From assembly GCA_964234715.1 (NCBI GenBank), contig OZ174275.1: a DNA stretch of 64,000 bases; one strand, written 5' to 3'. This document shows positions 1-64,000 of the stretch, piece by piece. Each line of letters begins with the position of its first letter. Position 1 is the first letter of the stretch. The notes beneath the pieces were generated by a model. The model ran no database searches, was not told the DNA's origin, and was given only the letters and a program-made list of their open reading frames with translations. The stretch comes from Podarcis melisellensis. Taxonomy: Eukaryota. Position numbers and translations under genes: made by a program.

Positions 1-3000
1 CTAAAGGTACAACAGCAATTCAGTGAAAGTGATAATGAATTAGCAAATTTCAAGGCATTTAAATGTGCCATAATAGCTCATTGTCATAAATTTTGGGGTG
101 TTGTGTGCCAACGTCAATAACTGTTTATTTAGTTTGTCTGTTTCTATGTGTTTCACAATTTTTTTAATTTCCTGCCACAAACTAATATCTTTAAAGTGCC
201 TGTGATACGAAAGAAAGCCATTTCGGAGGAACAAGTAACAGTTCAAGTATCTAGGAAAGAAGCTACGCACTATGAAGGTACATAATCTAATTAAGTCTTC
301 TAACTTGTCAATGCTTTATGTTACAGAGCCCAAGCCCAGGTTGTCACGTATACTAAAGGTGTTTATGGCCATTTGATCGGCCATTCACACTCCATTCACA
401 TTAATGATTGGATAGACTTTAAATAAATTCATTTTCAAATGCAGCAATAGACACACATGGGGGATTGTTTCAAGGTTTAGATATTATTTAGGCTGCCTTT
501 CATGTGTCTCAGATGTAGCCCAATAAAAACCATTCTCATAAAGCATTAAGGGAGAAAAATGAAAACTTGGGTGGAAAAGAAAATAGCATAAGATCCAATT
601 AATGATAGTTCAGTAGCAATGAAAAACTTTTTTCAGAACTTAACTGAAGAGTGGAATAACTAGAAACCAGAAAGGTGGAACACTTAGATTTTAATTAGAT
701 TAGACGAACTGGTTTCAGTGGGACCAAACTTTATAACTAGTGAGGCTAACCATAAAAGCATTACTAGTGCTCAGTTTGGGGGATGAGCCTTAACTTGCCC
801 TGGTAGACATGACCCATGAGAGCAGAAAAATAATCAGAGCCCAGGCGGGATAAAAAGGAGTTCCAGCAAAAAATGTTTAGCGACTTATGGAGTGCAGAAG
901 GGGCATATTTCAGAACCTTTCACTCCTCCACCCCCTTTGCTCTTAACAACAGCCACTTTACTTTATATGTGATTGTAGCAAACCTAGATTTAAGCCAATA
1001 ATTGTGCTGCACTCCTATCTGGTTTCAGCCTGAGCATCTCTAATTAGCAGAGCAAAAGGTTAGAATTAGTTAACCTTGAAGAAGGCCTGCTTCTGTGACT
1101 AAATGGAAAGTATAAGTTTATTCCACAATAAATACGGCTGGGCTCTCTGTTTGTTGGTCATTGTCTTTGGTTATGTCTTTTTTGTCCTATGCTTTTTACA
1201 AGTATGATTTTGCATGTCTCAAAGAAAACTAATATCTTTAAGATACAGAAACATATGAGGAAATGCTTCTAGAAGAAATGGAAGAACGGTATCCTGCCGC
1301 CATTCCTAGGAAACGTGAGGTTGCACCTCCCAAAGGTATATTCTTTCTTCGAGGAAAACGTAAAGCTACCAAAGTCACAAAAGTGACATGTTTTCATTAT
1401 TTCGCTCTTGTTCAGTTTGATGCTACTATTTGCATTTTGTGGTTTAAAAATTCTTACAAGGGAATTGATTTTATTTAAAGTGTCTGAGGTGCCCAGAAAA
1501 GGAGGGGCAGAAGAGAAGATATCCATTGCAAAGCATGAAAAAACAGAATTAGTTTCTGTACATAAAAAAGCAGAACTTACTGAAGTATCTCAGATAACGC
1601 AGCCTCAAGCACCAGAAAGGAAGACAGCTGCTCGTAAATCCACAAAACCAGAATCTATTGCTGTATCAAAGCCAGCAGAGCCTGAGCTGCCAAAACAGAA
1701 GCCACTTCTTGCCAAACCCAGGAAACCACAACCCGTTGTGGAGCCTGAAGTGCAAGAAGAGGAGATAGATATTGCTGAACCTGAGGAACCCATACCTGTT
1801 GCAGTTTATGAGGCAGTCGAACCTCATGTGCCAGAAAAGAAGAAAGTCGTTGCTAAACCTAAAAAACCAGAGCCTGTTGTGATGCTTAAAACAGTAGAGT
1901 CAAAACAGGAGATCGCTGTTGCCAAACCCAGAAAACCAGAACCTCTTGTGGAGCTTGAAACAGAAGAGCCTGGGGTGCCAGAAAAGAAGCTAATCATTGC
2001 TAAACCTAAAAAAACAAAACCTGGTGTGGTTCCTAAAACAACAGAGCCTCCAGTGCAAGAAGACCAGGTGGCTGTCTCCAAACCTAGGAAACCAGAACCT
2101 GCTGGGTTTCCTCAAACAGTAGAGCCTGAAATGGAAGAAGAGGAGATAGATATTGCTGAACCTGAGGAAGCAAAACCTGTTGTAGTTCTTGAGACAGTAG
2201 AACCTCATGTACCCCAAAAGAAGGCTGTTGCTAAACCTAAAAAACCAGAACCTATTATGGTGTCTAAAATAGTGGAGCCTCCAGTGCCAAAACAGAAGAT
2301 AGCTGTCACTGAACCCAGAAAACCAGGACCTGTTGTGGAGCCTGAAACAGCAGAGCCTGAAGTGCTGGAAGAGCAGGTAGTTGTCTCCAAACCCAGAAAA
2401 CCAGAATCCATTGTCATGGCTCAGATGGTACAGTCTGAAGTGGAAGAAGAGGAGGTAGATATTGCTGAACTCAAGAAACCAAAACCCACTTCAGTTCTTG
2501 AGGCAGTTGAACTTCATGTGCCAGAAAAGAAAGCAGCTGTTGCTAAACCTAAAAAAACAGAGCCTCTGGTGCCTGAGCCTCCTGCACCAAAACAGAAGAT
2601 AGCTGTCACCAAACCCAGAAAACCACAACCTGCTTTGGTGCCTGACATAGAAGGGCCTGAAGAGGAAGAAAAGAAGGCAACCATTGCTAAACCTAAGAAA
2701 ACAGAGCTTGGTGTGGCTCCTAAAACAGCAGAGCCTTACATGCCAGAAGACAAGATGGCTGTTGCCAAACCCAGAAAACAGGAATTCATTGTCATGTCTC
2801 AGATGGCAGAGCCTGAGCTGGAAGAAGAGATAGATATTGTGGAACCTGAGAAACCGAAACCTATTGCTGCTCTTGAGTCAGCAGAACCTCGTGTGCCAGA
2901 AAAGGAGGTAGCCGCTGCTAAATCTAAAAAACCAGAACTTATTGCAGTGCCTAAAACAGTAACGCTTCCAGCGGCAAAACAGAAGATGGCTGTCACCAAA

Positions 3001-6000
3001 CCCAAAGAACCAGAAGTTGCCATGGTGCTTGAAACAGCAAAGCCTGAAGTGGAAGAAGAAAAGAGAGCAAAATCCGGGGAGCCAGAACCTACAGTGGTGC
3101 CTGAAACAGTTTGGTGGCAAGAGCCAGAGGAAAAGGCAGCTGTTTCCAAACCCAGAAAACCAGAGCCTGCTGTTGTGCTTGAAGCAGCAGAGGCTCAAAT
3201 ACCAGAAGAGACTGTGATGGTTGCTAAGCCTAAAAAACAAGACCCTTATGCTGTGCCTGCAACAGAGCCTCCACCATTAAAAGGTAGACGTCATTCCCAA
3301 AGGGAAAAGACACTCTTGGCTTAAGAAATGTTTGTCTTGTTTGTGGGGAAAAAATCTTCTTTGTTTCATGTTAGTTTATAAATTTTGTACAGGCAACTTT
3401 TCTTGTCATACGTAAATGTGAATGTGCCTAATTAATGTCAATGTTTGGTGTCAAGTCTTTATGGTCTTGCTGGTATTTATCTTTATTGTGGCTTCTTCAG
3501 TTTGTATAATTAACACAATCTAATATCTTTATTGAAGTATCTGGTTTATCCAAGAAACCTGTTCTAGAAAAGTGCTGACAAAAAGCAAAAAAAACAGGAG
3601 CTCTGCTGGGTAAGAAAGAAAGTAAAAAAAGAACTTATCTCTTCTTGTTTCCTGATAATCTTGTGTCCCAAAAAGTTCCGATGCTGATTTTTGCAGAAAT
3701 AGGAATGTCATTTGCAGCTGTATTCTTACCTTGAGGCATAGGCATCCTTCCCTTTATAAACAAATACGACGCAATACATCATAAAACATGAGGTCAGGTC
3801 CCTGGATGAAAGGGGAAATGCTAATTATGATAACAATTAATAATAATAAACATACCCAAACCACTGTCAGGAAGGTAACAGCTGTGGGAGTAATCTTACA
3901 AAACAGATATATCAGCAGGTATTTTGAAATCTTTCAAATGTTCACTTGAGTTCAACCGTTTCCATCAGCCCATAAAAGATAACTACTTATATATATGAAT
4001 GAAGGACCAGGATAGGGGGGAATTTTTATCCTAGTGCCTTCTCTTCAGTCACTTGAACGATTTGTTCAGATTTGCCACCTGGACAGCTAATATTCAGCAA
4101 CAATTGACGTTGTGGTGCTTGTTCATACGCCAACTATAGATGTTTTGAGAAAAGGTCTATGTCTATATAATGTAAAGGGCAGCCTCCTGCTTTCAATTGA
4201 ATACCCACCCGTGTGATTTTAATGTCAATATTGTCCATGTCATTCCATGTCCGTGTGTCATGTTCTGTCTGTTGGGAATAAATCTGTTTCACTTCTTCAT
4301 GCCGTGTTATAAACCATTTTCAGTTCTTCAAAGTAAAATGTACTAATATCTTTAAAGTTCCCGAGATGCCCAAGAAGGCTGTGCCAGAAGAGAAAATACC
4401 TGTTGCAGTGCCTAAAAAACCAGCTCCTCCACCTGCTAAAGGTATATACCTCAGTCTTGGTGACATTCATTCTTACCAAAAGAAAAAGAAATGGGTTATG
4501 GGTTCACTTTCCCCCCAGCCCCATTTATAATTCTGCATTCTTTTCTTCTTCCTCGTCTTCTAAAAACCAACTTCATTTCTTAATTGGACACGTTCAAATA
4601 GGTTTTGGTTACAATTCAAAGAGTTGTGGATACAAAACCCCATCAATTTCAATGGAACTTACTTGCCCCCTGAACTGTGACTGCTTAATATTGACCACTA
4701 ACCTTCCTGATATTCCTCTAAAGGCACCTCTTTATTCCTGACACTTTTGCCTGCATTTTAACAAACTGAAACGTAACAGAAAATGATGCTATTTCTTTTC
4801 AAGTGCCTGAGGTACCCACAAAAGTTGTCCCGGAAAAGAAGGTGCCAGCTGCTGTTCCAGAAGCACCTCCAGCTAAAGGTAACATCCCAATTGACAGAAA
4901 GCAGCAGTGGGTTAGGGCTGGTCCAGGAGGATAGGCATTGGCCTGGTTTGCATGACATGGTAAGAAGAAACCTCAGCTGCAGCTCATGGTTAGTGAGTAG
5001 ACCACTTAACAGTGAGTCTGGGCTCCGGCAATACACTAAACCAGGCCTCCTCAACCTCAGCCCTCCAGATGTTTTGAGACTAGAATTCCCATCATCCCTG
5101 ACCACTGGTCCTGCTAGCCAGGGATCATGGGAGTTGTAGGCCAAAAGCATCTGGAGGGCCGAGGTTGAGGAAGCCTGCACTAAACTAAACTTTGATTGAG
5201 GTCAGCACAGTGTAATACTAAAAAAGACTATGGAGGAGCAAAATGGTTGCAAGCTGGTGATTGAAAGCCTGCACTTTTGCACAATTCTGGTAAGCCATAG
5301 CTTAGCTTACTGTGTCACATGAACCAGGCCAGTGTATATCTTTTTTTCTTACTTTTTTATACTACACATTATCATCGCTGAATGCCATGTGTTCTTCACT
5401 TTAGTAGACGATATCAAGTGTGGTATTTGGATACCAAAGGTGGCAGAAATGTTCTCCTTTAAGCTAATACTATTTGTTTGCTTGTTTGTAGATTCACAGT
5501 CAGACTTTAATATCAATATTTCTAGAGTAGGTCACCATAAAAATAAGAAAGCAATTTTAAAAGATCAAACAGCAGATAAGACTAGCATCACTAAGACAGT
5601 CTCCTCAACAGTGAACAGGCAGGTGAAATAAATAGGGTGGCATCAAAAGATCTTATGAGAATATATAATTATGGTTTCCGTCAAATTTCAAATTATAAAT
5701 TATACATTAAAGATAAAGGATATAAATTGAATATTGTTATTTAAATATCCCCATCTACTATAACTTTATTTCAAATTATTATATTTCCTTTTTAAATTAT
5801 TATTGAAATTAATTTATTGTAGTGTCGGTTGTTAAATTGCTAACTGCTTAATTATTTACTGTTCTGTTACTGGTTTGTCAATGCTGTGCTTTCTTCCTTA
5901 CTATTACTTTCTATTTAAATTATATATAAAAAAATATTTTTTTAAAAAAAAATGTTAACGATGGTGTTAATAACAACGATGGCAAAAAAGACGGCATGCT

Positions 6001-9000
6001 AGGTGAGCCTCCCTTGGGAAATAGTTTCACAAGAAAGCCACTACCCCAGTCACCGCCCACCTTGTCTCAGAGAGATGGCAGAGCCTTCAAAGACAAAGCC
6101 TTGTGTGTTAGATGATGGCCAGTGCAGTCAAATCTCAGAAGCGGCTGCTGCTGCATTCGATGGGATTCAAATGTAACTGGACCTAGGATTACAGCCTTAA
6201 GCTGAGCAATGTTGTCACTTGTTAATATTCAGTGGGACTTACTTCCTAGTGTGCGTTGAGTTTAGATTGCAGCCTCAGTTTGCATTTGTGTCTTAGAAGT
6301 TATGTGCATTGTCCTGCACTAAAGAGTAAGCAAAATCCATACCCTTCCTTTAACAGTGCCTGAAGTACCAAAGAAACCTGTTCCAGAAGAGAAAGTTGTG
6401 CCTAAAAAGCCAGAGGTGCCAGCGGCTAAAGGTGTGTGCATTTCATGTATTCAACAAATAAGATGCTCCCATCCCTTCAGTTCCTTACTGTTCCTTTAGT
6501 GTCTACACTTCATTTCTTTCATACTTCCTTGTCATTATTCTTCACATAGAATACATGGCAGCAATGATAGCACTTATTAGTCATGTTGTATATATGGTAT
6601 ACAGTAGTACCTTGGTTCTCAATCTTAATCCATTCCAGGAGTCCATTTGACTCCCAAAACCATTCAAAAACCAAGACGCAGCTTCCAATTGGCTGCAGGA
6701 ACTTCCTGCATGCAAGCAGAAGCTGCGTTGGATGTTTGCAGCATTCGGGAGCCAATTTGTTCGACAACTAAGCTATTTGAGAGCCAAAGTACCACTGTAC
6801 ATGTTTAAGTTCACATTATTGAAGCTATTGTGTGTCCACCTGCTACCATTCTGTGACAGGATTAACATATGCTACCTTTGGAAGACATGGCATTAACATA
6901 AGCTAATCTTATTCAGTGCCCGAGGTACCAAAGAAACCTGTCCCAGAAGAAAAAGTTCCAGTGGCTGTGCCAAAGAAGCCAGAACCTCCACCTGCCAAAG
7001 GTAGGCCTCCTTTTTAAAGAAAAAATGACAAGTTAGTACTACCAGGGCCTTTTTTTCCAGCTGGAACTTGCCGGAAATCAGTTCTGGCAACTCTCAGGTG
7101 GGCGCCATTGCCATTCTAAGGGAACAAGGTCCGGCACCTCTTTTTCTAGAAAAATAGCACTGAGTAGTACACATTTTTCAAACTGAAGTCTGTTGGTGTT
7201 ACTATACTGTATATCTGCAATATCTAAATATATTTGGGTGAACACAAGAAGAGACCAAAAACTCATCTAATCTAGCACATGGCTGTCACAGTGCCCGACT
7301 AAATAGATGCTAATGGGAAGTCCACAAGCAGAACATGGGCACTACAGCATTCTCCTCACTTGCAATTTCCCAAAAACTGGTTTTGAGGAGCATACTGCCC
7401 CTACTCCGGAAGTAATACACAACCATAATGACTGGTAGCCACTGGTAGCCTTATTCCCCCATGAACCCCTTTGAAGGCCAAACAATTTGGTGGTCATCAC
7501 TGCATGTGGGAATCATGAACTCAAATGATGGATCTGTGCTGCTATTTAATGTTGGGGTTGTGTGTGTGTGTGCTTGCAACTGTGTATGTTTCTTAAATGA
7601 GTTGTTGTAAACAAAAATAATATTAATGTTTTCAAGTGCCTGAGGTGCCAAAGAAAGTTGTTCCGGAAAAGAAAGTACCAGCTGAAGTGCCTAAGAAACC
7701 GGAAGCTCCACCTGCTAAAGGTGTGTATTGTTTGTAACGCATGAAACAGCTTTGTTTGCTCTTGGGAGGAATATTTAACCTTTATCAAGGGGAGAGACAG
7801 GAAAATATTGATTTCCATCTGTGTGTTTCTACTGTGTGATCCATAAAGAAAGACAGGAGGCTTACTACTGCACAGCTTAATTGTATCATACCAGTTCTCT
7901 CCAGTTTTGTCCTTATTTTTGAAGTCCTGTGTTTTACGACTTTCATGTGTCCTTAGTATCTTCTGCGCATTCTTTGATATTCGCATTCTTAAATGAAATT
8001 CTTTTCCCTTCAAGTTCCGGAGGTACCCAAGAAAGTGGTCCCTGAGGAAAAAGCAAAGGTTCCTGAGCCTAAAAAACCAGAGCCTCCTGCTGTTAAAGGT
8101 ACATGTCATAACCAGAAATGCCACAAAGAACTTCAGATTTGCTTTATAGATGTAACACTATTTTCACATAACTGAATATTTGTGGAAGTATGTTTAATAG
8201 TCTTATTTTCCCTCTGAGATGACTTCTCATAATGTAGTCATATGTAATATGTGTCCCACATGTATTTTAGAAAAAAGATAGCCCTTTATGTTGGTTTCCC
8301 TTCCCCTTGTTTGCTCTTGTTAATTACTGGCATACATCACTGAAGCCCAAGACTTAAAACAATTTACTATCTTTGAAGTTCCTGAGGTGCCAAAGAAAAT
8401 CCCAGAAGAAAAAGTACCCGTGAAAAAGCCTGAACCTCCAGCACCCAAAGGTATATCTTAGCATCTTGGGAATATTTGTATTATTGTTGTTTTGCATGTT
8501 TAGTTCTTTCAAATTCGCCGCCTCCTGAGATTTCCTTCTACTGTTTCGGTGGCAAATTCAAATCTATTTCACTCAATTCTATGAACAGATCTAAGGAGTG
8601 CAACTTGAGTTTCTTGTAGAAACTGTTTTCTCCTTGCGTTTTGCTCATATCTTCTACATTTAGAAAGCTGGTGCGTGTTTTAATCTGTTTATTGTTATTT
8701 TAGCCTTTTCAAAAGTCTTAAATTACTGTTAATTCTTCTTATCAATAATTGTATTATCTTTTTTTGTAAACCCCTTTGAGGATTTTTTTTATTTTACTTT
8801 ATTTTTACAATCAAGCAGTATATAAAATTTCTCGTGAAAGTAAATAAATAACTCGGACATTAAAACTGACCAATGTCTTTTAAAGTGCCAGAAGTTCCCA
8901 AGAAAGTCGTTCCAGAAAAGAAACCGCCTGAACCAGAAGCTCCACCAGCTAAAGGTACATGTCAACATTATTGTGGTCACATGGAAGCATCTTCTTATTC

Positions 9001-12000
9001 TGATGTGTTTGTTGTACTTTGTGTTCCTTGTTTTCTCTGATGATGTACAACATGTCTTCTTCATGTGAGATATCCAGAAGGCTTTCAGCCTATTTTAAAA
9101 AATAATTTGTTTATTAGCTTACTCTTAGCTCTTGGTGAGTGATCTGCCATCCAGGCTGTTGACCTATTTACTTTCAGCAACCCTGGCAACAGAAATTTAC
9201 TGAAAAATAATCTGTGTAGTTCATATACTTAAGGAAAATTCAAATGAGAATGTACCAGGAAGCATCTGCATCCCTTACTAATCCTATGCTCATCTTCCAT
9301 TGACTGTGATAATTTAACAGAAGGACAAAGAAATAGGATGGCAATTAAACTGCCACACTTTACAAAGATCTGCATAACTTCTCAGGAAAGGGAAGGAGGA
9401 CTCATTTAACAAAAACAAAAACAAACTAGGGATATAGCATGAAAATAAAGAAAATATACTGTCTGCGTTTGTGGAGAGGAGGAGAAAATTGTATTTGAAT
9501 ATCGTTTTTGTCACTGTTTTCAAGTTTTGTGTTTATTGTTTTCAAATCTTTTATATCTTTGACAATCACACATTCAAAACTAATATCTTTTAAGTGCCTG
9601 AAGTGCCCAAGAAAATTGTCCCAGAAGAAAAAGTACCAAAGAAACCAGAACCTCCCCCTGCTAAAGGTATTTGTCAATTCTGAAATAATCATAGTCAAAA
9701 TATTTGGGTGCAATGCTGCTTATATAGAATCAGTGGTAAAACTCCCATGGGTTTTAAATGGAGCAGGATTCCAGTTTTTGCCTTGCTCCCATGCCTTCAG
9801 TTCCTTCATTTATTACTTCCCATTGAAATGTGGCATTTATTAGACACAATCCAGGTGAAGCTAAGCACTTTTAGGGCTACAGTCCTATGTACACATCTGA
9901 GAAAAAAGTTCATTGTACACCATGGGACTTCCTTCTGACTATACATGAGCAGGAAGTTTATGCATGTCCCATTAATTTCAATGGAGGGATTAAGCACAGT
10001 GCTTAAAACTTTAACTGGATTATGCCCAAAGTAACATGTAATCCAAATGCGTATCAAACAGATACATTTTTATAGTCTTTTTGATCACATTGAGTAAGAA
10101 AAGCCAGATGTTTATGAGCTGCCAGTGACATTTAGGTTGCATTGAGCTTGGTGGGTCGCAAAGAAGTTGGTGGTATGCCTAGGCAATGCATGTCAACAAT
10201 AAATCAAAATACAAAATATCAACAGGCCAAAGAAGACAGGTAAACTTCCAGTTGTGTTGTGTCATCTTCCAAGAAGGTGGCAAAATTCTTGTCAAAGGCA
10301 TAAACTTATTCATTATCCATTCAAGTCATTGGATGTTAATGTGAACATCCTATTAATATGTATTTGGATTTTACCATCAGTTTGAGTATATCATTGGGTT
10401 TTGAGAATTAAGGAGAACACCTTAGGAATATATGATGGCCCAGAAGAAAATATTTATGAAATATTTATCAGTTCATATATAGTCATCAGTAATCAAGAAA
10501 TATAACCAAGACTAAAACCACTCCAATCTTTTTTACAGATTTACTGTTTATGAGGAGTGGGGATGTAATACTATCTTGTCACAGTGGGATTGTAAATGCA
10601 TTTTCTTTGTTTGTATTTGATACCCTTGTTTTCTATCTGTATTGTCTGAATTAGTGATTGTTTTAATGAAAGAGAAAAGCGAGAGGCTGGGATAGATCTT
10701 CAATGTTATGTAGTAGATAATGTTGTATATCGTCATGTTTTGTGTCTCACGGTTTCTTGATCTCATAATCTTGCACGTTGCATTTAGAATTAATAATAGT
10801 AAAACAATCAAATATCTTTAAAGTGCCAGAGGTGCCCAAGAAACCTGTGCCTGAAGAGAAGGTCCCTACGCTCAAAAAGAAAGAACCACCAACACCTAAA
10901 GGTATATGTTATATCTGATCAAATCTTGAAGCGAAAAACATCCTTTTCTTATTCTCTTGATCATTGATCATCTTTGGATATCCTTATGAGTCTATGTCAT
11001 GCATTCTTTTGAGTAGCTTTCTGTGCCTAGCAATTCCATCCTCATAGTTCTACTGGTGGTACAAGTGGGTTGTACTTCATGGTAGTTTGTTGTTACAAGA
11101 TTCTGGGCACAAAAGCATGCATGCCCCCTCACCTTACATCTCGAGCTTTGACATTTTCCCATCTTTTACATTTCATTGTGCTTTCAAAATTCAATAGTAA
11201 GCATTAACTAATATCTTTAAAGTGCCAGAAGTGCCCAAGAAGGCTGTCGTCGAAGAGAAAGAACCAACTCCCGTGCTTAAAAAGCCTGTTCTTAAGGAAC
11301 CAGAACCTCCTCCTGTTAAAGGTACATTTCAGCATTAATGCAGTTATAAAGAATGTGGTTTTGATGCAGGTGTTTAAAGCAGATGTCTGGGAGATTCTTG
11401 TTCTGTCTGTGCTCCGTTGCTTAAAATTTCTTTTGTAAACAATACTGTTGGTTCAGTCCAGTGTGTGAGAGAAAAAGTGCTTAGCTGTGCTGAACTTCAT
11501 CACGACTGCTTTCTCTGTGTCCTAGTATGCAAACACACAATTGCTGATTTTGTTATAATTGTGCATTATGTTTCAGTCTTCTTCATATTAGCTATATATC
11601 TTTTGCCCCTTCTTAAAAGTAAAACTAATCTCTTTTAAGCACCCAAAGTACTTCGGAAAACTGTGCCAGTTTAAAAAGTAACTCTTGTTTTACCTAAAGA
11701 ACCAGAACGCTTTGCTGTGTCTGAAGAAGAGACCATTAGTGTTTATGAAGAAGAAAAAGTCACTGTTGAATATGAAGAAGAAGTCGTCACTGTTGTTGCC
11801 GAAGAACATGAACCTGCTATTGTGCCTAAGAAACCCAAGCCTACCATTGTCCCTAAGAAACCAGAAGCTGCAGCCGTGCCGAAACCACCAAAGGCTGTAC
11901 TTAAGAAACCAGAACGCCCACCTGCTAAAGAGACCTTGGAATATGAAGAAGAACGAGAGGTGCAAACGATTGTTGGGTACAGAGAGCGAACACATGTTTC

Positions 12001-15000
12001 TGTCTACCAGGACATAGAGGCTATAGCTGCACTTGAAGAACCCGAGAGTGCTTCGGCTTTTGAGATCACAGAGCCTGAGCAATACTTTATTGAGGAATCA
12101 GAGGAGATTATTTCACTTGAAGGACCCGAAGCTGTCCCAGAAGAACCAGAAGCCGTTGCTGCTCCAGAAGAAACGAAACCTGCTATTGTGCCAAAAAAGC
12201 CGAAGCCTACTGCTGTAGCTAAAAAGCCAGAACCTGCGGCTGCACCCAAGAAACCAGAACCTATTGCAGTGCCTAAAAAGCCGAAACTTGCTCCTGTACC
12301 TAAAAAACCAGAGCCTCAGAAGCCAGAACCCTTGTTTAAAAAGCCAGAACGCCCACCACCAGCTAAAGAGATTGAAGAGCACGAAGAGGAACGAGAGGTG
12401 CAGACTTTTATTGGAAAGAGAGAGCGACAACATGTTTCCGTCCACCTAGACATAGAGGCCATAACTCCTTTTGAGGAACCTGAGAGCGCTGCAGCTTATG
12501 AGATGGAAGAGGAAGAACAATACGTCATTGAGGGGTCCGAGGACATCGTTTCCCTTACAGGACCTGAGCCTGTTGCTGTCCCTGAGGAACCCCAAGTCGT
12601 TGCTGCTCCTGAGGAACCTAAGCCTGCTCTTGTGCCCAAAAAACCCAAGCCTGTTGCTGCGCCTAAGAAACCTGAACCCGAAGCTCCTCCCAAGAAACTG
12701 GAACACGTCGTGGTGACGAAAAAGCCGAAACCTGCTGCTGTGCCTAAAAAACCAGAGCTTGCAGCACCGCCCAAGAAGCCCGAACCCTTGTTCAAAAAAC
12801 CAGAACGCCCACCACCAGCTAAAGAGCCCGAGGAGCATGAAGAGGAACGAGAGGTGCAGACTTTTATTGGAAAGAGAGAGCGGCAACATGTTTCTGTCCA
12901 CCAAGACATAGAGGCCATAACTGCTTTTGGGGAACCTGAGAGCGCTGCAGCTTATGAGTTGGAAGAGGAAGAACAATACGTCATTGAGGGGTCTGAGGAC
13001 ATTCTTGCACTTGAAGCACCTAGAGCTGCTCCTGAGGAACCAGAAGTCATTGCTGCTCCTGGAGAGCCTACGGAAGTACCTAAGAAACCAGCAAAAGGTA
13101 TATGGCATAATCTTTTCCAGTACAAAGAGTATGTCTTCCTTAAAGCAGAATGTTGACAAGCGTTGCTTTGCCAACTTTCTGCAGAGCAATTCAAAAAACT
13201 GCTCTTGTAAACAAAGTTGTTGTGTGTATACATTGGTGTGTGGGTGTGTGAAAGAGAGAAAGGTTCTTTCTGATTCTGCAAAGCAATTTGCTTAGGCCTG
13301 CAAGAATCTGAAATTTCCATTATTAATTGACGTGAAAGTAAAAAAAAAACTTAAATGTATGAATGGAAACAGATTCAGGAAGAATTATTCATTTGAAGCT
13401 GAATGAAGGTGATGTCTGATGTGCCTGTGGGTTGATGGATCTATTTTTTCCCTGTCTTTTAACAAACCAACTAATATCTTTAAAGTGCCTGAGGTATCCA
13501 AGAAAGCTGTCCCAGAAAAGAAAGTACCAGTTCCTGTGGCTAAAAAAGTCAAACCGCCACCAGCTAAAGGTATATGTCCACACCTAAAGAAGAAAATTTC
13601 TTTGTTCTTCTTAAAATACTCTCTTCTTCTGTACTGTCTCTCCTATAGTTTTTGCTTGACTGAAATAACCTAGTGTTCGTTTTATGATACAAACTCTGTA
13701 TGTATAATACGAAGTCTATATGTCTCTAGATACGATGTACGTCTATGTATCTGTCTGTAGCATTAATCTTGCTTTTGATAATTCTTCGTTCCTCTTCTTA
13801 ACATCTTGGTACCTCTTACTTCAATAATTCTCAAAGTAAAAATAGAAATATTATCTTTAAAGTGCCTGAAGAGCCCAAGAAAGTTGTTCCCGAAAAGAAA
13901 AAACCAGCTGCTGCACTTAAAAAACCAGAAGCTCCTCCCACAAAAGGTACTTTTATCATTCACAGAGAAAATCATTATCTTGCTTGCTGCGTTTGGTTCA
14001 GCTGTTGGATTTGTAAATCGTACTAATGTGTATAAATGACAGGCTGAGCCTAACTTGGGTGGGGATGGGGGTGAGGGAGTGTTTGTGTCCAAACACAATA
14101 GGTAACTTCAATACCTTCAGCAGCTCCGCTTTTGCTTTTAATGCCTTGTTTGTTTTACCTACATGAAAGTAAAACTAATTAAAATTTCTTGAAGTCCCTG
14201 AAGTTCCTAAGAAAGTGCCAGAAGACGAGGCCCCTCTTGCTGTTCCTAAAAAGCCGGAACCTCTGCCTGCAGAAGGTAGCTCTCCCTATTAATCACGACG
14301 TCATTCTTATCCAGACTGCTATGTCCGCTTTGTTTGGTCTTACATTTTATGTGGTCCTGTATGTATATGTAAGGCGGGGTGGTGGTGGTAGAGGACTCTG
14401 TCTGTTCTTTATGATGTCCATCTGTTGAAAGTTAACAGTCTGCCTTTCTACCTTATTACGGATTTAAAGCTACATCCTTTAATGGCTGCAAGCAATTCTA
14501 ACGGTGGAAAACCCACGCTTAGAATCTTGATTTGCTGTAAAAGACTGAAGCTAATACTTCAATTATCTCCTTTTGCACAAATTGGCTTTGGCCTTTTTGC
14601 CATCTTTATGCTGTGTGGTGTTGCACTCCTTCTGGCTGCAATTTTAGTACTGGCCTCATTTATAGGGGCCTTAGGGAGAAATCAGAAGGAGGGCTCTTTC
14701 CTTTTTTGTCCAGCAGCAGCAAATCTACCTGGGGCTTTGGCACAAATTTTTATTGATCCCATGGTCCCAGAGGCACATTTGACCAATGATGTGCTGCAGT
14801 GCTTCAATTCAACAATCTGGATTGAGCCCTCAGGAGTTGGCAGGGGATTCTTAGATTTCACACCAGAACTGTAGCTGTAGTCTTTATGTTGAGGGATTTG
14901 AATTGTGAACATTTGAATGAAACGCAGCTGCATCAAATAGTTGCTTTGTACAAAATTGGACCTTATCAGGCCATCAAAGCTGCCCAACTTCTTTGAAGGG

Positions 15001-15015
15001 GAAAAACACATGTAT

Positions 15016-15047
<32 letters not shown>

Positions 15048-18000
15048 ATACACACATATATATAAATCTGGGAATCTGATGGCAACAATCCTTCTTTAAA
15101 ATATGTGTGAATATAATCTGGACATACACTTTTCAAAAGCCCCATCAAATGCAGAATATATAGGCCTTTGTGCAGAGGGCTGCAGAGGGTTCCCAGAGGC
15201 CTGATGCAATTTCTGTTTACGAAAGCATCCATTTAAGGGCCTTCCATCCATTTATGTAAAAAAATACACTGTGACACTGGTGTGTTTGTCTGTGAATGTG
15301 TATGTTGTAATAATGTCCCCGCTATTTTGTGCAACATGTCTCCAATTCTTCTTGCCATTTGATATTTTAAATGGCAATCTTATCTTCGTTGTCGATATTC
15401 TTTAAAGAGCCAGAAGTTACAGAGGAAATTGAACCGGAAGAACCAGCACCTGTTCCTATTCCAGAAACAGAGGAGATAATTCCAGATGAAGGTATATACT
15501 AAAGTGTGAATGAAATATACCAATTTCTTTTGTACCATCTCCATCTTGCTGAGTAAGAATTAGGTGTGTTTGTTCCGTGATGTGTACACTCCAGTATGTT
15601 TTGTTTTGTTATTTTTGTGTGTGTGTTTGTATGCGTGTATTTCCTACGTTGTATTGCTTTCTGTAACTGTGTTGGTGATTCCCATTATCTTTGACCATGT
15701 AAACACCTTTCCCTCTTAATTGACTTGGAAGTTTACTAATGACTTTTTCAAAAACTTTCTTGAACCTATGGGCCATCAGATATTTTGAGCTGAGTTGTTT
15801 ATTTTGGCACTTGCATTACTGGGAGTTTTACGAATGGAGTCTATAAAAGCAGTTTATTTCCTTTGTTACATTAGATGGTTTACATCTGAGGTTTATATAG
15901 TATAATTACATTAGCACTGAATCTACCGCAATATCATTTAAAGAACCAGAACCGGAGAAGAAGATACCTGAAAAACCCAAACCCCGTGTACCTTTCCCAC
16001 CAAAAGAGGAGGTTAAGGAGGAAAAGGTTCAGCTTAAAGGTATCAGCAGCAACCCCAACAGTATTTAACAACTTTTACTAAGCCCCAGTTTTATAACTAA
16101 TGCCTATTGACACATAATAATGTTCTTTGAAAGTGTGGACTTTAGGCTGCCATCCTATTCCCACTCACCTGGGAGTAAGCCTGATTAAACTTACTTTTGA
16201 GTAGGTGTGTATAGGATTGCGCTGTTAATATATTAATGTAAGTCTAACTTAATGTTGTCTGAATGGTTTTCAGTCTAATGTCCCTACTCACTGATGGTTT
16301 TCATTTTTTTATTGTTTCTAAATTTGTAATTAGGGTTTGCAATCCAGACAGTTAATTTTACCTGTGCTCTAAGGCCTTATGCATGGTGTAGAAAACCTCC
16401 CATTACATTCAATCAGTCACTGTGCTTTGCAGATAGAGAGCTTCCTTCAGATACCATCTTACCAAGAGCTTTGTTCCACATAATGTAGGAATCAGGCCTC
16501 AAGTGTCTTGGCACCTACCCATTGGAATTCTGTCCTATTAAACATTAGACAAGTGATGTCTCTGTTGCCTTTTTGGTACCTACTGAAGATCTTCCTCTTT
16601 CAACAAGCCTTTTAAATAGAGATCTTTCCCAGTCTGCATCTGTATTGGAATTGTATTGGGTGTTTTTAGATGAATTAATTGTTTTGTCTTTTGTGTGTTT
16701 GCTGCCCTGGGCTCCCTCAGGAGGAAGGAAAGGTTATAAATTTAACAAATGATGACGACGATGTCACCTCACAAACTGCTTTTGAAACTCTTCTGAGTTT
16801 CAAACACCAGTCAAAGTGTGGCATGTTTGTTTGCTGTCTGAGATTCAGAAGTCCAGAGTCCTACTGAGTGTGTGGAACTTGTTTTATAGTTCTTTGGATT
16901 GTATTTAGTTATTTGAAAATGCATGTGTCAAGCATGGATGTAATATAGCTAGCATTCAGAATTAAGGGTAGAGAAAATGGAACTCAAAGCATTATAGACA
17001 GGGAGGAAGATTTATTATTTCCTAATGAAAATCAGTATCAAAATAAACAACTATATGTAGCTTTTTTAAGGTTTAGAAAATATTACTCCACATCTCACAT
17101 TTTGCAATATTCTGACCTTATACAGCATAATGAAAAGATCAAACGTAGTTCAATATTTCAAAGTGTATCACCTAAGTAATATTTGGTCCTACAAGAATTG
17201 CATTTACTTTTGAAAAATCTGTTCTTTTCCCACCATCTCAAGACAGAGGGAAACAGATCCTCTTTCCAAAACAAGATTCCACCTCACCACCACACACACT
17301 TTTATAATAATAGTTTCACACAAAATTCACAGGGAAAAACTTGATTATAGGGTCTTTATAATAAGTCAAGAAGGAACATTGTGGCTACACAATCTATTAA
17401 AATTTCAACAGAAGTGGATGTCCTCTCTGCTAAGTATATATAGATCCAGTGAAAGCAAATTTTTGTATGATCAGATATGCTAGAACCAAAGTAAGCAATG
17501 TAAAGTCTTCAGGCTGCATGTATCCTAATAAGGCCCTTCCCCAGTCCAAGCAGCCACTATGTGGTAAGTTGCTCACAGACCCTTGTGTCTTGTTCTCGTC
17601 TTAAAGAGCACTAGATTGTAGTTTTTAGTATATTTCACAAAGTAGTATATTTTTCATTCCGTTTCCATGTGTGACTTCCTGTGGTTGTTTTATGTTCAAC
17701 TTGATTCACTTTTTTATCTATTTTCTTTTTACTGAAGCATACTTTCATTTCGGATGGAGTCTTCTGTGGCTTCTTCATCATGGCCTTACTTTCATGACTA
17801 ACAATATTATACAGTGGCACCTCAGTTTTCGATCTTCTCAGAAGCCAAACATTTTGGTTTTCAACCGCCGAAAACCTTGAAGTAAATGCTTCCGTTTTTG
17901 TATGTGCCTCAGAAGTCAAATGGATTCCACTGAGTCCCCCCCCCCCCAAGTTTCTCCATTGATTTTTCAGGCTGCCCTTTGTGCCTCAGTTTCCGATTGT

Positions 18001-21000
18001 TTCAGAAGTCGAACAGTCTTCTGGAACGGATTATGATCGAAAACTGAAGTACCACTGTATATACTAAAGTTAAAGTCAAAAATTAAAGTTTAGCAACAAA
18101 AATCGTGGTGGTTGTTTTAGTTTTTTAAAGAACTCCTTCTGAAATAAAGTATCTTTGGAAGAGAGGACCAAACTTAACAAAGAGAAAAGTAAAGTAAAGT
18201 AACGAATTTCTCCATGTTTTGTGATCATTCAAATGGAACTGAAAGGTACAGCTCTCTTATAATAGGAGGTTTTTCAGTTTTAAATGCCAATGGAGATGAT
18301 TGCATATACGCTTATTCTGAAATTAATATCATTTTAAGCACCTGGACTGAAGCCACGGAGACCCACACCTGAGCCTCCCCCTCCACCACCTAAAGAAGAA
18401 GTTGTTTTGAAAAAAGGTAATTTAGCCGTGTTGCTTTTTTCAAAAACCGCAGGACCCCACTGCTGTGATATTCCAGTCCTAACGCCACATTGTGAGGTCT
18501 GACTCCAACAGCTAAGACACTTCAGCTTCTTCTTGCATCCAACTATAGGATCTCGAGAAGCCCATAAACAATTTCCTCAAGCAGGTTAACTCCTTTGCTT
18601 GTGCAAAGAAAATGCTAGTTCTAGACATGTCAATTCTAGGCAGAAAGCTCTACTAGCAACCATAGCTGATGCTGGAAGCTCCCAGACAGTTGGAAGTTCT
18701 AAGGTGTCTACATTATTTGCAACATAAAGAAAGCTGTTGTTGCTTTTGCTTTTGAATATACAGTAATTGGTGCTTTGATTTCACCTGCAATTCTAAAAAG
18801 GACTTCTTAATGGAGACTTGATTGTAGATTATCACACCATGCAGATTTTAAGTGGTGATCAGTTTATCAGCTTTGAGAGGTCACTATTCTCCAGATGTAA
18901 AACCAAGCCTATTTGTTGGCCTATGTCATTTATTAATAAAGTTCCTCATCACTTCATCACACTGTTCTTGAAAGAAAATTGTTTTTCTTTTAAAGTCACA
19001 AGAGCAGTTAAGAAACCAGAGGAAGAACCTAAGCCAGAGAAGGAACCCAAAGCTCCACCCAAGCCTCTTGAAAAGATTAAGAAGCCTGAAGGTACAACGA
19101 AAATCAGATTGCCATGAGGTTAAGCAGTAGGAGACTCTTCTTAGATCCCCATATTCACATATACTTTCTGAATCTGGAACAGTAAACCATCTGAATTTTG
19201 AATAGTTCTTCAGCATGGAAAGAAAAATCCCAACCATGTGGAATATTCAGAAATTTGGGGACACAATCTGTAATGTAACACATTTCCCTCTCCCATCCCC
19301 TTGACACACTCTGTCTTTTCAGTCTTCACTTTGTAAGAACTCTTGTAGAAAGCTACATCTGACATATTCTATAATTGATAGTTTTGATCTGTCTTCCGCA
19401 TTATCGCTATTGTGTCCCAGCTGTCCATCTTCGCCACATACAGTGTTTTGACAGGCTTTGAACTTATTTCTTATTTGTTTTAAATAAATCACACCAGCTA
19501 CATGGCTCAGGATAAACTCGATTAATGCATCAGGGAAGTCAAAATATATGAATTCAGCTTCCGCATAAAACAAATATTTTTTTTAAGTGCCGGAGGTTGA
19601 AAAGAAGAAAACTGAGATCCCAGCTTTCAAGAAAAGGGAAGAAAAAGAAAAACCTGTGCCTGAACCAGCAAAAGGTACAAACATGCAGTGCTCTCATAAT
19701 CGCTTATACAACTAAAACCGCATTTGATCTTGAATATTGGTCTGTGAGCTGCACTAATCTTTAAAACAAGCCAGCTATAAATGCTCCCATCTTTGTGCTC
19801 TTCCAGCTGCTCCCTAATTCTTCATGCAGTACCTCGTCATTTCTTCTTCTTCTTCTTCTTCATTAAATGTCCTCTTATTTGTCTTTATATGGTTCAAGCC
19901 TGTTCTGTTCCCCTGAAGTAGTATATGAATGTCTTTAAGGCTTCTGTTAACTGTGCTGTTTGTCTCTCCAACTATTTTTATGCATTTTGTTGGTTTTGCA
20001 ATGTTCTGTTTAAAAAATATTGATTGACCAACTTGTTAATTTTTTTTGTTCAAAGTGCCAGAGCCTAAACCAGCCACAATTCCTGAACCAAAGCCTGCTA
20101 CAGGTAGGACATTTTGAAACCACTGATTATAGACCATTTTCCTCCAATCTAGTTAACTCTGGTGTTAGTATAAAATCAATGGAACACCAATATAACATGA
20201 GCTTCTTTGAATCCCACCCTATGCCCTTATGTGCTGGTACAACTCCTTGTTTTATCAGACTGTCGGCTTACATTTTAGCATTTGTAAATTATGCAATCAC
20301 ATTTGAGAATTCTGTAGGGTTCTGCTTATGTTTTGCTTGTTAAAGATTCATTCCAACAAGTTTGCTTCATCCCAGCTAATACCACTGTCTGTTTCTGTAA
20401 GAAACTAAGGCAGGTGAAAATCTATTTCACGATTCTAAGAAGTACTAGCAGTTCAAATCTATTCAGAAGTAAGCCCCATTGTCTTCAATGGGACTTACTC
20501 CCAGGTAAATATGTGTAGGATTGCAGACTAAAAGGATTTTTTAAAATGTGTATTGTTTAATGTTAATCATTGTTTTGCAGAAGTAGCTCCACTTAACTCA
20601 GTGTGGCTTTCCTAGTATGTGTGTTGAGGATTGCAACCTCAATAAATATATATATATATTAACTTTTTCCACAGCCCTAAAATCTCCTAAGCCTCCCGCA
20701 GAACCCAAACCTGAAGCAGCTCCTTTAACAACGCCAGTGGTTGGAAAGAAAGCAGGTATGACTATTACTTCAGTAATATATTCAAGGGCAGGACTGTATT
20801 ATTATTCTGTAATATATTCAAGAGCAGGGTTGTATACAATTCTATTAACTTTTGTATGAGTAATCATGAGCACAACAATCATGAGAGAGTTTAAATGTTC
20901 TTACTCACAAAAATATTTACAATACACAACTCACTAAAGAACCTTTAGGGATCATATCTTGTTGTGCTATCAGTGTTCTTCAACGTCGAGTCTTCAGATG

Positions 21001-21371
21001 TGGTTGGACTCCCAGCCACCTTAATCAATGGTGAAGGGAGTTGTAGTGCAACAACATTTTGGGCCCAAACCTTGAATGGGCACTGTCCTAAATAACATGC
21101 ACATGTATAACCCCAATACAGTTTCTGCCACACACCTTTCACCCAGGACTCAATGATAGCAGATGGGGAAATGGGTACACTTAGCGGGAGGGCTTGAGGG
21201 TCCAAGAGGATGACACGACCATTACCACGAGGGAGAGAAATGAGGCCGAATTAAACCATTCATTCATTCATTCATTTGAATATGCACAACTTCTCAGAAG
21301 TAATATGAATGCAAGAAGAAGCAATACTTTGAGGAAATAATAGCTGATAGATAGATGATAGATAGAGATAG

Positions 21372-21419
<48 letters not shown>

Positions 21420-24400
21420 GATAGATAGATAATAGTTTAAACTGGACTTCATTATCTAATACTGCTGTTGCTATTTTATGTCAGAGCCTAAAACTACACC
21501 AAAGGAGGAAGCTGGCAAGGCTAAACTTCCTATTAAAGGTAAGAGAGATTATAAAATGGAAAACTGCCCCCCCAGCCTCTTTAAATATATAGTAACTGTG
21601 ATCAACAGTCCCAGTATTTATGCTATGAACTACCAAATAACTGACTATCTAGAATAAACCTGTGAGTCATTTGATAAATGAATGGCAAAGACACTCACAC
21701 ACCCTTTGTAGTCAACATTTTTACAATGAGTAGTGTCTCTTCTTTCAGAGAACCTAGGTGGTAGTAAGCTAAATTTTACTCAAAGTAGAGACCTATTGAA
21801 ATTAATACAGTCAAACCTCGGTTGTTAAACATAATCTGTTCCAGAAGACCATTCGACTTGCGAAATGTTCGCCAACTGAAAACTGAAATCGGAAGCCTAA
21901 ATACAATACAAAAACTCAAAACGGAAGCCACATACCATGGTCGGATTCTGAAAATCGTTCAAAAACCAGAACAGTTACTTCCGGGTTTTCAGTGTTCAGG
22001 AGCCAAAACATTCCAAACGAAGGCGTTCGGGAACCGAGGTTTGACTGTAGACCTAACTTAGTCATGCCCATTAATTTTACTGGGTCTATGCAGAGGAAAA
22101 GGTAGCTGAACGCCACCCCATGTTTTCATGTAACCATTTTCCCAAAGTGCAAATGGTACTTAAAACAAGAGATTGGCTTTAGCATGCCTAAATTAACAGG
22201 ATCACATAAAAATCTAGAATAATTGTATCTGTTTTTTATGTAATATTCCTGGACTACAATAAGTAGACAGGAGTAGCAGTGGGTGGGTGGACAAATATTG
22301 CAATCAAATTAAAGAAAGGAGGTACGAAGTGTTTTGTTCTTTAGACAGAACAATACTTTGTCTGTAGGAACCACAAAGGACCAAGATAGGCTTCTACATG
22401 CCACAGGCATGCCTTACATTTTGTGTCTTGGTCATGTTAGAATGGGAGTGGAATGTCAAAAGAACAGAACTGACCGGCTTGTATATAGAATAGATTTAAA
22501 TGTTCTAGGGATAAACAAATTGCCACTTGAACAGAAAGAACTGCATGCTTTTCCTGCTGACTTGAACTGTGAGATTCATACAAATATCCCTTTTAAATAT
22601 ATTACTTGTAGCCAAAAAGACACCTTCGCCAGCAGATGCCGAGAGGAGGAAATTAAGACCAGGAAGTGGTGGCGAGAAACCTCCAGATGAGCCTCCTTTC
22701 ACATACCAGCTGAAGGCTGTGCCCCTCAAGTTTGTCACAGAAATTAAAGACATAGTGCTGACAGAAGCAGAGTCGGTAGGCTCTTCCGCCATCTTTGAGT
22801 GCCTCATCTCTCCCTCCACTGCCATTACCTCTTGGATGAAAGATGGCAGCAACATCCGCGAAAGTCCTAAGCACAGGTTCCTCTCTGATGGGAAAGACAG
22901 AAAGCTCCACATTATTGATGTCCAGCTTTCAGACGCTGGGGAATACACTTGTGTACTGAAACTGGGAAATAAAGAAAAGACCTCTACAGCCAAACTTATT
23001 GTTGAAGGTATTTTATGGCATCTCCAATTGGGCTTGAGTTGCTTATGCACATGTTATTTATGCCCCAAAGTTACATTTTATTTGCATTAGAGTTGATACA
23101 TTGTTAATTAATGCCATCCATAGCACAATATTTTACAAAACACAATGGAACAGGTCCCTGGTCCCAAGTGTGTTACAATCAATATTTTAACATAGGGGAG
23201 ACAACAGAAGTAGCTAAGGAGTGTGTGTTTACTTCATTACACAAGCTTAGTTTTAATGATAGCAGGGCATGGGGTCTTCCTTTATAAATTAAATTATACA
23301 TACATGCCCCTAATTCAACAATTTATTCTGGGCATATGTACTCTGATGCATGTACAGAATTTCCTGGCCGAGAAGAATATTGCTTTATTCATGCATGTCA
23401 CACCCCTATAATGAATGGGATCCACCTCAAATCCAAGAGATAAGCATGTCTGTATGAGTTAGGTGATCATTCTAATGCGACAGCTTAAATTTCTATACTG
23501 TAGTTTATGGCAATGGTTCCCATTTGCCTAAGTCCTGTGGACTTCATGTACTTCAAAAACCAAGCCACAACCTCCCTGCTTTTTTGGGGGGAGGTAATCT
23601 CTCTATGGTCGTTTTTGTTACGTGAATGGTGCCATGGACCCCCTGTGCAGGTTACGCCAAGTGTAGATTGCTCAGAGCATGAGAGCATGAGACTCTTAAT
23701 CTCAGGGTTGTGGATTTGAGTCCCTGCATAGCAGGGAGTTGGATTAGAAGACCTTTGTGGCCCCTTCCATTGCTATAATTCTATGATTCTGTGACCCCCT
23801 TGGAGTCCGCAGACAACCAATTGGGAACCACTGGTTTGTGGGAGCGGGGAAAAGATGCAAATAATATTTCTTCTGTTCCCTAGAATTACCAGTGCGCTTC
23901 GTGAAGACTCTGGAGGAGGAGCTTACTGTCATCAAAGGGCAACCCTTTTATCTAAGTTGTGAGCTGAACAAAGAGAGAGATGTGGTCTGGAGAAAAGATG
24001 GGAAAATCATTAAAGACAAATCTGGAAAATTTGCTCTGGGTATTATTGGTTTGCAGCGCGCCGTTACAATCATGGATGCCGATGACACTGATGGAGGTGT
24101 ATACACTGTGACTGTGGATAATACTGACCTCATCTGTCAGTCAACTGTGAAAGTGGTTGGTAAGTTAAATTTCAAAACTGTGAAGTGTGTGCTTGGGATA
24201 AAATTTGGATATGAAGAAATTCTATTGAGTAATATTAAGCCTTGTGCATTATTTTTGCTCTTATATGCTAGTCCTTTTACCTTACTCTATCTTCACTGAT
24301 CTATTTAAGAAGATTGGTTTTCACTTAAGTTGATTGTGTAATTGATACTGAAATCATCTGAAGGTGTTTAGTGAAGAGCTGGTTTGACTAGAGCTGGAAC

Positions 24401-27400
24401 TCAGTATTTAATTGCCAGCTAGAAAATGATTCTGTCACAATATCACACATTGCTGTACTCCCAAAAGCTTCAGGTGGAAATTTATCAACCTGTGCAAAGT
24501 TTATAAAATTGCCTCTGTAGAAGTGCTAACAACTATACCAATTCAGTTCGCAAGACTGAAGATCTGTGGTCATCCATGACTCACTTTGGGCAATCTTATT
24601 TGAGGGCAGGGAGAGGAATATTTAGCAATAACATCAAATTTCAGCAGTTCTGAGCAAAATGAGGCCATCAAAAATATGTTTGGGTTTCTGCATATATATG
24701 GGGGCATTTCCAAGTAACCAAAATAATAATTAAAATAAAACTAAATTCTACTTTTCAATTTTAATAATATATTCAAAGCAGATAGACTGCAACACTTTTG
24801 TTGTATATTTTAAATTAATAACATATGTGGCAATGCCCAGGCATTTTATTCTGTGTTATCCAGGTTTTCATAGCCCTTTAATGCCATTAGAAAGAAAAGA
24901 TGGGCAACCTTTCTCTCTCTCTCATAGCGCAAAGGACCTTTCTCATTCATCTCTACATGTATTATGCTAATTCTAATGGTTATTATTTTTTTGTCATTTG
25001 TTATACAGAAGTGATAAAAGACTGGCTAGTGAAGCCTATTAGAGACCAGCATGTGAAACCAAAGGGTACTGCTACCTTTGCTTGTGATGTCGTGAAGGAT
25101 ACACCAAATATTAAATGGTACAAAGGTGACGAGGAGATTCCTCTTGAACCCAATGACAAAACAGAAATTGTAAAAGATGGACCTCATCTCTTCCTCAAAA
25201 TTAAGAACTGCATGCCAGAAGATCTCGGAGAATATGCCGTGGAAGTTGAAGGGAAGAGATACCCAGCTAAACTGACCCTGGGTGGTAAGTATCTTTTGAG
25301 TTTGATGCACTACATTTGCCAGGGGGGTTACTTAATACAGTAAGACTAAAGATGGGATGGAAGCCCACAAGATGAAAGCCTGCAAGACTGTTGAAGGCTG
25401 AAGACTGTTGATTGCATATATGTTATTAATTTGTTCATTTCTAAATGCCAGAACGTGAAGTTGATCTGCTCAAGCCCATTGAAGATGTTACTATTTATGA
25501 AAAAGAAACAGCCAACTTTGACTGTGAGATTTCTGAAGACGATATCCCCGGTGAATGGAAACTGAAAGGAGAAACACTCAGACCCTCACCTGTAAGAATC
25601 TGTATTTAAGACCTCGTGAATTTAAATATAGTATAATTATGTTGGTCAATTGTGGCCCTGCAGAATACCTTAAAGAAGGATTTAGAACCATTTGGGCTTA
25701 TAGTTAACGTTAGTGTGGTTTTCAAAGAGGCACCTTTTAATTATGAAGCTTAAAATCTCAAGAGCAGGGTATCTCCACACAACATAAACAACTGATCCTA
25801 GCTCACTGTATAGCTCACTGCCACGTTTTACTTGCAATCCTAAGGAGACTTTTGTTATCACATATGCAAGGAACTTTAGAGCGATTATTATTGAGTACTA
25901 TGGACAGCCCCAAGTTTTGTTTAGCTCAGAGAAGGATGGAAGACCATAGGAATATCTTGGCCCTGGATCACTTCAATAACATAGAGGACTTCGCCATCAC
26001 ATTTTGAGGACTTTACAAGCTGTTGCTTTTAAATCAACACAACATGCTTTGATTAGAATTTTCTTTTGTTACCATGAACTTTTTCATCTTTTCCCTCCAG
26101 ACTTGTGAGATCAGAGCCGAAGGAGGAAAACGCTTCTTAACCTTACACAAAGTCAAACTAGACCAGGCTGGAGAGGTTCTCTACCAGGCATTGAATGCAG
26201 TGACTTCAGCTATTTTGACAGTGAAAGGTAAAGTGTTTCACTAAAAATGTGTCTCAAATTAGCCTATCGTTTCTGCCATCGTAGTATATGGTGGGAAAAT
26301 ATTCAATATTCTTTTTATTTACAGAAATCGAGCTGGACTTTGCTGTGCCTTTGAAAGATGTGACTGTACCAGAGAAACGCCAGGCGAGGTTTGAATGTGT
26401 GCTCACCAGGGAAGCCAATGTGATATGGACTAAAGGCACTGACATAATCAAAGTTGGAGATAAATTTGACATAATTGCAGATGGAACAAAACACATTCTG
26501 GTCATCAATGATTCTCAGTTTGATGATGAAGGAGAATACACTGCTGTAGTCGAAGGGAAGGAAAGCACTGCAAAATTGTTTGTGGAAGGTAAGTTCATTA
26601 CTGTCAAGAATTACACTGTAAAAGTCACAACAAGAATCAGTCACTGGTTATGACTGGATGGCATTAATTGTCTTTCCCTCTATTTCAGGTGTCCGGCTGA
26701 AATTTATCTCCCCACTCAAAGATCAGACAGTGAAGGAAGGAGAAACAGCCCACTTTGATTTTGAACTTTCTCATGAAGATATGCCAGTAACCTGGTACAA
26801 AAATGATAAGAAAATCCACAATAGCAGAACAGTTTTCATTTCTGTAGAAGGGAAGAAACACAAATTAGAAATTCGAGAAGTGACACTTGATGACATCTCC
26901 GAAATCAAGGCTGAAGTGAAGGCATTGCACACTAAGGCAAACCTGAAGGTTTTAGGTAATTTATGTTGTCACATTTTGTTACTGGTTGGATCTGTATCTA
27001 TTATATGTATGTATAAAATACATATCTTTATGTATTTTAGTATTTATGTTTTTCATGTACTAATTCACTCTGATTACTAACCTCTTCGAAAAAATACAAC
27101 AACACTTCATACCTGACCCATATCTTGTAGAGGCTGACCCATATTTCGTTGTGAAATTGCAAGATTATACCGCTGTTGAGAAAGATGATATCATTCTGGA
27201 GTGTGAACTTAGCAAAGATGTGCCAGTGAAATGGTATAAAGATGGTGAGGAACTTGTAGCTTCCAAGAGAATCTCCATCAAGACTGATGGCAAGCGCCGC
27301 ATATTAAAAATTAAAAAAGCAACCGATGCTGATAAGGGAAATTATGAATGTAACTGTGGAACTGACAAGACAAATTCTGAAGTTAAGATTGAGGGTAAGT

Positions 27401-30400
27401 GATTGTCCTCCTTCAGTAGAAACTCTTCGAAACATTGTACACCTTACTGGTCAAGGAAGGAAATCTGAGATATATACATATTTGCTTTCAGCTCGTATGA
27501 TAAAAATAGAGCGTCCTCTTTATGGAGTGGAAGTGTTTGTTGGTGAAACAGCACGATTTGAGGTCGAAATCTCTGAGCCTGATGTTCATGCCATTTGGAA
27601 GTTAAAGGGAGAAACTTTAACAGCTTCACCTGTAAGTCTGTTTCAAAAAAACAAGCAAACTACAACACAAGTGTTCTTGTTTTTAGAGAAACACACAAAA
27701 ACAATTCTTAGAAAGTTTTAGAGAACACATGAGTGATTAGGACAAATCTGTTTTTTCCCCCCACCCTCATTAAAAATAAATAAATCAGGATTGTGAAATG
27801 ATTGAAGATGGCAAGAAACACGTCTTGATTCTTTACAACTGCAAACTGGATATGACAGGAGAAGTGTCCTTCCAAGCTGCAAATGCGAAAAGCGCTGCAA
27901 ATCTGAAAGTGAAAGGTAGGCTTCAGAAGGCATCAACTCCCAACCCATCTTGCAGGGTTTTCTTAATGCCCAGCAACATCAATAAATTCCATTGCTGGAG
28001 CAGTTTATTAAAAAAAAAAAAACAGGTGTCTAACACTCTTAATAACCCGGTTTGATTTCAGAGCTGCCTCTCATCTTCATAACTCCTCTCAGTGACATTA
28101 AAGTCTTTGAGAAGGATCCTGCGAAGTTTGAATGTGAGGTATCAAGGGAACCGAAGACTTTCCGTTGGTTGAAAGGAACCCAAGAGCTTGAAGGGGATGA
28201 GAAATTTGAAATTATAACAGAAGGCACAAAGCACGCACTTGCCATTAAGAGTGTGGCTTTTGAGGATGAGGCTAAATATATGTTTGAGGCTGAAGACAAA
28301 CGGACAAGTGCAAAGCTGATCATTGAAGGTTTGTTTGTAGCTCTGGTTCTCCTGACGGTGTGTTTGGCTTTCATATTTATGTCATTTGATTCGTCACAGT
28401 TTAACTTTAACGAGATGCTTTTGTGGTTTAGGCATTCGCCTTCAATTCATTACCCCTCTCAAGGATGTAACTGCAAAGGAGCGCGAGACTGCAGAATTTA
28501 CTGTTGAGCTTTCCCATGACAATATCCCTGTTATCTGGTATAAGAATGACCAACGGCTCCATACCACCAAGGTTGTTTCAATGAAGGACGATGGCAAATT
28601 CCATACGCTCACATTCAAAGATCTCAATATTGATGACACCTCTCAGATAAAAGTGGAAGCTATGGGCAAATCGTGTGAAGCTAAACTTACTGTCCTTGGT
28701 ATGTGTGGTCTGAGTTTGATTTACATTATGGCTCTTCTTTGATAGAACATCAACTAGAAGCATAACCATGTGCTTAGAAGCTTTATTCACATGGGCTTCC
28801 CCTTCCTCAGAGCAGTTCTTTAAATCTTATGGGGAGATCCCATTCCAGATTCTTATATTACAGCTAGATTTGCCTCCATGTTAGGGCTTTCTTGGCAGCA
28901 GACCTCATAGTTTTGAACATGCTTTCAAGAAGAGGTTCATATGAGCTCCTCTTTTGGGGGCCAGCTATCCTCTTTCATAAAGCTTCTGACGGTTGACTGC
29001 CACTAGTTGATGTGTTCTGTTATACTGCCATGCTACACTATTAGCAATCCTTTTGTTATTTATTTGTCCTTCGGTTCATTGTTTCGTTGTAGTTGTTGCT
29101 TTGAATTTGCACCCTTTCCTAAAACATTGCATCCATTGGCTGCCTGTTTCTTTCTGGGAACACAATACAAAGTACTAGTCCTGACCTATAAAGGCCTAAG
29201 TGGTCTGGGACCAGCATATCTAAAAGAACATCCTTTTCACATACAAGTCTAATCATCAGTTAAGAATATTTCGGTGGCAAAGCACATGCCTTGCACACAA
29301 AAACTCCCAGGTTAAATCCCTTGCTTCTCCAGGTAGTATTGGAAAAGACTCCTGTCTGAAACCCTGCATAGCTACAACCAAGCATTGTAGACAGTAGTAC
29401 TAAGTTAGATTGAGCCTATGGTCAGACTGAGTGAAAGGCAGTTTCCTATGTTTTTATCTGTTGGGACCTTTTTCCAAACTCCCATGCTCCCATGTTATTG
29501 TCGTTCAGGCTTTACTTTGAAACTGTCCTATTTTCCTGGTTTTTTTTAATTATCAGTAATAGCTTTCAATGTCTTTATATGGCTCTGCTGTAAGTTTTTG
29601 TGCTGCCATTTTATTTTTGTTTTAGTCTTGTTTTGGGGGAAACATCATCTCTCCTACAAATTTTTGGATGTCGTATTGTCTAAGTTTGTTTTGAATTTGT
29701 TGTAAGCCGCCTTGTGGATCCAAATCTCTGGAAGGCGGGGTATAAATCTCTTTTAAATAACCAAAATAATAAAGAAATAAGAAACCACTTTGTGGTGTAC
29801 CACAGAAACACGTTTCTTTCGGGTCCGTGTAAAGGAAACAAAATGAAAAGCAGAATGAGCCATTTTTACCTAATAACAATAATTTGCTCTATTAAAGTTG
29901 CTTAAAAACTTGCTTTTAGAAAACTTTATCCTACATAGAAAATCTAAAAAAAGCACTCTTACCTGAAAGGAGAACTGTCTTGCATAAGTTGGTACAATTT
30001 TGAATGTATGAATAATCTTAGAATGTCACATATTCACCTTGACTTGCAGAGGGGGACCCTTATTTTACTGGGAAGCTTCAAGATTACACTGCTGTGGAGA
30101 AAGATGAAGTGATTTTGCAATGCGAAATTAGCAAAGCAAATGCTCCCGTAAAATGGTTTAAAGATGGGCAAGAACTAATTCCGTCTAAGAATGTTATTAT
30201 CAAGGCTGATGGCAAAAAGAGAATACTCATCCTCAAGAAAGCCTTGAAGAAAGACATTGGTCAATATACCTGTGATTGCGGCACTGATCAGACCTCTGCT
30301 AAGCTGAACATTGAAGGCAAGTTCACCCTTACTGGTGTATTATTATATTCTATTTTAAACCGCCCTGAGGATCATTCATTTGAAAGACAAGATATAAATC

Positions 30401-33400
30401 TTCTTAATAAACACATAAATAAAATCTTCCTGATCCTTCTGTTGTAGAACCCTGCTCATCAACATTGTCATGAAAGCTAATAATATTGGTGGGGTGTTTT
30501 TTTCCTTCACAGATCGTGATATTAAGATTGTACGTCCCTTATATAGCGTGGAAATATTTGAGACAGAGACTGCACGTTTTGATACAGAAATCTCTGAGGA
30601 AGATATTCATGCTAACTGGAAACTGAAAGGGGAGCCCTTGACACAGACGCCTGTAAGCAATGCTTTTAAATATTTCCCCACTTCTAAATGAGACTTAGAT
30701 TGCCTAAAATATGCAGATGGAAGAACATAAACTTTTGGAAAATCTTTGGAAGATCTGAGAAAGCACTGTAGGGGTGCTGAGAAAATAATTTCTATATCAA
30801 CACGATTTAAATGGCTGGAATCGTAAATTTACACAACAGAAAATATATAATTCAGGGGGAGCAGTTTTAACGTTAGAAATCTGAAGATTGCTTTTGTAAT
30901 GAAAAGCAATTGTGAGTAGTATGTAAATAATATTTGATAAAAATATGTTGGTTGCAAATGTATCAGGTGCCTCTGGAAGTTAATAACTGTAATCAGTTGG
31001 TTCATTGTAGCCATATATAGGGGTTTTTTTTGTTAATGTTCCCATGTAAACAATTCAGAAAATCAATGTGCATGTTTAGCACATTAACATCTCATTAATG
31101 TTCCCATGTAAACAATTCAGAAAATCAATGTGCATGTTTAGCACATTAACATCTCATTGATCTGGACAATGCGTGGTCCAAGGCCTGAGGTAAAAGTTTT
31201 GCAAAAGTTCAGTAGTTCGTAGCCATTGGTTGTGTGAGCAGATGGAAGGGTTACGCACAGTGCTCTGACCAACTTTAACTCTTCAGCAGCTGGCTGCAAC
31301 ACAGCCAACGCTGTTCAGGAGGGCCTCTGACCCTCCAAAGAGGCTTTTCATGAGGCTCAGTGGGCTGCAGTGGGGAGGGGAAAGATTGGTTGCACAAGCT
31401 CCCTTCTGCTCACACAGTCATTAGATACAGAACAATGGGGTCCAAGTACAGTGGTACCTCGGGTTACATATGCTTCAGGTTACAGACTCTGCAAACCCAG
31501 AAATATTACCTGGGGTTAAGAACTTTGCTTCAGGATGAGAACAGAAATCGTGCAGCAGCGGCACGGCGGCGGCGGGAGGCCCCATTAGCTAAGTGGTGCT
31601 TCAGGTTAAGAACAGTTTCAGGTTAAGAACAGACCTCCAGAACAAATTACGTTCTTAACCCGAGGTACCACTGTATTGTTAATGTACATGCCAGAGAATG
31701 TGTTGTTCTGGTATTTGTACTCCGAGACAGGATGTTAAGAATCATGGTTGCAAAACAGCTGCAGCCAGTACAATGTTTTGTCCCCAAAGGGGAATAAAAG
31801 GTTGCTACCATTTTGAATATCCAAATACCAGAAATATGGACCTGATAAAAGGAAGTGAAAGCTATTAAGCGTTGTACAAACCTTTGCATTTGTTTGCTCT
31901 TGGAAGGACTGTGAAATTAAGGAGGAAGGCAAAAGGCACTGTCTTACACTCTACAACGTGCGCTTGGACCAGGCCGGTAGCGTAGACTTCCAAGCAGCCA
32001 ATGCCAAATCATCTGCCAATCTTCGAGTAAAACGTAAGTGTCTTGCAAGTGTATCTGTAAGATCACTTGTCTTTTACATCAGTAACTGAGCTAAACTGAA
32101 ACAAGTTGGGAGTCAGAGTGGGGCATGTGATCTGTTGTTAATGGAACAGTAAATGAGAAGGAGAGAAGGTCGGGTGAGCTTAAATTGAGGAGTAGTTATT
32201 TGATATAGTTGTGTCACTTATTCTTTCTTTATAAAAGCTTTTTATAAGTTAATTCTGATACTTTTAATTTAGTTATTTAGTTTGTTTGTTTTTAGATCGT
32301 GGGATAGGTATTATATAAAGATTTTCAATTAGTTAATAAGAACAGGTTGTTAGACCACTGGAATCGCCCCTCCTTATTCCAGGATGATTGGCAAGGTAGC
32401 ATAATGAGTTGTTACGAAATCTAAAATATTACAAACGGACTCTCTGCTGTGCTTGGCATTTGGGGTATAAGATCTGAGAGATAACACCATGCTGACATTT
32501 GTGGAAAGTGCCAGTAGCTTGATGGACAGGAACACCCTACACAGTTGGTGGCCACTTGTCTCTCTATCCAATTGTAGACCTTGCTATTTTGGAAGGCGCA
32601 TGCCTTATCTAGCAAGAGGCATGTAGGGCTTGGCAAAGGAGACAGATGCAACGTAGCTTTCTTGCTGATCTTTTCATTTAAAAGGAACAGGCTCCGCAAA
32701 TAGGGAATCTCCAGTGACCAGCCCTCCCCCTGAAAACCCCAAGGGCCCAGATCTAGCCAGGGAATTTAAATAGCCTCTGTACATCATACTCCCTCTCTCT
32801 TGGGGAAAGGCACTATGGCAGTTAGTAAAAGGTGCAGGTGGCTAATCTAAAGATGTTTTCTTCATTCCGTCAAGCACGTGTAATTGGCCTGCTGAGGCCT
32901 CTGAAGGATGTAACTGTAACAGCTGGTGAAACGGCAAACTTTGAATGCGAACTCTCCTATGAGGGAATTGTAGTGGACTGGTTCTTGAAAGGACAGAAAT
33001 TGGAGCCCAGTGACAAGGTATAGAAGACATTCTTTCTCTTCTCCCCTTTTTCCGTGTCAAACCCTATTTCTTTCCCTCTTTCTCTCCTACCCCTCCCTTT
33101 TGTGAGACTGACAGTGCAATCCTATACATACTTACCTGGAAGTAAGCCCCACTGAGCTCAATGGGGCTTGCTTCCGAGTAGAGATCCATAGGATTGCACT
33201 GTAAGGCGCTATTCTAAAATATCATTCAGAAAAATCATTTCCTTCCACATGGTGGAAGATAAAAGTTTCCAAGTGAGAGGTGAAAGGGGTTGGGGAGGTT
33301 TTGTATCAGTGCTAACATAAAGGGATATGTAATATTTTGATATTAGTGGGGAAGTTTATGAATGTTTGCATCTCCTGATTCTTTCCCTTCTCTGAATGTA

Positions 33401-36400
33401 GAGCTGGCATCTAGTTCTGCATATAAGGGGATTAAGGAGATTGAAATTCCATTTCAGGCATTTGAGCAGGCTTCCAGATAACTTTCTCGGTAGATCTGCT
33501 CGCAGAGCATTTCTCACCAGCTATTTTTAACCCTTCATCAAGTGTGCTGTTAGCGCTGAGATGTGAACAGCCTGGAATGCAGTTCATTCAATATTTAAAA
33601 TGTTTTAGCAGCAAGCCATATAGTAGTATAAGTAATCACATGCAGAAGTTGCATTCAGTGAAATATTATTTGGTGCATGCTTTTTTAGATCCTCTGTTTA
33701 AGTCGTTAGAGTGTCTGTTAATGATAGGCTTACGCAGAGAATATTTGCAAAGGAAAACAGAAATATGCCTGCTAAAATAAGGCCTAGTTAGTACAAGTTT
33801 GGAATTACCATAGCCAATTCAGCCTAATCAACACATTAACTTTAAACTAGTATAGCGAGATTTAACTAAATGGATAGATTAATACTTACTGTTCCCATGA
33901 ATAGTATTTTAATGGTGAAGCATTATTAAATGCATCATAAATATTTCAACTTTTATTTCAAATTTCATTTTAATAGTTAGCAAGATTTTATGTTTTGCTT
34001 CTGATTAACCCATCTACATCAGTTTAAATGGGCCTATGATAACACAAACAATGGTGTTTAGGGCACTCCTATCCCAGTCCAGTAAGGGACTATAATCCAT
34101 GCAGAACCAAGCCTCTCCTGACTTCTTCCCAGCTGGACAGGGGAGCTATGATGAAAAGCTTCTTATACAAGTACTGTAGTTCCCCGTTTTGATTGATTTT
34201 GATTATATCAACCCTTTGAAGAAGTTTACAGTTCCAGCAATCAGCTGGTGGATTCAGTCTGCCGACTCCCACAAAACTCTAGAGGCCTTTGGGGCTTGGC
34301 GGCTGATTCAGTACGAAGAGCTGAAATTGCAACAAGAAATCAGAGAGGCCCCAATGCATGCCCAGAGGTGCATGGGTGTATAACTGGGAGTCTTTGTTTA
34401 CCAGCCTATTTAGACAGACATGTGCTAACACAAATGTTTGATATAAGGTTGCAACATGTTTTCTTACCAAATCTATTCTCCTGAACATTCCTTTTTTTAA
34501 AGATTGTGCCCCGTGCTGAAGGCAGAGTTCACACCCTTGTTCTAAGAGATGTGAAACTAACAGATGCTGGAGAAGTCAAACTGACTGCAAAGGATTTCAG
34601 AACTCAAGCAAATCTTTTTGTAAAAGGTAGGCTTCCTAAAGTAACAATTTATTCCATTAGCAGTATGCTAGAGGCTACTGATCTGTGTTAGGCAAAGTGC
34701 ATGATTGGGCCAATCTTTTTCTGCAGTACTTTTAACACATAAAATGCTGAGAAGAATTCTGGCCATAACTCAGTCTTTTAAAAAGATCAGAATGATAGCT
34801 AGCTTTTCAATCTCTTGGGAGGAAAAAATGATGCATGTAGCACCAACATGATTTGTGGGTTTTTTCCCCTCCCTGTCCTCAGAACCACCTGTTGAGTTTA
34901 CTAAGCCTCTTGAGGACCAGACTGTAGAGGAGGAAGCTACTGCAGTTCTGGAGTGTGAAGTATCCAGAGAAAACGCACCAGTGAAATGGTTCAAGAATGG
35001 CCAAGAAATCCACAAGACAAAGAAATATGATATAATTGCTGATGGCAGAGTCAGAAAACTTATCATTCACGGCTGCACACTGGACGATGCTAAAACGTAC
35101 ACATGTGATTCTAAAGATTTCAAGACATCTTGTTTCTTGAACGTTGAACGTAAGTTTTTCTCATAATTTCCTTATAAAGACATAGATACTTGTTTGCATG
35201 ATTCCAAAGGTAGGCATGTTGCAGATATATGGGTGGGTCAATCTCATGGTGCTGTAAAACAAGCAGACCTTTGACTTAAGTGGGTTGGGCTTTTTCTTTC
35301 ATCCACAAAAGTGGGAACATCTACTTTATCATAACTCTATTAGAAATTATTATAACTAAGGCCATTGCTACGAATTGAGATTCACGAATAAGAAAAAAAG
35401 AGATCATTTTCAAACGGGAATTTTTTTCTTCCTTATAGCACCTCATGTTGAGTTCACAAAGCCCCTTACGGATATTGAAGTTAAAGAAAAAGAGGTTGCT
35501 CGGTTTGAATGTGAAATTTCCCGACCAAATGTTCAGGTCTGTAATGTTTGTGTCTCTTCATATTTGCCCTTGTCAATAGCTTTTGCACAGAATCTCACAG
35601 CATTTATTGCAGCCACCAGGAAACATTTTCTATTTTTCTAGACACTAGGGCAGCCCAAAGCATTTAGAAGGTGGAAATTGTGTCTACTAAGAGCTCAAAC
35701 CAAAAGATGATCTAGGTTGTCTGCATCATTCAGTCCCACCTTCACTAGCTCCTTACTATAGTTCTCCAGTTGCCAACATGGTGCCTGAGCAGCTTCATCT
35801 TTTTCACCTCTAAAGATTTCCTTAGGTGCCCTCAAAGCCTCTGAGCACCCTTCCCACCCATCTGCTTTTCAAGGATCAGATTGGCACCTGAGCAGCTTTC
35901 GCAGGGCTGCCACGACATGGAAATATGGATCTGAGGCATGGGTCCTTAAGGATTCTCATAGCCTGATTGTTCCCTCACGCCCACCCCCAGGGAACCCAAC
36001 CCTTCATACCAGCCTGCCATTGGCCAATTCCGCAGGCTGACGCTGAACATGATTTCAAGTTGTGAGTGTGAGCCGAAGCTCTCGCTCCGGCTGGGATCAG
36101 CCCACCACACCCTGTCCTGCATCGTTGGCAGGTAGTTGGGGGGGGGAGTGCTGGTCGTCCCACAAAGCTGCTGCCCTCCTAAAAGGGGTAATCAGACTTC
36201 CAGGACCTTAATAACAAAAACCAGTACTGACAATGAAAATAAAATACACCTATCTGAATGTACATTCTGTCTACATATATTACTTTGGTTATAGAGCCAA
36301 ATAATATGCCCTTTCCAATGGGTGATTGGCACCATCGTCAATTTTTCTAATTCATCTCCACATGTGCAGCTTCCAAATGGGAACAAACATTGGACCCAAT

Positions 36401-39400
36401 ACTCTCATGCTTACAGCTGATTTCTGGGTTTAGGTGAAAAATAATTGCAATAAAATGTGCACCATTTGACATGTTCATAGGGAATGCATCTATATTCACT
36501 GTGGAATATTGGTTTATGGTTTAGCTTAAAATGTCATCCAGGCATGCTTTAATCTAATACAGTCAGTAATTATATATTTCAATTTCTCAGTTACTGCTTC
36601 AGTTGATATTGCAGTATCTCTTCTTTGCATTCTGTTCAACTTGGTTTTTATCACTATTTTAAATATAGGCACGGTGGTTTAGGGATGGTGTTGAAATCAG
36701 AAAAGGCAAGAAGTTTGACATCATTGCTAAAGGTGCCCAGAGAATACTTGTCATCAACAAATGTCTGCTTGATGATGAGGCAGAATATGCATGTGAAGCA
36801 AAAGGAGCCAGAACCTCTGGCATGCTGACAGTGATAGGTAAAGCTAAAATCAAGTTTGTTGCATTTACATGAAAGAGCAATGGCTTGGTCACTGTTGTGA
36901 TCAAATGCAACTATTTTCTTTTTCTTTTTTCTTTTTACAGAAGAGGAAGCTGTCTTTACCAAAAAACTTCCCAATGTGGAAGCAAGTGAAACAGACACTG
37001 TCAAATTGATTTGTGAAGTTTCCAAGCCCGATGCAGAAGTAACTTGGTTCAAAGGCGATGAGGAGTTGCCTGAAGGTGGGAGATATGAACAGATTGCTGA
37101 TGGCCGGAAGAGAATTTTGGTCATCCACAATGCTAGTCTTGACGATGCAGCAGCATACAGCTGCAAACTTCCTAGCAGTCAGACAACTGGCAAGCTGAAA
37201 GTTCATGGTAAGAAAACTACTTTGGAATTTTTCACAAGTGTTGCCAGGTGACATGTAGGGCTGGGCGCTATATTGATATATCACCCCAAACCGGTTTCTA
37301 GACATCGTGATAACCATTTCAAAATAAATGACCCAGCAATGTATCACAACTTGTGTGTGCTATGCAAAAATTCACAATACAGTCATACCTTGGAAGTCGA
37401 ACGGAATCCGTTCTGGAAGTCCATTTGACTTCCAAAACATTTGGAAACCAAAGTGTGGCTTCTGATTGGCTGCGGAAGCCCCGGCGGACGTTCAACTTCC
37501 AAAAATAGTTTGCAAACTGGAACACTCACTTCTGGGTTTGCGGCGTTCGGAAGCCAAAACGTTTTAGAACTAAGCTGTTCAAAAACCAAGGTACGACTAT
37601 ATTTGAAAAACCAGAAAGTCAGCCGGTGCTTCTGTGTCTCCTTGAGGTGAATGAACAGGCGCTCTTTCCTTCCTTCCTTCCTTCCTTCCTTCCTTCCTTC
37701 CTTCCTTCCTTCCTTCCTTCTGTGTGTTTGTGTGCGCATGTGCGCCTCAGCTGAGCAGTTTAATGAAGCTCACTCCACATCCACCCCTCCAGCTTGAGCT
37801 GGAGCAGAATGGGAGCTTGCTCAGTTGTAGCGCTGGACGAAGCATCTCAGCTGCTTCTTCATCTTATTTACTCCTCCCTCCCTGCAATATATCAGCATAT
37901 TGTGGTATTTAGCTGGTGATACATCCCGATGTTGAAAACCACATATCAGCCAGCCCTAGTGACATGTGTGCAGCTGAGTAGGGTTGTTGACCCACTTCTT
38001 ATTGACCGAATATGCACGGTTGTGTCATCTATGCTAGGACATGGCCATGTCAAGTCAGTCTGAGACTTCTTTTGCTGACTGAAAATATTTTCGGTTATCA
38101 ATTAGATGGGGGGGGGGGCGATCTACTTATCCCCATATCAAAAACTAAAAAACAATATGCCCAACATCTTTTTCAGAACTTGCAGCAGAATTTATAACCA
38201 GGCCACAGAACGTTGAAGTACTTGAAGGAGAAAAAGCAGAATTTGTCTGCTCAGTATCCAAAGAAGCCTTTGACGTACAGTGGATAAGGGATGATACTGT
38301 TCTTGAAGCCAATGATAAGTATGACATAATTTCTGATGGCAAAAAGAGAGTCCTGGTCATTAAAGAATCTGTTCTGGATGACGATGGAACTTATTCTGTC
38401 ATGGTCGGTGCAGCCAAAGCAACAGCCCGCTTGACAGTGATTGGTAAGCTTTATGGGGCTTTCTCATACATTTGTGGGCATGCTTTTATTTCCTTTGTGA
38501 GGATGTAATTCACATCATCATCATAATATGCAAATTCAAATTGCAGAAAAACTCAGGATTGTCATCCCACTGAAGGACCAACAAGTAAGAGAGGGAGAAG
38601 AACTTGTATTTAACTGTGAGGTTAATACAGAAGGTGCCAAGGCGAAGTGGTACAAAGATGAGGAAGCAATATTCGACAGCGCAAAATACATCATGGTCCA
38701 TAAGGATTTAGTTTACACTCTAAGAATTAGAGACGCCCATCTGAATGACCAAGCAACCTACAACATAGTTCTGGCAAACAAGAGAGGAGAACAAGTAAAG
38801 AGCTCTGCTACTTTGACTGTGCTTGGTAAGTGTTTTCCCAGGGCTATTATTCTAGAAAAAGAGTTTCCATGAATGCCTCCCTTGTTCTCTTATAATGGCA
38901 ATGGTGCCCACTTGAGAGGTGTGCCATTCCAGAGAGGAATGGCAGACTAAGAATGTTGGGCAATGCCGAAATGGCGAAATGGACCAGAAAGCTCAGGAAC
39001 CAAGAAGACCAAAAATTTCAATAAACAATGGGGGAGTTTATAATTTATTTGGGAGGCCCAAATAAAACATTAGCAGGACTGCAATAACACTTGTAAGGTA
39101 GCAAATATTATGGATAAAATGGAGAGACATAAAATATGGACTATGAGATAATATGCAGTTGAAAAGGATAACAATAGGACCCATGGAAGGGATGGTGGGA
39201 GAGGGAGAGAGAGGTGCTGGAACTGATTTCTGGCTGGGGGAAAAGTCCTGGTGTTTTCTTATTCTAAGTGGCACAGGCTTTCACTCTTGCCAAATTACTG
39301 TTTGGATGAGGATGTAAATTAACAACACTTTTCAAACCACTTCTCTCTTAAACAGAGGAAGACCTCAGAATTATTGAGCCTCTTCAAGACATTGAAACCA

Positions 39401-42400
39401 TGGAGAAGAAGTCTGTCACATTCTGGTGTAAGGTTAACCGCCTCAACGTAACCCTCCAGTGGACAAAGAATGGTGAAGAAGTCACCTTCGACCGCCGCAT
39501 TTTGTACAAAGTGGATAAATACAAGCATTCACTTATCATTAAAAACTGTGGATTTATAGATGAAGGGGAGTACGTTGTTACTGCTGGCCAAGACAAGTCG
39601 GCTGCAGAGCTTATTATCACGGAGGCACCTGCAGATTTCATTGAGCACTTGCAGGACCAGACAGTCACTGAATTTGATGATGCAGTCTTCAGTTGCCAGC
39701 TTTCCAAAGAGAAAGCAATGGTGAAGTGGTACAGAAACGGACGAGAAATTAAAGAGGGCAAAAAGTAGGTGCAGGTGCTTTTAACTGGTTGGTGGTATAC
39801 TATGGTTGGTGTCTGGATTCTTGCCTCTGAATTTAACACATAATCCTTTTCTTTCTGTCTGCAATAAAGGTATCAGTTTGAAAAGGATGGAAATTTACAC
39901 AGGTTAATCATAAAAGACTGCAGGCCAGAGGATGAATGCGAGTATTCCTGTGGTGTGGATGACAGGAGATCCAGAGCAAGACTTTTTGTGGAGGGTAAGT
40001 TTAAAATTTCTATTTATCTTTCACCTTTCAATATTTTTTTTGTAAAAAAAAAAAAGTATGTCAACGCAATCTAAATTTTATTCTTATTTTGACCAGAAAT
40101 TCCTGTGGAGATTATCCGACCACCGCAAGATATTTACGAAGCCCCTGGCTCTGATGTCCTTTTCTTTGCTGAACTGAATAAAGATAAGGTGGAAGTCAAA
40201 TGGTTGAGAAATAACATGATAATAGTCCAGGGAGATAAACACCAAATGATGAGTGAAGGAAAAGTCCATAGGCTGCAAGTCTGTGAGATTAGGCCTCGCG
40301 ATCAAGGAGAATATAGATTTATTGCCAAAGATAAAGAAGCTCGAGCTAAGCTAGAACTGGCAGGTAAGCCTCTGACATTTTTTAACAATAAAATAATATT
40401 TATATGAGTAATGCAACATTTTAAATACTTCTTCTGGGTGTTAATTTCAGTGATTAACACACTACTAGTGGTAATGAAAAAGCTCTGTAACTGAGATCCT
40501 ACAATCACGTTGGATGATTCTCACGTGTTTCTGTAGCCTTTATTATGCAGCTTTCTAATGTAGCTTCTGTGCATTTAGAAGTCAAAATGACCCAGCACAG
40601 ATTAATTATCTTTGTATGTTGGAGGCAACAATAGTGCCCCCACTGACCAGAATGGGACAAGATGGTGTCTATACAACATTACTAATGGTTATGATTTTGG
40701 TTCTCCCTTCGCACCAAAGTTGCTTAAAAATCACAAAACAACTCACTGCGCTGTTGTTTTCTGTTTCAGATTTTCTGTAACGTATTTCATTGATTTTTTT
40801 TTTTTACTAGCTGCTCCAAGAATAAAGATAGCTGATCAGAACCTTGTGGTAGATGTTGGGCAGCCATTGACTATGGTGGTTCCATATGATGCCTACCCAC
40901 GAGCAGAAGCTGAGTGGCTGAAGGGAGAAGAGGCCTTGCCCACTCTTACTGTTGATACAACACCTGAGAGTACCACCTTCAGAATTCATGAAGCAAAGAC
41001 GACTGACAGAGGGAGTTACAAAATCATCCTTAAAAATAAGCATGGCCAAGCTGAAGCACACATCAATGTTCAAGTTATTGGTAAGCTCATCATTTCCTAT
41101 GGCCAAGGGTTGTTGCTTTTCTGATGTAGAAGATGAAAGCATTGGTATATAATGATGAGAGAAATAAGAAACTGCATCCACGAACCTCACTAAGTTGTTA
41201 TTGTTTTATGAAACTCAAAGCAAATCCCAAATTCTTTTAAGTAAACATACTTTCGCTTTATTCCCAGATGTCCCTGGCCCAGTTAGAAACCTGGAAGTAA
41301 CTGAGACATTTGATGGTGAAGTTAGCCTTGCCTGGGAGGAACCAGAAAGTGATGGTGGTAGTAAAATCACTGGGTATGTTGTTGAAAGGCGCGATGTCAA
41401 ACGAAAGACCTGGATTTTGGCAACGGATCGTGCCGACAGTTGTGAATATACAGTGACTGGCCTTCAAAAGGGAGGCGTGGAATACCTTTTCCGCGTGAGC
41501 GCGAAAAACAGAGTGGGCACCGGTGAGCCAGTCGAAACAGACAAACCTGTGGAAGCCAAGAGTAGATTTGGTAAGAAAATTGTTATTTGGAGACTAGAAT
41601 TTGTTGAAGTTCTGTTGAACGGGAAAATAACGTTTTTTTCAAAAATTCTCTTATGACATTGCAGATGTCCCAGGACCTCCTCTCAATGTACAAGTTGTTG
41701 ATGTGAACAGATTTGGTGCATCTCTTACTTGGGAACCCCCAGATTATGATGGAGGGTCTCCGATTACGGGCTATATCATTGAATTACGTGACAGAGCTTC
41801 GATCAAGTGGGAACCAGCCATGACCACAGGAGCACATGACTTAGCTGGAACCTTAACTGATGTGGTGGAAAACAAAGAATACTTTTTCAGAGTCAGAGCT
41901 CAAAACCAGGTTGGAATTGGCAAACCTAGTGCTTCTACACATGCGGTGAAGATAATGGATCCAATTGGTTAGTATGCAGGCGATAAGAAAATATTTCTAG
42001 ATAGTTATAATATCATTTGCTTATAAAACATGAAAACAGGAAAGACTTGAGTGAATCAGTTGATATATCTCAAACAAAAGTGCAGTGTTTATTATTCAGT
42101 TTCATAGAAACCATTATATATGTTGTTTTGAGAAATTAGCAGTGTCAGAAAATGAAAATAATAGAAGCTCCACATAAGCTCTAAAGCAAGGACCACTGTT
42201 GATGTTCAGTGAGGAAGGATTTATGGAAATAATACTGTAATCTATTTAGTAGAAGACTATGACAAGAATCTAGCAAGCTACTTTTGGCATACTCTAAGGC
42301 TTGTACATATGCACTAATGCATGGTAGGCAAACTTAAGGCCCAGGGGCCGGATCTGGCCCAATCGTCTTCTAAATCTGGCCCCGGACTGTCCGGGAATTA

Positions 42401-45400
42401 GCATGTTTTTACATGAGTAGAATGTGCCCTTTTATTTAAAATGCATCTCTGGGTCATTTGTGGGGCATAGGAATTCGTTCTTTTTTCAAAATATAGTCCG
42501 TCCCCCACAAGGTCTGAGGGACAGTGGACCGGCCCCCAGCTGAAAAAGTTTGCTGACCCCTGCGCTAATGCCTATTGTTTCTATACACAACATGCCCCTA
42601 TGTCACATCACATATACTTTGGACATTCCTGCTAGTTTCAAAACAGCAGTTTGGCATGGGCTTTAAATTACTGTTGTATGAGGAACTCAAGAGTAGCCCT
42701 TCTAGACTTGTGGGACTAGTTGCATAGTTCTTCTGATTCTGGCCATCTGTTATATTGTGCAAATCATTGTGTTTTGCAGAAAAACCAAGTCCTCCCATTA
42801 ACCTCAACCATTCTGACCAAACTATGTCATCTGTGAAACTTACATGGGAACCTCCTTTGAAAGATGGAGGCAGTCCAGTACTGGGCTACATTATTGAAAG
42901 GCGCGAAGAGGACACAGACAACTGGATCCGTTGCAACGCAAAACTTGTGCCTAGTCTTAATTATAAGGTATCATATTCTTTTCCGAAGTAAAATGCCTAT
43001 TAAGGTTTTTTTAAAAAACTTAAAAATAGTGATTATTAATGATGACATTTTCCTCTGTCTTCATAGGTAACTGGGTTGAAACCTCTAGCCAGGTATTATT
43101 ATAGAGTATCTGCAGAAAATGCTGCTGGTGTGTCAGATCCTGCTGAAGCTATTGGACCACTGACTGCTGATGATCCTCACAGTAAGTTGAATTTTAGTTT
43201 CTTGCCATAGTCAACAGCCTGAAAGGAAAGGTTGTGTTCATCTGAGACTATTCATGCTTGTTCATAAAAACAATACTTTAATATTGCTCTCATACATTGG
43301 ATACCAAAACCAGCCCCCCTCTCAGCAGTAAAAGTCTAAAACAGGAGTGGGGAGACCATGTGGCCCTCTTGATGTTGTTGGACCCCAGTTCCAGCCAGTA
43401 TGGCCAAAGGCCAGGGATTATTAGAGTTGAAGTCAAACAACTTCTAGAGGGCCACAGGGTCTCTAGGCCTCATCTAAGCTATACTAAAATGGAGGGAAAT
43501 CCTTAACATTCACTAGGTAGCACTGTTTTACATTTACAATTTGTCCTCTAAGGCTCCATTGCTAAACAAGTCAGAATTTTTTAATTTTTAAAAATTGTAT
43601 TAAATTGAACATTTAGGTGTCTTTAAATTGGAGCAAGCTTATATATCGCCTTTCTATATTGCTAATTTCATCAGATTATGAAACAGTTTTATGATGTGTT
43701 CTCAATAGATAGAATGCCACGTGAAGGCATCTATAATAATGCTTTCCATTCAAACAGATTCCAAAGACAATTGCCCTTTAATGGTGTTGTGGAGGAAAAA
43801 AGAAAGTTTGTAACTTTAATCGGCATAATTTGTGTTTGTATTTCAGCTGGACCTACAATGGACTTAAGCGGATTTAAAGATGGACTGGAGGTTATTGTTC
43901 CAGATCCTGTCAAAATACGTGTTCCTATTACTGGCTATCCAGTCCCAACTGCCACATGGTCTGTCGGCGACAAAGTTTTAGAACAGGGTGACCGGGTGAA
44001 AATTGACACCTCTGCAGCCTTTGCAGAGCTTGTTATTACCCCAAGTGAACGGCCAGACAAAGGCATCTATACCTTGAAATTAGAAAACCCTGTGTCATCT
44101 GTATCAGGAGAAATCAATGTCAATGTCATTGGTGAGCAATCCAGTTTATATTCTGAAGAAATGTATATAACCTGTTTTGTAAATAACCATGTGTGTAAAA
44201 TCCAAAAGTTTCAACAAGCCAAATTTGTTATGAATAGCACCATAGGAGCCAACTCCTAGGGCCCAAGGTCTCTTCACCCCCCCCCAAAAAAAAATCTGAG
44301 GGGGATGGGCCTTCCCAAAGTTGATGGGCATGTGTGTGTGCCATGTCATGTGATTGATTGTGTGGGGGAGGGCTTATCTGGGCCTCCCCAATATTTTATT
44401 CAAGTTGGCACCCCTGAATAGTACTAAACAACAGCAGCATGTTTATTTATTGAATTTATGTGCTGCTTTTCCTCCCAAGAGAGCCTAGGTTGGCAACTTC
44501 TATTGTACCATTTTGTTATGAAATCCTATAATACAAGGGAGGTCATAAACTTAGCTATTAACAGTTAACAGTCTGTCCTAAGAATGCTTACTCAGAAGTA
44601 AGAATCCTCTTTCTTTTTTTTAAAAAAAAATAGAAGCATGAATTAAAATCTAGTAGGTGTAACCAAACAGCTAAAGTCTTCCATCAAAGAAAGAATAAGT
44701 AATATATATTTATAATAATTGGTTTATAACATGATGGATATTTATTGTTAGCTCGCCCAAGCGCACCAAGAGAACTACAAATTGGAGAGATAACTAGGAA
44801 CTCAGTCCAATTAAATTGGGAAGCACCTGAAGATGATGGAGGAAGCCCATTGACTGGCTATCTTATTGAAAAGCGTGAAGTGAGCCGCAAAACATGGGTC
44901 AAGGTACGCAGTTTCTTTAAAAAACCGAAACACATATATTTCTAATATGTATTGCTGAAGATGGTTTGAAATATTCTGGTGCTTGCTGTGGGAAAAAATG
45001 TTCTGTAATTACTTGGAACCTCTCTTGTTTTTAGGTGATCGACAATGTCCTTGACCAAGAGTTCACTGTACCAGATCTGGTTCAAGGAAAAGAATATTTG
45101 TTCAGGGTCTCAGCATGTAACAAATGTGGACCAGGAGAGCCTGCTTACATTGATGAGCCTGTCAACATGTCAGCACCTGCTAGTGAGTTTTCTTAATTAA
45201 CTATTCCTATTGATTTTGTATATCTGCATTTTACATAGTAACTTGTGCTATGCAACATAAGTATTGAAAGAAAGCAAGGAGCAGAGTTTGAATCAATAAG
45301 TGTTTGGTATGACTTACCTGTTGTATTAGAAAAACTGAGGCTTGGATCCAAAGATGCATAATTGGAACTATGTGCAAAAAAAAATCCACACACAACCTCT

Positions 45401-48400
45401 TCTGCACTGCAGCCCTCAGTACCCACTGAAAAGCTGCTACTTAGTATTAAAATAAAAGGTAAAGGGACCCCTGACCATTAGGTCCAGTCGTGACTGACTC
45501 TGGGGTTGTGGCGCTCATCTTGCTTTATTGGCCGAGGGAGCTGGCGTACAGCTTCGAGGTCATGTTGCCAGCATGACTAAGCCGCTTCTGGCGAACCAGA
45601 GCAGCGCATGGAAACGCCCTTTACCTTCCCGCCGGAGTGGTACCTATTTATCTACTTGCACTTTGACATGCTTTCGAACTGCTAGGTTGGCAGGAGCAGG
45701 GACCGAGCAATGGGAGCTCACCCCGTCGCGGAGATTCGAACCGCCGACCTTCTGATCGGCAAGTCCTAGGCTCTGTGGTTTAACCCACAGTGCCACCTGC
45801 GTCCCTTGCTTAGTATTAGTTGACCCTCAATTGACAGAAATCAGGGAGCCACCTTGCACAAATGGGTCTTTCCTGTTGTGCAGGGTACTTGTTGGATACC
45901 AGCCAATGTGAGAAGAGCACCTCAGAGACAGTAAAGAATTAAAAAAGCTAAAACACACTATAAGGCACACACTATATGCAAGACAATTATACATCTTCTT
46001 TCCTCCCCACTCCTTGCAGCGGTGCCTGATCCACCAGAGAATGTGAAATGGAGGGATCCAACATCTAAGTCCATTTTCCTCACATGGGATCCACCTAAGT
46101 ATGATGGCGGTTCTCGTATCAAAGGCTACCTGGTTGAAAAATGCCAGCGTGGCACTGACAAATGGGAGCCCTGTGGCGAGCCAGTCATTGAGACAAAGTA
46201 AGAGCTTGCAGTATGAAGAAAAATGTTTTACAAAATTGGATGGTTACGTTTAAACACGCAGTACGCTGAACTTGTTTTCTGATTAACAGAATGGAAGTGA
46301 CAAAACTTAAGGAAGGAGAATGGTATGCTTATCGCGTGAAGGCTCTGAACAGGCAAGGGGCAAGTAAACCAAGCAAGCCAACGGATGAAATCCAGGCTGT
46401 GGATGCAATGGGTAATTTTTGATTTCCCACTCATACTTAATCCATACTCTTGAAAACACTGGTGAATGTGTTTCTGCTGTTGACGCTTCTGTGTGCGGTT
46501 GCCTGTTCTTTTTTAACAATATGTCGATTCTTCTCTCAAATCAGAGGCCCCAGAGATTTTCCTAGATGTGAAACTGCTTGCTGGAATCACTGTCAAAGCT
46601 GGAACTAAGATAGAGCTGCCGGCAAGGGTAAATGGAAAGCCCGAGCCACGGATTAGCTGGGCAAAAGCTGAACAGACCCTGAGACCTGATAAAAGAATAA
46701 CCATTGAATCCAAACCTAACCATTCCACAGTCATAATAACAGAGAGCATGAGAAGTGACAGCGGCACCTATATTATTGAAGCCGTAAATGCCAGCGGTCG
46801 GGCAACAGCTACAGTTGAAGTTAATGTCCTAGGTATGTTTTGTTTCCATAGAAATAACTTTCAATGTTTTCCTAACAAAATATTTGAATAGAAGAGGTTC
46901 AAACTACTGTTATGCTTCCACAGATAAGCCTGGCCCACCAGCTGCATTTGATATCTCCGACATTACAAACGTATCTTGTGCTTTGACTTGGAATCCTCCT
47001 AGAGACGACGGCGGCTCCAGAATCACGAACTACGTTCTGGAACAAAGAGCTGCAGACAGTGAAGTGTGGCACAAACTATCATCCACTATCAAAGAAACAA
47101 AATTCAAAGTAACAAACCTAACACCACTTAAGGAGTACATCTTCAGAGTCAGCGCAGAAAACATGTACGGAGTTGGAGAACCAGCTCAGTCTGTTCCTAT
47201 CGTTGCTAAATATCCATTTGGTAAGTCTGTTCGCCTGACAGAAAGGGCTGCTTGTCACAAGATGGCTGCCAAGGGAGCCTGCTAGAAACTATAATGTGGT
47301 AGCCACTCCACATGGCATGGCATTGATAGGTACCACTTCTCCATGTGGGTCGGTCCCCACCATAATGTTTGTCTCCACACTATAATCGGTGACATGGAGA
47401 TAAGCCTGTGGGTAAGGGTCAGTATTTATGGCAAGCTGGTACACATAAACTGCTTGCCAGGTGGAACCGGCAGCAGCCACAAAGAGACAGTTTCAAGCAG
47501 CCTCGACATGGCAACTGTACGTTTCCAAGCACAATTCAAAGTGTTGGTGCTGACCTTTAAAGCCCTAAACGGCCTCGGTCCAGTATACCTGAAGGAGTGT
47601 CTCCACCCCCATCATTCTACCCGGACACTGAGGTCCAGCACCAAGGGCCTTCTGGCGGTTCCCTCACTGCGAGAAGCCAAGTTACAGGGAACCAGGCAGA
47701 GGGCCTTCTCGGTAGTGGCGCCCACCCTGTGGAACGCCCTCCCACCAGATGTCAAAGAGAACAACAACTACCAGACTTTTAGAAGACATCTGAAGGCAGC
47801 CCTGTTTAGGGAAGCTTTTAGTGTTTGGTGTATTGCAGTATTTTAATATTTTTTTGGAAGCCGCCCAGAGTGGCTAGGGAAGCCCAGCCAGATGGGCGGG
47901 GTATAAATAATAAATTATTATTATTAATTTGATGAAATGGCATTTATTGCTACAGGTGCTTCCTATTACATTTGCATACAAGGAATTGCAAGTATGTCAA
48001 TGTTCCCCTTTCTACTTCTTTGTACAGATCCGCCAGGTCCTCCGACACGAGTTCAGCCTGTTGAGATCACTAAAGATTCTGTAACCTTGACTTGGGTAGA
48101 ACCAGATGAAGATGGTGGCAGCCCTATCACTGGTTATTGGGTTGAACGGTTGGACCCTGATCAAGATAAATGGGTCCGTTGCAATAAAATCCCAGTTAAA
48201 GATACGACATTCAAGTAAGATCATTATATGTTTCGTTTTAAAAAATATATAGCTAGGTAACTGAGAAGATTGATATTTGTTTTTAGGTAAACAGCTGACT
48301 TTTATATACTCTTGAACTTGACTCCTTGTCATGCATTAGAATAAAATACTAACTGGTGCTCTGTAATAGCATCGAATAATTGTATTGCTGTCTATACTTT

Positions 48401-50154
48401 GGGTCTACAATAACCATTGAAAATATCCTTACCTAAATCATGTTCATAACCATCCACCAGTGCCACTGAATAGGACAACTGTACTATGGGTGTTATCAGT
48501 AGCACCAATTTCTGCTATGGAAACAGTAGTGGGATTGTGACTTCTGATGTGATTCTACATCACTGCGGCTGCTCATAAGATTAGTGCTGATATCAGAACT
48601 TCTTAGAGATGAATATAGTTTTCTGCTTTTTGAACTCCCAGTACAGTCGTACCTTGGAAGTCAAACGGAATCCATTCCGGAAGTCTGTTCAACTTCCAAA
48701 ACTTTCGGAAACCAATGTGCAGCTTCTGATTGGCTTCAGGAAGCTCCTGCAGCCAGTTGGAAGCCACGGAAGCCCTGTCAGATGTTCGGGTTCCAAAAAA
48801 TGTCCTCAAACCGGAACACTCACTTCCGGGTTTGTGGCGTACCAAGGCATTCAAGATCCAAGGTACAACTGTAATATGAATTTCTAATACAAGCTAGGGA
48901 TATTTATTACACCCAAGCATTATTCATCCTTAGAGCTTTAAGTAGTACCAATATATATCATCTACTAATGAATAGTACAGAAATGCAGATTATATTACAT
49001 CTGACCAGTGTCTGAGACTTTCTAGTGATACAGTAATAGGAAGGTCCTTCCTCCATGTACACAGGGAGTCTCTGGTTTGGGGTGATAGTATATATTTGCT
49101 CTGAACAGTTCAAAGGTATTGATTTTTTTAATGCACGAGGTACACTTGTGATGATGCAGAGTATTTAATTATAGCGTTAACTAGTAATAAGTATTACAAA
49201 TTTTACATTATCATCATTACTATTAGGGTTAAAGGTCTCACGTTCCATAAGAAGTACAAGTTCCGTGTCGTGGCAGAGAATCTTGCTGGGCCAGGAAAGC
49301 CAAGCAGAGCAACAGAGCCAGTCTTAGTGAAGGATCCTATTGGTATGAAAGCATTTTTCTTAGATGAATTTTATAACTTACTCCAAGTCATAATGCTGGG
49401 TTTTCTAAACCAAGTTATCAATTCATGTCTAGATCCCCCATGGCCACCCGGCAAGCCAATTGTCAAAGACGTTGCCAAGACCTCCTGTTTCTTGAACTGG
49501 ACGAAGCCAGAACACGACGGCGGTGCCAAGATTGAATCGTATGTCATTGAATTGTTAAAGACTGGCACAGACGAGTGGGTGAGAGTGGCTGAAGGCATCC
49601 CCACACCAGAACACTTCCTCAAAGGGCTTATGGAGAAACAAGAATATTCCTTCCGAGTCAGAGCTGTGAACAAAGCTGGAGAGAGTGAGCCTAGCGAGCC
49701 CAGCGATCCCGTGCTATGCAAGGAGAGACTGAGTAAGTTGGCCATTGCATTCTGCAGGAGAGCTTCTCCTGAGAGCCAGTGTGGTATAGTGGTTAAGAGT
49801 GGTAGACTCGTAATCTGGTGAACCGGGTTCACATCTCCGCTCCTCCATATGCAGCTGCTGGGTGACTTTGGCTAGTCACACTTCTCTGAAGTTTCTCAGC
49901 CCCACTCACCTCACAGAGTGTTTGTTGTGGGGGAGGAAGGGAAAGGAGAATGTTAGCCGCTTTGAGACTCCTTCAGGTAGTGATAAAGCGGGATATCAAA
50001 TCCAAACTCCTCTACTTCTTCTTCAAGTCCCAAAAGTATCAGAAGCCTGCTCCACAGTAACTTGGAGTGGGGCTTTCAGCGGGGCTGCCACTGTCTGTAC
50101 TTCCAAAAGACAATTGAATATATTTTCATTTCATCCTCAGTTATTCTTTGTAAT

Positions 50155-50205
<51 letters not shown>

Positions 50206-53200
50206 TAATAATAATAAAAATGTATTATACCCCGCCCATCTGGCCGGGCCTCCCCAGCCGCTCTGGGTGGCTCCCAACAGAATATTAAAAACATGATAAA
50301 ACATCAATTTTTAAAAAACCTCCCTAAAAGGGCTGCCTTCAGATGTCTTCTAAAAGTCAGATACAGTGGTGCCTCGCAAGACGAAATTAATCCGTTCCGT
50401 GAGTCTCTTCGTCTTGTTGTCTTTTCGTCTTGCGAAGCACGGCTATTAGCAGCTTAGTGGCTATTAGCGGCTTAGCGGCTATTAACGGCTTAGCGGCTTT
50501 AAGAAAAAGGAAACAAACTCGCAAGAACTTGCAAGACGTTTCGTCATGCAAAGCAAGCCCATAGGGAAATTCGTCTTGCGGAACGACTCAAAAAATGGAA
50601 AACTCTTTCATCTTGCACATTTTTCGTCTTGCGAGGTACCACTGTAGTTGTTTATTTCCTTGACATCGAAGGGAGGGGGTTCCACAGGGCAGGCGCCGCT
50701 ACCAAGAAGGCCCTCTGCCTGGTTCCCTGTAACCTCACTTCTTGCAGTGAGGGAACCGCCAGAAGGCCCTCGGCACTGGACCTCAGTGTCCAGGCTGAAT
50801 GATGGGGGTGGAGATGCTCCTTCAGGTATACTGTTTTTAGCTGCTTTTGTGATGTGATTGTAAATTGATATGTTACACATGTAAAAGATGATACATCAAT
50901 TAATACATCATCACTAATTCATTAGAACTATGGTTTGTGTTAAGGGTGCAATGGAAACGTTAAAACATATTCAAATTAATAATATTTTGCTTTAATATTG
51001 TTACAGATCCTCCTTCACCACCTCGATGGCTTGAGGTCATTAATATCACTAAAAACACTGCGGACCTTAAATGGACAGTACCAGAACGCGACGGAGGTTC
51101 TCCTATTACAAATTACATTGTTGAAAAGAGAGACGTACGACGGAAAGGCTGGCAGACGGTTGATACTACGGTTAAGGACACCAAATATACAGTGACACCA
51201 CTAACAGAAGGCTCTCTGTATGTATTCCGTGTGGCTGCAGAAAATGCAGTGGGGCAGAGTGACTACTGTGAAATTGAGGACTCTGTTCTTGCAAAAGACA
51301 CCTTCAGTAAGTTTTCAAGTGCACACACTCAGAATTCAGCTTCAACAAACTATGTCATTGTTTTTAAATTTCTGTTTTCCTAACTATCAATATTATTTAA
51401 TTTAGCTACCCCTGGAGCACCATATGCACTTACACCAGTCGAAGTGACAAAGAGGCATGTCGACCTAAAATGGGAACCCCCTAAGAATGATGGTGGCAGA
51501 CCAATTCTACGGTAAAAGAGAATTGTTTTTATATTTATTTTTTGTAAACCACTTAGAGGTTCAGTTTACAATCAAGCAGCATATACATTTTTAGATAGAT
51601 AGATAGATAGATAGAAAGAAAGATAGAAAGATGAATACAGACAGACAGAATATATTGGGAAAGAGTATAAAATCTGGGGCAGGGAGAGATGATTAATAGA
51701 GAAAATTTATTTTTAAAGGTTCCAAAGTTTATTGTATTCAATATACACATCTATTAGATGAGCAATGTTTCAAATCTAAATGAACGATTCGTTCTTGATT
51801 AAATCTTTCTACTTGGTCTGATCTTTTATTCCCCTTCCTTCCCTCCCCCTCCCCTTTTTATGAAGATTACCTGCTCTGGATCCCACAGCTAATTCTCCCC
51901 TGGTCTCCTCGCTGGCCCAAATAGGACTAATTTAGCCAGCTAGCCCTGGTGATCATCTAATGTTTATTGGATGGATTTCCCACCCTAAATTGATTTTGAA
52001 TTCAGAATTTATTGTTATTCACGTTTTATACTGTATTTTATGCTGTTTTTTGTTGCATCAATGAAGTGTTTTAAATTTGTTGTTAGCCACCCTGAGCCCA
52101 GTTTTCTGCACTGGGAAGGGCGGGGTATAAATAAAAAAATAATATTGTTGTTGTTGTTTGAATTGTATGGATTCATGCACCTTATAAACATCTGTTCTTC
52201 ACACAGATACGTTATTGAAAAGAAAGAGAAGCTTGGCACGCGCTGGGTGAAAGCTGGCAGAACATCAGGCCCGGATTGCAATTTCAGAGTAACGGATGTC
52301 ATAGAAGGTACAGAGGTGCAGTTCCAGGTCCGTGCTGAAAATGAAGCCGGCTGTGGTCACCCTAGCGAACCGACTGACATCCTGGCAATTGAAGATCCAA
52401 CAAGTGAGTTACGAACATTGGAAATTATAATCAGTGAAATATGTGTTGTGCCAAATAGAACGGCAGAAAATAACATTACTTATGTATTCCTGCAGGCCCT
52501 CCTTCACCTCCTCTGGACTTACACGTGACAGACGCAGGAAGAAAACACATTTCGATTGCATGGAAACCCCCAGAGAAAAATGGCGGCAGTCCTATAATCG
52601 GATACAATATAGAGCTCTGTGAAGCAGGAACTGAAAAATGGATGAGAATAAATTCTCGACCAGTCAAAGATTTGAAATACAAAGCAGAAGAAGGTGTTGT
52701 CCCTGACAAGGAATATATTCTCAGGGTCAGAGCTGTCAACGCTATAGGGGCTAGTGAGCCATCAGACATATCAGAAAACGTTGTCGCCAAAGATCCAGAC
52801 TGTGAGTATAGTTGTTTTCGAAACAGTCATGAAATAAATTATAAATTGTGAAATTGCTTTGGCACACTAATTGAAATTATTTTTCTGTGTGTTTTCTTTA
52901 AAAAAAACACAACAGGTAATCCAACTGTTGATATAAAGACTACAGACCTCGTTGTGGTTGAAGGTGAAAAGTTAAGTATCCCTGTGCCCTTCAGAGCTGT
53001 TCCAACTCCAACTATTGCTTGGCATAAGAGTGGGAAGGAGTTGAAAGCCGGTGACCGAACAACAATGAAGAGCGACCACATCTCTGCCTTGCTGGAAGTA
53101 ACAAATGCAGTCCATGCTGATGCTGGCGTTTACACTATTACCTTGGAGAATAAATTGGGTTCAACAACCGGTACAATCAATGTCAAAGTAATAGGTAATT

Positions 53201-56200
53201 TATTTTTCTTATACCGGCAATTATGTGAATTAGACTCATAATGGTGAATGGGTGACAAGATGCTCAGCTCTTAGTGTCAGGGACTGTGCTGAGGAGGGCT
53301 GCACTGAGGGAAAAGGTTGGGAGCCTCCCCCTCCGCCTCCCCATCCCCCTCCTCTGCATCTGGATCCTGAATCTTCCCAGGAGCAGGAGGAAAGTATAGA
53401 TTTGGAGCAGTGGTTTGCAGAGGGGCACAGTTCAGAAGGCAGAAGCTGGGAAATACTGGGTGGGGAACAGCTAGGAGAAGAAACACTGGAAGAGAGAGAG
53501 TTAATAGATTCACAGTCATTGGACAGCATTCCCCCACTGCCCTTCCCAAGGTCGAGAAGAGTTCGGAAAGCGGCAGAACAGAAAGCACACAAAGCACAGA
53601 GAGTACAAACTCAGATTACAAGACGTAGTAATGACGTAGATTAATAGGGACATAAGGGGGTAGGATCCTTAATTGGGAGCACTGCCATTCCTAGGAGATG
53701 GGTTCTTTGTTCTCTCGCTGTGATTATTAGTTTCTAACTGGTAAGACAACTCCTTTTCCTTTGTTTTGCTTATCTACTGCCATGAAGGAAGAAGCTGATT
53801 CCCTGAAGCCTGACACTTAGCTGCTTAATTGATACATGTAACATGAGCCAAAGCTGGTATCTCCATGTGTCTAAATAAGGAGATAGGTCAACCTGAGGAA
53901 TTGTAAATAATATATATAAATGTTTATCATCCCTATGATTAGTGTGCACGAGTATATATATTCTTTTAATACAGTTTTCAAACCAATTTACTTAAATGTG
54001 ACATGTGTACCTATTGTTCTTCAATTAGGTGTGCCTGGACCATGCAATAGTATTAAGGCAAGTGAAGTAACTAAAAATTCATGTAAAGTGACCTGGGAAC
54101 CTCCAGAATTTGATGGCAACACTCCAATTTTACATTATGTGCTGGAGCGAAGAGAAGCTGGTAGGAGAACATACATACCAGTGATGTCTGGTGAGAACAA
54201 ATTGGCATGGAATGTAAAGGATCTCATACAAAATGGTGAATACTACTTCCGCGTTAAAGCTGTTAATAAAATTGGAGGAGGTGAATACATTGAACTGAGA
54301 AATCCAGTGATTGCAGAAGATCCAAAGCGTAAGTTTTTTTTTTATGATCATCAAGACTGAAAAAGGAAAATGGTTTCTCTGTGCCTTCTATTTATCCATT
54401 TTCTTTTAAATTTTCAATATGCAGAGCGTCCAGATCCACCTATTGACCTTGAGGTTCACAATCCAACATCGAAGTCAGTAACACTCACATGGAAACCACC
54501 ATTGTATGATGGAGGAACCAAGATTATGGGCTACGTTTTGGAAAAGTTAGTTAAAGGAGGAGAGAAGTGGGAAAGATGCAATGACTTTTTGGTTCCTCTT
54601 TTGACTTCTCCTGTGAAAGGTCTTGAGGAAGGCAAAGAATATCAGTTCCGTGTCCGTGCAGAGAATGCTGCAGGTGTCAGCGGACCTTCTAATGTCACTC
54701 CTCTAGTGAAAGCAGTGGATCCCGTTGGTATGTTTTGCAAACTACCTATTCATTTTTAGCAAGTATTCAAATTCTGCTGTATGCTACAGTATCAAATATA
54801 AACTAAAACAATATTTTTATGGTTACAGAGGCTCCAAAGGTTTTCCTCGGTGCGAATCTGCAGGCTGGCCTTGAGGTGAAGCAAGGTTCTGAGATTGCAC
54901 TTGAAGCCCACATTTCAGGGTCACCTTACCCAACTATTGATTGGTTATGGAATGATGAAGTTGTTAAGCCAACAGAAATTAAGAAGAGAGTTACCAAGGT
55001 TACTAGGAAGAAGAAAGGTGAAGTTGAAGAAGATGAGCCTTTCCACTTGTCCCTGCCCGAGCGTTTGAGCATTGACAACCACAGACAAGGAGATTCTGTA
55101 CTGGTCGTTCGAGATTCAATCAGACCAGACCATGGCACATATACTATTCGAGTTGAAAACGATCACGGAGTTGCAAAAGCTTCATGTGAAGTCAATGTGT
55201 TAGGTATGCCCTTATACATAATGGTGTGTGATACATTTTCTTCAAAATGTTTGAAGTGATATGTGCAAAGTCGTGCTCATTATTTTTGTTTTCAAAACAG
55301 ATACACCTGGACCACCAGTCAACTTTGTTTTTGAGGAGGTTCGTAAAAATAGCATCACTTGCAAGTGGGAGCCTCCTCTTGATGATGGCGGAAGTGAAAT
55401 ATTGAACTACGTCCTTGAAAAGAAAGACAACACAAAATCCGACATTGGCTGGGTTACCGTTACTTCAACGCTTAGGCATTGCAAATATAATGTGCCTAAA
55501 CTTATTGAAGGAAAGGAGTACATATTCCGTGTGAAAGCTGAGAACAGAGTAGGAGCTGGACCTCCATGTCTTTCAAAACCTGTTGTAGCTCAAGATCCAT
55601 TCAGTAAGTCTTGTACTCTATCTAAATATGTGCTTCATTCATTTTTCCCAAAAGGCACTGCCATCATCATCACCTTACACTCATATTGTACTTTAACATT
55701 AAAACTTTAATTCTATAATAACCCAGCAGAAAAACCTTGCAGAAGGAAATGGCTAAATTACATTTGCTGATTGTTGCATCTGAGTGCAGCATCCTAAAAA
55801 GGAAAAGCAAAAGCTAAGACAATCCATGCTAGTTGACTGTAAAACTTGCCATATCAGCCTTTTCTATTCTGTTCTCTCCTTGTGTCTCAAAGTGTGTGAA
55901 GTGGGTGGTAATTACAAATAATAAATCCTTGAGATATATGGGTACACTGAGCTGGTAAGATCATCATTGACAAAAGCAAATGCTTTAATAATCCACCAGT
56001 AAAATAAATTGCAGATGAATTCGTACATAAAAAGCGGAAAAAGAAGAACTGTGAAAAACACACATTTTCTTTAAGTCTTTCCATGTACACAAAACCCACC
56101 CGCACTTTCTACAAGTTTCAAGCATGCACATCTACACATTTAGGGTATAACACAGAGATAATATTTACATATCATGAAGGCAGTTTTGTTTTATTGGGAT

Positions 56201-59200
56201 GTGGCTTTCCAGGGACCAAGCTAAACTTTACTACTCACAAGGGGTTCTGAATTCACTTAAAGGCATGCTGGGAGAACCAAGCTAACTGCCCCTGCCCCCA
56301 TTTTTCATCCCAGTTTGCCCCCTTTGTGTAGTAAAGAAAAATACATGTAACAGCTAATTTAGTAGCTCTCAGGCTGCAATCCTAGACACATTTACCTGGG
56401 AGTAAGTACAGCTGAAATCATGGGACTTCATTTCAAGTAACTGTGAATAAGATCAGGCTGCATATTGCAACTGAAGCCTCCAAGTAAAGATATGGTGGAG
56501 GAGAAAATTAGAGGCAGTAAACAAATTAAATTTCTGTATGATTTGGTAAGCTCCACTAACATTTGCATATCCTCTTTTTCTAGGTCCTCCTGATGCACCT
56601 GATAAACCTCTAGTAGAGGATCCAACCAGCAGTAGTCTGTTGGTTAAGTGGAATGAGCCTAAAGACAATGGTAGCCCCATTTTGGGATACTGGATTGAAA
56701 AGCGTGAAATCAATGGAACCCACTGGGCCCGTGTGAACAAAGAGCGTGTGAATGCCCTGGAAACTAGAGTTGAAGGACTTTTAGAAGGTCTAACTTACGT
56801 TTTTAGAGTTTGTGCTGAAAATGCAGCTGGCCTTGGCAAATTCAGTCCCCCTTCAGATCCTAAAACTGCACAAGACCCAATATGTAAGTTGTTAGATAGA
56901 TAATATTATCCCTTAGTTTGAAAAGGGAAGTTTTCAGTCTATTCATCTCTCTTTATATGTATTTTTTTCTTTTAGTGCCTCCTGGCCCACCTGTTCCAAG
57001 AATTGTTGATACAAGCTCAACATCTATTGACGTTGAATGGGACGCTCCGCTATACAATGGGGGTAGTGAAATCACTGGCTACCATGTTTACAAGAATTTT
57101 GTCGGCTCAAATGAATGGTCTCGCTGCACAGAAAGACCTATTAAGGTTCGGAGCTATATAGTTAAAGGAATTAGAGAAGGTGCAGATTACAAACTTCGTA
57201 TTACCGCCCTTAATGTTGCTGGGGAAGGACCTCCTGGAGAAACAGAGCCTGTAACAGTTGCAGAGCCTCAAGGTACTGTGATTATGTAATTTAAAATGAA
57301 ATCTAATGTGAAATAGTTTGTAGGATTGCAAATTAATTAATTCTCTCTCTCTCCTTATACAGAGCCTCCCACTGTTGAATTTGATATTTCTGTCAGGGCA
57401 GGAGTTCAGATATTGGCAGGTCAAGCACTTAAACTCCCTGCTATTGTTACTGGACGACCTACCCCTACAATTGTATGGACTTTAGAGGATGCAGATGTTG
57501 ACAAAGAGCGAGTTGTGATTGAAAATGTTGGCACTTCATCTGAGCTGTTTATCAAAAATGCACTCAGAAAAGACCACGGAAGATATGTGATTACTGCCAC
57601 CAACGAAAGTGGTTCTAAATTTGCTGCAACCAGAGCAGAAATATTTGGTAAGAAATGCTACATAGAGTGAAACGATGAATATATTAAGTATTTGGCGTTC
57701 TTGAATTACATCTCATGTCTTCTTTTCCAGATGTTCCTGGACCGGTTACTGACTTGCACCCTGTGGTGGTAAATAGAAAGATGTGTCTACTTAACTGGGA
57801 TGATCCCAAAGATGATGGAGGAAGTGAGATCATAGGTTTCCTTGTAGAGAGGAAAGATGCCAAAATGCATACATGGAGACTAGCCGTAGATACAGACAGA
57901 TCTAAGTGTGATATAACAGGCCTTGTTGAAGGACAAGAATATAAGTTCCGTGTATTCGCCAAGAACAAGTTTGGCTGTGGTCCACCTGTTGAACTGGGAC
58001 CTCTCCTTGCTGTTGACCCCAAAGGTAAAACTTCTTGTATTGATAAAAACCATCAGAACACTTTGGAACAGAGGATCCCCCTCCCGTAATTTCAACTTTT
58101 TAAACACCATTCAAAATATATATTTATATCGTTTATATTCACAACACTCCTGTGTGTGTGTGTGCGCGCGCGCGCGCGTGTGTGCGCGCATGCGCATGCA
58201 CATTCTTGCAGTTGAACCCAGAACATGTCAGTTTCTTGAAAGAGAACTTTTCTAGAGTCAGGATAACTGAAAACCTAGTGCTTCCCATGTTCATTTCTGT
58301 GTGGAAATACTTTAAAATAACAACAACAACAACAACAACAACCCTACAAGGGCAAAATGTTGCATGCGAAGATGCTCTGGTGTAAAGCTTTTCTGTAGCT
58401 GCTCTAGATTTACAAAATCCAATTTCTCCACACACCTCTTTCCCACTTCCAGCAATTCCCTGGTCGCACCAATGCATTTTGGAGTTAGTATAACATTGTC
58501 CCATTTAACTTAGTATTTAATGACAGTTTTAAACTGAGGATGGAGAGGTGGGTTTCAGTAAACATCTGCAGAGCTTCCCTCCTCTTTGCATGTCCCTAGC
58601 CTTGGAGGCAGGGGAATATAAACCGAAATAAATAAAACGATGTATTTTTACCTTGTTCGCTGGTGAAACTGCTGCGCAGTAAACATGACGTGAAAAAACA
58701 AGGGTTTATTTTTCAAATTTAACTTATCATTTTTCATTCTTGCCACAACAGGTCCTCCAACTGCTCCTGAGAGGTTCATGTACACAGAGAGAACAAAAAA
58801 TTCTGTTACACTTGACTGGAAGCCTCCCCGTAATGATGGTGGAAGCCCCATCATCGGCTACATTGTTGACAAAAGAAGACATGACTCAAATGAATTTGAA
58901 AGAGTCAATAAGAGACTCTGTCCAACTACATCCCTTCTTGTGGACAATCTTGCTGAGCTGCATATGTATGAGTTCCGAGTCAAGGCTGTCAACGAGATTG
59001 GAGAAAGTGAACCATCACTGCCCCTTAATGTAGTCGTACAGGATGATGAAGGTGAGGCTCTTTAATATAAATGTGTACACTTCACCTATAGATGTGAACA
59101 TTTGGTGTCTGCTAGAGGCCTCACTATATTTTTGAGAATTACATGGTTAATCGCTTTTGCATTAATTTCCTTTTTTCAGAACCTCCCACAGTGACGTTGC

Positions 59201-62200
59201 GTCTATCTGTTAGAGGAGATACTATCAAAGTTATGGCAGGGCAACCAGTCAACATTCCAGCAGACGTGACAGGTCTTCCAATGCCAAAGATTGAATGGTC
59301 TAAAGATGATGTTGTGATTGATAAAACATCAGATGCCCTTAAGATCACCAAAAAGGAAACAAGTAGAACAGAGGCAAAAACTGAACTCAGCATGCCTGCA
59401 GCAGTTAGAAATGATAAAGGCACTTACACAGTTTCAGCTTCTAATCGTCTTGGCACCGCATACCGCAATGTTCACGTTGAAATATTTGGTATGTATCTAG
59501 CTTCTTGCTTAAACGGCCAAAGTTTTCTTACTTTATTTCTACCATAACACAATACTAAATTGGTTTTATTTAGATCGTCCTTCTCCACCGAGAAATCTCA
59601 CCGTATCGGATATTAAAGCTGAATCTTGCTGTTTGACTTGGGATGCCCCACTCGATAATGGTGGCAGTGAGATTACACACTACATTATTGAGAAGCGTGA
59701 TGCGAGCAAAAAGAAGTCTGACTGGGAGGAAGTATCCAGCACTGTTGTGGATAGACGATTTGGGGTAATGCTTCAATCTTGATTTCATAGGCGAAAGGAG
59801 TAGTCTTTAAATGAAAAATGACCATTTATAAAATTGTTGAGCTGAATGTTAACACTGTTCACCTTCTGGATTTCCTATTTTTACGTCTGCCTTCCATTTA
59901 ATGCCAAAATAGGTATTCCTATACTCTGTATTGAATGGTACTTCGCTCCCTTCAGAGTCGGGTTAGTAGCAGTTGGTGCAGATATGCCAATGATGTATAG
60001 AGTTGTTAAGCATCAGAGCAACAAGCAGGTGGTTTTTTCAAGAACTGTTTTAAGATGTCCATATGATGGCATCTAACTGCATGGAAAACATCCAAAATAC
60101 ACTAAAACCTGTTCTGAAAATTGGATTTACGCATGTCATAGGATCAAGCAGTTGGATGGGTCCTTTTTGAGTTTGAGGGGTCTTCCTAGTCAAATCCCTT
60201 GCTCAGTGCAGGAAAATGAGAACCTGGGCACTCCCCACAGATGGCCGTTTAGATTCTGCCTAAGACCTCCAGTGAAGAAGAATCCAATGTTCATTGACTC
60301 CATTGTCAAACTTTTAAGAGGTTTCTCCTAATGTTCAACTGAATCGTGCCCTCCTTTAGCTTATGAGATCTAGATGTTTATGCCTTCTGTATGACATCTT
60401 CTCAGGTATTTGTAATATGTTAACTTGCCCCCCCTCAGACATCACCCCACCAAGTTAAACAAACCCAATTCCTTCATCCTTTCTTTTTAAGTCTTGTTTT
60501 CCATACCACTGACTACCTTTGTTGCCCTCCTTTGTGAGGTGACCTTTGGCTATTCTTTGTTTAAAGTCCTGGAAACAACACAGGGAATTGATATGAAACT
60601 GATTTTAAAAAATAATAATGTATCATGATTCTTTTACTTTTCAGGTCTATAAACTGGCAACAAATGGACAATATCAATTTAGAGTGAGGGCCGTTAACAG
60701 GTTTGGGACAAGTGATGAATGCCTTTCCGAAAAGGTAGTTATCAAGGATCCTTATGGTCTTCCTGGACCCCCTGGAAAACCAAAGGTTACAGAACACACC
60801 AGGTCATCAATGCTGGTAACATGGACACCTCCACTAGACAATGGTGGAGCTCCAATTACTGGCTATTGGCTGGAAAAGAAAGAAGAAGGAGGTGTCTACT
60901 GGTCTCGTGTCAACAGAGCTCCAGTGACAAAACCAGCAGTGAAAGGACTGGAATACAATGTACTGCGTTTGATTGAAGGTGTAAAATACCAGTTCCGAGC
61001 TATGGCTGTGAATATTGCTGGAATTGGCCCTCCCAGTGAGCCATCAGATCTTTATGAAGCTGCAGATCCAATCTGTAAGTATAAAGACAAGGAAGCAATA
61101 AGTAACACAAAATGCCAACTTTGTAATTTTTGTTCAATTTGTCCTGAACCTGATTTGATAGAGGTTCTGTGATTTCAGTGCATGAGCTCTGCATTTGAAG
61201 CCAAATATTTAATGAGTTAGGCTTCATTTTATAAGTGCCTATTATCATGATAAATAGCAAATGTTCCTACTTTTGTGCAATGAAATACTGTATAGTTGAT
61301 AGACTTTCCATTCACTTCATTGAAGGGGTGTTGTGCAATGGAACAAGGGAGGCATAGTCCTCATGGCAGTACATTTTGCATTTGTTCAATAGATCCTCCT
61401 GGAGCACCTTCATGCCCAGATGTCAAAGACAGAACCAACTCAACTATATCTCTTGCATGGAAACCTCCACAAAAAGATGGTGGCAGTCCTATTAAAGGAT
61501 ATATTGTCGAAATGCAAGAAGAAGGTAGTTTAGATTGGAAGAGTGTGAACGAACCGGACAAGCTGTTCCCTACCTGCGATTGTGTTGTACCGAATCTGAA
61601 AGAGCTCAGAAAGTACAGATTCAGAGTAAAGGCTGTAAATGCTGCAGGGGAATCCGAGCCAAGCCTTTGCACTGCAGAAATACCATGCAAGGAAGTTCAA
61701 GGTAAGGATTGTTGAAAATAATTCTTTCCACTCGAACGTGTAGACATAGAAAAATCAAAAGATTTGAAAAGTGAAATGCAGGAATGGCTGTCCAGCACAT
61801 TAGAGTTTTCAAGAGTAAAGCAAACTTACTGGGGGTTGTTATGGGTACAAGGGAAATCCCAACATCAATCTGATAGCAATAGAAGCTGGAGCTAGATTAT
61901 TCTGCATACATTTGAGAAATAACTCTTCTCAAAGTGTCCCTGCCATATGAGTTAAGGCAGATAGTGATCAAAGAGGGATCCTTCTCAGTGGTGGCACCAT
62001 TTCAGAGAATTCTGTCCTCGGGAAGCCCACCTGACACCAACATGGTTATGGATTTGGGGCCAGCAAAGGTTTTGTTTTTGTTTTTTTACTAGGCTGTTTC
62101 ATGCATTGTTCTAATATATTATATTTTGGTGTTATATGTTATGTTTTTGTAAAGCTTTGCTAAAGGGCAGTAAATATTTCAAATAAGTATATATCTTGAT

Positions 62201-64000
62201 ATCTTGGTTTATCATCAAGAGAATAATACACAACTGAGGCTGCAAGCCTACCCATTTACCCGGATGAAAGACCCATCAATGTCTGCAGGACTTACTACTG
62301 AGTATACTGTACATGCATAGGTTTACCCTATTAGAGAACTTATGTGACAGGTAGATGAATTCTGACTATATTATTTATATGATATATTATTTGTATTTTG
62401 CAGAGGAGCCAGAAATATTTATTGATGTTGGAGCACAAGACCTACTCTCTTGCCGTACCGGCACAACAATCAGAATTCCAGCAGTTATTAAGGGCCGTCC
62501 TGTTCCCAAAGTAACTTGGGAATTTGAAGGAGATGCAAAGAAAGCTGCAAAGGTCAGTGGCAAAACAAAGTAAACTGTTAAAAACTTCAAGCTAAAGTAT
62601 TGTGTGTGTGTGTATTTACTATTTTTTCTTTATTTAAAGGATGGACATAACATACCTGAAGATGCTACGGTAAAAAATAGCTTATATTTGAATTCGCTTA
62701 TTTTGCTTCTAATATTTGCATTTTTCAAGTCCTTTTTTTAATTATTATTGCTAAGTAAGTTTGTTTTGGTTTGTGCAGGTGGAATCAACCGATACCACAT
62801 CAGTGATTAATATCCCTACATGTAACAGAGGTCATTCTGGAAAATACAGTATTACAGCAAAGAATAAAGCAGGACAGAAAACTGTAAATGTCAGGGTGAA
62901 TGTCCTAGGTAAGACTAATCAACCTTAATATTGCACCATTTCACTAATTTTGTGATACAAAAGTTCATATACTGTAAAACCCCATATAATGATTTTTCCA
63001 ATCTGTTTTCATGATGAAATAGATGTTCCAGGGCCACCAAAAGACCTGAAAGTAAGTGACATAACAAGATGCAGCTGTAAACTTTCATGGAAAATGCCGG
63101 ACAATGACGGTGGAGACAGAATCAGAAACTATATTATTGAGAAAAGAACTGTGGAAGGGAAAGCCTGGACAAAAGTTAATCCCAACTGTGCTGGCACATC
63201 ATTGGTTATTCCTGATCTCATAGCTGGGCAACAATACTTCTTCAGAGTACGTGCAGAAAACCGCTTTGGTGTTGGACCCCCAGCAGATACAATTCAAAGG
63301 ACCACAGCGAGGGATCCAATCCGTAAGTTAAATCAAAATGGGACATTCATTCATGCATGCATTCATTCAGCCTTTATTGGCAAAATTTAGACAAGAAAAT
63401 CATAAAAGAGTAAGAAAACCTTCCATAAAACATTGGCAATCTGGACATATTAAACACATAAAACATATGAAAGACTCAGTAGCCACTGTTCAGAAAATTA
63501 AATAGTTTTAAATTTGACTTTTAAAATCTCAGCTAAATATCCTGAAACAATCTCAGTGGTTTGGGGAGTATCATCCCTCAGCAGATATTGGATTGCAGGT
63601 TCTTTGAAAATAAATACGTAAATACTTTAAGGGTGTGGCAAAGTGGGACATTTGTTTTTACTAATGATACTTTATTGAAGAGCAGGACTTACATTTTACT
63701 TTGCTCCTTTTTTTAAAAAAACAACACACAGATCCTCCTGACCCACCTATCAAGCTCAAGATTGGTCTTATAACAAAGAACACAGTAAGCTTGACATGGA
63801 AACCTCCAAAGAATGACGGCGGTGCTCCCGTAACGCATTATAATGTGGAGTGCCTTCGCTGGGACCGTACTGGTGAAGGGAAGGAAGCCTGGCGACAGTG
63901 CAATAGACGGGATGTGGAAGAAACAAAGTTTACTGTTGAAGACCTTAAAGAAGGCGACGAATATGAATTCAGAGTGAAAGCAGTGAATGAAGCAGGTCCA
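1..64000 (+). CDS. TTN: Titin gene, internal multi-exon segment (PEVK, distal tandem Ig, I/A junction, start of A-band D-zone); both ends lie outside the window
   Basis: About 80 AG/GT-bounded exons splice in frame and translate to PPAK/PEVK repeats, Ig-I domains closely similar to human I84-I105 (including I91 'PLYGVEVFVGETARFEVEISEPDVH...DCEMIEDGKKHVLILYNC') and Ig-FN3 super-repeats. Confidence 0.99.
197..277 (+). CDS. TTN: TTN PEVK-region exon (81 nt) VPVIRKKAISEEQVTVQVSRKEATHYE
   Basis: actaatatctttaaAG acceptor, GAAG|gtacat donor, phase 1-1, open frame. Confidence 0.8.
1243..1335 (+). CDS. TTN: TTN PEVK exon (93 nt) DTETYEEMLLEEMEERYPAAIPRKREVAPPK
   Basis: actaatatctttaAG acceptor, AAAG|gtatat donor, phase 1-1. 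Confidence 0.85.
1481..3283 (+). CDS. TTN: TTN giant PEVK exon (1803 nt, 601 codons) built from ~26-aa repeats
   Basis: Lies within ORF 1408-3324; tttaaAG acceptor at 1480, AAAG|gtagac donor; P/E/V/K-rich KPRKPEP/KPKKPEP repeats. Confidence 0.9.
3538..3609 (+). pseudogene. Decayed PEVK pseudo-exon (72 nt) with in-frame TGA
   Basis: ctaatatctttattgaAG acceptor, G|gtaaga donor; reads VSGLSKKPVLEKC*QKAKKTGALL; TGA at 3576-3578. Confidence 0.6.
4358..4441 (+). CDS. TTN: TTN PPAK exon (84 nt) VPEMPKKAVPEEKIPVAVPKKPAPPPAK
   Basis: Canonical 28-aa PPAK repeat, AG/GT, phase 1-1. Confidence 0.95.
4804..4878 (+). CDS. TTN: TTN PPAK exon (75 nt) VPEVPTKVVPEKKVPAAVPEAPPAK
   Basis: AG/GT, phase 1-1, PPAK motif. 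Confidence 0.93.
5042..5177. mobile_element. Palindromic non-autonomous hAT-type MITE
   Basis: Long TIRs CAGGCCTCCTCAACCTC...GAGGTTGAGGAAGCCTG; 8-bp TSD CACTAAAC at 5034-5041 and 5178-5185. Confidence 0.85.
6357..6431 (+). CDS. TTN: TTN PPAK exon (75 nt) VPEVPKKPVPEEKVVPKKPEVPAAK
   Basis: AG/GT, phase 1-1. Confidence 0.93.
6602..6797. mobile_element. Tc1/mariner-type MITE
   Basis: TA-flanked; TIRs CAGTAGTACCTTGGTTCTCAA / TTGAGAGCCAAAGTACCACTG. Confidence 0.8.
6917..7000 (+). CDS. TTN: TTN PPAK exon (84 nt) VPEVPKKPVPEEKVPVAVPKKPEPPPAK
   Basis: AG/GT, phase 1-1. Confidence 0.95.
7043..7162. mobile_element. Short hAT-type MITE
   Basis: Imperfect TIR CAGGGCCTTTTTT / AAAAATAGCACTG; 8-bp TSD AGTACTAC / AGTAGTAC. 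Confidence 0.7.
7637..7720 (+). CDS. TTN: TTN PPAK exon (84 nt) VPEVPKKVVPEKKVPAEVPKKPEAPPAK
   Basis: AG/GT, phase 1-1. Confidence 0.95.
8015..8098 (+). CDS. TTN: TTN PPAK exon (84 nt) VPEVPKKVVPEEKAKVPEPKKPEPPAVK
   Basis: AG/GT, phase 1-1. Confidence 0.95.
8379..8450 (+). CDS. TTN: TTN PPAK exon (72 nt) VPEVPKKIPEEKVPVKKPEPPAPK
   Basis: AG/GT, phase 1-1. Confidence 0.93.
8886..8954 (+). CDS. TTN: TTN PPAK exon (69 nt) VPEVPKKVVPEKKPPEPEAPPAK
   Basis: AG/GT, phase 1-1. Confidence 0.93.
9595..9666 (+). CDS. TTN: TTN PPAK exon (72 nt) VPEVPKKIVPEEKVPKKPEPPPAK
   Basis: actaatatcttttaAG acceptor, GT donor. Confidence 0.94.
10824..10901 (+). CDS. TTN: TTN PPAK exon (78 nt) VPEVPKKPVPEEKVPTLKKKEPPTPK
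   Basis: AG/GT, phase 1-1. Confidence 0.93.
11223..11321 (+). CDS. TTN: TTN PPAK exon (99 nt) VPEVPKKAVVEEKEPTPVLKKPVLKEPEPPPVK
   Basis: actaatatctttaaAG acceptor, GT donor. Confidence 0.93.
11640..13097 (+). CDS. TTN: TTN giant E-rich/PPAK PEVK exon with triplicated ~145-152-aa module; in-frame TAA at 11672-11674 unless the acceptor at 11699/11700 is used
   Basis: ORF 11717-13156; PEVK-type acceptor at 11639; AAAG|gtatat donor at 13098; length 1458 nt (divisible by 3). Confidence 0.8.
13486..13569 (+). CDS. TTN: TTN PPAK exon (84 nt) VPEVSKKAVPEKKVPVPVAKKVKPPPAK
   Basis: actaatatctttaaAG acceptor, GT donor. Confidence 0.95.
13863..13946 (+). CDS. TTN: TTN PPAK exon (84 nt) VPEEPKKVVPEKKKPAAALKKPEAPPTK
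   Basis: AG/GT, phase 1-1. Confidence 0.94.
14195..14275 (+). CDS. TTN: TTN PEVK exon (81 nt) VPEVPKKVPEDEAPLAVPKKPEPLPAE
   Basis: AG/GT, phase 1-1. Confidence 0.92.
15010..15063. repeat. (TG)n/(TA)n microsatellite
   Basis: Read directly from the sequence. Confidence 0.9.
15408..15491 (+). CDS. TTN: TTN E-rich PEVK exon (84 nt) EPEVTEEIEPEEPAPVPIPETEEIIPDE
   Basis: AG/GT, phase 1-1. Confidence 0.9.
15944..16039 (+). CDS. TTN: TTN PEVK exon (96 nt) EPEPEKKIPEKPKPRVPFPPKEEVKEEKVQLK
   Basis: AG/GT; resembles human ...EDVKEKIFQLK exon. Confidence 0.9.
17812..18057. mobile_element. Tc1/mariner-type MITE
   Basis: TA-flanked; TIR CAGTGGCACCTCAGTTTTCGATC / GATCGAAAACTGAAGTACCACTG. Confidence 0.85.
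18162..18245 (+). pseudogene. Possible decayed 84-nt PEVK pseudo-exon with in-frame TAA
   Basis: tatctttggaAG acceptor, CTGAAAG|gtacag donor, phase 1-1; TAA at 18200-18202. Confidence 0.35.
18339..18416 (+). CDS. TTN: TTN C-terminal PEVK exon APGLKPRRPTPEPPPPPPKEEVVLKK (first exon of the constitutive, N2B-type PEVK block)
   Basis: AG/GT; PKEEVVLK matches human. Confidence 0.92.
18996..19091 (+). CDS. TTN: TTN PEVK exon VTRAVKKPEEEPKPEKEPKAPPKPLEKIKKPE
   Basis: AG/GT, 96 nt. Confidence 0.92.
19588..19674 (+). CDS. TTN: TTN PEVK exon VPEVEKKKTEIPAFKKREEKEKPVPEPAK
   Basis: AG/GT, 87 nt. Confidence 0.9.
20056..20103 (+). CDS. TTN: TTN PEVK exon VPEPKPATIPEPKPAT
   Basis: AG/GT, 48 nt. Confidence 0.88.
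20675..20755 (+). CDS. TTN: TTN PEVK exon ALKSPKPPAEPKPEAAPLTTPVVGKKA
   Basis: AG/GT; PVVGKKA matches human. Confidence 0.92.
21346..21430. repeat. (GATA)n tetranucleotide microsatellite
   Basis: Read directly from the sequence. Confidence 0.95.
21485..21538 (+). CDS. TTN: TTN PEVK exon EPKTTPKEEAGKAKLPIK
   Basis: AG/GT, 54 nt; similar to human EAKAPKEEAAKPKGPIK. Confidence 0.92.
21808..22047. mobile_element. Tc1/mariner-type MITE
   Basis: TA TSD; perfect 16-bp TIR CAGTCAAACCTCGGTT. Confidence 0.9.
22612..23007 (+). CDS. TTN: TTN end of PEVK plus Ig I84-equivalent
   Basis: AKKTPSPADAERRKLRPGSGGEKPP...TSTAKLIVE; 396 nt, AG/GT. Confidence 0.97.
23660..23790 (+). mobile_element. Degenerate tRNA-derived SINE with CR1-like (ATTCTATG) tail
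   Basis: tRNA-Lys-like AGCATGAGACTCTTAATCTCAGGGTTGTGG head, tail ...ATAATTCTATGATTCT. Confidence 0.55.
23884..24159 (+). CDS. TTN: TTN Ig I85-equivalent exon
   Basis: ELPVRFVKTLEEE...; 276 nt. Confidence 0.97.
25009..25284 (+). CDS. TTN: TTN Ig I86-equivalent exon
   Basis: EVIKDWLVKPIRDQHV...; 276 nt. Confidence 0.97.
25452..25591 (+). CDS. TTN: TTN Ig I87 N-half exon
   Basis: EREVDLLKPIEDVTIYEKE...RPSP; 140 nt. Confidence 0.95.
26101..26227 (+). CDS. TTN: TTN Ig I87 C-half exon
   Basis: TCEIRAEGGKRFLTLHKV...; 127 nt (140+127=267). Confidence 0.95.
26325..26588 (+). CDS. TTN: TTN Ig I88-equivalent exon
   Basis: EIELDFAVPLKDVTVPE...; 264 nt. Confidence 0.97.
26689..26955 (+). CDS. TTN: TTN Ig I89-equivalent exon
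   Basis: GVRLKFISPLKDQTV...; 267 nt. Confidence 0.97.
27131..27394 (+). CDS. TTN: TTN Ig I90-equivalent exon
   Basis: EADPYFVVKLQDYTAVE...; 264 nt. Confidence 0.97.
27492..27631 (+). CDS. TTN: TTN Ig I91 (I27) N-half exon
   Basis: ARMIKIERPLYGVEVFVGETARFE...TASP. Confidence 0.97.
27789..27915 (+). CDS. TTN: TTN Ig I91 (I27) C-half exon
   Basis: DCEMIEDGKKHVLILYNC...AANLKVK; 127 nt. Confidence 0.96.
28062..28328 (+). CDS. TTN: TTN Ig I92-equivalent exon
   Basis: ELPLIFITPLSDIKVFE...; 267 nt. Confidence 0.97.
28432..28698 (+). CDS. TTN: TTN Ig I93-equivalent exon
   Basis: GIRLQFITPLKDVTAKE...; 267 nt. Confidence 0.97.
29140..29765 (+). mobile_element. Degenerate L2-type LINE 3' fragment, probably interrupted by a SINE-like insert
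   Basis: Encodes QYKVLVLTYKGLSGLGPAYLKEH (compare 47520 copy); ends GCCGCC...GGCGGGGTATAAAT. Confidence 0.5.
30050..30316 (+). CDS. TTN: TTN Ig I94-equivalent exon (GC donor)
   Basis: EGDPYFTGKLQDYTAVE...KLNIE; 267 nt; ends GAAG|gcaagt. Confidence 0.95.
30513..30652 (+). CDS. TTN: TTN Ig I95 N-half exon
   Basis: DRDIKIVRPLYSVE...TQTP; 140 nt. Confidence 0.95.
31033..31158. repeat. Perfect 62-bp tandem duplication
   Basis: TTAATGTTCCCATG...ACATCTCA occurs twice, head to tail. Confidence 0.95.
31449..31673. mobile_element. Tc1/mariner-type MITE
   Basis: TA TSD; perfect 18-bp TIR CAGTGGTACCTCGGGTTA. Confidence 0.92.
31907..32033 (+). CDS. TTN: TTN Ig I95 C-half exon
   Basis: DCEIKEEGKRHCLTLYNV...LRVK; 127 nt. 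Confidence 0.95.
32470..32874 (+). promoter_or_regulatory. Putative internal (Cronos-like) titin promoter and 5' leader
   Basis: GATA (32479, 32604), E-boxes (32496, 32542, 32553, 32643), MEF2-like GCTATTTTGG (32583), TATA-like TTTAAATA (32765), pyrimidine initiator-like tract, in-frame ATG at 32853. Confidence 0.55.
32875..33017 (+). CDS. TTN: TTN Ig I96 N-half exon
   Basis: PRVIGLLRPLKDVTVTAGE...EPSDK; 143 nt. Confidence 0.95.
33111..33202. mobile_element. Short palindromic MITE-like repeat (family with several copies in the window)
   Basis: ACAGTGCAATCCTAT...ATAGGATTGCACTGT hairpin; related copies near 6190, 16145, 20455, 56371, 62237. Confidence 0.7.
33470..33600. promoter_or_regulatory. 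Putative muscle/cardiac enhancer cluster
   Basis: AGATAA 33476, consensus MEF2 CTATTTTTAA 33521-33530, NKX2-5-type TCAAGTG 33538, TEAD/MCAT GGAATG 33574. Confidence 0.45.
34503..34626 (+). CDS. TTN: TTN Ig I96 C-half exon
   Basis: IVPRAEGRVHTLVLRDV...; 124 nt (143+124=267). Confidence 0.95.
34883..35149 (+). CDS. TTN: TTN Ig I97-equivalent exon
   Basis: EPPVEFTKPLEDQTVEE...; 267 nt. Confidence 0.97.
35439..35536 (+). CDS. TTN: TTN Ig I98 N-part exon
   Basis: PPHVEFTKPLTDIEVKE...NVQ; 98 nt. Confidence 0.93.
36669..36837 (+). CDS. TTN: TTN Ig I98 C-part exon
   Basis: ARWFRDGVEIRKGKKFD...LTVI; 169 nt (98+169=267). Confidence 0.93.
36941..37207 (+). CDS. TTN: TTN Ig I99-equivalent exon
   Basis: EEEAVFTKKLPNVEASE...; 267 nt. 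Confidence 0.96.
37380..37599. mobile_element. Tc1/mariner-type MITE nested in the hAT element
   Basis: TA-flanked CAGTCATACCTTGG...CCAAGGTACGACTA; same subfamily as 48644-48871. Confidence 0.8.
37666..37720. repeat. (TTCC)n microsatellite
   Basis: Read directly from the sequence. Confidence 0.95.
38177..38443 (+). CDS. TTN: TTN Ig I100-equivalent exon
   Basis: ELAAEFITRPQNVEVLEGE...; 267 nt. Confidence 0.96.
38547..38825 (+). CDS. TTN: TTN Ig I101-equivalent exon
   Basis: EKLRIVIPLKDQQV...; 279 nt. Confidence 0.96.
38900..39250 (+). mobile_element. Degenerate L1-like LINE 3' fragment
   Basis: AEMAKWTRKLRNQEDQ-like residues resembling a squamate L1 ORF2 C-terminus (from memory). Confidence 0.35.
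39356..39764 (+). CDS. TTN: TTN Ig I102 plus N-half of I103 exon
   Basis: EEDLRIIEPLQDIETME...EGK; 409 nt. Confidence 0.95.
39870..39994 (+). CDS. TTN: TTN Ig I103 C-half exon
   Basis: YQFEKDGNLHRLIIKDC...FVE; 125 nt (409+125=534). Confidence 0.95.
40097..40363 (+). CDS. TTN: TTN Ig I104-equivalent exon
   Basis: EIPVEIIRPPQD...KLELA; 267 nt. Confidence 0.96.
40811..41080 (+). CDS. TTN: TTN Ig I105-equivalent exon
   Basis: AAPRIKIADQNLVV...; 270 nt. Confidence 0.96.
41268..41570 (+). CDS. TTN: TTN first FN3 exon (I106-equivalent)
   Basis: DVPGPVRNLEV...WEEPESDGGSKITGY; 303 nt. Confidence 0.97.
41665..41967 (+). CDS. TTN: TTN FN3 exon (I107)
   Basis: DVPGPPLNVQVVDV...; 303 nt. Confidence 0.96.
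42320..42562. mobile_element. hAT (Charlie-like) MITE
   Basis: TIR CATGGTAGGCAAAC / GTTTGCTGACCCCTG; TSD CACTAATG / CGCTAATG. Confidence 0.75.
42780..42967 (+). CDS. TTN: TTN FN3 I108 N-part exon
   Basis: EKPSPPINLNHS...NYK; 188 nt. Confidence 0.95.
43067..43181 (+). CDS. TTN: TTN FN3 I108 C-part exon
   Basis: VTGLKPLARYYYRVSAENAAG...; 115 nt. Confidence 0.95.
43847..44131 (+). CDS. TTN: TTN Ig I109 exon
   Basis: GPTMDLSGFKDGLEVIVP...; 285 nt. Confidence 0.96.
44241..44416. mobile_element. hAT-type MITE
   Basis: TIR CATAGGAGCCAACT / AGTTGGCACCCCTG; TSD AATAGCAC / AATAGTAC. Confidence 0.7.
44752..44903 (+). CDS. TTN: TTN FN3 I110 N-part exon
   Basis: ARPSAPRELQIGE...TWVK; 152 nt. Confidence 0.95.
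45035..45182 (+). CDS. TTN: TTN FN3 I110 C-part exon
   Basis: VIDNVLDQEFTVPDLVQGKEYLF...; 148 nt. Confidence 0.95.
45450..45805 (-). mobile_element. Full-length Sauria SINE
   Basis: Minus-strand 5' GGGACGCAGGTGGCACTGTGGGTTAAACC... tRNA-derived head with B box GGTTCGAATC; (ACCTTT) tail; ~10-bp TSD CTTAGTATTA. Confidence 0.9.
46020..46197 (+). CDS. TTN: TTN FN3 I111 N-part exon
   Basis: VPDPPENVKWRD...; 178 nt. Confidence 0.95.
46290..46411 (+). CDS. TTN: TTN FN3 I111 C-part exon
   Basis: MEVTKLKEGEWYAYRVKALN...; 122 nt. Confidence 0.94.
46545..46832 (+). CDS. TTN: TTN Ig I112 exon
   Basis: EAPEIFLDVKLLAGITVKAG...; 288 nt. Confidence 0.96.
46924..47220 (+). CDS. TTN: TTN FN3 I113 exon
   Basis: DKPGPPAAFDISD...KYPF; 297 nt. 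Confidence 0.96.
47515..47928 (+). mobile_element. L2-clade LINE 3' end (5'-truncated)
   Basis: ORF2 C-terminus FKVLVLTFKALNGLGP...RAFSVVAPTLWNALP...FRRHLKAALF; 3' UTR ending GGCGGGGTATAAAT followed by (TTA)n. Confidence 0.85.
48028..48214 (+). CDS. TTN: TTN FN3 I114 N-part exon
   Basis: DPPGPPTRVQPVE...; 187 nt. Confidence 0.95.
48644..48871. mobile_element. Tc1/mariner-type MITE
   Basis: TA TSD; TIR CAGTCGTACCTTGGA / TCCAAGGTACAACTG. Confidence 0.88.
49227..49342 (+). CDS. TTN: TTN FN3 I114 C-part exon
   Basis: VKGLTFHKKYKFRVVAENLAG...; 116 nt. Confidence 0.95.
49433..49732 (+). CDS. TTN: TTN FN3 I115 exon
   Basis: DPPWPPGKPIVKD...; 300 nt. Confidence 0.96.
49771..50024 (+). mobile_element. 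tRNA-derived SINE (Squam3-like)
   Basis: GAGAGCCAGTGTGGTATAGTGGTTAAGAG A-box head, GGTTC B-box-like motif, (CTT)n tail. Confidence 0.8.
50157..50832 (-). mobile_element. L2-clade LINE 3' fragment with (ATT)n tail, interrupted by a MITE
   Basis: Reverse complement matches 47590-47928; (AAT)n at 50157-50217. Confidence 0.85.
50364..50644. mobile_element. Tc1/mariner-type MITE nested in L2
   Basis: TA TSD; TIR CAGTGGTGCCTCGCAAGACGAAA / TTTCGTCTTGCGAGGTACCACTG; internal GCGGCTTA/GGCTATTA tandem. Confidence 0.9.
51007..51306 (+). CDS. TTN: TTN FN3 I116 exon
   Basis: PPSPPRWLEVINITK...KDTF; 300 nt. Confidence 0.96.
51406..51511 (+). CDS. TTN: TTN FN3 I117 N-part exon
   Basis: TPGAPYALTPVEVTKRHVDLKWEPP...; 106 nt. 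Confidence 0.94.
51790..52145 (+). mobile_element. LINE (L2-like) 3' UTR fragment
   Basis: Ends AGCCACCCTGAGCCC...GGGCGGGGTATAAATAAA like the other L2 tails. Confidence 0.5.
52207..52403 (+). CDS. TTN: TTN FN3 I117 C-part exon
   Basis: YVIEKKEKLGTRWVKAG...; 197 nt. Confidence 0.95.
52496..52801 (+). CDS. TTN: TTN FN3 I118 exon
   Basis: PPSPPLDLHVTDAGRK...KDPD; 306 nt. Confidence 0.96.
52916..53194 (+). CDS. TTN: TTN Ig A1 exon
   Basis: NPTVDIKTTDLVVVEGEKL...; 279 nt. Confidence 0.95.
53275..53815. mobile_element. Solo LTR (retrotransposon/ERV remnant)
   Basis: TGTCAGG...CCTGACA inverted termini, 5-bp TSD CTTAG on both sides, 541 bp. Confidence 0.85.
54029..54328 (+). CDS. TTN: TTN FN3 A2 exon
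   Basis: GVPGPCNSIKASE...; 300 nt. Confidence 0.96.
54425..54727 (+). CDS. TTN: TTN FN3 A3 exon
   Basis: RPDPPIDLEVHNP...; 303 nt. Confidence 0.96.
54829..55203 (+). CDS. TTN: TTN Ig A4 exon with charged loop insertion
   Basis: EAPKVFLGANLQAG...; 375 nt. Confidence 0.96.
55301..55603 (+). CDS. TTN: TTN FN3 A5 exon
   Basis: DTPGPPVNFVFEE...; 303 nt. Confidence 0.96.
56584..56883 (+). CDS. TTN: TTN FN3 A6 exon
   Basis: PPDAPDKPLVEDP...; 300 nt. Confidence 0.96.
56976..57272 (+). CDS. TTN: TTN FN3 A7 exon
   Basis: PPGPPVPRIVDTS...; 297 nt. Confidence 0.96.
57363..57647 (+). CDS. TTN: TTN Ig A8 exon
   Basis: EPPTVEFDISVRAG...; 285 nt. Confidence 0.96.
57731..58024 (+). CDS. TTN: TTN FN3 A9 exon
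   Basis: DVPGPVTDLHPVVV...; 294 nt. Confidence 0.96.
58151..58202. repeat. Alternating purine-pyrimidine (TG)n(CG)n tract
   Basis: Read directly from the sequence. Confidence 0.9.
58752..59051 (+). CDS. TTN: TTN FN3 A10 exon
   Basis: GPPTAPERFMYTERTK...; 300 nt. Confidence 0.96.
59180..59488 (+). CDS. TTN: TTN Ig A11 exon
   Basis: EPPTVTLRLSVRGD...; 309 nt. Confidence 0.96.
59574..59764 (+). CDS. TTN: TTN FN3 A12 N-part exon
   Basis: DRPSPPRNLTVSDIKAE...RRFG; 191 nt. Confidence 0.95.
60645..61074 (+). CDS. TTN: TTN FN3 A12 C-part plus A13 exon
   Basis: VYKLATNGQYQFRV...ADPI; 430 nt. Confidence 0.95.
61393..61701 (+). CDS. TTN: TTN FN3 A14 exon
   Basis: PPGAPSCPDVKDRT...; 309 nt. Confidence 0.96.
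62404..62552 (+). CDS. TTN: TTN Ig A15 N-part exon
   Basis: EEPEIFIDVGAQD...KKAAK; 149 nt. Confidence 0.95.
62640..62669 (+). CDS. TTN: TTN 30-nt microexon DGHNIPEDAT inside Ig A15
   Basis: tttaaAG / ACG|gtaaaa, phase 0-0; resembles human DGVHDIPEDAQ. Confidence 0.85.
62779..62908 (+). CDS. TTN: TTN Ig A15 C-part exon
   Basis: VESTDTTSVINIPTCNRGHSGKY...; 130 nt. Confidence 0.95.
63023..63322 (+). CDS. TTN: TTN FN3 A16 exon
   Basis: DVPGPPKDLKVSD...; 300 nt. Confidence 0.96.
63732..64000 (+). CDS. TTN: TTN FN3 A17 exon (truncated by window end)
   Basis: PPDPPIKLKIGLITKNTV...VKAVNEAGP. Confidence 0.95.

Follow-up and report, generated by a model that had tools for sequence, protein, structure and literature searches.

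How is a productive titin message made across an exon whose family-typical acceptor leads, within 12 codons, into an in-frame stop? This question is raised by a very large exon of the lizard Podarcis melisellensis, and we addressed it in a window of 64,000 nucleotides, the whole stretch of DNA analysed here. The explanation that we rank first, and to which we would give a little less than an even chance, is that the TAA is real and derived in this lineage and that productive splicing has shifted to 11700, the first 60 nt of the exon now being intron. Several other readings must be weighed against it, and every one of them, like the shift itself, requires some rare event.

The window covers the C-terminal, distal part of the titin PEVK spring on the + strand, with Ig and Fn3 exons downstream. 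We located about 20 PEVK exons within 1.4–19.7 kb. Exons neighbouring the large one match the PPAK motif of Pfam (PF02818) at 20–32 bits, three of the four tested exceeding the 21-bit cut-off, and the I-set and fn3 matches in downstream ORFs share their strand with these PPAK-motif exons. The small PEVK exons are 69–99 nt long and encode VPEVPKK...PPAK. They usually start at ...actaatatctttaaAG/TNCCNGARGT (VPEVPKK) and end in ...AAAG/gt (PPAK), where the slash marks the splice junction, and all 18 that could be delimited are symmetric (phase 1-1), with the first codon completed by the last G of the preceding exon.

Many PEVK introns in the window terminate in (A)CTAAT-N5-7-TTAAAG, for example before the acceptors at 4357, 9594, 11222, 11639 and 13485. 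The branch-like CTAAT lies about 10–16 nt before these acceptors, in many of them just ~11 nt from the AG, and position -3 is A almost throughout. Weak acceptors of this type, with unusually close branch motifs, would fit heavy alternative splicing. The CTAAT tail that precedes the big exon is also found in the orthologue described below. Another very large PEVK open frame of about 1.9 kb lies at 1480–3290 of the window and is entered at ...ttatttaaAG/TGTCTGAGG; it contains many PRKPEP/PKKPEP and E-rich units, and a Pfam search with it gave no match. A literature search found no paper on PEVK exon structure in reptiles.

The exon in question spans 11640–13097 (1,458 nt; Table 1). Its ancestral acceptor, ...actaatctcttttaAG/CA at 11639/11640, has 10 pyrimidines in 16 positions and a CTAAT 11 nt upstream, and its donor is AAAAG/GTATAT, with the exon ending at 13097 in phase 1 and the GT at 13098–99. 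The phase-1 reading from 11640 is (G)CA CCC AAA GTA CTT CGG AAA ACT GTG CCA GTT TAA, which makes the stop codon 12, preceded by APKVLRKTVPV and followed by 474 open codons; all the other 485 codons are open up to the donor. The initial annotation of this DNA had already described the canonical acceptor at 11639, the peptide APKVLRKTVPV followed by TAA at 11672–11674, and an open remainder of ~470 codons, and both the sequence and its translation agree with that description. Both 11640–13097 and 11700–13097 (1,398 nt) are multiples of three in phase 1. An uninterrupted frame from acceptor to donor fails from 11640 and holds only from 11679 or 11700. We rejected a micro-exon at 11640–11677 using the donor AAA/GTAACT, which at 38 nt is not a multiple of three, does not avoid the stop and leaves a 21-nt intron, as well as a donor at 11648 (GTACTT), with which the exon would be 8 nt long.

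Table 1. Features at the 5' end and in the body of the large PEVK exon (window coordinates; the slash marks a splice junction).
Feature	Position	Strand	Observation
Upstream PEVK exon (VPEVPKKAVVEEKEPTPVLKKPVLKEPEPPPVK)	11223..11321	+	Ends ...TTAAAG/gt, phase 1; nearest possible donor partner
Intron with family-typical tail aaaactaatctcttttaAG	11322..11639	+	Branch-like CTAAT, its A 11 nt before the AG
Ancestral first 20 codons, interrupted by the stop	11640..11699	+	Orthologue APEVLPKAVPVKKVPVAAPH, without a stop
In-frame TAA	11672..11674	+	AAA in the orthologue; GAA, GAG or AAA in paralogues
First in-phase AG after the stop (gtttaaaaAG/TAACTC)	11677..11678	+	8/16 pyrimidines; like the weak 'tttaaAG' PEVK acceptors
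Candidate new 3' splice site	11679..11699	+	Relaxed branch motif gUAAc, tract CTCTTGTTTTACCT, AG at 11698-99
Open exon body, E-rich and PKKPEP-type PEVK	11700..13097	+	1,398 nt (466 codons); starts (G)AA CCA GAA CGC = EPERF
Tandem super-repeat within the exon	11906..13059	+	456 nt (152 aa), 2.6 copies

We searched for orthologues by word matching, with the complete ORF, residues 1–150 of it or an N-terminal piece of 149 aa as the query, and also ran an exhaustive HMMER search. These yielded one orthologue, from a distant relative: the protein P0001 and its cluster mate P0008 (399 of 401 residues identical). They come from the genomic Logan contigs L001 and L002, each 1,330 nt long, with 2 nt differing between them; the contig occurs in the records of just two samples. 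The protein searches, word-based and HMMER, found no contig of the same species, and the remaining HMMER matches (P0003 and P0005–P0007) were discarded as unrelated low-complexity proteins. The orthologous exon (27–1205 of the contig, 1,179 nt) is fully open and reads APEVLPKAVPVKKVPVAAPHEPERF. It starts at ttaaaataaaactaatatcttttaag/CACCTGAAGTACTTCC..., and both its acceptor tail (aaaactaatatcttttaag) and its unusual exon start match those of the window. Across the exon the two sequences have an aligned identity of 44%, with a dN of 0.45 and a dS of about 1.1, values that carry the uncertainty of aligning repeats. Over 11640–11699 the DNA identity is 75%, the same amino acid is found in 10 of the 18 sense codons compared, and the local dN/dS is ~1, based on only 14 changes.

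At the stop itself the window has GTT TAA AAA GTA and the orthologue GTG AAA AAA GTT. Exon 11223–11321 of the window, which aligns to 11640–11710, has E/K codons at this position. The initial annotation had expected GAA here; GAA is indeed among the paralogue codons, but the expectation cannot be narrowed to it, the orthologue having AAA and the paralogues E or K. An E or K codon is one transversion away from TAA. Because the orthologue shares the acceptor tail and the open frame, and because PEVK exons of the window align to the segment, 11640–11699 is formerly coding sequence. The TAA in turn appears to be a derived single-base nonsense change, since the orthologue, with the same tail and an open frame, has AAA in its place.

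Downstream of the exon, the first ~20 bases of the following intron are recognisably conserved between the window (13098–13120, gtatatggcataat) and the orthologue (1206–1230 of L001, gtagttggcacaat). Such conservation despite a coding identity of 44% may mark a splicing element.

If the true base at 11672 were A or G, the exon would be an ordinary one starting at 11640, and the stop a product of assembly or base calling. The TAA is the sole stop among the ~20 PEVK exons of the window, it sits at the boundary between a T-run and an A-run (GTTTAAAAAG), and a single base change turns it into a codon of the orthologue or of the paralogues, all of which fit an error. Homopolymer errors are typically indels, however, whereas the frame here is intact, and a frame-preserving substitution is atypical for long-read assemblies. 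Every other examined exon is clean, and an error would also leave unexplained why the stop coincides with the strong downstream acceptor described below. We consider an error improbable.

The part of the exon beyond 11700 behaves as coding sequence. None of 20,000 shuffles of it was open, and the alternative frames carry 9 and 43 stops. P, E, V and K make up 58.5% of the exon's residues (70% with A), with E at 21.5% and P at 16.8%, and PKKPEP-type repeats and E-rich blocks are visible, while a Pfam search of the big exon itself gave no PPAK match. In each copy of the super-repeat, PKKPEP-type repeats come after an E-rich block (EEREVQTFIGKRERQHVSVHQDIEAI...). Comparing the copies with one another gives dN/dS values of 0.17, 0.24 and 0.43 at a dS of 0.29–0.90; over most of the period since their origin, the protein sequence has therefore been maintained. 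The body thus remains a coding exon whose copies are under purifying selection. The orthologous exon aligns with about two super-repeat units, and the copy number may therefore differ between lineages.

These data also weigh on the proposal that the whole 1.46-kb exon is optional, or a recent pseudo-exon, and enters essential isoforms rarely or never, which would make the stop harmless. Skipping would be frame-neutral, as the big exon and the 18 small PEVK exons are all phase 1-1. PEVK exons are heavily alternatively spliced, and the acceptors of the window are weak, with an A at -3 in nearly all of them. Both the turnover of PEVK exons (PMC6469411) and the tolerance of truncations in exons of low inclusion (PMC11641062) count for this proposal. 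It sits poorly with 466 open codons and repeats at a dN/dS of 0.17–0.43, and with an orthologous exon that stays open in a distant relative. A long-dead exon would hold more lesions, so the loss would have to be very recent. Altogether, we judge an optional or lost exon to be rather unlikely.

We gauged the quality of downstream acceptors by their pyrimidine counts (positions -18 to -3) and by motif distances. In-phase AGs are frequent in this exon, because a Lys codon followed by Glu, Val or Ala gives A/G at the boundary. With one at 77 of the 485 codon boundaries, finding an in-phase AG means little in itself and is not beyond chance. The AG at 11698–99, which has the same phase as 11639 and lies 60 nt (20 codons) downstream of it, is preceded by 12 pyrimidines in 16 positions, the joint highest count among the 77. 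The two big PEVK exons of the window hold 184 other in-phase AGs, of which just 2 do as well, and the chance of finding such a site at most 9 codons from the stop is ~0.017. The authentic PEVK acceptors of the window have 8–13 pyrimidines in 16, so that 11699 stands above most of them. The A of its branch-like gUAAc motif, at 11681, is 18 nt upstream of the AG.

At 11699 the junction reads TAAAG/AACCAGAAC and shares 14 nt without a mismatch with the acceptor of the exon at 15944–16039; the exon at 15408 likewise begins with EPE. Nowhere in the 5' end of the big exon is conservation higher than in the peptide just past the 11699 junction, PERF.V.EE (PERFAVSEE against PERFIVPEE in the orthologue). 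AG 11699 is, on these sequence features, a credible in-phase candidate acceptor of unusual quality. The initial annotation had proposed it as an in-phase rescue acceptor with a pyrimidine tract; its phase and its tract were borne out, and to that description we add a second in-phase AG, immediately behind the stop at 11677–78.

In the orthologue, CATG stands where the window has AAAG, and no AG matches that at 11698–99. Only one of the two lineages compared thus has this AG, and the comparison involves one distant orthologue at a dS of about 1.1. The orthologue's tract before this position already has 11 pyrimidines in 16, so the place appears to have been predisposed and not visibly rebuilt. 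The site at 11699 may be a lucky pre-existing cryptic acceptor, not an evolved rescue, a point that weighs against the shift.

In the acceptor shift that we rank first, a nonsense change would have arisen in this lizard's lineage inside the former first 20 codons of a large PEVK/E-rich exon. Productive titin mRNA would now enter the exon at an in-phase AG past the stop, most likely at 11699/11700, which would remove 60 nt (20 codons), keep the frame and let the exon begin with EPERF. The intron would in effect now run on through 11640–11699, an event that can be called partial intronization or a shift of the 3' splice site. Transcripts still spliced at 11639/11640 would have a premature stop far 5' of hundreds of exon junctions and would presumably undergo decay. 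We infer from the genome that T at 11672 is a correct and fixed base and that splicing uses 11699. The shift is ranked first because only a shift or a rescue explains why the stop is co-located with the best cryptic in-phase acceptor.

Against the shift, the 60-nt segment lacks clear decay, its conservation being on a par with that of the remaining exon. The old acceptor likewise retains its family-typical CTAAT and tract, and AG 11639 is the first AG past the CTAAT. With the segment undecayed and the old acceptor intact, any shift would have to be recent, and the same two observations also fit a carried allele. Under that alternative, a titin-truncating allele segregates in the population, probably present in one copy in this animal, and the assembly picked its haplotype; the normal allele would have a sense codon and use the acceptor at 11639/11640, and no rescue would be needed. 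A segment conserved against the orthologue like the rest of the exon is what a very recent mutation would leave, and so is an upstream acceptor that is intact and family-typical. Tolerance of TTN truncations depends on exon usage. Humans are known to carry truncating variants in PEVK or metatranscript-only exons without dominant disease (PMC11641062). A carried allele nonetheless leaves unexplained the best cryptic in-phase acceptor 8 codons past the stop (~0.017 by chance). The frequency of carriers of titin-truncating alleles is also low per individual, which counts against it. We regard a carried allele as plausible though unlikely; it is moreover compatible with the shift, as such an allele could itself be rescued by 11699.

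The two acceptors might also both be used, 11640 giving a stop-containing, NMD-targeted message and 11700 a productive one, with the choice between them tuning titin output or spring composition between muscles. The features of an alternative 3' splice-site pair are present, in that both AGs are in one phase and each has a pyrimidine tract and a branch-like motif. This corresponds to the switch suggested in the initial annotation, of whose interpretation the derived stop in the coding-homologous segment 11640–11699 and the credible acceptor at 11699 stand, whereas nothing specific points to a regulated switch. The other two readings that the annotation offered, a segregating truncating allele and a base-call error, are those weighed above. 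A regulated switch would be expected to show a conserved two-acceptor arrangement, and in the orthologue both elements are lacking, the stop as well as the distal AG (CATG). A one-way evolutionary acceptor shift is therefore the simpler account, and we hold regulated use of both sites to be very improbable.

UCUU occurs in the tracts before both candidate acceptors, at 11630–11633 and 11683–11686, which may be trivial in pyrimidine tracts. RBM20, a repressor of titin splicing, reportedly has UCUU as its core motif, and the UCUU-containing tracts could perhaps influence the choice of acceptor.

A correction in the RNA, with the ribosome reading through the stop or A-to-I editing turning UAA into UGG, was considered solely because the 60-nt segment looks conserved; nothing specific favours it. 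The UAA is followed by an A, which makes for strong termination and argues against readthrough. Editing would need both adenosines to be converted, and there is no long duplex at the stop: folding of 161 nt gives an MFE of -32 kcal/mol (z = -1.8) and one 6-bp local stem. We consider a correction of either kind extremely remote.

What the locus means depends on which of these readings holds. If the stop is real and fixed, the exon would be a clean natural example of exon-edge remodelling, in which an early nonsense codon is neutralised by a cryptic in-phase acceptor of a sort that PEVK codon usage (Lys-Glu, Lys-Val) supplies abundantly. It would then help to explain how the PEVK spring can evolve rapidly without breaking titin, and would caution annotators against assuming that splicing always uses the family-typical acceptor. 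A carried allele would add a species other than human to the examples of tolerated titin truncation, while use of both acceptors would make the segment a recently born poison segment within the largest known gene. An error would be relevant to assembly polishing only. No outcome would overturn current understanding.

One close comparison is with the mammalian PEVK region, where PEVK exons (PPAK and poly-E motifs) turn over rapidly and 'internal splice sites' inside the exons hamper exon calling (PMC6469411). The window resembles it in its small phase 1-1 PPAK exons amid E-rich sequence, with I-set and fn3 exons downstream, and the 77 in-phase AGs of the lizard exon agree with such internal splice sites. 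The lizard exon differs in being 1.4–1.46 kb long, far above the typical size, in its 152-aa super-repeat and in having no PPAK match. A case of a stop combined with an acceptor shift is absent from that study (PMC6469411). Human TTN truncations in low-inclusion or metatranscript-only exons (PMC11641062) are similar in that a nonsense codon lies in the PEVK region and its effect depends on inclusion in the RNA. They are, however, rare alleles accompanied by transcript data, whereas the lizard case was read from genome sequence, and the lizard stop has a frame-preserving alternative acceptor right behind it.

In the intronization idea attributed to Catania and Lynch, exon sequence with a premature stop reportedly becomes intron. 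The lizard exon shares with partial intronization a formerly coding stretch at the exon edge that holds a stop and, close by, an AG whose phase and pyrimidine tract would let the stop be spliced out with the frame kept; it differs in that the old acceptor is intact and the splicing shift a candidate. The poison segments of SR-protein genes, in which alternative 3' splice sites are coupled to NMD, are usually strongly conserved. The likeness to them lies in two acceptors of the same phase, the proximal one including the stop and the distal one skipping it, and the difference in a distal AG that is absent from the sole orthologue and a stop that is lineage-specific. Set beside these systems, the locus is ordinary titin PEVK with an unusually large, lineage-expanded E-rich exon, and the event is of an ordinary kind in a fast-evolving region.

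Follow-up and report, generated by a model that had tools for sequence, protein, structure and literature searches.

Does the titin gene of a lizard contain an internal promoter of the Cronos type, and if so, which sequences form it, where might transcription begin, and which protein would result? Cronos protein, of ~2.3 MDa, is without the Z-disc and most of the I-band portions of titin. The zebrafish Cronos start lies 110 bp 5´ of exon 116, with a Met 7 residues ahead of the exon (Zou et al., 2015, PMC4720518), and the corresponding starts lie 257 bp upstream of mouse exon 223 and 256 bp upstream of human exon 240, with the Met 12 residues before the exon (PMC4720518). Our literature search found the Cronos promoter described in zebrafish, mouse and human only; because conservation from fish to human is already published, such a promoter is expected in a lizard. 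The evidence assembled here makes it very probable that the final ~430 nt of the intron before the first half of the Ig domain I96 (exon I96a) are the lizard orthologue of the titin Cronos promoter and 5´ leader.

The window, by which we mean the whole 64,000-nt stretch of Podarcis melisellensis DNA that was analyzed, carries titin on its + strand. PEVK exons extend to ~22.6 kb, distal tandem Ig domains follow 3´ of them, and A-band repeats run to the end of the window from the first fibronectin domain at ~41.3 kb. The titin exons were searched singly, each as a separate query. A split Ig domain at 27.5/27.8 kb matched PDB 1TIT, “titin I27” (E 1.6e-19), which we take to be I91 by established nomenclature. 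Counting onward from I91 assigns the exon at 32875-33017 to I96, the identity that a prior reading of the letters, here called the sequence-only reading, had given to this 143-nt exon. RNA joints from two related-lizard runs (30652>31907, 32033>32875, 33017>34503 and 34626>34883, all GT..AG) delimit the exons around it (Table 1), and the reading frame stays open across the downstream exons within the window. The exon carrying the second half of I95 would be the final exon 5´ of the internal promoter and the counterpart of human exon 239.

The link to the published Cronos exon comes from the N-terminal peptide. A word search with the 56-aa lizard ORF (32853-33020) yielded 66 products of short ORFs, with identities of 69-88%. 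One homologue group, ~80% identical to the lizard exon product and with its Met 12 residues upstream, starts with MSNTRHFLSSRK and continues with ARVIGLLRPLKD (ARVIGL...). That start agrees with SNTRHFVSSRKA, the peptide against which a mouse Cronos-specific antibody was raised (Swist et al., PMC7478974 supplement), both having the same 12-residue extension. Since the homologues that join MSNTRHFLSSRK to ARVIGL match the mouse peptide, lizard exon 32875-33017 can be matched to mouse exon 223 and human exon 240. The order of exons I94-I95a-I95b-I96a-I96b-I97 is retained in L001, L005, L002 and L010 (L numbers denote loci retrieved from relatives), and in an elephant-shark model (UniRef, Callorhinchus milii) a sequence starting MFSPTSK-ARVIGL is joined by splicing to the following exon. 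Judged by these homologies, the exon is the orthologue of mouse exon 223, human exon 240 and zebrafish exon 116. The sequence-only reading had counted its way to about human exon 240 and had proposed that the intron holds the squamate Cronos promoter; the Cronos-peptide match, synteny and the domain count bear out the position, and the intron is indeed orthologous to the Cronos intron of zebrafish, mouse and human.

The candidate start codon is fixed in position across loci. The ATG at 32853 has an A at -3 and encodes MFSSFRQ, which continues through a split codon into ARVIGLLRP; coordinates and reading, recomputed, are those already given by the sequence-only reading. Retrieval of relatives’ DNA yielded nine loci, and the start-codon comparison sets the window beside seven aligned loci. 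All eight have an in-frame ATG at the identical codon, with a purine at -3 in each; L010 differs by a one-codon deletion. Before 11 other Ig exons of the same loci, an in-frame ATG ahead of any upstream stop turns up sporadically, at no constant position. This locus-by-locus control is free of the bias that affects the distribution of Met positions among 106 related ORFs (-7 in 65, -5 or -6 in 23, -12 in 12), which were called from ATG. One fish-like ORF group is without the Met, so the pattern is not imposed by the database. The lizard Met stands 7 residues upstream of the split codon, like that of zebrafish Cronos, and cross-locus comparison identifies its ATG, at 32853, as the conserved initiator of Cronos. 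A search from the elephant-shark model for short spliced ORFs starting at the Cronos Met gave no expression evidence, its matches being genomic ORFs without splicing and a single fragment, from a frog, of full-length titin.

Conservation extends from the start codon into the non-coding sequence upstream. With the exon and ATG excluded, blastn of the intron (32442-32818) against L012 gave 62.9% identity over 383 nt (E 6e-28); we call L012 mammal-like from its N-terminal peptide, and it is the sole mammal-like contig retrieved, chosen for that mouse-like peptide. The same intron-only search gave E 5e-61 for L005, 1e-19 for L011 and 1e-8 for L002 (32502-32639), compared with a best E of 0.02 for six control introns, apart from a downstream conserved block at 33382-33599. 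For the 5´ half of the intron, the nearest relative alone could be aligned. At the teleost-like locus L013, blastn found no nucleotide similarity 5´ of the ATG, so the promoter alignment stops short of teleosts. The sequence-only reading, which had delimited the promoter and leader to 32470-32880, made its proposal hang on conservation with the mammalian Cronos start; the alignments show a conserved block within that interval, and L012 is among the loci that align.

An alignment of eight loci (A1) resolves this block into short invariant elements: TGAT..AC (32520-32527), CCAAT (32568-32572), TATTTT.GA (32585-32593) and TAT.TAG (32606-32612), with a near-invariant CAGATG at 32643. The core common to the lizard and the other loci thus comprises TGATGGAC, CCAAT, TATTTTGGA and an element at the TATA position. 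The site at 32520-32529, which reads TGATTGACAG in L011 and L002, resembles the PBX/MEIS consensus; this and the other assignments of motifs to factors are putative matches to consensus sequences. The E-box at 32553 is CAGCTG in L011 and is lost in L008 and L012. Of the ten positions of the A/T-rich element at 32584-32593, eight agree with the MEF2 consensus and, when the opposite strand is read, nine agree with the CArG consensus; no strict match to either was found in the promoter region. The TATA-position column holds a GATA-type CTTATC in squamates, the second GATA site of the sequence-only reading, and a canonical TATA-like sequence in L002 (CCATATATAG) and L011 (CTATATGTAG). Scanned against Rfam with E values of up to 1 allowed, 31000-35000 gave weak chance matches only, among them a miRNA model that scored 26 bits where its gathering score is 230; none of the conserved blocks is thus a known RNA gene. 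On the strength of these alignments, the promoter core is conserved across land vertebrates.

Table 1. Features of the candidate Cronos promoter region and its surroundings in the window (positions are those of the 64,000-nt stretch)
Feature	Position	Strand	Basis
Exon, second half of Ig I95	31907..32033	+	RNA joints; aligned in L001, L005, L011, L002
Cronos-orthologous intron (equivalents: human e239-e240, mouse e222-e223, zebrafish e115-e116)	32034..32874	+	GT..AG joint, exon orthology, synteny
Conserved non-coding block, predicted promoter and 5´ leader of a Cronos-type transcript	32442..32852	+	intron-only blastn
PBX/MEIS-like candidate site TGATGGACAG	32520..32529	+	TGAT..AC invariant in 8/8 loci
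E-box CACTTG	32553..32558	+	CANNTG kept in 6/8 loci
CCAAT box	32568..32572	+	invariant in 8/8 loci
A/T-rich element CTATTTTGGA (GCTATTTTGG at 32583-32592)	32584..32593	+	TATTTT.GA invariant in 8/8 loci
TATA-position element CCTTATCTAG	32603..32612	+	TAT.TAG columns invariant in 8/8 loci
Homology-predicted start-site region, containing the near-invariant CAGATG	32635..32650	+	mouse TSS distance, -257
TATA-like motif TTTAAATA	32765..32772	+	kept in the window, L001, L009, L011
Pyrimidine run TCCCTCTCTCTT	32790..32801	+	CTCTCTCT-type run kept in squamate loci
uORF, 11 codons	32815..32850	+	uATG with A at -3, G at +4
Candidate Cronos-type initiator ATG, MFSSFRQ and first base of the split Ala codon	32853..32874	+	fixed ATG in 8/8 loci
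Exon, first half of Ig I96, 143 nt	32875..33017	+	splice joints, homologues
Enhancer-like downstream intronic element (GATA 33476; strict MEF2 CTATTTTTAA 33521; NKX2-5-type TCAAGTG 33538; MCAT GGAATG 33576)	33382..33599	+	cross-locus alignment
Exon, second half of Ig I96	34503..34626	+	joints 33017>34503, 34626>34883

The sequence-only reading had argued from the motifs themselves, and their positions hold: GATA sites AGATAA at 32479 and CTTATC(T) at 32604-32610; E-boxes CATTTG at 32496, CAGTTG at 32542, CACTTG at 32553 and CAGATG at 32643; TTTAAATA at 32765-32772; and a pyrimidine run at 32790-32801. The MEF2-like site it placed at 32583 is there, with TATTTT.GA invariant in all eight loci, but is not a strict MEF2 match. 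Further E-boxes, missing from its list, occur at 32569, 32835 and 32875. The total of seven compares with a window mean of 2.4 per 411 nt (top 0.8% of such stretches), whereas the two GATA sites are ordinary, being equalled in 24%; by count, E-boxes alone are enriched. The GATA site at 32479 and the E-box at 32542 are poorly conserved, and the two best-conserved elements, TGATGGAC at 32520 and CCAAT at 32568, had gone unremarked. The region rises above chance through conservation, not motif counts.

Where would transcription begin? In the alignment of L012 with the window, position -257, the distance of the mouse start, falls at ~32640, 30-40 nt downstream of the TATA-position element, which points to a main start near 32640. 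The sequence-only reading had put the core promoter further 3´, at the TATA-like TTTAAATA at 32765 with an initiator at ~32795. This choice fares poorly as the main core, as the motif is not TATA-like in L012, a more deeply conserved TATA-position element lies at 32603-32612, and RNA contigs begin at least 200 nt further 5´.

The RNA comes from a related lizard, 2-4% diverged from the window, and from one study. Its runs X1 and X2 hold GT..AG-spliced titin contigs at a depth of 69-81, which identifies them as RNA. In X1, a 335-nt contig covers 32570-32904 unspliced at a depth of 2.7; in X2, a 167-nt contig covers 32529-32695 at a depth of 3.5. RNA from the related lizard thus reads from the intron into the exon at 32875. 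The depth of these intronic contigs is 3-5% of that of spliced titin, near the assembler’s floor, and contigs cannot reveal 5´ ends. Depth is 0 over the first 495 nt of the intron and, within the 4.7 kb examined, over every other stretch of non-repeat intron. The main X1 contig is interrupted precisely at 32875, the pattern predicted for an exon with two alternative upstream neighbors. A pile-up of reads 5´ of the exon was likewise what led Zou et al. to zebrafish Cronos (PMC4720518). The intronic contigs reach 70-110 nt 5´ of the start predicted from mouse, so either the lizard may initiate over a spread of sites or from a site further 5´, or pre-mRNA may contribute some of the signal. Five differences separate the relative from the window between 32813 and 32864, a small number; both ATGs are spared, and the changes are synonymous or stop-to-stop in both ORFs. 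Two raw-read RNA runs, X23 and X24, contained almost no titin, the thousands of reads that mapped all piling onto a repeat at 31447-31677, and have no bearing either way.

Titin Ig domains are highly repetitive, and the top PDB match of the I96a peptide is 5JDD/5JDE, titin from the proximal Ig tandem, so one might ask whether I96a is a paralogue of the Cronos exon whose likeness to it is coincidental. The PDB holds no I96 structure, however, so that a paralogue heads the list by default, and both the conserved order of exons around I96a and the alignment of its flanking non-coding blocks with a locus encoding a mouse-like Cronos N-terminus leave this idea hardly any credence. The orthologous sequence could also serve another purpose, as an intronic enhancer or splicing control of full-length titin, with no lizard start and with the intronic RNA as pre-mRNA. 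The shallowness of the intronic contigs (2.7-3.5 against 69-81) would fit, as would their extension 5´ of the homology-predicted start. Pre-mRNA should, however, cover introns evenly or favor their 5´ parts, and the coverage is confined to the last ~345 nt before the exon in two samples, with ~3 kb of other unique intron sequence at zero. Splicing control would also leave unexplained both an ATG fixed at one codon across the eight loci and a conserved upstream ATG (uATG), and the orthologous sequence in mouse, human and zebrafish is a promoter shown by experiment (PMC4720518). We consider such a role improbable.

Somewhat less improbable, though still unlikely, is a real promoter whose main start is proximal, with TTTAAATA at 32765 directing initiation at ~32795 and leaving a ~60-nt leader. 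Both TTTAAATA and the pyrimidine run are present and are kept in the window, L001, L009 and L011; the zebrafish start is itself proximal, 110 bp upstream of the exon, with a similarly short leader (PMC4720518); and X1 has a depth of 2.7 over 32692-32849. Yet the RNA contigs extend to 32570 and 32529, over 200 nt 5´ of that start, TTTAAATA has degenerated in three loci (L008, L005 and mammal-like L012), and both the more deeply conserved core with its TATA-position element (32520-32612) and the mapped mouse start (~32640) favor the distal site. The pair of TATA-like motif and pyrimidine run, conserved in several sauropsid-type loci and L011 but not in L012, L005 or L008, may instead provide a second, proximal start comparable to that of zebrafish.

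Alongside the Cronos-type promoter that we favor, two further conserved features came to light. The uORF ends with a TAA at 32848-32850, two bases 5´ of the main ATG. Its uATG occupies the identical alignment column in 7/7 alignable loci, L012 included, and lies at -80 in L002 and -81 in L013; uORF length ranges from 5 to 18 codons among loci, without conservation of the encoded peptide. The next intron contains the ~220-nt element at 33382-33599, which looks like a putative muscle enhancer. This element aligns in L001, L009, L008, L005 and L010 at 69-80% identity, and with L012 (E 2e-13) and L002 (E 9e-8); six loci keep its motifs with little or no change, and RNA depth over it is zero.

We document here the orthology of the exon, start codon and promoter sequence, and RNA that runs from intron to exon in a related lizard; from these we infer a start position, a set of bound factors, a role for the uORF and a protein product, as follows. 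Muscle transcription factors are predicted to bind the conserved core at 32520-32650, made up of TGATGGAC, an E-box, CCAAT, the A/T-rich MEF2/CArG-like element and the TATA-position element, probably assisted by the MEF2/NKX/TEAD/GATA element at 33382-33599. The transcript would start within the intron and run unspliced through the normal acceptor at 32875. Ribosomes would then traverse the conserved short uORF at 32815-32850 and initiate at the ATG at 32853. The product would be a C-terminal titin isoform consisting of MFSSFRQ-A, Ig domains I96-I105, the whole A-band and the M-band.

Promoters within introns that yield C-terminal isoforms are familiar from dystrophin (Dp260, Dp140, Dp116 and Dp71). 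The likeness lies in the intronic position, the use of a unique first exon or an extended exon, and the C-terminal products; dystrophin is a different gene and, unlike titin Cronos, uses separate unique first exons, not a 5´-extended internal exon. An active Cronos promoter would be expected to carry an H3K4me3, DNase or ATAC peak over the exon in muscle.

The closest parallels are the known Cronos promoters themselves. In zebrafish ttn.2 (ttna), between exons 115 and 116 (PMC4720518), an internal start precedes the orthologous half-Ig exon, the Met at -7 is encoded by the intron, and the product spans the distal I-band to the M-band; the lizard has the same Met, and its start and product would probably correspond. 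Zebrafish differs from the lizard in its start 110 bp from the exon and its short leader, and the teleost-like L013 is without nucleotide similarity. Mouse and human Cronos use the same exon, and a ~380-nt upstream block aligns between the lizard and the mammal-like locus. The two share TGATGGAC, CCAAT, TATTTTGGA, the TATA-position element and CAGATG, and both have the conserved uATG and the downstream intronic element. In mammals the Met is at -12 and the -7 residue is not Met, whereas the lizard has its Met at -7 and a GTG codon at -12. In squamates, unlike in the mouse and human Cronos promoter, the TATA-position element has the form of a GATA site, and the lizard TTTAAATA at 32765 has no mammalian counterpart.

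More broadly, and tentatively, we suggest that the Cronos start is a vertebrate-wide cassette with parts that have been undescribed so far: a fixed promoter grammar, a conserved uATG with its uORF, and the element in the next intron. We rate this proposal as slightly less likely than not. The grammar would consist of TGATGGAC, CCAAT, the A/T-rich element and the TATA-position element, and the uATG would hold one column from squamates to the mammal-like locus, the uORF ending just before or on the initiator. The uORF could set the yield of Cronos protein per transcript; the MEF2/NKX2-5/TEAD/GATA element could drive specificity for heart and fast muscle; and the move of the initiator from the -7 of shark, fish and lizard to the -12 of mammals would represent a lineage change. 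A literature search for Cronos together with uORF and MEF2 found no Cronos paper. What the conserved grammar, the uATG and the next-intron element add to a known promoter is modest.

Cronos has been invoked for the severer cardiomyopathy caused by truncations 3´ of human exon 240, and its promoter has so far been mapped in zebrafish, mouse and human only. With the present comparison, the Cronos start codon can be traced back to sharks, and the promoter core aligns from squamates to the mammal-like locus and two more distant vertebrate loci. Existing zebrafish, mouse or iPSC models would allow mutation of the invariant bases at 32520-32650, of the uATG and of the downstream element. For the annotation of this lizard genome, the locus would give TTN an alternative first exon and N-terminus.

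A short upstream ORF lies ahead of the Cronos ATG (Table), ending 2 nt before it. Its initiating ATG occupies the same alignment column in all seven of the loci that could be aligned (7/7), whereas the peptide that it opens is not conserved; in one relative, L009, the stop codon of the uORF and the main ATG share bases (ATGA). Twelve residues upstream (-12), at the position that serves as the Cronos Met in mammals, the lizard codon is GTG (window 32812-32853), and in the close relative L001 (position 3925) the gene caller took this -12 GTG as the start. Five fish-like homologues of the I96a ORF product (P0047, P0053, P0057, P0060 and P0064) are without a Met at -7 and begin 19-21 residues upstream with MGxCSLIGGELTL. 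This group may represent the second teleost titin paralogue that is without the Cronos start.

Coordinates of features around the I96a exon
Feature	Position	Description
Intronic repeat	31447-31677	Enormous depth in all RNA runs aligned here
uORF, 11 codons	32815-32850	Opened by an upstream ATG with a strong Kozak context
SINE-like inverted-repeat element	33100-33200	Directly past the I96a donor
Conserved intronic element	33382-33599	Downstream of I96a; motifs and cross-locus conservation

The best solved-structure match of the I96a peptide (32877-33017) was the titin tandem 5JDD/5JDE (E 2e-16), which we take to be the proximal I9-I11 tandem; other distal Ig domains ranked below it.

The intronic repeat at 31447-31677 reaches a depth of 50,000-90,000 in contigs, and raw reads by the hundreds fall on it in non-muscle runs. 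It shows numerous chimeric joints and variant letters, and is an abundant, interspersed element that is transcribed. The SINE-like element carries moderate RNA depth that originates elsewhere in the genome. Its match to a miRNA model is no more than weak and due to chance, scoring 26 bits where the gathering score is 230.

Further into the same intron, the conserved element holds a GATA (33476), a strict MEF2 site, CTATTTTTAA (33521), and TCAAGTG (33538) and GGAATG (33576) motifs, each of them invariant or close to it. Its conservation reaches both L002, a distant relative, and the locus that is mammal-like by its peptide, and the RNA runs gave it no depth in the window. The element is likely to be a muscle enhancer.
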